Shown: positions 1 through 49,978 of the stretch, piece after piece
Layout: every line of letters begins with the position of its first letter
Numbering within the stretch: position 1 is the stretch's first letter
Source of the DNA: Octopus bimaculoides
Taxonomy: Eukaryota
Reading direction: 5' to 3'
Assembly: GCF_001194135.2 (NCBI RefSeq)
Contig: NC_068986.1
Coordinates: 73,406,279-73,456,256 of the forward strand
DNA length: 49,978 nt
Notes under the pieces: model-generated
Database searches by the model: none
What the model saw: only the letters and a program-made list of their open reading frames with translations
Told to the model about the DNA's origin: nothing
Position numbers and translations under genes: made by a program

Positions 1-249
1 CTGGCTTGTGCGGATGGCACATAAAAGACACCATTTCGAGCGTGGCCGTTTTCGTGCTGGTGACACGTAAAAGCACCCACTACACTCTCTGAGTGGTTGG
101 CGTTAGGAAGGGCATCCAGCTGTAGAAACTCTGCCAAATCAGACTGGAGCCTGGTGTTGCCATCCGGTTTCACCAGTCCTCAGTCAAATCGTCCAACCCA
201 TGCTAGCATGGAAAGCGGACGTTAAACGATGATGATGATGATGATGATA
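1..249 (+). mobile_element. 3' UTR and (GAT)n tail of an RTE-clade LINE (young copy, truncated by window edge)
   Basis: Only 3 mismatches over ~227 nt to 40445-40671, which directly follows an RTE ORF C-terminus; ends GGACGTTAAAC(GAT)n. Confidence 0.85.
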
Positions 250-279
250 TATATATATATGTATGTATATATTTGTATG

Positions 280-485
280 TGTGTGTCTATGTTTGTTCCA
301 CCCCACCATCGCTTGACAGCGGATGTTGGAGTGTGAACAACCCTGTAATTTAGCGGTTTGGCCAAAGAATCCGATAAAATAAGTACTAGGCTTACAAAGA
401 ATAAGTCCTGGGGTCGATTTCTTTGGCTAAAGATAGTGCTTCAGCATGGCCTCAGTCAAATGACTGAAACAAGCAAAAGAATAAA
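280..485 (+). mobile_element. SINE family A, 3' half
   Basis: Matches 8270-8444 (gtttgtcccc...gcttgaca...tactaggcttacaaagaataagtcctggggtcgattt...cagtcaaatgactgaaacaag). Confidence 0.8.
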
Positions 486-500
486 GGAACATAAATAGAT

Positions 501-815
501 CATCATCATCATCATCATCATTTAATGTCCGTTGTCCAGGCTCGCATGAATTGTATGGTTTGACCAGGGCTGGTAAACTGGAAGGTTGCAACAGGTGCCC
601 GTTTGATTTGGCTTGGTTTTCTATGGCTGGATGCCCTTACTAACGCCAACCACTCTGAGAGTGTAATGGGTGCTTTTACATGCCACTGGTATGGGTGTCA
701 TTTGTGTGATACCAGCAACTGCCACAACTGCGATTTTGCTTGGCTTCATGGGTCTTCTATTCAAGCATGACATAATGCCAAAGGATTCGCTCATTTCCTC
801 CATGAGGCCCAACAC
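501..815 (-). mobile_element. RTE LINE 3' UTR fragment, diverged
   Basis: (CAT)n then tttaatgtccg...ggatgcccttactaacgccaaccactctgagagtgtaatgggtgcttttac, the reverse complement of the 1-249 family. Confidence 0.75.
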
Positions 816-849
816 TTAACCACTTTGCCTTTGTGAGGTCCAATGCTCA

Positions 850-883
<34 letters not shown>

Positions 884-1069
884 AGACACACACACATACA
901 TGCATGTACATGTAGGCTCAGTATGGCTGAATGGTTATGAACTGTGTTTTGCAATCATGAGGTTCTGAGAGTGATAGCAGTGTATGGCATCTTGGGTAAA
1001 TAAGTCTGTTAATTCATTATAAATAAATAAGAAGTTGTAATTAATATGTGATATTAGTTCTCCCTTTAA

Positions 1070-1735
1070 CGTGGTGAGCTGGTAGAATTGTTAGCATGGT
1101 GGGAAAAATACTTAGCGGTATTTCGTCTGCTGTTACGTTCTGAGTTCAAATTCCACTGAGGTCGACTTTGCCTTTCATCCTTTTGGGGTCGATAAATTAA
1201 GTACCAGTTACGCACTGAGGTCGATGTAATCGACTTAATCTATTTGTCTATCCTTGTTTGTCCCCTCTATGTTTAGCCCCTTGTGGGCAATAAAGAAATA
1301 AGAATTGTTAGCATGGCGGGCAAAATGCTTCATAGTAATTCGTTCATCTTTACTTTCTCAGTTCAAATTCTTCTGAGGTTGACTTTGCTTTTCATCCTTT
1401 TGGGGTTGATAAAATAAATACCAGTGGAGCACTGGGGTTGTTGTAATCGACTTAACCCTCTCCCCAAATTTTCTGGCCTTGTGCGAAAATTTGAAACTAA
1501 TATTAATTCTCCCTAAGTCAGCAGTCTGGCAGAATTGTTAGCACAACAGGTGAAAAGCTTCACAGTTTTTCATGTCTTTACATTCTGAGTTCAAATTCCG
1601 CAGAGGTTGACTTTGCCTTTCATCCTTTCTGGGTCAATAAAATAAGTACCATTTGAGCACTGGGGTCGATGTAATTGTCTTACCCACTCCCTGAATTTGC
1701 TGGGCTTGTGCCAAAATTTGAAACTAATATTGGTT
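1070..1735 (+). mobile_element. Three tandem copies of tRNA-headed SINE family B
   Basis: Three repeats of gagctggcagaat..ttagca..ctgagttcaaattcc (B-box-like)..gaggtcgactttgcctttcatcc..ggggtcgataaa..agtacc, starting near 1070, 1300 and 1515. Confidence 0.85.
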
Positions 1736-1847
1736 GTCTTTTGGTGTGTTTCTATTTTTGTATTCTTTAAACTAGTGATTCATATCTGTTGAAATGTTGA
1801 CCTTCTCAAACTATAAAAGACATTGGTGCCATATCCTAGGGAATATA

Positions 1848-2098
1848 TTGGGTTGGTGCATAATTTTTGCGGCTTTTTCTCAACAAATTTTAGTCAACAA
1901 AAACAATAACAATGTTTAACAAAAAACATCTTTAAATGATGGTCTGACCATCTGCCAAGCAAATGGGAAGCAGTAATTGAAGTAGATGGTGAATATGCTC
2001 CGGAATAATCATTTAAAAATGTTTTTGTTACATGTTGTTACTCTTTTTGTTGAATAAAATTTGTTGAAAAAAGCTGCAATAATTATGCACCATCCCAA
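1848..2098 (+). mobile_element. Mariner-type internally deleted element (MITE) retaining the transposase C-terminus
   Basis: ~55-bp TIRs TTGGGTTGGTGCATAAT.../...ATTATGCACCATCCCAA with TA on both sides (1846-47, 2099-2100); 1946-2008 reads DHLPSKWEAVIEVDGEYAPE*, like the mariner C-terminal LPxRWxxVIxxxGxY motif. Confidence 0.85.
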
Positions 2099-2308
2099 TA
2101 GAAACAGTTCTGATGTATTTTATAGATTCTTTATTGGAATAGCCCAGCAATATTTTTCTATTTTTAAAGTTTGGATATATTTTGTTTTTTATTATGTTTT
2201 GGGGATTTTCATTAGGACAATCCTTTATAGAAAGGAATGCATTGAATACATTCTTGTTTTTGAAATGCCATCTCTCTTGGGAAGCTAACATATTCATTAC
2301 AATTTTAA

Positions 2309-2536
2309 CCCTTTAGCATTCAGATTATTCTCTGAAATGTTCTTTTTTATTCACATTGTTTTTAATTAATCTTGCATTATGTTATTGCTTCAAAATTAGT
2401 TTCAAAATTTTGATGATGAGATTGTATATTTTGTAGTGGCATTGAAGGGTAGGTGTGATAGGTTGGATCTGGCCTGTTAGAACATAAAGCAGGAAGAATA
2501 TTTAGGCTGGATGTGGCCGGTTTAAATACGAAAGGC
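2309..2536 (+). mobile_element. piggyBac-like non-autonomous element (TTAA target, CCCTTTAGCATT TIR)
   Basis: TTAA at 2305-08 and 2537-40; begins CCCTTTAGCATT; same body as 10549, 19314 and 26319. Confidence 0.75.
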
Positions 2537-2624
2537 TTAAGTAGCTACTGTTCATGTGGCTAACATCACTCATATTTCTGTGGCAAACAACTGGTTTCTA
2601 GTTTAATGTAGTGGCTTATTGTTG

Positions 2625-3025
2625 TTATTGTTGTTTAGTCCTAGTTCAGCTTTGATCATACAGGACTATGATCACAGGCTTTCCTACTGTGACCATCCTG
2701 AATTTTCAGGACATCTAGTTGTATATAATTCAAAGTCTTTGCTTTTTAAGACAATGAAGTATGATGAGAGATATTTGGCTACTATTTCTAGCAGATTTGT
2801 GTAGTATAGCAACTGTTTTCTAGCTTAATTCAGTGGCTTCTTGTTTGTCCTAGTTCACCCTTGATCATGCAAAACTATGATCAAAGGCTTTCCTGCTGTG
2901 ACCATCCTGAAGTTTTAGAACATCTAGTAATACATAATCCAAAGTTTTTTTCCTTTTATAAGACAGTGCAGTGTGATGAGAGATATTTGACTACTATATC
3001 TAGCAGATAAAGTGACTATGTAGAG
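2625..3025 (-). mobile_element. Two tandem ~200-bp copies of an interspersed repeat with (AAC)n-like end (family H)
   Basis: gtcctagttca..ttgatcat..actatgatca.aggctttcct.ctgtgaccatcctgaa..taagaca..gatgagagatattt..ctact..tctagcagat occurs twice; related pieces at 11120-11320 and 20900-21010. Confidence 0.65.
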
Positions 3026-3241
3026 CAGTATTTCCCAACATCTTTACCCCCAGGCCCCACTATAACTTTCCAGAAAAGTGTAAGCCCCACTGGTGGTTGG
3101 GAAAAAACAACTTTATATCTTTGATATTTCGTAATTATAAACTTTCCTTAAAGAAATATCCACACCAGGGCTATACTGTAGCTAACAGTCTTCACACAGT
3201 ATGCTTGGCTGGAGGGATTGGTTTGGCTAGGTTGAGTATAT

Positions 3242-3626
3242 TTGTTGTTGGCACTCCATCGCTTATGATGTCGAGGGTTCCAGTTGATCTGATCAACGGA
3301 ACAGCCTGCTCGTGAAATTAACGTGCAAGTGGCTGAGCACTCCACAGACACGTGTGCCCTTAACGTAGTTCTCGGGGATATTCAGCGTGACACAGTGTGA
3401 CAAGGCTGACCCTTTGAATTACAGGCACAACAGAAACAGGAAGTAAGAGTGAGAGAAAGTTGTGGTGGAAGAGTACAGCAGGGTTTGCCACCATCCCCTG
3501 CCGGAGCCTCGTGGAGCTTTAGGTGTTTTCGCTCAATAAACACTCACAACACCCGGTCTGGGAATCGAAACTGCGATCCTATGACCGTGAGTCCGCTGCC
3601 CTAACCACTGGGCCATTGCGCCTCCA
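3242..3626 (-). mobile_element. Full-length tRNA-headed SINE family C with (CAA)n tail
   Basis: Reverse complement starts GGAGGCGCAATGGCCCAGTGGTTAGGG (A box)...GTTTCGATTCCC (B box); high similarity to 18286, 31653 and 38085. Confidence 0.9.
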
Positions 3627-3799
3627 CATAGGTATAGTGTGTCTGCTGTAAAAAAAAAAAAAGATACTCACAATTCCATGTTCCACTAAAAAAAAGAAAA
3701 GAAAAAATATTTGGATTCCCAGGCGTCACTGGTGGGGTGTATGCTCCATGTTGGGAATCACTGATGTAGAAGCTGCTTTGTTGCATTAATCTTTGTCTA

Positions 3800-4030
3800 C
3801 ATTATATATACAATAATAAAGGTAGTGAACTGGCAAAAGCATTAGCATACCAGACAAAATGCTTGGCAGCATTTCTTTTGTCTCTTCATGTTCTGAGTTC
3901 AATTGTTACCAAGGTCTACTTTTCCTTTCATTTTTTCAGGATTGAATAAGTACTGATTGAGCACTGGGGTTGATGTAACTGACTAGCACCCTCCAAAAAA
4001 ATTTCAGGCCTTGTGCCTATAATAGAAAGA
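3800..4030 (+). mobile_element. SINE family B, diverged
   Basis: gtgaactggcaaaagc..ttctgagttcaa..ttttcctttcattt..agtactgattgagcactggggttgatg..ggccttgtgcc. Confidence 0.7.
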
Positions 4031-4585
4031 GTTATTATATAATGTTACTGGTAATTATTTCTTACTTTTGGATAACAAAGACATGCCCTTCTAGAAATGT
4101 TTTTATCAGAAGTTTAGATTTATCATCATAGTTATCAATAATAGACTCCACTCCAACTCTAATACTGTCATTCTTATTTTTAATTGATTTATGTTTCAGA
4201 TTTACCTCCCTTGCCTCTATTGACCAAGTTAACAATCAAATTAACAATTATTTCTTATCACTACAGGCGTAACTTTAATTAAAATACAATGGTTCACCCC
4301 ATTGTGTAAGTAATGAATTAATTAGAAACTAAGTTAATATCCTCACCAGCTTCTTTCTGTGGTAGCTATCTTCTTTTGTACAATGCATATGACCGTATAT
4401 GTTATTACAAAGAATTTCCCTGGTTCTAATTATTGCACAGCTATGGGTGATGACATAGCTGTGTGGTTATCTCTGTGGCTTCTGTTTGTCATTATTGACC
4501 ATGGATGAAGGTCTTAGTTGTCCGCTCTGCTGGAACAGCTTTGCCTATAACTAAACAGGCTGATATGTGAATGGCACTCTCTACT

Positions 4586-4960
4586 ATGGAGTGTTGCTCC
4601 CACACATGAGACAGTGTTGTTGCTGCACACAGATATGTTGATGAAAAGGGCCTTCCAACTGATTGGCATAAAGTTAATCACACTCCAGCCTCTCTTTATC
4701 TCTCTGCCATTCTTATTACTACTCTTGTCTCAGCTCCTCAGAGCTGGTTGGTCTCACATTAATTCCTGGTGCCCCTAGCTCATTTGTCTCTCCTCTTCTC
4801 ATCATCCTTCTTGCTCATATATCTCTCAGACTTCACACTAACCAGTATTCCCTGTCCTTCTTTTCTAGAATTTCATCCCTCTGGAACTCCCCTCTCTGCC
4901 CATGTTTTCTCACAAGCATTGAATTGTAATAGTGCAAGACCAACTATGACTTCAATCTCA
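4586..4960 (+). pseudogene. Fossil ORF2 C-terminus of a CR1/L2-group non-LTR retrotransposon
   Basis: With stops and frameshifts it reads MECCSHT*...KRAFQLIGIKLITLQPL...SLCHSYYY..SSSELVGLTLIP...RLHTNQYSLSFFSRISSLWNS, matching the family pattern MEYCSHIW..QKRA..LQPL..SLFYRYY.G.CSSEL..RT..Y..SFFPRT..LWNSLP. Confidence 0.75.
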
Positions 4961-5663
4961 CTGATCTCTGAGAGTCTGTGAAAGTCATAAGCATACCCTT
5001 TTTCTTCATACCTGACAATTAACAGTAAAGAACCCACCCAAATATCAGCTAATTAGCTGAGTGGAATTGAGGTAGATAAGGCAGTTTAAAAACGGGTTGG
5101 GTGGTATCAGGGTCCATAGCTTATATATATACCAAATAGATGAGTAAATTGATTACACTAAGGTGGAAATGTTGAGTGAAGAAGGAGTGCCAGCAGTTGG
5201 TGGTTGATGCAACATAAACTAGACATAGGGTAAATAGAAAACAAATGTAGGTTAGTTATACTAATTTGCTGGTACCTAAGATACGTGAGTCTCAAACTTT
5301 ATGTTTGAAATAAACAGTAGGACACTCTACTGTACAATCTTTTGTCAGCAAAGAGAAAATAAATGACATTAAAGCAATGTAATTTAGGATTTCAGTTTGT
5401 CTATTCCTGAATTAATTACCTTATTTATCTTACATTAGTTTTGAAAAAGAATTAAATTTATTTATTCTTTTGTTTTTAATGAATGATTAAATTATTCTCT
5501 ATTTTTGTGCTCAGTTTTTATCCATTTAATTAGTATGGTTCTCTAGTGTTTCTGGTGATTATATTTTCTATTTTTTCTCTCTTTCTAATATACTTTAATG
5601 TAATTAGTCTTTCCTATGTATACAATTTTGGATACTTTACCTACAGATTATAGATAGCTGATA

Positions 5664-5666
<3 letters not shown>

Positions 5667-5708
<42 letters not shown>
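5667..5708. repeat. (TG)n microsatellite
   Basis: Direct inspection. Confidence 0.95.
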
Positions 5709-5711
<3 letters not shown>

Positions 5712-6362
5712 TTATAACTTTGTTACAAAATTAACTTAAATATTATTTCCTGTCACATCCTTGTGTTAAGAGTAAACTTTGGAGGCTTCTCTATCTCTTA
5801 TGTTCACAAACTAGGTAACTATCTAAAGTAATAAACAAAGCTCTTTCCTTGGATCACAAACATATATTTTGAATATGTGATTGTAATACAATATTGATGT
5901 TCTCAAAGAAAACATTTCTCTTGTTAGTCTTAGTTTCAGATTTACAGTTACAGGTTTACATGTCCATATGTGAATTATCATTGTTATGTATAACACTTCC
6001 CACCAAGATTGGTTTGTCCAGTAAATTTCCTGTTACAGCTGAGCCAGATTAAATAATTGCTGAACTCTATCTCTTTACTTCTCCTGGGCTGCAAATAGTG
6101 TGAGACCCATTGTCAAACCTGATCATTGGCTTGTTTGACCAGGACTGACTTGGGATTAAATAACACCAAGTTCATTACAAGTACAATTTATTTTCTTCTT
6201 CATCAATGAAGATTTTCTCTATAATTCCATCAAATATTCCCACATTCAGTAGAAATTCTTAAGCTTATATACATTAATCTATACAAACTCATTAAAACAA
6301 GGATATATCTATTCTTTGTCTTGACTAAGCTTTTGTCCAGTAGCTGTTTATTGTACTTATTC

Positions 6363-6698
6363 ATTACCCTGCGTGTGTAAGTGAAAACAGGGTATTGCAA
6401 TTGCTCATTTTCGTCTGTTTGTCTGTGTGTTTGCAAAATTTCTGAAAAGCAGCTGAACGGATTTTTACCAAATTTGGTAGAAATGCTCATTGGGTGAGTG
6501 GCTTGAACTCATTGAATTTTGGTCTGGTGAATCAAAATGTTTTTTATTTTCTTTGTTACATATGCTTATGCAATGAGCAGGAGAAATAACTCTTGATGTC
6601 ATTTTGTTGAAATATGAATTCATCTGAGATTATTAAATTAAATTATATTTTATCCTTGTGTGTGCACAGGGTAGGCATCGCGCCTCAATGCCTTTTTT
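6363..6698 (+). mobile_element. Helentron-associated / DINE-1-like non-autonomous element
   Basis: 5' TACCCTG (6365-71) with inverted copy CAGGGTA (6388-94); gtctgtttgtctgt microsatellite; gaacggatttttaccaaatttggt core; 3' CAGGGTA (6667-73), then hairpin AGGCATCG/CAATGCCT and a T-run. Confidence 0.65.
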
Positions 6699-8012
6699 CC
6701 ATTAATCTTTTGTCCATCTCCTATGCTTGCAGTTGCATTGCATGATAGGGTTTTTCAAGTTCCTTAATTCAATATTAAATTCCATTCTTTGCTTGGAATT
6801 TAATATTGAGCAAGGTATTATATGCTATCTGAACTACAATTTGGTATTTTCCTCATCTCATTCAGTCCATGTAACATTTAAAGACATTCTTAAATAAAAC
6901 TGTTTTATTTCTTTGCTGAATTAAAAATACTGTAATTCTGGATTACGTCAGCGTTTCTCAGTGTTCTGTATTACTTTAAAATGTCTATATCATTGTAAGT
7001 AATAACAGTCAATGTTCTTTTGAATAGAGCTTTTGATAATCTTCTAATTTTCTATACTGATATTCCTGCTACATGGCTTCAGTTAGGTGGTATTTGGAAA
7101 CACACATTTCTATTTGTGTGTGTGTGTGATCATTATTATCATAATTTAACATCCACTTTTCCATACTTGCATGAATCAGAGGGTATTTGTTGAGGTAAAG
7201 TTTTCTATAGCTGGGAGACTTATGCAGCTATTATGCAATCATTGTTGAGCATACACATTTATAGTAAAAAAAAGCTGTTTGTGAAAGTCCGTAGATTTTG
7301 TTGCCTGCAGTTTAGGTACATGGGTTTACATGAATGATATTGCTGAGAAAATCCCTTGAAAATATTTGCGAAAGAAAGCGAACTCACAGTTTTTTTCGTT
7401 CTTGTGATGATCTCCATAAAATAAACTATTTAAGCAATAAATTAAGATGAATGATTTAGTGGGACAGAAACGATATATATATAATATTTCTTTCAGTGCA
7501 GGAAAGAAAAGTCATAATTAAAAAAAAACTTAAACTTCAAATGCTTCCTGAATGAGGTATTTCTATTTACTTTTGAGGTCTTAGCAGCTCATACGTACTT
7601 GTATATGTGAATGTACTCGTGTAAGTGTGTGTGTGTGTGTGTGTTCAATTGAGAAAGGAATACTTTTTCACATGTGAAATTTTGCAATTTTTGCACCACA
7701 TGTCTTGAAGATACCAGAATTGAAGAAGGTGAATTTTCGAATATATTGTTATGTCCTAATTACCTAAGACACAATTTGTATGTACATGTATGTGCATATA
7801 CATATGTTAGTGTCCATGTATATGTGAGTGAGATTTTCTCTCCTCTCATCATTCTTCTTTTTTACTCTCTTTCTCTTCCATCCCATCATTTGCTTTCTTT
7901 TATCTTCCCTCCATTAGTTGTTCTCTTCTTCTGTCTCTTGTCTTAGTACTATTATGGTTTAGCAGGACAATATGTGTGTGTGGTGTGTGTGTGTGTATTG
8001 ATTTAACAGAAA

Positions 8013-8071
<59 letters not shown>

Positions 8072-8075
<4 letters not shown>

Positions 8076-8443
8076 GCAGGAGTGGCTGTGTGGTAAGTAG
8101 CTTGCTTACCAACCACATGGCTCCGGGTTCAGTCCCACTGCATAGCACCTTGGGCAATTTTCTTCTACTATAGCCTCGGGCCGACCAAAGCCTTGTGAGT
8201 GGATTTGGTAGATGGAAACTGAAAGAAGCCTATCGTGTATATGTATATATATATATATGTGTGTGTCTGTGTTTGTCCCCCTAACATTGCTTGACAATCG
8301 ATGCTGGTGTGTTTACGTCCCCATAACTTAGCGGTTCAGCATAAGAGACCGATACTAGGCTTACAAAGAATAAGTCCTGAGGTCGATTTGTTCGACTAAA
8401 GGGCGGTGCTCCAGCATGGCCGCAGTCAAATGACTGAAACAAG

Positions 8444-8444
<1 letters not shown>
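8072..8444 (+). mobile_element. Full-length tRNA-headed SINE family A (central TA/TG microsatellite)
   Basis: GGCGCAGGAGTGGCTGTGTGGTAAG head, GGGTTCAGTCCC B-box-like motif, ccttgggcaa block, microsatellite, 3' module ending tgactgaaacaagtaa. Confidence 0.9.
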
Positions 8445-8493
<49 letters not shown>

Positions 8494-9989
8494 AGGATGT
8501 ACGTACATGCATATACACAATGAAGTTTATTTTAGTAGAATTATGCAGGTATAGCTAGCCTATATTTATGTAAACATTGTTGTATAAATGTACATAGATG
8601 TAGTTATATATTTATGCAAATACAATTATTATATATTTATGTATTTATTGGAGCTATACTTATATATAATTATGTAGATACAGTTATATTTTTGTAGGCA
8701 TGATTATATATATTCATGTAGATAAAGTTATGCAGATAGTTATCATATATATATATAATTTTCAGAATCCAGTAGAGTGAAGGTATTTTAATAACAGAGC
8801 TGCCAAGTTAGAGTTGGGGATAGTATATCTGTGCACTAACAATGTGTATGGTCACTCTCATACTTACGAAACAAATACAGATTAGTCCTTCCAGTTATGC
8901 ATACATTCACTAGTATAGAACAAATACACCACCCATCTGTGTTATTATATATATATTTATGTAGACATCATTGTATGCATTATATATAGACATAGTTATC
9001 ATTTGCCATCAGTTATGTGTTAGTTTCAGCATAGGACCAGATAGTTTTAGAATCATTTTTAAGCTGTTTTTAACCAGACAACAGAAAATGCTGCAAATTT
9101 CATCAAAGATTATAATTTCAAGCATAGTTTTATTTCCCTTTAATATTGTTGGCAGTATTTTATGTCAGAATCTTAATATTTCCAGACAGACACATGGTCC
9201 AAGAGTGCAGATATGACTGCATGGGTAAGAAGTTTGCTTCACAACAATGTGATTTCAGGTTCAATCCTTCTGTATGTCAAGTTCCAGTTTAACAAATGCC
9301 TTGTAAGTGAAATTTAGTGAAAGACTGTTGTTTGGAGAGATTATCCCTGTTCTTAGGTGATAAATTTAATCTGTTAACCAATTTAACATTGTTGCTTGGC
9401 CTTTTGAGTGAATTTAGTACTGTTGGGCTAACTCTCTGATCTGAGGATAACTTCCTTTCTTCATTTCCAGTCTTGTCCTTCCTTTCCTGACAATGTCATT
9501 ACATGAAAATACTAGTGTAACAGCTGCTTATCTTGTTGTTTTCTCGTTTCTAATATTAGCAGCTGTGATGGATTAGTAGAATCGTCAGAGCACCAAACAA
9601 AATGTCTTTCAATATTTCTTTAGTCAGCTAATTACATTTCTTTCTTTTTACTTTCTACTACAGGCACAAAGCCTAAAATTTTGAGGGAGAGGGTAATTTG
9701 ATTATAGCCTCCACCCCACAACCATGCTCAGTTAATACTTCTTTCATCATTCACTCAAAAGAATGAAAGGCAAAATCAAACTTGGCAGAATTTGAAATCA
9801 GAACTTAAAGCTAGAAGAAATACTGCTAAACATTTTGTCTGTTGTGCTAATGATTCTGTCAACTTATCACCTTCAGCTCTTTACATTCTGAGTTTAAATT
9901 CTGCTGGGGTCAGTATTGCTTTCTATCCTTGTATGAGTCAATAAAATAAAGTACTTGCCATGTACTGGAGTTGATGATATCAACTAACC

Positions 9990-10336
9990 CAGTGGTTTTC
10001 AAAGTGGGCAGTATTGCCCTTATGGAGTGGTGGAAAGTTCCAAGGGGACGTTGAAGAAAAGTGGGGTGATAATGGGGTAGCGATTCATGTAAAAAGTGGG
10101 ACAATAATGGGGTAGCAATTTATGTAAGAAGTGGGGCTATAATGAGGTAACGATTCATGTAAAAACAATAAAATAACGGGTTCATTAGGTTAAGTTTTAT
10201 TCGTGAAATACAGTTGCTTTGAATTTGCTTCAGAAAGAGGTCTATGTTTGTGATGGTTAGTTGGGTTGAGGGTGCTAGGAATGTGGCCTGGGTGTCAAGG
10301 GTGAGGGGCAACCTAAAAAAAGTTTGGGAATGACTG
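9990..10336 (+). mobile_element. hAT-type non-autonomous element inserted in a SINE B copy
   Basis: Ends CAGTGGTTTTCAAAGT / AGTTTGGGAATGACTG; 8-bp TSD AACTAACC (9982-89) vs AACTAACT (10337-44); three internal ~32-bp repeats; SINE B sequence on both sides. Confidence 0.8.
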
Positions 10337-10548
10337 AACTAACTGAACCTCCCCTCTCAACTTATTGGTTTTGTATCCAAATTAGAAGTCATTATTTTTC
10401 AAATATTAGTTTCTGTCACATTCTGTAACAACCAGGCATAAAATTAACCATTAGTTGGCTGTGTTTGTTGTCATGTTATACAACATATTGAATAGCCAAA
10501 CAGGAAACTAAACCACTGGGTTACTATGTCTGCTGCAGTGATATTTAA

Positions 10549-10768
10549 CCCTTTAGCCTTTAGATTACTCTGTCAGATGTAATGCTTATTTATTCATATT
10601 GCTTTGAATTAATCATGCATTATCTTGTAGTTTCAGGATTTCGATGTAGTAATTGTTTATTATTAGAATGTTATTGTAGGGTAGGTGTGAGAGACCAGAT
10701 CTGGCCAGCTTGAATGTAAAACAGATAGAATATTTAGGCCAGATACGATTGGTTTAAATTCTAAAAGG
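10549..10768 (+). mobile_element. piggyBac-like TTAA element (same family as 2309)
   Basis: TTAA-CCCTTTAGCCTTTAGATTACTC start; right end decayed. Confidence 0.75.
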
Positions 10769-11503
10769 TGAAGCATTGGCAAGTATCAGGAAATGATCCT
10801 AGTGTATTGCAACTTTCAGGACATATTTCTAGAGGATTTTGTGCTTTCAAACCAAAGTTAATTCTAAAATCAGTTTAAAATATTTGAAACTCTCACAACA
10901 TTTTTTTATTATTGACTTCAATGAAGAATGGATCTTAAATTATATATATCTCTTGAGTTTTAGCCATGTGTATTCCTACTTGATGAAACAAGACAATCAA
11001 ATTTACCATCTCTGTAATTATCTTCAATAATTCTTTAACTTCAGTAATTTTTTTCCCAGAAATTTGTTATGAAAGCATAACATTTGGTTTTAAAATTACT
11101 AAATACAATTTATGTATGTTATCTAGCCCATTATCAGCTATAATTGAGCAGTCCTATGATTAAAGGCATTCCATCTGTAGCCATCCTGTTTTTCTTTAGA
11201 CACACCATGCTGTACACACCATGCAATTTGTCTTTCCTTTTTTAAGACAGTAGAGTATGATTTGAGAGAAATTTAGTTGCTATTTCTAGAAGATTGAACA
11301 ACTGCATAGAAACTCCAGCTTAAGGAATAAGTTGTTCAACATTTTAGCTCAAGGGAAAACTTCCATGTTCAATCCCTGTTATAGCCATGCCCTCGGTATC
11401 TTTACTCCGGTTGTGCTGTCATTTGTTGAGGGGAATTTGGCTGCTGTATTGGACAGGATAGAGACTACATAGAAATTCAAATTAGTAGACCATTTGAACT
11501 TGA

Positions 11504-11633
<130 letters not shown>

Positions 11634-12939
11634 GCCTTCCTTTCTGTGATGGCATAGATCAGACAGTTTTACAAATGTTCCATAATTTTTATTCAGTAGT
11701 GTAATTATATAAATTAAAATATTAATTAAAGTTAACTTCAACTCTTTATCCAGTATAAAACTGGTTTAAATGGTTTGAAATTCCACCAATAAATGTTCTT
11801 ATTAACCATTCTAACGTATCAAATTTGATCAATCAAAGATAACAGAGCTATCTAGTAACAAACCACTATTTATTTCATCAATGTCAAATTAAATTAATTG
11901 GTACATTTCAAATTTAAGACAATTTAATGTCATGTCACATTAGATCCAAGTCCAATTTGTTTGATTTAGAATTAAAACATCAACTAGTTTTCTTCTTTTC
12001 TTGTAAATATAATGATTGCTGTTCTTAGTGTTCCATAGAATTGTTTGGAATTGACAAATATTAAATGAGAAAACAGAAAAGAAATGTAAAGAAACAAAAA
12101 TGTAAAACATTTTACTACAGATTTTTTTTAGTGTTTTGCACAGTGTTTTTCATGTTTAAAAAACAAACTCACAAATTGTGTTGTATTATATGAATATATT
12201 ACTGTTTACTGCATGCAACTTCAGGCTTACAAGAATCAGTTAATTTTTATTGTTTTATTGAACAAAACACACCCTGGATTACTGCAGCAGGGTATGAGGA
12301 ATTTATGATGAGGGCAGAGAATGAAAACTCTTGTAATTGCAATGAGAAGTGGAAAAATAAAAAAATAGAATAAAAAGATAGATAAAAACAGAAACAAATT
12401 GCGCTAGAATCCATAGAAATCTATATTAAGAATTTCAGATTCTGATTAGTTGATATTATAAAAAGACTCAGAAAAACTGCCTGGCTTCATTTTTAGATTC
12501 TTGTTGGTTTTCCACAGTTGTTACAACTGATGTAATTCTCAGTAGTTTAATACTTTAGATACACAGCTATTCACTTATCTAATCATTGCCAATGAATGCT
12601 GGTTTATTATTTTTTTTTCTTTTCTTTTCATTTAATATTTGTTTTTGTTTTTTTTTTCTCCTGACCAACCACAATCAATTTAAGGATATATGGATTGTCT
12701 GCATTGCCTTGGAGATGTTGGTATATCAGAAGCTATTGCTGTAATTAGTATTTTTCAGTAGAAACTAAAACCATACATCCACTACTGACATGTTCTGCTG
12801 CAGCATACCACTTCATAATATGTTGCAACAGGACTCCTGTATCCTATAGACCCAAAACTGGACAGAACATTACATCATCGTTTGTAACACTGTGGATAAT
12901 TATTCCATTGCTTGCTACATCATACCAGCCAGCCCACTG

Positions 12940-13380
12940 CTTGCTATGTCATGCTATAACAAGCCACTCCACTTCTTGTTATGTTACACTGTGACTAGCT
13001 ATTACACTGCTTGCTATATTACGCTAAAGCAAGCCACCTACTCCTTGCTATGTTACGCTGTGACTAGCTACCTCACTCCTTGGTGTGTCACTCTTGACAA
13101 ACCATTATACTTCTTGCTATGTCATACTGTGATATGCTGCCTCACTACTTTGTATGTCACACTATAGCAAGTTGCCCTGCTACTCACTTTGTCACACTAA
13201 TGCAAGCCATTCCACTGTCACACTGAAAAACCACCCTACTCTTTGCCCAGTCACACTGATAAACTACCCAACTCTTTGCTGTGTCACAATCTGGTAAGCC
13301 ACCCTTCTACTTTCTGTGTCACAATGACAAGTCACTCTGCTTGTTACTAAGTCATACTGTTACACTGTAACAAGCCACCA
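12940..13380. repeat. Degenerate ~33-35-bp minisatellite
   Basis: Recurring tgtcacactgtgacaagccacc.tact.cttgcta-like units. Confidence 0.65.
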
Positions 13381-14552
13381 TACTATACTATGTCTTACAG
13401 TAACAAAACCATCCCACTACTATCTCATATTACAGATAGCAATCCACTCCATTCCTTAACTACACAGCTATGTCTGAGTCTATTAAATGTGACTTCGTTA
13501 AGCAACAAGTCTAAAGTTATAAATTTTCTATTTGCACAATTTTATCTCACTGTATTACATAACATTGCTTGAATCAATGCTAGAACCTCTATGCTATTGC
13601 TTGACATGCTCTAACTAACAACCAATACTCCCTTAAAATATACCCTATTCAAAAATGCAAGACTTATCGATTGATGTGGTCTTAGATTAATAGTCTTGTC
13701 TGGAATATCTTCGTTGGTTCATGCAGTACTAAACAACAATATAACATAGAATGAAGTACACAAATGTTTTATTTATAAACAAACATTGCTTTCTTATGAA
13801 CTGTGAACTTCTTTAAATCAATCTTCAAATTGTAATATTCAGCAAACATAGTTTTGCTACATACACAACATAACTATATTTGGACCATCAAACACACTGT
13901 ATATCTATATATTTATTAGTGACAAAAGTAGTATTAATATTCAGATGTAATATTTATCCCCACTTAAACATGAATGTTCTGTGAGAACAAACTATACTGT
14001 GGTAGATATCAAGAGAGAAACTCTCATATTGGCTTTTGGTGCAGAATGTATTTGCTCTATCTATATTTTTGCTCTGGTGTCATTTTAGCATGTAGTCCAC
14101 CTGGCCATTTACACTTTAGCATGCAGTCTCACACTAATCCTAGCCCTTAACTCTTATCCGAATCCAGAACAGCATAGACTACAGATACTGCAGTAGACTG
14201 CATGCTAAAGTAGCATCTTTTTCTATACATAATTATATACTTGTACCACTATACACCAGGCTTGTATATATATTTGTACCACTGTACATACCATTTAGCT
14301 ATATATTTGTACTGCTATAGACACAACATGACTTTATTTTTGTGCTTCAAGCATCTAATATGAATATATATATATATGTATGTATATATATATATATATA
14401 TATATACATATATATATACATGTGTATATGTATATATGTATACATATATAATGATAAATCACATACCCGTATGTTTGTGTATACTTGTATCTCAATATAT
14501 CCCACATGACTCTCTTTCTCTCTGTCTCTTTGTCTCTCTCCACACACACACA

Positions 14553-14707
14553 CATATGATAGGCTTCTTTCAGTTCCTGTCTACCAAATCCACTCACAAG
14601 GCTTTGGTTGGCCTGAGGCTATAGTAGAAGACACTCGTCCAAGGTGGTACGTGGTGGGACTGAACCTGGAACCATACGGTTGGGAAGCAAGCTTCTTGCC
14701 ACACAGC

Positions 14708-14709
<2 letters not shown>
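14553..14709 (-). mobile_element. SINE family A, 5' half
   Basis: ggcttctttcagtt..ctaccaaatccactcacaaggctttgg..gtgggactgaacc..aagcaagcttcttgccacacagcc. Confidence 0.85.
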
Positions 14710-14762
<53 letters not shown>

Positions 14763-15508
14763 TGTACCATAAACTCCACATGGCTACATTTGTACACAAG
14801 CCAACAAGGGTCTCCCTGTCCATTCACACCTTAATTTTGTTTTTTCTTTGCCCTGTGGAGTGATATACAATCAATAGTCAAAGCAAATTGACCCAGACCT
14901 ATCGATGTGCAATGAGACAGTCATATCCATTTATGTTGATGCGTACCTAATGATGGGTCAAAGCTCATGTATTCCATAGTTAAAAGTGCTTTGATGTTGA
15001 AGGCCATCAGTTTGAACCATTATTGTGATTTCAGACATTTGAATCAATTAAGTGCTCTTTCTATGAACCAAAACATTTTACTTGTTTTAAGTATTTAATG
15101 ATATTAAACATTTCTCTGATTTCACATTGACTTATTAGTATGAGTATGAATGAGGTCTTGTGTTCAATCTCATTGTAAGATATGTTGGACAAATATGTTT
15201 TATCATAGTCGGATATTGATCCCAGCATTGCGAGTGAAACTGTACAAAACTGACAATAATGTTGAGTCAAAAATTCTAAACTATAGTCTTGTCATGTCTA
15301 CAGTGGATGTGGGTTTGAGTTTTACAAGCAGTCTTCAACTTTTTCAATCCCAAAAGGTTTTTCAACCCAATATTTATGTGCTACTAGGTCATTGTCCATT
15401 ATTATGCTGCTAGTAAAATATTTGTTAATCACGCATGTACCTTCATAAATTTTTCAAAGTGAAAGTCATTTTTTTAAAAGTCGGTGTTGCATTGTCTATA
15501 TGTTGAAA

Positions 15509-15560
<52 letters not shown>

Positions 15561-17758
15561 GACTATATGCATTATATATATTCATAGTCTCTTTTTGAGG
15601 TCTGTGTTACATTGTGTTGACAGAATTGCACTTAAAATTCTGGTGTTTTTAATCAAGACTTGGTAGTTACTAAGGTGACAACACCACCTATTTATCTGTC
15701 TTTTACACACACACACACACACACACACATACATACACACACACACATACATACACACACACACTGTACTTCTCTCTCAACAATAACTTTTCCTCCTCAT
15801 CTTCTTCCCTCTCTCTGCACAGATGTTATGGACAGACAGATGCAGATCAGCTTCTGTTTTATGATATAAGATTATTTATAGCTTTCTGTGTGTATCAAGA
15901 TCCACTGTTGCAAAAACAGAATTATTTCATATTCTCTTGAATGTTTATAAAATTCTTATGATATCAATTACTACTAATTATTTCATTGTTGTTGTATGTC
16001 ATTAATGGGACCTTTGACCTCAAAATGTTAATTTATTAAACAACTTCATCATCTTTAAAGTAAATTGATCGCAATCAGTCTTCATGAGGAGTATTCCAGT
16101 TGTTTGATCAACTGAATTATATTGACATGTAGTGTAAGTGGCTGAGTATTCCACAATCACATGTATCTTAATGTATTTATCAGGCATAGTCAGCATGACA
16201 TAGAGTGTCTTATAAGGTTGGCTCTTTGAATTACACATACAGTATAGTGTATCTGTTGAGCCTGTGCAGTTTCTGACTGCTCATTTTCAATCACCTCACC
16301 TGGCCAATTCAAGGCTATTCAAAAAAAGGACATTCAAAAATACTGAGGAGTGGAATTGAACCTAGGATTTCATGAATGCAACGCAAACTTTTTAACCACT
16401 CACATAGGCCAATCATATACGCTAAATCACTTACTGAGCCAATGTAAGGCTAACATTTTCTAACTTGTGGCCCTTGTATTTGGAAGTTTCAGATTTGGAT
16501 GCATTTTTAGTTAGTTGATCAATGTTTATAGAAGATGCCTTATTGGTTCCTGAACAGGATATGTGAACAGGATGTATCTACTCTGTGATGTTAGTACTAC
16601 ATGTTATTGTTGAATTGATGTTAAATGTAGCTAAGCGGACTTGGCCAAGCCATAGGGAAATGAATGTAAAATCAATCAGGAGGATGATTAAGAAATTGTA
16701 TACAGTTAAGAGCAGCACATTACTATTTTTTATCTCTAATTTCTTTTAGAGTGATTTGTTTTTATAAACAGAATAGTTATTGAGGCTCTTATACATACAT
16801 ACATACATACATATGTATACACACACACATATTTCAGCTAGCTAGCTAGATATGTGTATATGTATGTCCGTATGTATAAATTATCAATGAGCGGTAGAAA
16901 AATACAACTTTATTTATATGCTTTCTATACACAAGAGAACAGAGGCATGTCAGTTTATTCCCTGCTGTTTATATTTGTAAGGCAACAAAATAATCACTGT
17001 TTTGTTTCCCTTTTTTTTTTGTTTTGTTTCAAAAGAATAGCAATGCCTCTTGGCTTTTAGAGTTTTCTTATACAAAGATGTTCTGTTGTTGAATATCAGA
17101 ACTATATGCCTGCAACAGAATATAATTCCATTGGAGAGTATAAAGATCTTTTGATTGGTTTTCATTGGCAAGTATTATATATTTACCATTGCAGTTTGTG
17201 AAATCAATATATTAGTGCCAAACCACCCATGGCCACTGCTAATATTACATTGCATCATTAGGCAGAGTATTTTTACTATGTTTGAACTACTTGCAAAATC
17301 AGTCTCACTTGTATATCTTAGTGGAGTGATCATCTCAGATTGGACAGACACTCAAGGTTATTAGTGTTGGCAGAATACCTCTACATAATCCTTTCTACTA
17401 TAGGTACAAGGCCTGAAATTTTGCAGGAGAGGGGTAGTCAATTACATTGTCCCCAGTGCCAAACTGGTACTTATCTTATTGACCCTGAAAGAATGAAAGG
17501 CAAAGTTGACTCACACAGTGTTTGAACTCAGAATGTAAAAGCAGAGGAAATACTGTGATCTTTCCTTTCAGGTGATTCACTAATAGAAAGGGACCATATT
17601 TTGACAACATCGACAGGATAGATATGTGTGTGTGTGTGTGTGAGTGCACATGCGCACATGTATGTGTGTATACATGCATGAATATATATGTACCTGTTTA
17701 CATATAAGTGTGTACAGGCAAGGATGTCATTACATGTGTGGATCTGTATGCTTTGACT

Positions 17759-17822
<64 letters not shown>

Positions 17823-18285
17823 AAGGGGTTGTATGATTGTGTATAGAGGAATATATTATTCAAAGGAATTCCAACTCTGTCTGTTTTTTATGTTTTATTC
17901 ATATTCTTATAATATTAATGTAGGATATAGAATATATAGTATATATAGCAGGTATAGTAAAATGAAATGAAGTATTGATTGTCCTACATATGTATATATG
18001 TAGTTATTACATACTCAACTTCTGAAATGTTTTACAAATTGCACAGGCTTCCCTCTATCCTGGATTGTTATGTCTCATATATATGAAATATATTCCATCC
18101 TTTCTTGTAATCTGGTAAACATGAATAAGTGGTGGGGGCTGAGGACTGAATCTTGATGGGTTCCTCTGTCTTGATGACTGTTACTTTACTGACTGCGTTG
18201 TTGTCTATAGCTTGTGAAGCCTTCACAAGCCATTCACAAGCCATTCACCTGTATCTACCTTCCCTAGTAACTATCAATTCACAGT

Positions 18286-18679
18286 GGAGGTGCAATGGCC
18301 CAGTAGTTAGGACAGCGGACTCGCAGTCATAGGATCGCCGTTTTGATTCCCAGACCGGGCGTTGTGAGTGTTTATTGAGTGAAAACACCTAAAAAGCTCC
18401 ACGAGGCTCCGGCAGGGGACGGTGACGAACCCTGCTGTACTCTTCCACCACAACTTTCTCTCACTCTTACTTCCTGTTTCTGTTGTACCTGTAATTCAAA
18501 GGGTCAGCCTTGTCACACTGTGTCACGCTGAATATCCCCGAGAACTACGTTAAGGGTACACGTGTCTGTGGTGTGCTCAGCCACTTGCACGTTAATTTCA
18601 CGAGCAGGCTGTTCAGTTGATCGGATCAATTGGAACCCTCGACGTCGTAAGCGATGGAGTGCCAACAACAACAACACCG
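18286..18679 (+). mobile_element. Full-length SINE family C with 8-bp TSD
   Basis: Head GGAGGTGCAATGGCCCAG, (CAA)n tail; ATTCACAG at 18277-84 and 18680-87. Confidence 0.9.
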
Positions 18680-18699
18680 ATTCACAGAGCATGATGGAA

Positions 18700-18960
18700 C
18701 CTATCTTTCTCTCTCTCTTTTCCCTCTCTCTCTTCCCTCTCTCTCTCTTTTCTCTCCCTCTCTCTCTCTTTTCTCTCCCTCTCTCTCTCTTTTCTCTCCC
18801 TCTCTCTCTCTTTTCCCTCTCTCTCTCTCTTTCCCCTCTCTCTCTCTTTTCCCCCTCTCTCTCTCTTCTCTCTCTCTTTCTCTCTCTTTTCCCTCTCTCT
18901 CTCTTTTCTCTTCTATGTCTCTCTCTCTCTCTCTATCCATCCATCCATCCACCTACCCAC
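18700..18960. repeat. CT-rich compound microsatellite grading into (CCAT)n
   Basis: Direct inspection; it produces the spurious LSLF and ERER ORFs. Confidence 0.9.
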
Positions 18961-19313
18961 CTGTATCTATTTCCTTAGTGACTATCAATTCACAGAGCAT
19001 GATGGACCCTATCTGTCTGTTTGTCTGTCTGTCCATCTCTCCATGCATCCATGCATCCATCCATCAATTCATCCATTCATTGACACACATATACATTTGC
19101 AATGTATCCAAGCGATTAAGAAGTTTCCTCCATAACCATAATGTCCCATGGCAAGGCATCTTGAGCAAATTTCTATAGCTTTTGATCGTGCTATATTTTG
19201 TGTGTGAAATTGGGTTGACAGAAACTGTAAGGAGCTCATCAAATGGATTGTACTAAAGTACTTTCTTATCACACACTCTAAATCATGATAATTCTACCTG
19301 AGAATTATGTTGT

Positions 19314-19535
19314 CTTTTTAGCATTTAAACCAGCCATATCCAGCCCAAAATATTCTAATTGTTTTATGTTCATACTGGCCAACTCCAGCCTCTCACATCT
19401 ACCCTTACAATGTTATTCTAAAAATAAACAACCACATTTTCAAAATCTTGAACATTCAAGATAATGCATGATTAATTCAAAACTATATTAATAAATAAGC
19501 ATTACATTCGACAAAGTAATTTGAATGCTAAAGGG
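19314..19535 (-). mobile_element. piggyBac-like TTAA element, reverse orientation
   Basis: Ends GAATGCTAAAGGG-TTAA (19536-39); body is the reverse complement of the 26319 copy. Confidence 0.8.
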
Positions 19536-19647
19536 TTAAGAGCACAAGTGTCTGTAAACTGCTCAGCCACTTATTTGCTAATCTAAGGAGCAGGCAATTT
19601 AGTAGATCAAACTATTGAATTCTCATTGGTTGAAACTGGGGAACCAT

Positions 19648-19725
<78 letters not shown>

Positions 19726-21106
19726 TGTGTGTGTGTGTATAGTAAATATGAATGCAGTTTTAGTGATTTTGGTAATTTTCTTAGAATTAAACAACCTTGC
19801 AGTAAATTCCAGAGGAAATATCATTTCCATGAATCAAATTTAAAGTTAAATAAACAGGAAATTATATATGAAGGAGTGGTGTTGGTGATAGTGGTGGTGG
19901 TGTGGGGACAATAGTTCAGGTGGTGGTGGTAATGTAGTAATAGTAGTAGAAATGGAGGTTGTGATAGTAACAGTAGAAATATTAGTAGTTGTGGTGGTGG
20001 TGGTGGTAGCAGTTATAGTTGTAGTGATGGTAATGTAGTTGTAGTAATAGCAGAAGAAAACTTAAAACCCCACGAAACCCCATAATTTACTAGAAGTGAA
20101 AAATGTAACATGAGAAGATGTGTGGAAATTTTATTAAAGGATTTGACAGGAAAATGTGGTACAGTGCCAAATGGGTTCATGCGGTTGTTTAACCTCAAGG
20201 TAACATTAACTGAGCTAGCTGACCTATGATCAGAGGTAATCTAGCCATGACATTCCAGTCATTTTCCAGTGTGTTTGCCATGACAAAATATTTGGTTGGC
20301 TGACAGAAGAACAAGAATATATGTAATGTCCAGATACAAAAATATTTACCTATCATTAACAGAAAAATGCTGTTGTTACAACAATGACAGACAGGAGATA
20401 TTTACACCTAGTGAATCAATTCTTGTGTGTCCATGCCAGATGTGTGTGTGTGTGAGCACTGGATAGTGTATTGTTGAGGTCATTGAATTTTATAGCTGAG
20501 TGAGCAGTTCCTGCAGCAAGTTGACTTTAGCTGTGTTACAATCACTGGTCAGTTAATGGACAAACAATGGGCTATCAGAGGATGCTAAATACAAAGTTAT
20601 TAATGACATATCAATACCTTGATTACAGCAACTGGAATTCTAATGAGTTCAGCATTTGCTGAGTCTATTGTGCTTTTGATGGTCATCCCTGCTACTGATA
20701 AAAAGAAGTCCTAATGTGTCCATCAAGGATTTGAATGGCTAGCCACTTGCTGATGTCATCAATCCCTGACAAATTCCTGTTTGGGTGTTTATACTTGCAT
20801 TCAGTCAGAACACAGTGATTTAGATTCAATTCTTAGGCATTTGAATGATTGAATTTAGATTCAATTCTTAGGCATTGGTGTTTGAATGTCTGCCAATATT
20901 TCTGCCTTTTCCTAAGACAGTAGGGGGTGGTGATACTAGTGGTAGTGATTTAAAGGAAGTTTGATGGCTATTTCTAGTTGGTCAAAGGACCACATACAGA
21001 CTACTTTGTTGGCTGTCTTGTATTTTTTGTGTGCTGAACTGACAGCCCTGAATATAAATCCTGTTGTAAACAAAATTTGGAGTTAATAGTAAAATAAAAT
21101 TAGTTG

Positions 21107-21363
21107 ATTCTGTTGTGTCTGGGGTGAGTCATTTTCTTATTGTGCCTTGAAATTTAACACACTCACCGTTAAAATTTCCACTTATTTCTTATTTTTATTT
21201 TCCTAAAATTTTCGTTGCGTCTTGCAACCTTATCAATAGTCTTGACTATTGATAAAGAAAAAAAAAAGAAAAGAAAAATAAGAAATAAGTGGAAATGTTA
21301 ACGGTGAGTGTGTTAAATTTCAAGGCACAATAAGAAAATGACTCTCCCCAGACACAACAGAAT
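21107..21363. repeat. Foldback element with ~90-bp inverted arms and a central palindrome
   Basis: TTCTGTTGTGTCTGGGG...TTATTTTT (from 21108) vs its reverse complement ending 21362, with 2 mismatches; TTATCAATAGTC-TT-GACTATTGATAA at 21230-55. Confidence 0.9.
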
Positions 21364-21464
21364 ATTCTTCAACACATGAAATCACAAAAAAAATCTTGCA
21401 AACCAAATCCAAAAATAAAATTAGTTGATTTAATAAGTTATTGAAATGTAACCTTTATCTTTAA

Positions 21465-21835
21465 TCTTTTACTTGTTTCAGTCACTAGACTATGGCCATG
21501 CTGGGACACCACCTTGAAGAATATTTCAGTTGAACAAATTGACCCCAGTACTTATTTTTTAAAACCTGGTACTTATTCTATAGGCCTCTTTTGTAAAACT
21601 ACTAAGTTATGGGGACGTAAACACAATAACACCGGTTGACAAGCGGTGGTGAGGAACAAACATTGACACACACATGACAGACTTCTTTCAGTTCCTGTCT
21701 ATTAAATACACTCAGTGCTTTGAGCGGACTGAGACTATAGTAGAAGACCCTTTCCCAATGTGCCACACAGTGGGACTGAACCTGGAACCATTGTGGTTGG
21801 GAAGCAAGCTTCTTACTACACAACCATGTCTGTGC
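21465..21835 (-). mobile_element. SINE family A, near full-length, diverged
   Basis: Reverse complement of the 8072-8444 modules in order. Confidence 0.8.
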
Positions 21836-21874
21836 ATTTTTTAATTTAATTTTAATAAATATATTTCACTAACA

Positions 21875-22235
21875 TTCCATCCATCTGTCTTATTTGTCCA
21901 CTGTCCTTGGGATGGTCATGAGAGTAGAGCCCTTAGGCACTTCCTCCATAGGGCCTTATCGGAGACAACCACCATTAGACTATCCAGTTGGATTCCCAAA
22001 CTTGTCCAACTGTGACTATGGCTGTTACTCAACAGTTTGATTCTCAGTCTCCTCTAAGGTCTTCTATCAGTTGATTCAACTTGAAGAATGTATCTTGTGG
22101 CTCTTTCCTGTGACATTCTAATCATAGTTTTGTAGTACTGGAGCTATGACCTCAATGCAGAGAAATAGTGGCTTGCCCACCAAGTAACATTCCTCCAGAG
22201 ACTCTTCAGGAGAACTTCATTTTAGCTACTTGTAT
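21875..22235 (-). pseudogene. Fossil 3' end of a Rex3/Expander-like RTE LINE
   Basis: Minus-strand reads KMKFS*RVSG..KPLFLCIE..IRMSQERATRYIL..WTSLGIP..DKALWRKCLRALL, plus a GATGGATGG tail; family pattern EMRFLRRVAG..EPLLLRIERSQLRW..RM..W.RLGIP..VW..LL. Confidence 0.7.
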
Positions 22236-22804
22236 ACAATAACATTTGCTGGTAATATTTAACATTAACAAAATTGTTAAATGAAGGAAAGAGACAAAAT
22301 TTGTTGGTAACAGAAATAAAAGAAAGTTTCAGGTTTTGTAATCACTAAGACACAAGTGAAAACTGTGTTTGTATATTAATGTAAGGAATAATGTATTTCA
22401 GTTGCTTATTGATGCATTTTCCCACAGCAGTGGAATGATTTAAGTTTATAATTGTTGCAGTCTAATGAAGCATTTCTTGAAATAATGAGGTGAGCATTGG
22501 GCATCTCTATTGTGGCACAACTTGCTAGAAATAGCAGACAAATATCATTCCTGTCACATCTTACTGTCATAATAAAAAGAGAAAAACTCACTGGATAATG
22601 TAGTTTTAGATATACAGTCCGCAAAAGATGGGATGTAGTTGTCTTGGAGTTGATCATTGATTTGCATGATCAGAGGTAAACTGGGACTAAACAACAAAAA
22701 ATGAAACTTTTGTCATTATCTACAGCGTCCCATTGTACTTACTTAGAATATCCCACTGTTCTGCACTGTACCTGTAATGACGTGTACTCTTATGTAGTTT
22801 CCCC

Positions 22805-23005
22805 CAAAACTGTACCTTTCTATGGTATTTATATTCGATATCTCATAAAGCATATCTTGCCATGGTACCTGTATATAGTGTTCTGTAAACTGTAGCCTCT
22901 CATGGTACCTATTATTTATTATTCTGCTAATTATAGCTCTCCATGGTATCTAGCATACAGTGTTTCATAAAACTATACCGCCTCAATGTCCTATATACAG
23001 TAAGG
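22805..23005. repeat. Degenerate ~40-bp tandem repeat (about 5 units)
   Basis: aaactgtacctctccatggtacctatatacagtgttct-like units. Confidence 0.6.
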
Positions 23006-23377
23006 AAGACTGGAGACTTTGAGAATTGACTCATTAAAGACACAATGCATTGTCAAGATTGTTGCTTCTTCTCAGTTGCAACCAGCTTTGTAGACTTTTT
23101 AAATTCAAATTTATTTAGTTAAAATATCATATTGGGTTCTAAAAGTTAGTATCTTAGGGAAATGGTGTTTCTAGAATGGAATAGATATGAAATTTTCATA
23201 TTTAAAAACTCTGTTACCTTAACGATATCTGTCATCCAGGATGAAATACTTTTCAAAGAACAGACCTAGGTTGAAATTCATCTAATGAAAATAAATTGAC
23301 CGTGGAGATGTGGATTGTATAAATCATAGAGAAGATAGTCAGTCTGACAGAGCTGTAACTCTGGATAAAATCTGAGA

Positions 23378-23672
23378 GCGGATTTGGTAGATGGAAACGG
23401 AAAAATACCTGTTGTATATATATATATATTTATGTATGTGCGTGTGTGTTTGTGTCAGTGTTTGTCCCCCACCACTGCTTGACAACTGTTGTGGGTGTGC
23501 TGATATCCCTGTAACTTAGCAGTTTGGTAAAAGAGATCAATGGAATAAGTACAAGGCTTAAACAAATAAAAAGAATTAGCACTCGGGTCAATTTCAATTT
23601 ATTCAACTAAAAATTCTTCAAGGTGGTGCTCCAGCATGGCCACAGTCTAATTACTAAAACAAATAAGATAAA
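23378..23672 (+). mobile_element. SINE family A, 5'-truncated
   Basis: ggatttggtagatggaaac..microsatellite..gtttgtcccc..ggtggtgctccagcatggccacagtc. Confidence 0.8.
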
Positions 23673-24174
23673 AGATTGGTTGGAGGAGACGTTTTGACTG
23701 TGTTGTGGATGACAACTTTAGTACTGGTAATGTAATAAAATACACTCAGTCCATGACATGAAGTGTTGTTAAAATGTAAAAACTTGATACCAATGATATT
23801 AGGTTGTAAAAAAAAAAAACCTTGCCTTTCCTGCCTCAAATGACAAACACCAATCAGGAACAGTAGATTTCTCTGTTACTAGATTTTTTACATGCCAAAG
23901 GATTATAACAAATGCTACGATACTGTGAGATGTGTCCAGCCTAAATGACAGTGTGGAAAATGGACTAAGAATTATGAATGATAGGCTTTAAAAAGAAACC
24001 TTGCCCCTCCTACCTCAAATGTCATGACTCAACAATGATTAGTAGATTTCTTCTTTGTTATAAAGGATTGTAATAAATGCTGAAATACTGTGAAATGTGT
24101 CCAACTTATATGACAGTGGGAAAACCAAACTTAAAACCATGAAGCTGCCTAACCACTTAGTTATTGCAAATGTT

Positions 24175-24610
24175 AAGGTGGTGAGCTGGCAGAAACGTTA
24201 GCATGCTCGGTGAAATGCTTAGCAGTATTTCGTCTGTATTTATGTTCTGAGTTCAAATTCTGCCAAGGTTGACTTTGCCTTTCATCCTTTCAGGGTCGAT
24301 AAGTTAAGTACCAGCTGCGTACTGGGGTCGATCTAATCAACTGGCCCCCACCTCCCCCAAAATGTCGGGCCTTGTGCCTAGAGTAGAAAAGAATTACAGC
24401 AAATGTTGATTTCAAATTTTGGCACAAGGCCAGCAATTTCAGTAGGGGAAGTAAGTCGATTACATCGACCCCACTGTTCAACTGGTACTTGTTTTATTGA
24501 TCTTGAAAGAATGAAAGGCAAAGTTGACTTCAATGGAATTTGAATGTGCAGACAGATGAAATGCTGCTAACATTTTGCCTGACTTGTTAATGATTTTACC
24601 AGCTTGCTAC
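24175..24610. mobile_element. Tail-to-tail inverted pair of SINE B copies
   Basis: Plus copy ~24175-24392, minus copy ~24405-24610. Confidence 0.85.
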
Positions 24611-24621
24611 CTTTAATTCCT

Positions 24622-24810
24622 CATCATCATCATCATCATCTGCTTTCCATGCTGGCATGGGTTGGACGGTTTGACTGAGGGCTGGCGAGCCAGAAGGCTG
24701 CACCAGGCTCCAATCTGATCAGGCAAAGTTTCTACAGCTGGATGCCCTTCCTTACGCCAACCAGAGTGTAGTGGGTGCTTTTACGTGCCACTGGCATGAG
24801 GGCCAGTCAG
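24622..24810 (-). mobile_element. RTE LINE 3' UTR fragment
   Basis: (CAT)n..ttccatgctggcatgggttggacgg..tttctacagctggatgcccttcc..gggtgcttttacgtgcca. Confidence 0.8.
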
Positions 24811-26194
24811 GTGATTGCAAATATTAATGCTCTATATGTTGCTTTTGTTTGACAGATTATTGAAGACTGTTGAGTTGATGTTTATAAAGACTGTAGTCAG
24901 CATCACCATCATTATTGTTTTAACATCTACTTTTCCATGCTTGCAGTATGTTCATGCATTACTATTGATGCATCACTTAACTACTTAAAAGGAAGGAACA
25001 CAATATCATGGCCCCCCTTGCTATTTGGAAACTGTCTGAAAAACAACACACAACAATGTGGGTTGCTTATTTCTCTTCTTTCTGTACACCCTACTCCGCT
25101 TCCTGTGATGTTCTGTAATAATTTAGGGTTGGATCAGGGGAGTTATCACGAAGGGTAACAAACTGAGTCAAATCTTTTAGAGTGTCTAGTTTGGTGTGTT
25201 AAATTTCTGTGGTCACATCCTGCTCAGCTTGTCTTAATGTGTTATATCTCTGGAATGTCCTACTAATTTTTACTTCTTTTAAAATGGTATTGAATTAATT
25301 ACGTGTTACTTTTAAGAATTGCATTACTATCTTACTCCAGTTAGGATAACATTGAATGTCATTAAGGTATCATAATGTCAAAAGGTGGGGGTCACCATGC
25401 CAGGTGACCAAGATTAAGACAACATGCCATGTCACTGAAATTGGGATGTATCATATTAGCTAGTTTAGAGAAATCTATTATACATGAATGTTGTATTTTA
25501 CATTATGTAAAGACTTTATAATTTATAAGAGCTGTTTTATTATAATTTACAATAAAGGCTATTTTAGTTATTATTTAACTCCAGGTCAACTCTGGTTACG
25601 CTTACATGATCAAGTTATGATCATATTTGGGGTGGGTGGTGTATTCTGCTGTATTCTGTCTCTGAATGCAGCAGTTGAATTCGCATCAGGTGGTGTAGTA
25701 GCTCTCTAGGTGTTTCTGATCTTTTCACCACACACCAGAACTTAGTAGTCTATAGAATGATGAGGAATCTACAGAACTTTTATATTGTTTTTTTTTTGTA
25801 TGAAAGAATTTAATATTTTCTTATAATGACAGTTCTATAAAAGTGGACTCAAACAATGAAAATATTTTGAACTTGTGACCATTAAGACAACTGTAATTCA
25901 ATTGTGTGTTACTGAGTTAAGGAAATATATGAAGTTCAAGGTCACACGATCATATTCTTTTTCTATGTTGAATAGCGTCTATAAACCAGCTATTACAAAT
26001 CATCATAGCTCTTGTATGAAGTTATTTAACCAACTCAATGTTGCAAACTAATCTTCCTGACACTCAGTTTATATTAGAGATCATTTGTTTTCATTTCTAA
26101 ATGAATTTCTAAATTCTTATGGTAGCATATTTTCAAGATGGGTTGTATACAATTAGAGATGTTAAATGAATTCTTTGCTCAACCAACTGATTAA

Positions 26195-26519
26195 CCCTTT
26201 AGCAGTCAGATTACTTTACCATGCACATCATTTTGAAGATGTGATTGCATATTACTAGAATGACATTATAGGGTATATAAACCAGGTGGAATATTTGGGC
26301 TGGATAGAACCAGTTTAATCCTTTAGCATTCAGATTATTCTGTCAAATACAAAGCTTAATTAATCATACATCATCTTGTAACTTCAAAATTTTGGTGATG
26401 TGATTGTATATTTTTACAATGACATTATAGGGTAGGTGTGAGAGGCCAGATCTTGACAGTTTGAACATAAAGCAGGTAGAATATTTGGGCTGGATATAGC
26501 TGGTTTAAATGCTAAAGGG
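26195..26519 (+). mobile_element. Two piggyBac-like TTAA elements, the second inserted at the internal TTAA of the first
   Basis: TTAA-CCCTTTAGCAG at 26191-; second copy 26319-26519 bounded by TTAA 26315-18 and 26520-23. Confidence 0.75.
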
Positions 26520-27096
26520 TTAAATGTGATTACTGTACTGAATTCTAACTAACTTGGTACATAACAACTTGAGAATAACCAATGTGAACTGTGTGAGGAA
26601 ATGTGAAGTTGAAGGCAGTCAAACCAAGGATTACTTAAATAAGATGATTTTCCAACTCACCATATTATGTGAGTTCCTAGGGCATTTGTATTCAGTATAT
26701 TGACCTCTCCCCTATTTTATTTCAGCTATATTGCTATTATTGTGCATGACAATTTGGGATAAACTCAAATTCATGGACCATTTAGCATTTCCTGTATAGG
26801 GAAATAGATATTGAGAGGCAAACTTTCTATTTTAAGCCTTGTACTTATACTAACGACCTCTTTTGCTGAACTGGTAAAGGGATGTAAACACACCAACATC
26901 AATTGTCAAGTGGTAGTGGTGGACACACACACACACAGAGTGGGCTTCTTTCAGTTTCCATCTACCAAATTTAATCAGTTATCATGATTATCATCTAACA
27001 TCCGTTTTCCATACTGGCATTAGTTGAACAAAGGGTGTGTGTGTGTGTATAAGCACACATGCTCTCTCTCCCTCTCTCTCTTACACACACATACAT

Positions 27097-27171
<75 letters not shown>

Positions 27172-27598
27172 NNNNNNNNNNNNNNNNNNNNNNNNNNNNN
27201 NNNNNNNNNNNNNNNNNNNNNNNNNNNNNNNNNNNNNNNNNNNNNNNNNNNNNNNNNNNNNNNNNNNNNNNNNNNNNNNNNNNNNNNNNNNNNNNNNNNN
27301 NNNNNNNNNNNNNNNNNNNNNNNNNNNNNNNNNNNNNNNNNNNNNNNNNNNNNNNNNNNNNNNNNNNNNNNNNNNNNNNNNNNNNNNNNNNNNNNNNNNN
27401 NNNNNNNNNNNNNNNNNNNNNNNNNNNNNNNNNNNNNNNNNNNNNNNNNNNNNNNNNNNNNNNNNNNNNNNNNNNNNNNNNNNNNNNNNNNNNNNNNNNN
27501 NNNNNNNNNNNNNNNNNNNNNNNNNNNNNNNNNNNNNNNNNNNNNNNNNNNNNNNNNNNNNNNNNNNNNNNNNNNNNNNNNNNNNNNNNNNNNNNNNN
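27172..27598. other. Assembly gap (others: 30119-30499, 31426-31592, 36664-36673, 37097-37303, 48176-48186)
   Basis: N runs, mostly flanked by (CA)n or (TA)n. Confidence 1.
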
Positions 27599-27640
<42 letters not shown>

Positions 27641-27938
27641 CGTGTGTGTGTGTGTAATCTAAGCCTGAAAGAAATGGGCTTCTGACTGAGACCTGTGAAA
27701 CTTTAAGTCACATGGAGCTGAATCAAATTGCTTTAAATAGTACATGTAACTCCTACAAAATGTGTTGAGTGCCTTTTACTTTTGCTTGTCCACTCACTCA
27801 TATATACACTCCTTATTCTTTTGTCTTGTATATGAGTACATATTCTATATGGTTTGTAGAATGATACATGAAGGAGCTTTTTTTATGAGTACTACTGGAT
27901 TACTTGAATCCATGTTTTGTTACTTAGATTTATATAGG

Positions 27939-28092
27939 ACAGGCATGGCTGTGTGGTAGGAAGCTTGCTTCCCAACCACATGGATCCAGGTTCAATCCTG
28001 CTGTGTGGCACCTTGGGCAAGTGTCTTCTACGATAGCCTTGGGCTGATCAAAGCCTTATGTGTGGATTTTGTAGGCAGAAACTAAAAGAAAC

Positions 28093-28123
<31 letters not shown>

Positions 28124-28580
28124 CAGATCCAAGGATCGAGGTGTAGAAAGAAAGTTAGCTTTAAGCAATCCGTAGTAAATATAAAAGACAAAACTTTCAG
28201 GGACAATAGTGGTTTATTGAGGTGGAAGGTTGTGGATATATTTCATGGTGGGTGACCAGGGTTGCCAGGTGTGTGAATAACCACTTCTAAGTTTCTACTT
28301 GCTATGAAACATATGTAGCCTGGATCTTATCTACACTAATCCTTAACTCTTGTATATATGTGTGTGTGTTTGTGTCTCTGTTTGTCTCCCCACCATCACA
28401 CTTGACAACTGATGTTGGTGTGTTTATGTCCCTGTAACTTAGTAGTTTGGCATTAGAGACTGATAAAATAAGTACTAGGCATGCAAAGAATAAGTCCTGG
28501 GGTCGATTTCTTCGACTAAAAAACCCTTTAAGGTGGTGCTCCAGCATGTCCACAGTCAAATGACTGAAACAAGTAAAAGA
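27939..28580 (+). mobile_element. SINE family A interrupted in its central microsatellite by a ~200-bp insert
   Basis: 5' half 27939-28095, (TA)n, insert 28125-28327, 3' half 28345-28580. Confidence 0.8.
28125..28327. mobile_element. Putative short MITE with AGATCCA(A)GG terminal inverted repeats
   Basis: AGATCCAAGG.../...CCTGGATCT flanked by TATC at 28121-24 and 28328-31. Confidence 0.5.
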
Positions 28581-28592
28581 ATATGGATGAAT

Positions 28593-28960
28593 AGCTCCAG
28601 CAAGAGATCATGTTGCTGCCCCATGCAACACTGCAAAGACCAACTGTAAAAGATAATGAAGAGTACCAACATTGACCCTAGATCCTTGGAGCAACATGCA
28701 GAAGACAGTACTGCATGGTTTCGCATCAAGATGGCCATAGAACATTATGAAAAATATTTTCTAAGAAATGAATAAGCTAAACAGCTAGGCTACAATGAAA
28801 CGCCTGCTGATTCCAACAAAGCCCACTACTGACCATCAAATGTGACTTTTGTGGACAGCTGTCCCATGCAAAAATCATTCTTCTCAGTCACCAGAGGCAC
28901 TGACTTAAATGGGGAAGCACAAACAAAGAAAGACATCCTTAAAAATGAGGACGAGCCAAT
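28593..28960 (+). pseudogene. Fossil 3' end of a BovB-like RTE LINE including the C-terminal Cys/His finger
   Basis: SKRSCCCPMQHCKDQL*KIMKSTNIDPRSLEQHAEDSTAWFRI... then, frameshifted, CDFCGQLSHAKIILLSHQRH*; family pattern GKR..GRP..RYKD.LK....NID...WE..A.DR..WR...C..C...C....GL.SH.R. Confidence 0.75.
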
Positions 28961-29188
28961 GATATACATATATGAGAGGTGTTAGTATGCTGAAGATCCA
29001 AGATGGCAGGTAAGACCCAAGATGGCATGTCAGTGCTATGGGAGGACCCTAGTTAGACTCACGGTTCGATAATAATATGAGTGAGGAGTGTAATGCAGGT
29101 CTTGTATGAGCATGTATATATTAAATGAAATGAGACAACGAAACGAAAGCTGTGTGGAATTTTTAGGACATTTATAAAGAGAAAGATA

Positions 29189-29236
29189 GTCTAACAGCTG
29201 TTTCTGGGATATTAAGGATACCCCTTCATCAAGGAC
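29189..29236 (-). ncRNA. Decayed hammerhead copy in the left arm
   Basis: Reverse complement GTCC-TTGATGA-AGGGGTAT..ATATCCC-A-GAAACAGCTGTTAGAC; C3 changed to U and the stem I base pair is broken. Confidence 0.6.
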
Positions 29237-29681
29237 GATATAAGAGAGTTAACTAGAAGGAAATAGTAGAGTTCAATATCAGGAGTTATTTTGGAAAAGG
29301 ATGGATATAGGAAGTATAAAGGGAAATAAAAGAATAAAAATAAAAGTAAAAATATATGTAGGATGTTACAGTTGCAGTTCCATTATCCGAGGAAAGTGCT
29401 GTGTAGAAATGCCTCTTGTCCATGGTATGTAGATTCCAATAAGAGTTCATTTTTTTTTTATTACTATCCACTTGTAATAACATACCATGAACATACCATG
29501 GGCAAGAAGCATTTCTACCCATTCCACACAGCACTTTCCTCGAATAATGGAACTGCAACTGTAACATCCAACATATATTTTTTTTTATTCTTTTATTTCC
29601 CTTTATACTACCTATATTCAACCTTTTCCAAAATAACTCCCTATATTGAACTCTACTATTTCCCTTTGGTTAACTCATATC

Positions 29682-29729
29682 GTCTCTGATGAAGGGATAC
29701 CCCTAATATCCTAGAAACAGCTGTAAGAC
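29682..29729 (+). ncRNA. Minimal type I hammerhead ribozyme
   Basis: GTCT-CTGATGA-A-GGGATA..TATCCT-A-GAAA-CAGCTG-TA-AGAC: stem I GTCT/AGAC, 6-bp stem II, palindromic stem III ACAGCTGT, GUA cleavage triplet (cut after 29725). Confidence 0.75.
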
Positions 29730-29827
29730 TATCTTTCTCTTTATAAATGTCCTAAAAAATCCACAGAGCCTTAGTTTTGTTGTCTCATTTCATTTAACAC
29801 ACACACACACACACACATACACACACA

Positions 29828-30060
29828 CACACATGAATATCTTTATCTTTTACTTGCTTCAGTCATTAGAGTGTGGACATACTAGGGCATCACCTTGAAG
29901 AATTTTTCAGTCGAATGTATCCACCCCATTACTTACTTTTCTAAAGCCTGATACTTATTATATCAGTCTCTTTTGCCAAACTACTAAATTATGGGAATGT
30001 AAACACCAACACTGATTGTCAAGTGGTGGTGGAGGGACAACACAGACATAAAGACACACA
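29828..30060 (-). mobile_element. SINE family A, 3' half
   Basis: ttttacttgcttcagtcattag..caccttgaag..gtaaacaccaacac..ttgtcaagtggtgg..ggacaacacagac. Confidence 0.8.
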
Positions 30061-30118
<58 letters not shown>

Positions 30119-30529
30119 NNNNNNNNNNNNNNNNNNNNNNNNNNNNNNNNNNNNNNNNNNNNNNNNNNNNNNNNNNNNNNNNNNNNNNNNNNNNNNNNNN
30201 NNNNNNNNNNNNNNNNNNNNNNNNNNNNNNNNNNNNNNNNNNNNNNNNNNNNNNNNNNNNNNNNNNNNNNNNNNNNNNNNNNNNNNNNNNNNNNNNNNNN
30301 NNNNNNNNNNNNNNNNNNNNNNNNNNNNNNNNNNNNNNNNNNNNNNNNNNNNNNNNNNNNNNNNNNNNNNNNNNNNNNNNNNNNNNNNNNNNNNNNNNNN
30401 NNNNNNNNNNNNNNNNNNNNNNNNNNNNNNNNNNNNNNNNNNNNNNNNNNNNNNNNNNNNNNNNNNNNNNNNNNNNNNNNNNNNNNNNNNNNNNNNNNNG
30501 TGTATACAAATTTAATTTGTGGTCCGTGG

Positions 30530-30608
30530 GAAGAGCCATTTTAACGATGCGTCCTGCCCTACTCTTCGAAACGCCTGTGTTAGAATGGGGGCAGCTGATG
30601 AAGGAAAA
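30530..30608 (+). ncRNA. Candidate non-circularly permuted hammerhead ribozyme
   Basis: GUC (30551-53), GAAA (30568-71) and CTGATGA (30595-601), with stem I (30554-60/30588-94) and stem III (30549-52/30571-74, extendable to 16 bp) in exact register; stem II weak. Confidence 0.55.
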
Positions 30609-31652
30609 CGTTCTCTATGTGGCCTGTGTGTGTTCTGTACTCTGGTTATTATTATTTTTTTGTCTACATTTTGTTTGCAATGTCCTGTACCCAGATATGC
30701 ACCTATATATACAGGTAGACGTAGGTATGCACATACCTGTACGTATATATGCATATACTCATTATTTGTTTTATATATATATAGATATATATATTTATGT
30801 GTATATATATATATGTATATTTATGTATATGTATGTATAGACAAATACACACATGTATTTCCAAATATTTCTAGATAGCTCAAGTAATTTTACTTAAGTA
30901 TCTGACTGCTTATAGCAAACACTCCTCATACATCATCCCACAACTTTGTGCCATCACTTACTGTGTGCTCTGTACCCTCAGGTTCAATATATAAGCCAAA
31001 TACTTTGATTCTAAGCCAGTTAGTTAAGTCATTGATTTTTATCTTGGTTGTTTTCTGTTGAAAGAAAACTAAACACTGGACAAAAGCTTGTTTAAAGAAT
31101 ACGATGGCTTTTTCGCTTTGTTCACTCTCTGTCTCTCTCTATTCCCTAACCTTTCTCTCCCTCTCACTTTTCTATCTTCATTTGTTTTCTCTTTTACTCT
31201 CACTCACTCAGTTTGTCTTTCTCTGAGTCTTTTTGTTCTCTTCTTTCTCTTAGTTTGTGTTTTAAAAACAACAGGTGTTTATGAAAAGGAATTCCTGTTG
31301 ATATTTCAGATATAATAGAAATGGTGTCTCTTCATTCACTACTAAATATACCTATAATATATAAAAATATATGATTATAATACATATTATGCATTATATA
31401 GAATAATATGTACTGTGTATAATAANNNNNNNNNNNNNNNNNNNNNNNNNNNNNNNNNNNNNNNNNNNNNNNNNNNNNNNNNNNNNNNNNNNNNNNNNNN
31501 NNNNNNNNNNNNNNNNNNNNNNNNNNNNNNNNNNNNNNNNNNNNNNNNNNNNNNNNNNNNNNNNNNNNNNNNNNNNNNNNNNNNNNNNNNNNTATATATA
31601 TATATATGTGTGTGTGTTATATAATAACATAATACTAATTCTATATGTATTA

Positions 31653-32039
31653 TTGTTGTTGGCACTCCATCGCTTACAATGTCGAGGGTTCCAGTTGATC
31701 TGATCACCGGAACAGCCTGCTCGTGAAATTAACGTGCAAGTGGCTGAGCACTCCACAGACACGAGTACCCTTAACATAGTTCTCAGGGATATTCAGGGTG
31801 ACACAGTGTGACAAGGGTGACCCTTTGAAATACAGGCACAACAGAAACAGGAAGTAAGAGTGCGAGAAAGTTGTGGTGAAAGAATACAACAGGGTTCGCC
31901 ACCATCCCCTGCCGGAGCCTCGTGGAGCTTTTTAAGTGTTTTCACTCAATAAACACTCACAACGCCCGGTCTGGGAATCGAAACTGTGATCCTATGACCG
32001 TGAGTCCGCTGCCCTAACCACTGGGCCATTGCGCCTCCA
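31653..32039 (-). mobile_element. Full-length SINE family C with TSD
   Basis: CTATATGTATTA at 31641-52 and 32040-51; tRNA-like head at the right end. Confidence 0.9.
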
Positions 32040-32099
32040 CTATATGTATTATATATGTAGTAATAAAATAATGCTAATATATATTATATATAATAATGA

Positions 32100-32315
32100 T
32101 CCTTCTTACTAAAGGCACAAGACCTGCAATTTTGGGGGAGGGGGCTAGTTGATTACATCGACCCCAGTGTTTCAGTGATACTTAATTTAATGACCCCAGA
32201 AGAATGAAGGGCAAAGTTGACCTTGGTCGAGTTTGAACTCAGAATGTAAAAGTGGACGAAATGCCACTAAGCATTTTGCCGGGTGTACTAACAATTCTGC
32301 CAACTCACCGCCTTG
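32100..32315 (-). mobile_element. SINE family B (a further partial copy at 32560-32705)
   Basis: ggcacaagacc..gattacatcgaccccagtg..aaagttgacctt..tttgaactcagaa..caactcaccgcc. Confidence 0.8.
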
Positions 32316-32699
32316 AATAATAATAATAGTAATATGTACATTTTATAATAATAACAATCTAGTACTTAATTATATAGTACATATTTGATAAGATCTATCA
32401 ATACAGCTATATAAGTGTACATTGTCAATACTTACTAATAATTATAATTATAGATTTCCATGTAGGGGAAGGGTATGGTTGGTTATAGGTAGGGGCCACA
32501 CATACACAAATAAACAAAATTCATTTCCAGATGGGAGCTGTAATGGGAAAGGGTACAGTCAATCTAAATGACCTGAGTACTTAACTGGTATTCTGTTTCA
32601 TTGATCCAGAAGAATGAAAGACAAAGCTGACCTCAGATTGAACTCAGAATGTAAAGGATCGAATCTAATTACAGGAAGGCATTTTATCAGATACTCTAA

Positions 32700-33020
32700 T
32701 GATTTTCTCTGATGATAATGATAGTGGTGATGATGATAATGATGACCAAATTCCACCATTGTTATCACTACCACCACCAACACTGTCACTACCACCACCA
32801 ACACTGTCACTACCACCACCAACACTATCACCATCATCATTAATGCTATCGCCATCATCAATGCTACTGTCACTACAACCACCACCACCACCACCACCAC
32901 CATTGCTGTCGCCGCCACCACCAATGACACCAACATCATCATTGCCACCATCACCACCTCAATAAAAACAGCTAACACCATCACCACCCCTACCGCTGCG
33001 ATCACAGCCTTCCACCAAAT
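32700..33020. repeat. Degenerate (CAC/CAT)n trinucleotide repeat
   Basis: Direct inspection; it produces the polyPro and polyVal ORFs. Confidence 0.85.
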
Positions 33021-33544
33021 CATAAAGAAAAAGTCAAGCAAGATAAATAACAGCACACAAAACAATTCTCAGGACTATACTTCTGCCATTGAAATAATAA
33101 TACTAATACTAATAATGCTTTAATTGTGAAGTGTTGAGATGAAAGTCACCCAAATACTATTAGTAATGATTTATTCCTTGAATACTACAGGGTTACAGTG
33201 GCAACATCAACAACAATAACAATAATAACAGTATTTAATTATTTAACAATATTAATTCTGACGAAGGACAGTAGACAATAGTAAATATATAATACTAACG
33301 ACACCAACACCAACACTGAGTTCAAATTCTTGCATTAATCAACTTAACCTTTCGTCCCCACCACTGAGCTCTGTGTATAAAATGTACGCTAAATCTAAAT
33401 AAACAATAAGTAGATTAAATGAAGACAATCAATCTCTTTTAGGAAAAAGAAAAAAAATCTCTATATTTGCCAGAAATTCTTCCTTGTATCAAAAGGTTAG
33501 TAGAGAAGATAGTTTAAATCTAATACACCTCACCTATTATGACT

Positions 33545-34085
33545 TGCATTCTACAGCTCACCTATCGATAAATACTACAGCTCACCTAGCAATATGTACT
33601 ATGAACCACTTACAGATAAGTACTATAGCTCTTCTATTGACATGCACTACAGATCACCTGCTATTAAGTACTACATCTCTCCTACTGATATCCACTACGG
33701 ATCAACTATTAATAAATACTATAGACCTTCTATTGGTATGCACTACGGATCAGCTACTAATAAATACTATAGCTCTTCTATTGACATGCACTACAGATCA
33801 ACTATTAATAAACACTATAGCTCTTCTGTTGATATGCACTATGGATCACCTACTAACAAGTACTATAGCTCATTTTTTGTTATGGCTCAACTAGCTCACC
33901 TATTAATACGACTCATTTACCAATACTACATGTCATTTAACACTGATACTACAGCTGAACTGCTACTGCTGCTACAGCTCAACTACAGCTCATCTATCAT
34001 CAGCACTTCATTTCAATTATCACCCATACTACAGCTCATCTACTACCAATACTCTAGCTTAATTACCATCATTACTACAGCTTAA
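33545..34085. repeat. 48-bp minisatellite (five units 33617-33856) built from 24-bp subunits, decaying into actacagctca motifs
   Basis: Unit starts at 33617, 33665, 33713, 33761, 33809 and 33857. Confidence 0.85.
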
Positions 34086-34124
34086 CTACTACCAATACAT
34101 AGATCAGCTATATATTTTAATATT

Positions 34125-34330
34125 GATTTCAAATTTTGGCACAAGGCCAGCAGTTTTGGGAGAAGAGGTAAGTCAATTATACTGAACACAGTACTCAACC
34201 AATACTTATTTTAGCGACCTCGAAATGGAGAAAAAGTTGACCTTAGTAGAATTTGAACTCAGAACATAAAGATAAATGAATCGTTGCTAAGCATTTTGCC
34301 CAGTGTGCTACCGATTCTGCCAGCCTGTTG
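34125..34330 (-). mobile_element. SINE family B
   Basis: gatttcaaattttggcacaaggcc..aaagttgacctt..tttgaactcagaa..gattctgccagc. Confidence 0.8.
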
Positions 34331-34367
34331 CCCTATGTATATATTTTAATATATATACATGTATAAA

Positions 34368-34710
34368 GAGTAAGGGTAAAGAACCCTTTTGGTCATGGAT
34401 GACCATGGAATTGCGCCTAGAAAATTCCCCTTAAAAGCACAAGTCTGGGCAAAGTTGTTTATGGAAGACCAGCAGTCACCCATGCATACCAGCCTCCCCT
34501 CTCCATGCCACCGATGTTATCCAAGGGAAAGGCAAAGGCCAATACAGCTTGGCACCAGTGATGTTGCAACTTGTTTCTACAGCTGAGTGAACTGGAGCAA
34601 CGTGAAATGAAGTGTCTTGCTCAAGAACGCAACACACAGACTGATCCAGGAATTGAACTCAGTACCTCATGATAGTGAGCCCGATGCTCTCACCACTGAG
34701 CCATGCACCA
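34368..34710 (-). mobile_element. tRNA-headed SINE family E
   Basis: Nearly colinear with 49520-49842; right end ggaattgaactc..ccactgagccatgc is a reverse-complement tRNA-like head. Confidence 0.8.
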
Positions 34711-34731
34711 TCACACACACACAAACACACA

Positions 34732-35065
34732 CATCATTATCATCGTCATCATCACCATCAATGTTTAACATCTGTTTTCGATTCATGCATGGGTAGGACG
34801 GTTGACAGGAGCCAGCCAGGTAGAAAACTACCCCAGGTGACTGTATCTGTTTTGGCAGGGTTTTTATGGCTGGATGCCCTTCATAATACCAACACTCTGC
34901 AGAGTGGACTCAGTGCTTTTTATGTAACACTAGCACAGGCGATGTTAGTTTTGACATGATTTTTACAGCTGGATGCCCTTCCAAATGCCAACCACTTTAC
35001 AGTGCATACTGCATGCTTTTTACATGGCACCAGCACTGGAAGGGTCACCAAGTAACTTGTAAGAC
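34732..35065 (-). mobile_element. RTE LINE 3' UTR-like fragments
   Basis: (CAT)n..catgggtaggacgg..ggctggatgccctt, twice. Confidence 0.7.
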
Positions 35066-35528
35066 AAGAAATTTTGAGAAGGGCAGTGGCATTTGAGGAG
35101 GGGAACTTGTGTCAGAGGATGAAAGATTATATAGAATTCATAAAGAATCAAGTTATATCAGCTTGTAGTATGCCATTGATTGGCTAGACAGAATTATGCA
35201 GAGCAAACACTAAAGTAATGTGTTATCAGTTTATAAAGAGTGATGAAGACCAGTCACTGTTAACTTGTAAATCACAATTCCAGTTCTTTACCAGGAATCA
35301 ATGAATGGTAGAATGCATGGTGTGATGTGAAGTAATAATAGAAAAAAAAAAGAGTTTTAAATTTGGTGACAATTGTTTTGCTGGGAATCTTTATCCAATG
35401 TAAGCATTATGGATTACATCCTACATTGTGTAATTTCACCGCCTCATCAGGCATTGTAAGGCTATTTGTCCAATGTTGCATCAATTCTAATGTGATATAG
35501 GTACAAGATTTTGCCAGTCTATAACTAC

Positions 35529-35565
<37 letters not shown>

Positions 35566-35596
35566 ATGATTTCTTTTTAATAATAATAATAATGAT

Positions 35597-35990
35597 TAAG
35601 GTGGTGAGCTGGAAGAATTGTTAGCATGCTGGGCAAAATACTTTATGGTATTTCATCCATCTTTATGTTCTGAGTTCAAATTCTGCTGAGGTTGACTTTG
35701 CCTTTCATCCTTTCGGGGCAGATAAAACAAGTATCTGTTGAGTGTGAAGGTTGATGTAATTGACTTATCCCCTCCCCTGAAATTGCTGGCCTTGTACCAA
35801 AATTTAAAATTAATAATAACAATGATTTTTAATATTGGTATATGACCAACAAATTAGTATGTAACTGGTACTTGTTTTATTGTCTTGCCTTCTTGAAAGG
35901 GTAAAAAGTAAAAGTGACCTGGTGTGATTTGAACTAAATACTATAAGACATTTTGCATGACTCGTTAACACTTCTGCCAATGAACTGCTG
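35597..35990. mobile_element. Tail-to-tail SINE B pair (minus copy diverged)
   Basis: Plus copy 35597-35815, minus copy ~35830-35990. Confidence 0.7.
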
Positions 35991-36673
35991 TAATATTGAT
36001 AATATTTAAGATTACAGGAGCAAGGTATTTTTATGTAAAGACATAGAGAGTAAAACCAGCAAGTCATGTTACTATTTATTTAGTAAATGAGGCAAGATGA
36101 TAATCAAAGATGAATCATGTAGAATATGTACTCAGTAACAAAGTAAATGGTACATCTTCTAGTCTGTTATTCTATAATTAGTCTCAAATCTTCAGGAATA
36201 ATTATAATAATGATAATAATAATAATAATAATAATGCCATCATTTTATTAGATTTAATAATATCTCTAAGACTATCATGTTTAATTAAGTTGCAAAGATA
36301 GATGAGTGTTTAATTAATTATTTCTGTAATTAAGTCTCAATCTAGTGTTGAAACGTTATCTCCTCATCTTTACTGAAAGAAATTTCATATATTCCTATTA
36401 TTGTTAAAGGATATATGTAACAGAATATTGACTTCTTCATTATCAACCACGTATTTTTTTTCCCCTCTTTTAAAGAGATATCAACCATAATTTTTTTTTT
36501 TTTTTTTTTAAGAGATATGAGATCTCTTAGAAAATCATCTCTGTACCAGGAGTAGTATGGCAACAACCCAAATTTTACTTATGAATTTGATCCTCTTTGA
36601 GAAATACTTAAATGGCAGCCTGATAGACAACATTAGATTTTATTTGAACATAGGTAATGGACCNNNNNNNNNN

Positions 36674-36714
<41 letters not shown>

Positions 36715-36716
<2 letters not shown>

Positions 36717-37096
36717 TCTTTTACTTGTTTCAGTCAATTGACTGCGGCCATGCTGGAGCATCGCCTTTAGTCGAGCAGATCTTTGTAAGCCTAGTACTTA
36801 TTCTATCAGTATCTTTTTGCCGAACCACTAAGTTATGGGGACGTAAACACACCAGCATCGGTTGTCAAGCGATGCTGGGGGGACAAACATAGACACACAA
36901 ACATATATACACACACATACATATATATATACATATATATGACGGGCTTCTTTCAGTTTCCGTCTACCAAATCCACTCACAAGGCTTTGGTCGGCCCGAG
37001 GCTATAGTAGAAGACACTTGCCCAAGGTGCCACGCAGTGGGACTGAACCCAGAACCATGTGGTTGGTAAGCAAGCTACTTACTACACAGCCACTCC
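36715..37096 (-). mobile_element. SINE family A, young, head runs into the gap
   Basis: High identity to the reverse complement of 8072-8444 and to 43592-43966. Confidence 0.9.
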
Positions 37097-37604
37097 NNNN
37101 NNNNNNNNNNNNNNNNNNNNNNNNNNNNNNNNNNNNNNNNNNNNNNNNNNNNNNNNNNNNNNNNNNNNNNNNNNNNNNNNNNNNNNNNNNNNNNNNNNNN
37201 NNNNNNNNNNNNNNNNNNNNNNNNNNNNNNNNNNNNNNNNNNNNNNNNNNNNNNNNNNNNNNNNNNNNNNNNNNNNNNNNNNNNNNNNNNNNNNNNNNNN
37301 NNNAATGTTGGAAAATGAGAATGAATGCTCAACACTGCATTGGTGGACAGATGATATATATATATACTGTTGTGTTTGGGGAATCCAAAAACGAAATATA
37401 TATATATATATATCATCAGTAAGTTTCGTATATCTGAAAAAGAAGCACACTCTGAAGTATTGGAGCAGTAATGTATATTTTTTGGAAGTTGAAAGTTTTG
37501 GCTGGTCATAAAGTGACCATAGGTTTTGCACCTATAAAGTGCTTAGCAGTATAGGTGACTCATCAAACTCAAATGGCTGAAGGCACATAACCACTCTACA
37601 ACAA

Positions 37605-38030
37605 AAAGTGGCCATGCTGGAGTACTGCCTTAAAGGGTGTTTTAGCTGAAGAAATCAACCCCAGGTCATATTCTTTGTAAGCCTAGTATTTATTTTATTG
37701 GTCCTTTTTGCCAAACTGCTAAGTTATGGGGATATAAACATACCCGCATCAGGTGTCAAGTGATGGCTGGATGTAGGGACACAAACACAGACAAAAAGAG
37801 GCCTTTTACTTGTTTAAGTTATTGGACTTTGGCCATACTGAGGTAGTACTTTGAAGGGTTTTTAATTTAACAAATCAACCCTAGTATTCATTTATTTTTT
37901 TTAAAGCCAGGTACTTATTCTATTGGTCTCTTTTGCCAAACTGCTAAGCTATTGAGATGTAAACAACCCAGCAATGGTTGTCAAACAGTTGAATGGGAAG
38001 TGGTGGGGAAACACAGACACAAAGGTAAAT
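37605..38030 (-). mobile_element. Two tandem 3' halves of SINE family A
   Basis: ggccat.ctg..cctag..tattgg..ttttgccaaactgctaag..aaacacagaca, twice. Confidence 0.75.
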
Positions 38031-38084
38031 ACCCATGCACACACATGTATGTATGTATGTATTTATGTATATATGTATATATGT

Positions 38085-38432
38085 GGAGACGCAATGGCCT
38101 AGTGGTTAGGGCAGCGGACTCACAGTCATAGGATCGTGGTTTCGATTCCCAGACTGGGTGTTGTGAGTGTTTATTGAGTGAAAACACCTAAAGCTCCACG
38201 AGGCTGCGGCAGGGGATGGTGGCGAACCCTTCCTGTTTCTGTTGTGCCTGTAATTCAAAGGGTCAGCCATGTCACACTGTGTCACACTGAATATCCCTGA
38301 GAACTACGTTAAGGGTACACGTGTCTGTGGAGTGCTCAGCCACTTGCATGTTAATTTCATGAGCAGGCTGTTCAGTTGATCGGATCAACTGGAACCCTCG
38401 ACGTTGTAAGCGACGGAGTGCCAACAACAACA
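38085..38432 (+). mobile_element. SINE family C with a ~40-bp internal deletion
   Basis: ggcgaaccct joins directly to tcctgtttct at ~38230, unlike the 18286 copy. Confidence 0.9.
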
Positions 38433-38472
<40 letters not shown>

Positions 38473-38990
38473 TTTCTGCAATGATTTGAGTAGTGATGAA
38501 GAGTGACAATTTTAAAAATAGTAATAATATTTTATAAGTGTAAAGCTTAAAAGCAACCACTGTGTATTGACTAAAGAAAATAGTCTAATATTGGGGCTTA
38601 TAAATACACACACACATACACACACACACATAAACACACAGGTACAACAAGCTTCCATACAGTTTCTGTGTACCATGTTCACTAATGAGGCATTGGTTGA
38701 GCTGGGGCTAGAAGACAGTTGCCATAGTTACTGTGCGGACGGAGTGAACCAGAAACCATGTAGTTGAAAAGTGGGATTCTTAACCATATAGCCATGTCTG
38801 CATCTACCATCATCACATAACATCTTTTTCCCATGCTGGCATGGGTTGGACAGTTTGACAGGAACTGACCAGGCAGAAGACTGCAGCACACTTCCATGTT
38901 TGTTTTGGCAGGGTTTTTACAGCTGGATGCAATTCCTTACACTGACTACCTTACAGAGTGAACTGAGTGCTTTTTAATATAGCACCAGCA

Positions 38991-39064
<74 letters not shown>

Positions 39065-39119
39065 ATTGATATAGACAACAGCCTGCAATGTGTTACTGAA
39101 AAGGAATACTATAATTGTC

Positions 39120-39430
39120 ACTAAGTATGACTAGGGTGTTAGAACGCCTACATTGCTAGAAATAAGAGCTAAAAGTTCCAATGTAGTTAAAGCACATAAT
39201 TGTATACATATGTACTGACAGGAACTGTAATCGCCTGAACCTACTCATGAGGTTACAGAATCAGCTGAAACTGACCGGTCAATATTGGGAATTCTTGACC
39301 GGTACTTTTGGGGGATTACAGTCCCTGTTAGTACATATGTATACAATTATGTGCTTTAACTATAGCATTGGAGCTTTTTAGCTATTATTTCTAACAATGT
39401 AGGTGTTCTAACATCCTAGTCATACTTAGT
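39120..39430. mobile_element. Foldback with ~115-bp arms and a decayed hammerhead in the spacer (probable Penelope-like relic)
   Basis: ACTAAGTATGACTAGG...GTAATCGCC vs reverse complement of GGGGATTAC...CCTAGTCATACTTAGT; spacer CTCATGA-GGTT..AGCT-GAAAC-TGACCGGTCA-ATA. Confidence 0.7.
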
Positions 39431-39565
39431 ATTTATTTATATATATGAATTTAAATAATAAGGGTGAAAAATTGAATATTAATTTGATTAATATCAATTT
39501 AAAACCTGTGGCCTAGCATATTGAAAAAATCTGAAGATTCAGAAAAATTATATTACATACATATA

Positions 39566-39828
39566 AGAGGGATGACCACTAAGTGGACATCCAATATGCT
39601 AGATGTAGACCCCATATGGTCTGACCACTAAGAAAACATTGTTCTCAAGAAAATTCAGCAAACGCCAGAACGTAAGTGAGCAAGACAAATGAAAAGATAC
39701 AAAATATAAAGATTAGTCATGTACCCGGTTTCATTGTTACCACTTACATAATACATACATAAATTGTGGTCAGACCATATGGGCTCTACATCTAGCATAT
39801 TGGATGTCCACTTAGTGGTCATCCCTCC
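39566..39828. mobile_element. Element with 63-bp terminal inverted repeats flanked by TA
   Basis: 39566-39628 vs 39766-39828 with 2 mismatches; TA at 39564-65 and 39829-30. Confidence 0.8.
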
Positions 39829-39867
<39 letters not shown>

Positions 39868-40145
39868 ACTGCTTAATAATCTCAATGGTGGCAATGCAAG
39901 TGGAAACTAGAAGAACATAATTAATAACCACACTCAAAATCAAATATATGCATATATTCTTCTACATTTATAAAATGGATATAAAAATTCCAAATATATA
40001 AATACAAAAATACATATAAATAGATAAATATCGATGTGATACATAGAACACAGTGAATTTTAGATTTAGAATTTATAATACATTGGTGTAGTCTGTATTT
40101 TATTTGCTGGTATTGTTAACACTAGCAATCTCAAAATAAAGCAGT

Positions 40146-40690
40146 GTATTAACAGTTGAGGGAACCCGTGGAAGAGGTAGGCCCAGGAAGACCTGGGCTG
40201 AGGTGGTGAGGCAAGACCTTCGTACATTGGGCCTCACCGAGGCGATGACTACGGACCGAGACCTTTGGAAATGGGCTGTGCGTGAGAAGACCCGGCAAGC
40301 CAAGTAAGATCGTTGCCAGTGCCCCTGGACTGGTTCTTGTGCGGGTGGCACATGAGATGCACCATTTTGAGCGTGGCCGTTGCCAGTACCGCCTGACTGG
40401 CTCCTGTAGGATTTTCGAGCGAGATCGTTGCCAGTGCCCCTGGACTGGCTTGTGCGGGTGGCACATAAAAGACACCATTTCGAGCGTGGCCGTTTTCGTG
40501 CGGGTGACACGTAAAAGCACCCACTACACTCTCTGAGTGGTTGGCGTTAGGAAGGGCATCCAGCTGTAGAAACTCTGCCAAATCGGACTGGAGCCTGGTG
40601 TTGCCATCCGGTTTCACCAGTCCTCAGTCAAATCGTCCAACCCATGCTAGCATGGAAAGCGGACGTTAAACGATGATGATGATGATGATG
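40146..40690 (+). mobile_element. 5'-truncated young RTE-clade LINE (ORF end, 3' UTR, (GAT)n tail)
   Basis: Open ORF end, internally repeated 3' UTR, ends GGACGTTAAAC(GAT)n. Confidence 0.9.
40152..40307 (+). CDS. C-terminal 51 codons of an RTE ORF (fragment, no start codon)
   Basis: TVEGTRGRGRPRKTWAEVVRQDLRTLGLTEAMTTDRDLWKWAVREKTRQAK*, matching the RTE motif GRGRPRxxWxxxVxxDLxxLGLxxxxxxDRxxW. Confidence 0.85.
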   Translation, partial: TVEGTRGRGRPRKTWAEVVRQDLRTLGLTEAMTTDRDLWKWAVREKTRQAK

Positions 40691-40769
40691 ATATATATAT
40701 ATGCACATATATATATGTACACACACATGCATGCCCAGACTGTGTATTTTAATGCAAATATTCTTTCAA

Positions 40770-41060
40770 GTATCCTGGCTGTGTCCTTCTTCAGTATCAT
40801 GATGTCTGGGATATTTCTATCATTCAGATATGGACTGGACAGTACCACATGTACCACTCATTTCAATCCTGTGTCAACTTGTATGTCACACTTATCATCT
40901 TGATGTATGATCTTACCATTTCTTTTTATGTCTTTGTTGACCTTTCTCTCCCAGTATTCTTCAATCATTTATCCATTCCATCTCAGTTCCCCTCCTGCAA
41001 TACTTTGGTCAATTCCTTTAATGTTCATTCTTTCATCTAACTTTTTGTCTCCACTTTTCT
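40770..41060 (-). pseudogene. Highly decayed RTE ORF fragment
   Basis: Minus strand KLDERMNIKGIDQSIAGGELRWNG*, resembling ELR.R..I..I...I...RLRW.GH. Confidence 0.45.
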
Positions 41061-41349
41061 TTACAAGTTAATATTGTAAACTTAAAGGTTCTTATTACCA
41101 ACCTCTGTTCTTTCTGTATTTAGCTATCCATAACTTATTGCTATGATACATTGAACTTCTAATGTAGGCTTCCAAGAAAGAGAAAGATTTTTGTTACTGA
41201 CTGACAGAAGTAGCTTGAACTTATTTCATTACACTCATTTCTAAATCTTTTAATGTATTTTTACTACAAGCAAATGCATGTAACACACTATTTCAAGAGA
41301 ACCATATGGCAATTTCAAGGATTCCATTGCTAACACACATATATGTATG

Positions 41350-41550
41350 TGTGTGTGTGTGTGTGTGTGTGTTGTTTTCTCCCCACCATCACCACTTGAC
41401 TTGGTGTGTTTTGAAGTCCTTGTAACTTAGCGGTTTGGCAAAAGAGAATAATAGAATAAATACCAGGCTTTAAAAAATAAGTACTGGGGTTAATTCATTT
41501 TTATAAGAGAAATTCTTGAAGGTGGTGCCCCAGCATGGTCACAGTCTAAT
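41350..41550 (+). mobile_element. SINE family A, 3' half (another at 42100-42350)
   Basis: (TG)n..cttgac..gtaacttagcggtttggcaaaagaga..ggtggtgccccagcatgg. Confidence 0.75.
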
Positions 41551-43394
41551 GATTGAAACTAGTAAAAGATACTCCTGGAGAACCTCGAGTGGTCTAGAAC
41601 CCTCTTTGACAACATTCTGGTAACCCCAGGGAAGTGGAGCTCTCTTGCCTTCTGAGGCAATTCACCTAGGAGAAGGCCGCTCCAGTGTAAAACCCACAGC
41701 TTGATGGTCATCGCAGCCGTCTTAACCTGTTGGGCCACTGAAGTCAGATTTCCAAATCTAAAGAGTGGGACTGGGTTGTCTTCACTGACTCTCACTTTAA
41801 AACAGATAAGTACAGATAAGAAGAAACGCCTTATAGCATCAAGGATTGATTTACATAGCTACTTGAGGGCATACTACTCTTCCTCATGATCTTTGGGCAT
41901 AAAAGAAGCTGTCATCACTCTTGTACATTCATCACATCCTATTAATTTGCTAGAGATCCCATTGCATGTTTTGAAAATTCTTTGAGGCTGAGTTACTTAC
42001 TGCTCTGTCTTCTCATATCAAGTAAAGCTACATCTAAATTCCATTGGAACTACATGCTTCCTATTTCTAACCATGATTGCATTAATTGATTGTGTGTGTA
42101 TGTATGTGTGTGTGTGTGTATGTCTTTGTTTGTCCCCCCCTCCCACCACTTGACAACCGGTGTTGGTCTGTTTATGTCCCTGTAACTTAGCTGTCTGGTA
42201 TAAGAGACCAATAGAAATAAATGTCAGGCTTAAAAAGAAAATAAGTATTGGTGTTGATTATTCATCTAAAAAATTCCCCATGGCAGTGCCCCAGTATGGC
42301 CACAGTTTAATGACTGAAACAAGTAAAAGATAAAAAAAAAATAAAAGATATTCTCAGTTGGTCATGCTTAAGAATCCAGCAAGAAAGCATAATGACTCTT
42401 CAGATGGGACTCTATAGAGGAGGTGCCTGAGGGGACCCTGCTTTCATGGCCCTCCAAAAGGAATAGTAAGTGGTAAAAATGAATTGCTGGATGTTTGTTT
42501 AGCAGTATTACAAAACAAAAAAAAAAAAAAAATTCAGGTTTTCTTACTTTGTAACCCAGTTAAAGATGGTGTTTGACAATGGTTCTTTGATTTATCAAAA
42601 CATATTATGCAACCTTACTACAAAAATTGTTTTCATGTACTTGTGTGACAAAACAAAACACATTGCCAGAGGGCACAGATTACCTAGAATGGGCTCCTGT
42701 TAATTCTTTATCTTTGTGCTATCATTCATTTGACAATAATCAAAGAAATCCTACTGTTGTCTCTCATATAGCGCTGGTTCATTTTACGTTATGGCAAACT
42801 ACAATTTAGCCCTTTTGTAAACCAGAGAACTCTTTTGCTTCTTTCATTCAATGAACTGTATTTTGAATCACAATAAAGAATAGCAGATACAAGTGCAAAT
42901 TGTGAAATAGATGAATGGTTAAAGTTACACAATAGAAGTTTTTGTTTGTTTTTTATTATGTGTGTGTGAGTGTGTGTGTGGATATGTGTATGTATATTTG
43001 TTCTTACATGCACACACACATAAACACATGGGAGAAGACAGAAATGTCAACGATAGAAACATCGTTTATGAATATTTACAGTGAGAAGAAAATAATCTTG
43101 TATCCAAGAAGAATCTTTATCTCTCATAGTGACATAGTAAACATGTCTTAACCAGTGAAAATAGATCTGTAGTCATTGACCTCTAGTAGGGTATATTTGA
43201 ATCAATTATATGTTTCCTGTATATGGGTAAATATATATATATATTTATATAGGTTTGCATGCCTCTGTATAAACAAACATCCATATGAATTGTGTGCATA
43301 CATCAAATATACCACCAGCCCAACCGTCACCACCACTACTGTCACTACCGTCATTGCTGTCTCCACTGCTGCCAACACTACCACCACTGTTGTT

Positions 43395-44230
43395 TGTCAT
43401 CATCATCATAATCCATCACTTTTTCCATACATGCACATGTTGAACAGGTTTCCTCGAACATAACATCTCCCCACTTGTTTCTTTCCTTCATCGTCTTTGT
43501 TAAAATTCAACACCCTGAGGTCAATCAGCTTTTTGTCTCTTCTCACCAATCTTCCACTTCCATAAGTTCTTTCCACATGGATTTCTTGGCACTTACTCTT
43601 TTACTTGTTTCAGTCATTTGATTGCGGCCATGCTGGAGCACTGCCTTTTAGTCGAGTAAATCGACCCCAGAACTTATTCTTTGTAAGCCTAGTACTTATT
43701 CTATCGGTCTGTTTTGCTGAACCGCTAAGTTACGGGGACGTAAATACACCAGCATCGATTGTCAAGCGATGTTGGGGAGACAAACACAGACACACAAACA
43801 CACACACATATATATATACATATACATATATACGATGGGCTTCTTTCAGTTTCCGTCTACCAAATCCACTCACAAGGCTTTGGTCGGCCCGAGGCTATAG
43901 TAGAAGACACTTGCCCAAGGTGCCACGCAGTGGGACTGAACCCGAAACCATGTGGTTGGTAAGCAATCTGTCATCTTCCATATATATCATGTCCCTATTG
44001 GTGCACTTTTCTTTCTTGCAGACTACATCTGATTCTTGCACCCATTTTTTTTTTCTTTAATCTCATATGTATGCCATTGTTCTTGCTTAGTAACATTACC
44101 CATCCTAGCTGAGCATGTTCACTTCATTTCTTTCTAATCTTACCAAATCCTCTGCATCCATTTCACTACTGTACAAGAATTGTGCTTCATACATATATGC
44201 AACAGAAGATGTTTTATACTAATGTACTAA
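43395..44230 (-). pseudogene. Old RTE LINE 3' fragment interrupted by a SINE A
   Basis: Minus strand FLYSSEMDAEDLVRLERNEVNML..LQERK..GH (44230-43970), resuming as DLRVLNFNK..RNKWGDVMFEET and a (GAT)n tail (43590-43395). Confidence 0.65.
43592..43966 (-). mobile_element. SINE family A, young, missing the first ~25 nt
   Basis: Near-identical to 36715-37096. Confidence 0.9.
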
Positions 44231-44267
44231 CACTGAGCATGATACACAGATGGCTATTTAAAACTAA

Positions 44268-44396
44268 TACTGCATCCAGCTGTAGAAACCATGCCAAAGC
44301 AGACAGTAGAGCTTAGTGCAGTCTTCTGAATTGTCAACTCCTGTCAAGCCATCCAACCTTTACGAGCATAGAAAATGGACATTAAATGATGATGAT
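44268..44396 (+). mobile_element. RTE 3' UTR terminal fragment
   Basis: gcatccagctgtagaaacc..catccaacc..gcatagaaaatggacattaaatgatgatg. Confidence 0.7.
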
Positions 44397-44399
44397 GTA

Positions 44400-44660
44400 T
44401 ATATTATTGTTGGTTTGTCCTTGTTACTCCATAAGGAGCACGGGGCTGGTTTCCCTGTTTCTCTGGTGTATACATTCCTCTTTGGCTGAGGTGCTGGTCC
44501 ATTACAGGATTACTAATTTTTACCAGCTGAGAGGAGCAGAGCAACGTGAAATGAAGTGTTTTACTCAAGAGTACATTGCATCACCCAGTCCAGGATTTGA
44601 AACCACAATGTTACGATTATGAGTCCAACACCCTAACCACTAAGCCATGTGCTTCTACAT
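44400..44660 (-). mobile_element. SINE related to family E with a different 3' part
   Basis: cagctgag..gagcaacgtgaaatgaagtg..ctcaagag..ccctaaccactaagccatg is shared with family E. Confidence 0.65.
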
Positions 44661-44874
44661 ATATAATAATTGTTGAATGTAACTAAATAAAGAATTATCT
44701 ATAAAGTAGATAAACAGTTTGCAAGACAAAGACATAACATGTGAATTGTCTGTAAGATTAAATTTTTCAAAAAATGTAACAAGAAACTATAAAAAATATA
44801 AATATAGAACAAAAGATATGTGTGAAAATAAAATATAAAAATAGAGAAAACTTGTATTTGCGTGTCTATAATAA

Positions 44875-45300
44875 TGTGTGTATGTGTGTGTGTGTGTGTA
44901 TAAAATTTGTGTTTCTATAGTTCTGTATATCTAATATGTGTGCATGTGTGGGTGTATAAAATTTGTGTGCTTCTGTATTTGTGAGTTTCTAACATGTGTG
45001 TGCATCTGTGTGTGTGTGTCTATAAAATTTGTGTGTTTCTATATTTGTGTATGTATATGTGTGCATCTGTGTGTGTGTTTGTGTGGGTGTATAAAATTTG
45101 TGTGCTTCTGTATTTGTGTGTCCTTAATATGTGTGTGCATCTGTGTGTGTATGTGTGTGTGTGTAGGTGTGTCTATAAAATTGGTGTGTTTCTATATTTG
45201 TGTATGTCTGTAGTATGTGTATGCGTGTGACTATAAAATTTGTGTTTTTGGGTTTATGTACCTCTGTAATATGTGTGTGCACCTGTGTGTATGTCTGCAT
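44875..45300. repeat. TG-rich minisatellite anchored by TATAAAATT, six units
   Basis: Anchors at 44899, 44955, 45021, 45090, 45174 and 45232. Confidence 0.85.
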
Positions 45301-45487
45301 GCATGTGCATATTTGAATGATTATTTAAACCTGTGTTTGTGGATATGATTGTGTAGTTGTGGGTGTGTATGCAGGACAATGTCTATGCACATGTTCACCT
45401 GGAGTGACGTACGTTAATGTTAGTATGAATTAATGTGAACAAGATTATGTAATTAGCAAACTCTGCCCCACTATGTTTTGCTCTCCC

Positions 45488-45525
<38 letters not shown>

Positions 45526-46069
45526 CATGTGTATGCCTTGAAAGGAAGTATGAACACTTGTTATAATAAGGTGACACTCTATGGTTCAAGGTTTCTATTG
45601 GGGTCCAAACCAGAATTGTGAAATCTGGGGTCACAGTATTCTTTGTTCTAAGTTATTCATGTGTGGTCACTACAAGATGAAATATCAACTACGTGTGTGT
45701 TTGTGTGCCGACTCATGCACACACACACACAGAGTGGTATATATGCTTCTTGATATAGCATCTATCATGTTTGTGTCATATATATATATATATATATATT
45801 GCCATCATCATAATCATCACCATAATCATTATAATTTTATGTTCACTTTTTCTATGCTTAGATGGGTCAGAAGGAGTTTGTCAAGGCAGATTTTATTCTT
45901 AGACCAGTTGCTCTTTCTGTTTGTCAACCCTCACCTGTTTCCAAGCGAGGTAATATTTCCTCATGACCAGACATGTTTTCAAGGGAAACTGGAAATGAAC
46001 AACACCATCTGTATAACAGTGGTATTCATTTACAATCATCACAAGACAAAGCTACAAACACACACGCAC

Positions 46070-46225
46070 AATGGGCTTCTTTCGATTTTCATCTAGCATA
46101 TCCACTCACAAGGCTTTGGTTGGCCCAGGGTGATTGCGAAAGACACTTGCCCAAAATACTAAGTAGTGTTATTGAACCCAATACGATATGGTTCGGAAGC
46201 AGGCTTCTCTACCATACAACTACGT
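46070..46225 (-). mobile_element. SINE family A, 5' half, diverged
   Basis: gggcttcttt..tccactcacaaggctttgg..gacacttgcccaa..gaacc. Confidence 0.7.
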
Positions 46226-46336
46226 AAGCATTCATATATACATATATTATACACCTGTATGCTGATGTAGCTTGGATACTAAATGTTGTATCATATTACC
46301 TTTTTCAGGTGGACTTAAAGTCTAAGAATAATAAAT

Positions 46337-46572
46337 GGGCAGCGAGCTGGCAGAAACGTTAGCACGCCGGGTGAAATGCTTAGTGGTATTTCGTCTGCTG
46401 TTACGTTCTGAGTTCAAATTCTGCCAAGGTTGACTTTGCCTTTCATCCTTTCAGGGTTAATTAAACAAGTACCGATTATATCGACTGGGGTCGATATAAT
46501 CAACTTAATCCGTTTGTCTGTCCTTGTTTGTCCCCTCTGTGTCTAGCCCCTTGTGGGTAGTAAAGAAATAAG
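46337..46572 (+). mobile_element. SINE family B with the alternative tail
   Basis: Young-looking head; tail ttaatccgtttgtctgtccttgtttgtcccctctgtgtctagccccttgtgggtagtaaagaaataag as at 1240-1300. Confidence 0.9.
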
Positions 46573-47061
46573 AGTAACAAATGGGAAGTGGACTCTTGTA
46601 CTTTTTGCTTGTTTCATTCATTTGACTGCAGCCATACTAGGGCACCTTATTCTTCATCCAAAGTTTTTTACTGGAATGAAGTGAAAGATCACTTCAAACA
46701 AGAATGAATATAGTATCACAAATTTAATTTATTAGAGTCTTACTTTCTGGTTTAAAGTCTTATTTTTGTACAAACAATGACAATGATGCACACAAGCCAG
46801 TAGGTGTGAGCTTCAATTTTGAAGACTTTATTTCATATAGGACAGGTTAGCTTATCTTGCCTCAGACTATATTACTATATTATCATCACTGATTAGGTTT
46901 CATTCAGATGTGCATACTAATTAAAACGCTTAGCAGTTATCCAGTGCTGCCACTGGTTACAACAGAAAGCTATATGATCTCATGACGTCTTTCTTCACAA
47001 ACACACACACACACACACACGTGTGTGCCTTCATACATGCATACATATATGTGTGTGTATT

Positions 47062-47560
47062 GTCATCATCATCCTCTTCATTAAACATGCATTTTCCATG
47101 ATGACATGGGTTGGCCAGCTGGAGTGCTACCTGGGCTCCAATCATCTGTCTTGGCATGGTTTCTATGACTGGATGCCCTTCCTAATGCCAACCACTTTAC
47201 AGAGTGGTACCAGCATGGATGCTTTTATATGGCACTGGCATTGGCACCATGGGGGCTTTACGTGGTACCTGTATGGCTGCTTTTATGTGGCACTGGCACA
47301 GGGAGTTTTATGTGACACTGGCTTGGACACTTTTACATAGCACCACAAGTGCTTTTGCACAGTGCCAGCATGGGTGCTTTTATGTGGCACTGGCATGGGG
47401 CTTTTATGTGGTACCTGCATGGGTGATTTTATGTGGTACTGACACAGAGAGTTTTATGTAACTCCAGCTTGGGCACTTTTACATGGCACCACAGGCGCTT
47501 TTACACTGCACCAGCATGGGTGCTTTTATGTGGGCTCTTTTATGTGATACTGACACCTAC
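47062..47560 (-). mobile_element. RTE 3' UTR copy with an expanded ~24-bp internal repeat
   Basis: (CAT)n..ctggatgcccttcctaatgccaacc then ~14 gcttttatgtggcac-like units. Confidence 0.8.
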
Positions 47561-47930
47561 AAGCCTGCATGACTAGGATCTCTCAACTGAGAGAGGGGTT
47601 TATATATAAAACTCCAATAACTCACACAAATCACTTTCCACCCAAGGGATTTCTCTCCTTGAGCCAAAGGTAGTTTGTATGATGTGTATATATGAAGTTG
47701 CAGTGTAGTGATATGTGGATACTGAATGTAGATGTACAAAAGCTAGAGAGAAATGAAGCAAGCTCTACTGGATGTATAATGTTAGGGCATGTGAATGATG
47801 AGGCACAGATGGGCTGAGAGATGTAGGTAGCTAAAGAACCACTTGTAATGTATATGAGAGATAACTGCATTGGCATGGACATGTAAACTTGTTACAGCTC
47901 ATATAACGAAGCAACAATGATGAAAATAAT

Positions 47931-48540
47931 TATGCCCTGATGCAGTACCAGGCAATGGCTCTCATGGCTTCTGATCTTAACTGATTGGAAGTGTTATCAT
48001 GTACATTGTTTTGTCTTGGTATAAATGTTTGGGCTACAGCAAGTATTCTACTCAATACCATAGATTTGCTTGTCCATTGCTTGACCTTAACCAGTTGAGC
48101 ATGTCCCTTAGTTGCTGATGATATGTGCATCTCTGATCATGAACAGAAGTAGTGGGGGAGCATCATAGTCATGTANNNNNNNNNNCTCTGATCATGAACA
48201 GAAGTAGTGGGGGAGCATCATAGTCATGTATTGAAAGGAATTCTTTGGGGTTTGGATAATTCACCTCTGGAAACATGGGTGTTTCGTTCATCAAACTTAA
48301 ACAACCCTTATTCAGGGACCTTTTGAGCAGACTGAGCTACTCAACCTGAAGAAAATTCTAAGGTCATGTGCTGTTTATTTTGATATGAGATCACAATGTC
48401 GCACACATATGGTTGTGATGCATGTGCCTGCTGCACCCTTATCAGATGGGTAGTCATGGTGGGTATACTGGGCTTTGTATATTTTACTCCATTGTCACTT
48501 TGATGGCATGCACTGCTCTCTCACTCAATAACAATTATAA
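47931..48540 (+). mobile_element. Probable LINE 3' end with a (TAA)n tail (possibly Dong/R4-like)
   Basis: GC-richer ~600-bp block ending ctctctcactcaataacaattataataataa and preceded by a TAA-like context; recognised from memory as an octopus repeat, no ORF seen. Confidence 0.45.
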
Positions 48541-48549
48541 TAATAATTG

Positions 48550-49050
48550 TTCTAATTTTGGCACAAGACCAGCAATTTTGAGGGGAGGGGGAAAGTTGAT
48601 TACCTCAACTGCAGTATTTAACTGGTACTTTATGATGAAAGTTGACCTTGCTTGGATTTGAAATCAGAATGTAAAGACTGGAAGAATTATGGCAAAACAT
48701 TTTTCCAATGCTCTAATGATTCTGTCTGCTTGCTGCCTTCATAATAATAATAATAATAATAATAACAATAATAATGATAATAATAATAATAATAATAATA
48801 ATAATGTTTTCAAATTTTGGCACAAGGCCATAATAATAATGATGATGATAATGATTTCTTAAAAAATTTCTGACCTTGGCTCAAAGCCATAAATTTGTGG
48901 TGAGGGAATAGTCTCAATTATATTGACCTCAGGAAGATGAAAGGCAAACTTGACCTTGGTTTGGTTTGAACTCAGAATGTAAAGAGCCATAACCAATTAC
49001 TGCAGGCATTTAATCAATTACACAAATGAGTTTGCCAATCTACCACCCTG
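48550..49050 (-). mobile_element. Two diverged SINE B copies separated by (TAA)n
   Basis: ttttggcacaagacc..aagttgacctt..tttgaaatcagaa (48550-48740) and gaaaggcaaacttgacctt..tttgaactcagaa (48870-49050). Confidence 0.7.
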
Positions 49051-49519
49051 ACAATAACAGCCACACCAGTTCATCATTTTCTCCTTCCTTACTTTAATAC
49101 TATATCTTTTTAATCCAAGTCATTTTTCATCAGCCTCTTATTGTTCTCTCTCCCCTTCTTTCAAATGGTCAAGTGGTGTTTGATCATTATACTTTTCTGG
49201 AAACACTCCAGTAATTTTTTTTCCTTTCAGAACTAATTCCACAATGTCTCTGTTACAAATTAGCAGCATAGCAATGAACTTTAATATTTTAGAATGAGTC
49301 TGTTACAGATTAGCAACATAATCCCTATTTTTGAATGTTTTTTTTTACAAAGTAGCTGCATGGACCTTTTATATTTTTTTTTATTCATTTCCCTCACAAA
49401 TAATTCCCAACATCTCATTATTGTATTTGGTTTGCAAGATTCAGATGTGAACTTGTGTTGAAGCTGATTTTGTTGTATACTGGGAGAGTCATTAAAATGT
49501 AAAGGATAAAGGCCTCCTT

Positions 49520-49842
49520 TCATCATGAATGACATTGGGATTGCACCTAGAAAGTTACTCTCTGAAGCACAAGTCTGGGCAAGATTCTTTTATGGAAGAC
49601 CAGCAGTCGCCCATGCATACCAATCTCCCCTCTTCATGCCAACAATGATATCCAAGGGAAACGCAAAGGCTGATACATGTTGGCACCAGTGATGTTACAA
49701 CTCATTTCTACAGCTGAGTGAACTGGAGCAACATGAAATAAAGTGTCTTGCTCAAGAACACAACACACAACCCAGTCCGGGAATTGAACTCAGTACCTCA
49801 TGATTGCAAGCCCGACACTCTAACCACTGAGCCATGCACCTT
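49520..49842 (-). mobile_element. tRNA-headed SINE family E
   Basis: Colinear with 34368-34710. Confidence 0.85.
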
Positions 49843-49978
49843 CATAAGGAGGGTCATGTGCTAATAATACATTTCTTTTATTAGCCACACAGGGCTCAAC
49901 GAAGATGGGACAAATACAATGTAGAGCTTTTCTTTTTGGGAGGGGGAAGGAAGGAAAAAAAAAAAAAAAAAAAAAAAA

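What the first reader, a model, noticed from the sequence alone, without database searches (positions are those of the whole stretch)
30530..30608. Candidate non-circularly permuted (rearranged) hammerhead ribozyme, possibly acting in trans
Seen: the three hammerhead strands occur in the order [stem III-GUC-stem I] (30547-60), [stem II-GAAA-stem III] (30561-76), [stem I-CUGAUGA-stem II] (30588-608). This is none of the circular types I, II or III. The register is exact: C30554 (after GUC) pairs with G30594 (before C3) in a 7-bp stem I (CTGCCCT/GGGGCAG), and A30571 pairs with U30552. Stem III can extend to 16 of 17 bp (30536-52 with 30571-88, one mismatch and one bulge). That leaves the cleavage site and GAA in an 18-nt loop which the adjacent CUGAUGA strand cannot reach in cis, so it would have to come from a second molecule or tandem copy. 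Stem II is weak with the downstream arm (3 bp after an extra A). GAAGAG at 30530-35 pairs perfectly with CTCTTC (30562-67) and may be the remnant of a preceding CUGAUGA strand. Knowledge (recollection, to verify): rearranged natural hammerheads have been reported only rarely. I cannot tell whether this family is already catalogued.
Basis: partly seen in the sequence, partly recalled or inferred. Interest (0 to 1): 0.9.

Follow-up and report, generated by a model that had tools for sequence, protein, structure and literature searches.

The report
Lone hammerhead-like motif, probably chance
A single 72-base stretch in repeat-rich animal DNA fits a rare, already published rearranged form of the hammerhead self-cutting RNA (type SGC) in all but one helix, but that weak helix, the lack of any relatives and the expected rate of chance matches make a coincidence the most likely reading.

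Summary
At 30549-30605 (+) the three hammerhead strands lie in the order cleavage-site block, GAAA block, CUGAUGA block, with a perfect catalytic core.

This order is not new. It is the "type-SGC" hammerhead of Eckert et al. 2023 (PMC10085705), which cleaves in cis.
- the same 1-nt insertion after CUGAUGA;
- a 2-nt linker from stem I to stem II;
- a 6-bp fourth helix (30582-87/30609-14) in the published register, with p about 0.003-0.03.

So the "must act in trans" idea is not needed.

Evidence against a real ribozyme:
- Stem II is marginal: G-C, G.U, A-U, A x C, A-U. Validated SGC ribozymes have 5 strong pairs and die when any helix is disrupted.
- There are no Rfam hits, and a model built from published SGC sequences does not recognise it.
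- No other copy occurs in the window and no relatives could be retrieved.
- The nested minimum-energy fold buries the cleavage site.

Matches of this quality are expected roughly 0.1-2 times per 2.7-Gb genome by chance.

My verdict: about 80% a fortuitous motif, about 12% a genuine type-SGC hammerhead. A genuine one would be the first in a eukaryotic genome. A BLAST against related assemblies and one in vitro cleavage assay would settle it.

The parts
30543..30552 (+). Stem III 5' strand. The core part is GCGU at 30549-52, with U30552 = U16.1. An optional imperfect extension runs over 30543-48.
   Evidence: Pairs U30552-A30571, G51-C72, C50-G73, G49-C74, then a mismatch, then A47-U76, G46.U78, C45-G79, A44-U80, A43-U81
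30553..30553 (+). C17. The predicted cleavage site is after this base (GUC triplet).
   Evidence: Sequence. The position follows by analogy with hammerhead numbering.
30554..30560 (+). Stem I 5' strand, CUGCCCU
   Evidence: 7 bp with 30588-94, one of them G.U; duplex -11.7 kcal/mol
30561..30562 (+). 2-nt linker (AC) joining stem I directly to stem II, the hallmark of type-SGC connectivity
   Evidence: Published SGC rows have 1-4 nt here
30563..30567 (+). Stem II 3' strand, UCUUC (C30567 = 11.1)
   Evidence: Pairs with 30603-07: G-C, G.U, A-U, A x C, A-U
30568..30571 (+). GAAA core (G12 A13 A14 A15.1)
30572..30581 (+). Stem III 3' strand. CGC at 30572-74 is the core part; 30575-81 is either a spacer or an imperfect extension.
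   Evidence: The published spacer range is 0-44 nt.
30582..30587 (+). Fourth helix (P4) 5' strand, AGAAUG, directly abutting the stem I 3' strand
   Evidence: 6 bp with 30609-14. The register matches the modal published geometry. p = 0.0034 at that geometry and 0.032 over 12 geometries.
30588..30594 (+). Stem I 3' strand, GGGGCAG
30595..30601 (+). CUGAUGA core (C3 to A9)
30602..30602 (+). Extra nucleotide (A) between A9 and G10.1. Published SGC ribozymes have one extra nucleotide here, nearly always U.
30603..30607 (+). Stem II 5' strand, GGAAA (G30603 = 10.1)
   Evidence: Only 3 contiguous pairs, 4 of 5 in all. The 3-bp duplex scores +1.8 kcal/mol, against -4.8 and -7.1 in SGC-3 and SGC-1.
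30609..30614 (+). Fourth helix (P4) 3' strand, CGUUCU, after the 1-nt linker A30608
30530..30535 (+). GAAGAG, a competitor rather than a part. It is perfectly complementary to 30562-67 and, in the MFE fold, 30532-36 pairs with the P4 3' strand.

Best explanation
This is a fortuitous hammerhead-like sequence, not a ribozyme maintained by selection. It is a single-copy stretch in AT-rich, repeat- and microsatellite-laden animal DNA (octopus-like from memory). It happens to carry UC, GAAA and CUGAUGA in the S-G-C order, with four short complementary segments around them. If it were transcribed and folded as drawn, it would be a cis-acting type-SGC hammerhead cutting after C30553. However, its stem II is too weak, and competing pairings are too strong, for that fold to be expected to dominate. 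What is shown: the motif exists and matches the published architecture. What is inferred: it has no function.
For: 1. Stem II is marginal.
- It has 3 contiguous pairs, one of them G.U, then an A x C mismatch.
- Its duplex energy is +1.8 kcal/mol, against -4.8 (SGC-3) and -7.1 (SGC-1).
- All 22 published rows my descriptor parsed have 4-6 contiguous stem II pairs, 21 of them 5 or more.
- In SGC-3, disrupting any one of the four helices abolished cleavage (PMC10085705).

2. Chance can supply such a match.
- 4.8e8 simulated base-strands gave 1 hit at the descriptor's minima, matching my analytic rate of about 2.5e-9.
- From that I estimate 6e-12 to 4e-10 per base-strand for a match this good.
- A decoy-core control on the real window gave one independent decoy hit of equal total pairing among 5039 decoy descriptors.
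- In random sequence, non-circular orders are as common as circular ones.

3. There is no sign of selection or of a family.
- No second copy occurs in 50 kb that is otherwise full of repeat families.
- Rfam gives no hit at the gathering threshold or at E <= 10.
- A covariance model of 24 published HRIMA-1 sequences gives only a 14-nt local match, 1.8 bits, E about 3.
- No DNA or protein-level relatives were found in any accessible collection.

4. Folding gives no support.
- The region folds no better than shuffles, z = +0.6.
- The nested MFE extends stem I with CGUC/GAUG, which buries C17 and part of CUGAUGA.
- GAAGAG at 30530-35 competes for the stem II 3' strand.

5. The context is wrong for the known class.
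- Published SGC ribozymes come from IMG/M metatranscriptome contigs thought to be circular RNA replicons with a partner ribozyme.
- Here there is no partner ribozyme in the 926-bp contig.
Against: - The fourth helix is 6 bp in exactly the modal register, p = 0.0034 there and 0.032 over 12 allowed registers.
- The candidate also has the single inserted nucleotide after CUGAUGA, a 2-nt stem I to stem II linker, G10.1-C11.1, C15.2-G16.2 and the optimal GUC triplet.
- No simulated sequence and no decoy was at least as good in every helix.
- Per single window the chance probability is only about 1e-6 to 4e-5 analytically. The decoy control gives an empirical upper bound of about 6e-4.
- The summed helix energy (-16.9 kcal/mol) is like that of the validated SGC-3 (-16.2).
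Confidence: 0.8

Rival explanations
1. This is a genuine cis-cleaving type-SGC (non-circularly permuted) hammerhead encoded in an animal genome. The RNA spanning about 30543-30614 folds into stems I, II and III plus the fourth helix. The 2'-OH of C30553 attacks its own phosphate, giving a 2',3'-cyclic phosphate and a 5'-OH at C30554. Its role would be processing of a transcript or of a retroelement or circular RNA.
For: - The block order and register are identical to the published class, and the core is perfect.
- The fourth helix is at the modal position, p = 0.003-0.03.
- There is an inserted nucleotide after CUGAUGA.
- The total helix energy is similar to SGC-3 (PMC10085705).
- No null sequence matched it in every helix.
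Against: - Stem II is weak and has an A x C mismatch.
- The inserted base is A, not the near-invariant U.
- It is a singleton with no homologues and no covariation.
- It is not recognised by Rfam or by the HRIMA-1 model.
- Competing folds exist.
- No SGC ribozyme has been reported from any eukaryotic genome, although the authors searched RefSeq 85.
Confidence: 0.12
2. A long 16-bp stem III presents the cleavage site in an 18-nt loop, and the CUGAUGA strand of a second molecule or a tandem copy completes the core in trans or as a dimer.
For: - The long hairpin 30536-88 exists and is moderately stable: -12.9 kcal/mol, z = -2.9.
- An assembly gap lies 30 nt upstream.
Against: - The same blocks can fold in cis as a type-SGC ribozyme, so trans action is not required.
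- The gap is flanked by (TA)n, not by a repeat of the unit.
- No second copy exists in the window.
- GAAGAG is not preceded by a CUGAnGA-like sequence.
- Stem II would be just as weak in trans.
Confidence: 0.02
3. This is a decayed relic of a once-active permuted hammerhead, for example from an integrated ribozyme-bearing circular RNA or retroelement copy, now drifting neutrally.
For: The scaffold is good and only one helix is damaged. A single A30606-to-G change would restore a 5-bp stem II.
Against: - No trace of a surrounding element, partner ribozyme, repeat copies or reverse transcriptase nearby.
- Nothing distinguishes this from chance without homologues.
Confidence: 0.05

Closest known systems
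[quoted passage not shown]
   Same: - The 5'-to-3' order is site block, GAAA block, CUGAnGA block.
- All invariant core bases are present.
- Stem I is joined to stem II by a 1-4 nt linker.
- There is one extra nucleotide between A9 and G10.1.
- A fourth helix has its 5' strand abutting the stem I 3' strand, and its 3' strand starts 6 nt after the inserted base.
- The overall size is about 70-80 nt, and the expected action is in cis.
   Different: - Stem II has 3 contiguous pairs and 4 of 5 in all, against 5 GC-rich pairs.
- The inserted base is A, not U.
- Stem I is CUGCCCU/GGGGCAG, not the conserved AUGUU/AACAU of HRIMA-1.
- There is no detectable sequence homology (CM R1: 1.8 bits).
- It is a DNA locus in an animal genome rather than a metatranscriptome circular-RNA-like contig.
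- It is a singleton without covariation and without a partner ribozyme.
Type-GCS singleton (GCS-1, Caballeronia peredens) from the same paper
   Same: A lone descriptor match with all core features and no covariation. It is a precedent that such singletons can cleave weakly in vitro while their biological relevance stays unclear.
   Different: The block order differs (G-C-S), the host is bacterial, and GCS-1 was tested experimentally.
Canonical type I/III hammerheads of metazoan genomes (Penelope-like elements, retrozymes, HH9/HH10; Rfam hammerhead families)
   Same: The same catalytic core and three-helix logic. They are common in invertebrate genomes (recollection; PMC6155905 and PMC8557442 are listed but I did not read them).
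   Different: They are circular permutations with a nested three-way junction, usually multi-copy and tied to a retroelement. Rfam finds no such hammerhead here.
Discontinuous or trans-assembled hammerheads (e.g. rodent Clec2 3'UTR; recollection, not checked here)
   Different: Those keep the canonical strand order with a long insertion. Here the strands are adjacent and reordered, and no second molecule is needed.

Membership tests
Type-SGC hammerhead ribozyme | Blocks in the 5'-to-3' order S (stem III-UH-stem I), G (stem II-GAAA-stem III), C (stem I-CUGAnGA-stem II) | tested here: met
   My scans report the order A-C-B, which is S-G-C, and it is the only hit in the window
Type-SGC hammerhead ribozyme | Invariant hammerhead core: CUGAnGA, GAAA, the A15.1-U16.1 pair, H17 not G | tested here: met
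   CUGAUGA at 30595-601, GAAA at 30568-71, A30571-U30552, C30553; also G10.1-C11.1 and C15.2-G16.2
Type-SGC hammerhead ribozyme | Stem I of about 5-7 bp | tested here: met
   7 bp, -11.7 kcal/mol
Type-SGC hammerhead ribozyme | Stem II of about 5 bp, required for cleavage | tested here: inconclusive
   G-C, G.U, A-U, A x C, A-U. That is 3 contiguous pairs at +1.8 kcal/mol, against -4.8 and -7.1 in validated members. All 22 parsed published rows have 4-6 contiguous pairs.
Type-SGC hammerhead ribozyme | Stem III closing the site and GAAA blocks | tested here: met
   4 contiguous pairs, extendable to 10 with one mismatch and one bulge
Type-SGC hammerhead ribozyme | Short linker (typically about 3 nt) joining the stem I 5' strand to the stem II 3' strand | tested here: met
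   2 nt (A30561, C30562). U16.1 to G12 is 16 nt, against 14-17 in published rows.
Type-SGC hammerhead ribozyme | Fourth helix joining the other sides of stems I and II | tested here: met
   AGAAUG at 30582-87 with CGUUCU at 30609-14, 6 bp in the modal register; p = 0.0034 (modal) and 0.032 (any of 12 registers)
Type-SGC hammerhead ribozyme | Covariation in the helices among homologues (the authors' acceptance criterion) | not testable with these tools
   No homologue was retrievable. The collections hold no cephalopod DNA, and all look-ups were negative.
Type-SGC hammerhead ribozyme | Site-specific self-cleavage abolished by a core mutation | not testable with these tools
   Needs an in vitro transcription assay
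Type-SGC hammerhead ribozyme | Usual context: small circular-RNA-like replicons with a ribozyme (often hairpin) of the other polarity | tested here: not met
   No ribozyme family on either strand of the 926-bp contig at E <= 10. The locus sits among microsatellites in genomic DNA.
HRIMA-1 motif (the sequence family within type SGC) | Conserved stem I AUGUU/AACAU, a U after CUGAnGA, and overall sequence homology | tested here: not met
   Covariance model R1, built from 24 published rows, gives only a 14-nt local hit of 1.8 bits, E about 3, at 30595-608
Canonical hammerheads (Rfam types I, II, III, HH9, HH10) | Circularly permuted three-way junction recognised by the Rfam models | tested here: not met
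   No hammerhead hit at the gathering threshold or at E <= 10. The block order is non-circular.

The most novel reading that the evidence does not exclude
The locus is a working, cis-cleaving type-SGC hammerhead in a cephalopod nuclear genome. It would be the first non-circularly permuted ribozyme found in a eukaryotic genome, and it would be unrelated in sequence to the metatranscriptome family. That would imply either independent origin or capture of a ribozyme-bearing circular RNA.
Probability: 0.1. Interest if true: 0.7.

Novelty: not a real feature. Interest (0 to 1): 0.3.

Why it matters
If real, it would take non-circularly permuted ribozymes out of uncultured circular-RNA replicons and into an animal genome. 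It would also show that the SGC topology tolerates a different stem set and a minimal stem II. That bears on how easily hammerheads arise by convergence.

If it is chance, as I think, it is still a useful calibration point. Descriptor-level matches to even a four-helix pseudoknotted ribozyme appear about once per Gb-scale genome. That is why the discoverers of the class demanded covariation.

Tried and rejected
- Rfam at the gathering threshold on the whole window, and at E <= 10 on 30500-30800 and 30500-31425. No ribozyme was found, only low-complexity miRNA-like noise.
- Self-BLAST and the repeat finder. There is no second copy of 30500-30700 in the window.
- Exact 23-mer and gapped stem-I/core patterns in metagenome, genome and viral contigs. 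Only the gapped pattern hit, giving 14 metagenome loci. Twelve to thirteen of them are one conserved GC-rich bacterial leader that ends in a start codon and has no GAAA, so it is unrelated to the finding.
- Attempts to reach orthologous DNA through spurious ORFs: exact look-ups of the three ORFs across the locus, one homology search of their concatenated translations, and an exact look-up of 10 other window ORFs. All were negative, so the protein collections do not cover this genome's non-coding DNA.
- A search for real exons or transposon proteins in the window to anchor an orthologous locus. Nothing convincing turned up.
- A covariance model of HRIMA-1 (R1). It does not recognise the candidate. 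Its best window hit, 45966-46030, lacks CUGAnGA and U16.1.
- Thermodynamic z-scores of the region. They are uninformative (z = +0.6 and +0.2) and cannot score pseudoknots in any case.
- A bacterial-type promoter and terminator scan. It is irrelevant for a eukaryotic locus and shows nothing above shuffles.
- I considered and rejected a tRNA-derived SINE (ARAGORN found none) and a canonical hammerhead on the minus strand (no core motifs there).

Full report
**1. What is in the sequence**

The region reads (+ strand): GAAGAG(30530-35) ccauuuuaacgau GCGUC(30549-53) CUGCCCU(30554-60) A CUCUUC(30562-67) GAAA(30568-71) CGC(30572-74) cuguguu AGAAUG(30582-87) GGGGCAG(30588-94) CUGAUGA(30595-601) A GGAAA(30603-07) A CGUUCU(30609-14).

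- Stem I is 7 bp, one of them G.U.
- A30571-U30552 is followed by three G/C pairs.
- The long version of stem III has 16 pairs (two G.U), one mismatch and one bulge.
- GAAGAG pairs perfectly with CUCUUC.
- Stem II with the downstream arm is 3 pairs after an extra A.

My any-order hammerhead scan finds this as the only hit in the window, in the order site block, GAAA block, CUGAUGA block.

**2. Context**

- The window is eukaryotic-looking. It has 25-41% G+C (per 2-kb window), six runs of N, many (TA)n and (CA)n microsatellites and several SINE-like repeat families. From memory the repeats look like octopus SINEs, but I could not verify this.
- The candidate lies 30 nt into a 926-bp contig (30500-31425) bounded by two gaps. 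The upstream gap follows a (TA)n run.
- There is no tRNA, no convincing exon or transposon protein, and no second copy of 30500-30700 in the window.

**3. The arrangement is already known**

A literature search led to Eckert, Friedrich, Weinberg and Weinberg, NAR 2023 (PMC10085705). They divide the hammerhead into blocks S (site), G (GAAA) and C (CUGAnGA). [quoted passage not shown] All come from IMG/M metatranscriptome or metagenome data.

- These RNAs are about 80 nt and self-cleave in cis at the predicted site.
- They have two pseudoknots.
- Stem I connects to stem II through a linker of typically 3 nt.
- A fourth helix ties together the other sides of stems I and II.
- In SGC-3, disrupting any one of the four helices abolished cleavage, and compensatory changes restored it.

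The inference that the CUGAUGA strand must come from another molecule is not needed.

**4. Threading the candidate onto the published architecture**

The alignment rows in the supplement and the oligo-derived SGC-1 and SGC-3 sequences give this register: stem III 5', UH, stem I (5-7), linker (1-4), stem II 3' (5), GAAA, stem III 3', 0-44 nt, P4 5' abutting stem I 3', CUGAnGA, one extra nucleotide (nearly always U), stem II 5' (5), a linker of 1 nt in most rows (2-3 in some), P4 3'.

My descriptor parses 22 of 37 transcribed rows; the rest fail on OCR errors or rarer variants. In most of the parsed rows it returns the extra nucleotide, P4 abutting stem I, and P4 3' starting 6 nt after the insertion.

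The candidate has exactly this register:
- an inserted A30602;
- a 5-position stem II;
- a 1-nt linker, A30608;
- a 6-bp P4, AGAAUG/CGUUCU, directly abutting GGGGCAG;
- a 2-nt stem I to stem II linker.

Randomising the two flanks gives P4 >= 6 bp at the modal register with p = 0.0034, and at any of 12 plausible registers with p = 0.032.

**5. How rare is this by chance?**

This comes from 400 first-order Markov windows. Non-circular orders were as frequent as circular ones.
- For the four-helix SGC descriptor, 4.8e8 simulated base-strands gave one hit at the minima (I 5, II 3, III 3, P4 4) and none as good as the candidate. That agrees with my analytic rate of about 2.5e-9.
- By the same calculation (my inference, not a tool output), a match at least as good in every helix is expected at about 6e-12 to 1.5e-11 per base-strand. 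One with the same total number of pairs is expected at about 4e-10.
- I also ran a control on the real sequence with 5039 decoy descriptors: permuted core heptamers and permuted GAAA. It gave one independent decoy hit, with the same total pairing as the candidate but a different split, and none as good in every helix.

So the match is impressive for one window, yet it is about what the best chance hit in a Gb-sized genome looks like. The discoverers expected such false positives and accepted only candidates with covariation.

**6. Evidence against a working ribozyme**

- Stem II is G-C, G.U, A-U, A x C, A-U. The contiguous 3-bp duplex scores +1.8 kcal/mol including initiation. SGC-3 scores -4.8 and SGC-1 scores -7.1. 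Every parsed published row has 4-6 contiguous pairs.
- The inserted base is A rather than U.
- The summed helix energy (-16.9) is similar to SGC-3 (-16.2), but almost all of it sits in stem I.
- The nested MFE of the 79-nt core keeps stem I and extends it with C30550-C30553 pairing to G30597-G30600. This buries the scissile C and part of CUGAUGA. In the validated ribozymes the MFE contains native P4 (both) and stem III (SGC-3).
- GAAGAG upstream competes for the stem II 3' strand, and in the 101-nt MFE 30532-36 pairs with the P4 3' strand.
- The region folds no better than shuffles, z = +0.6. Nested folding cannot score the pseudoknotted fold, so this is weak evidence.
- Rfam 15 gives no ribozyme hit on either strand, even at E <= 10.
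- A covariance model I built from 24 published HRIMA-1 rows (stem III and P4 as pairs) matches only CUGAUGA-GG locally: 1.8 bits, E about 3.
- No partner ribozyme, tandem copy or retroelement is visible.

**7. Homologues**

None could be obtained.
- DNA patterns found nothing related in the metagenome, prokaryote-genome or viral collections.
- The protein-indexed collections hold neither the three spurious ORFs that cross the locus, nor their relatives, nor ten other ORFs of the window.

Conservation and covariation, which would decide the matter, are therefore untested.

**8. Weighing**

Posterior odds of real against chance are roughly the expected number of genuine SGC ribozymes in this genome divided by the expected number of chance matches (0.03-2). 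That ratio is then reduced by the improbability of so weak a stem II in a real member.

No SGC ribozyme has been reported from any eukaryote. The authors searched RefSeq 85, which from memory already held an octopus assembly. A multi-copy family would probably have shown covariation.

My estimates:
- about 0.8 for a fortuitous motif;
- about 0.12 for a genuine cis-acting type-SGC hammerhead;
- about 0.05 for a decayed relic;

Detectable weak cleavage in vitro is somewhat more likely than biological function. The lone type-GCS match in the same paper cleaved without evidence of relevance.

**9. Mechanism if it were real**

[quoted passage not shown] C30553 would be the nucleotide 5' of the scissile phosphate. 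The products would be a 5' fragment ending in a 2',3'-cyclic phosphate at C30553 and a 3' fragment starting at C30554. This follows from established hammerhead chemistry and the published SGC mapping. Nothing of it is shown for this locus.

**10. Novelty and score**

If genuine, the locus would be a new and taxonomically surprising member of a known kind. On present evidence I class it as most likely not a real feature. I keep a 10% novel case because the test is cheap.

Noticed in passing
window 30693-30758 (+): TA-rich imperfect palindrome about 80 nt downstream of the candidate. It folds into a long hairpin (-24.7 kcal/mol, z = -3.2; 1 of 200 shuffles as good). It draws only sub-threshold miRNA-like Rfam hits (mir-1277 and mir-297, 25-26 bits against gathering scores of 81-90). 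Probably a microsatellite-derived palindrome.
   Followed up: partly
It is not part of the MFE of the larger region, and it competes with the fourth helix of the SGC fold.
   Followed up: yes
window 45966-46030 (+): Best window hit of my HRIMA-1 covariance model (17.7-21 bits). It shares CAUGUUU...GAAAC and two helices, but has CUGUAUA instead of CUGAnGA and A at position 16.1. It is a chance partial resemblance, not a ribozyme.
   Followed up: yes
window, e.g. 1076-1650, 24183-24396, 35606-35819, 46344-46473; 8242-8450, 23431-23670, 28351-28580, 41336-41569, 42097-42330; 14504-14693, 36887-37076, 43780-43969: Several interspersed SINE-like repeat families at 60-92% identity, often adjacent to TG/TA microsatellites, plus six assembly gaps. 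From memory they resemble the abundant octopus SINEs. The organism was not verified.
   Followed up: no
window 3242-3520, 18283-18696, 31618-32041, 38229-38465: Direct and inverted copies (89-96% identical, 200-414 nt) of another repeat. ORFs through two copies (18562-18978 and 31394-31777) share a peptide-like stretch (CSATCTLISRAGCS..INWNPR..KRWSANNNN), and 3151-3381 carries the first part of it. Possibly a young transposon fragment.
   Followed up: no
window 32753-32959 and 33551-33886: Two minisatellite-like arrays, with periods of about 21 nt and 24 nt, lying inside long but low-complexity ORFs. They are probably non-coding tandem repeats.
   Followed up: no
window about 38158 (- strand): The only independent decoy-core hit of the SGC descriptor control (stem I 5, stem II 3, stem III 3, P4 8 bp). 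It shows that the real sequence can supply four-helix coincidences of equal total pairing.
   Followed up: partly
L002-L014 (soil metagenome contigs), e.g. L004:886-1009 (-): My stem-I/core pattern pulled out 12-13 related contigs by chance. They share a conserved, GC-rich, strongly structured leader of about 115 nt that ends at the ATG inside CUGAUGA. The gene begins M-T-D-P-A-S-L-F-R. There is no Rfam family, and the ten aligned sequences, which are closely related, show almost no covariation. Possibly an unannotated cis-regulatory leader.
   Followed up: partly
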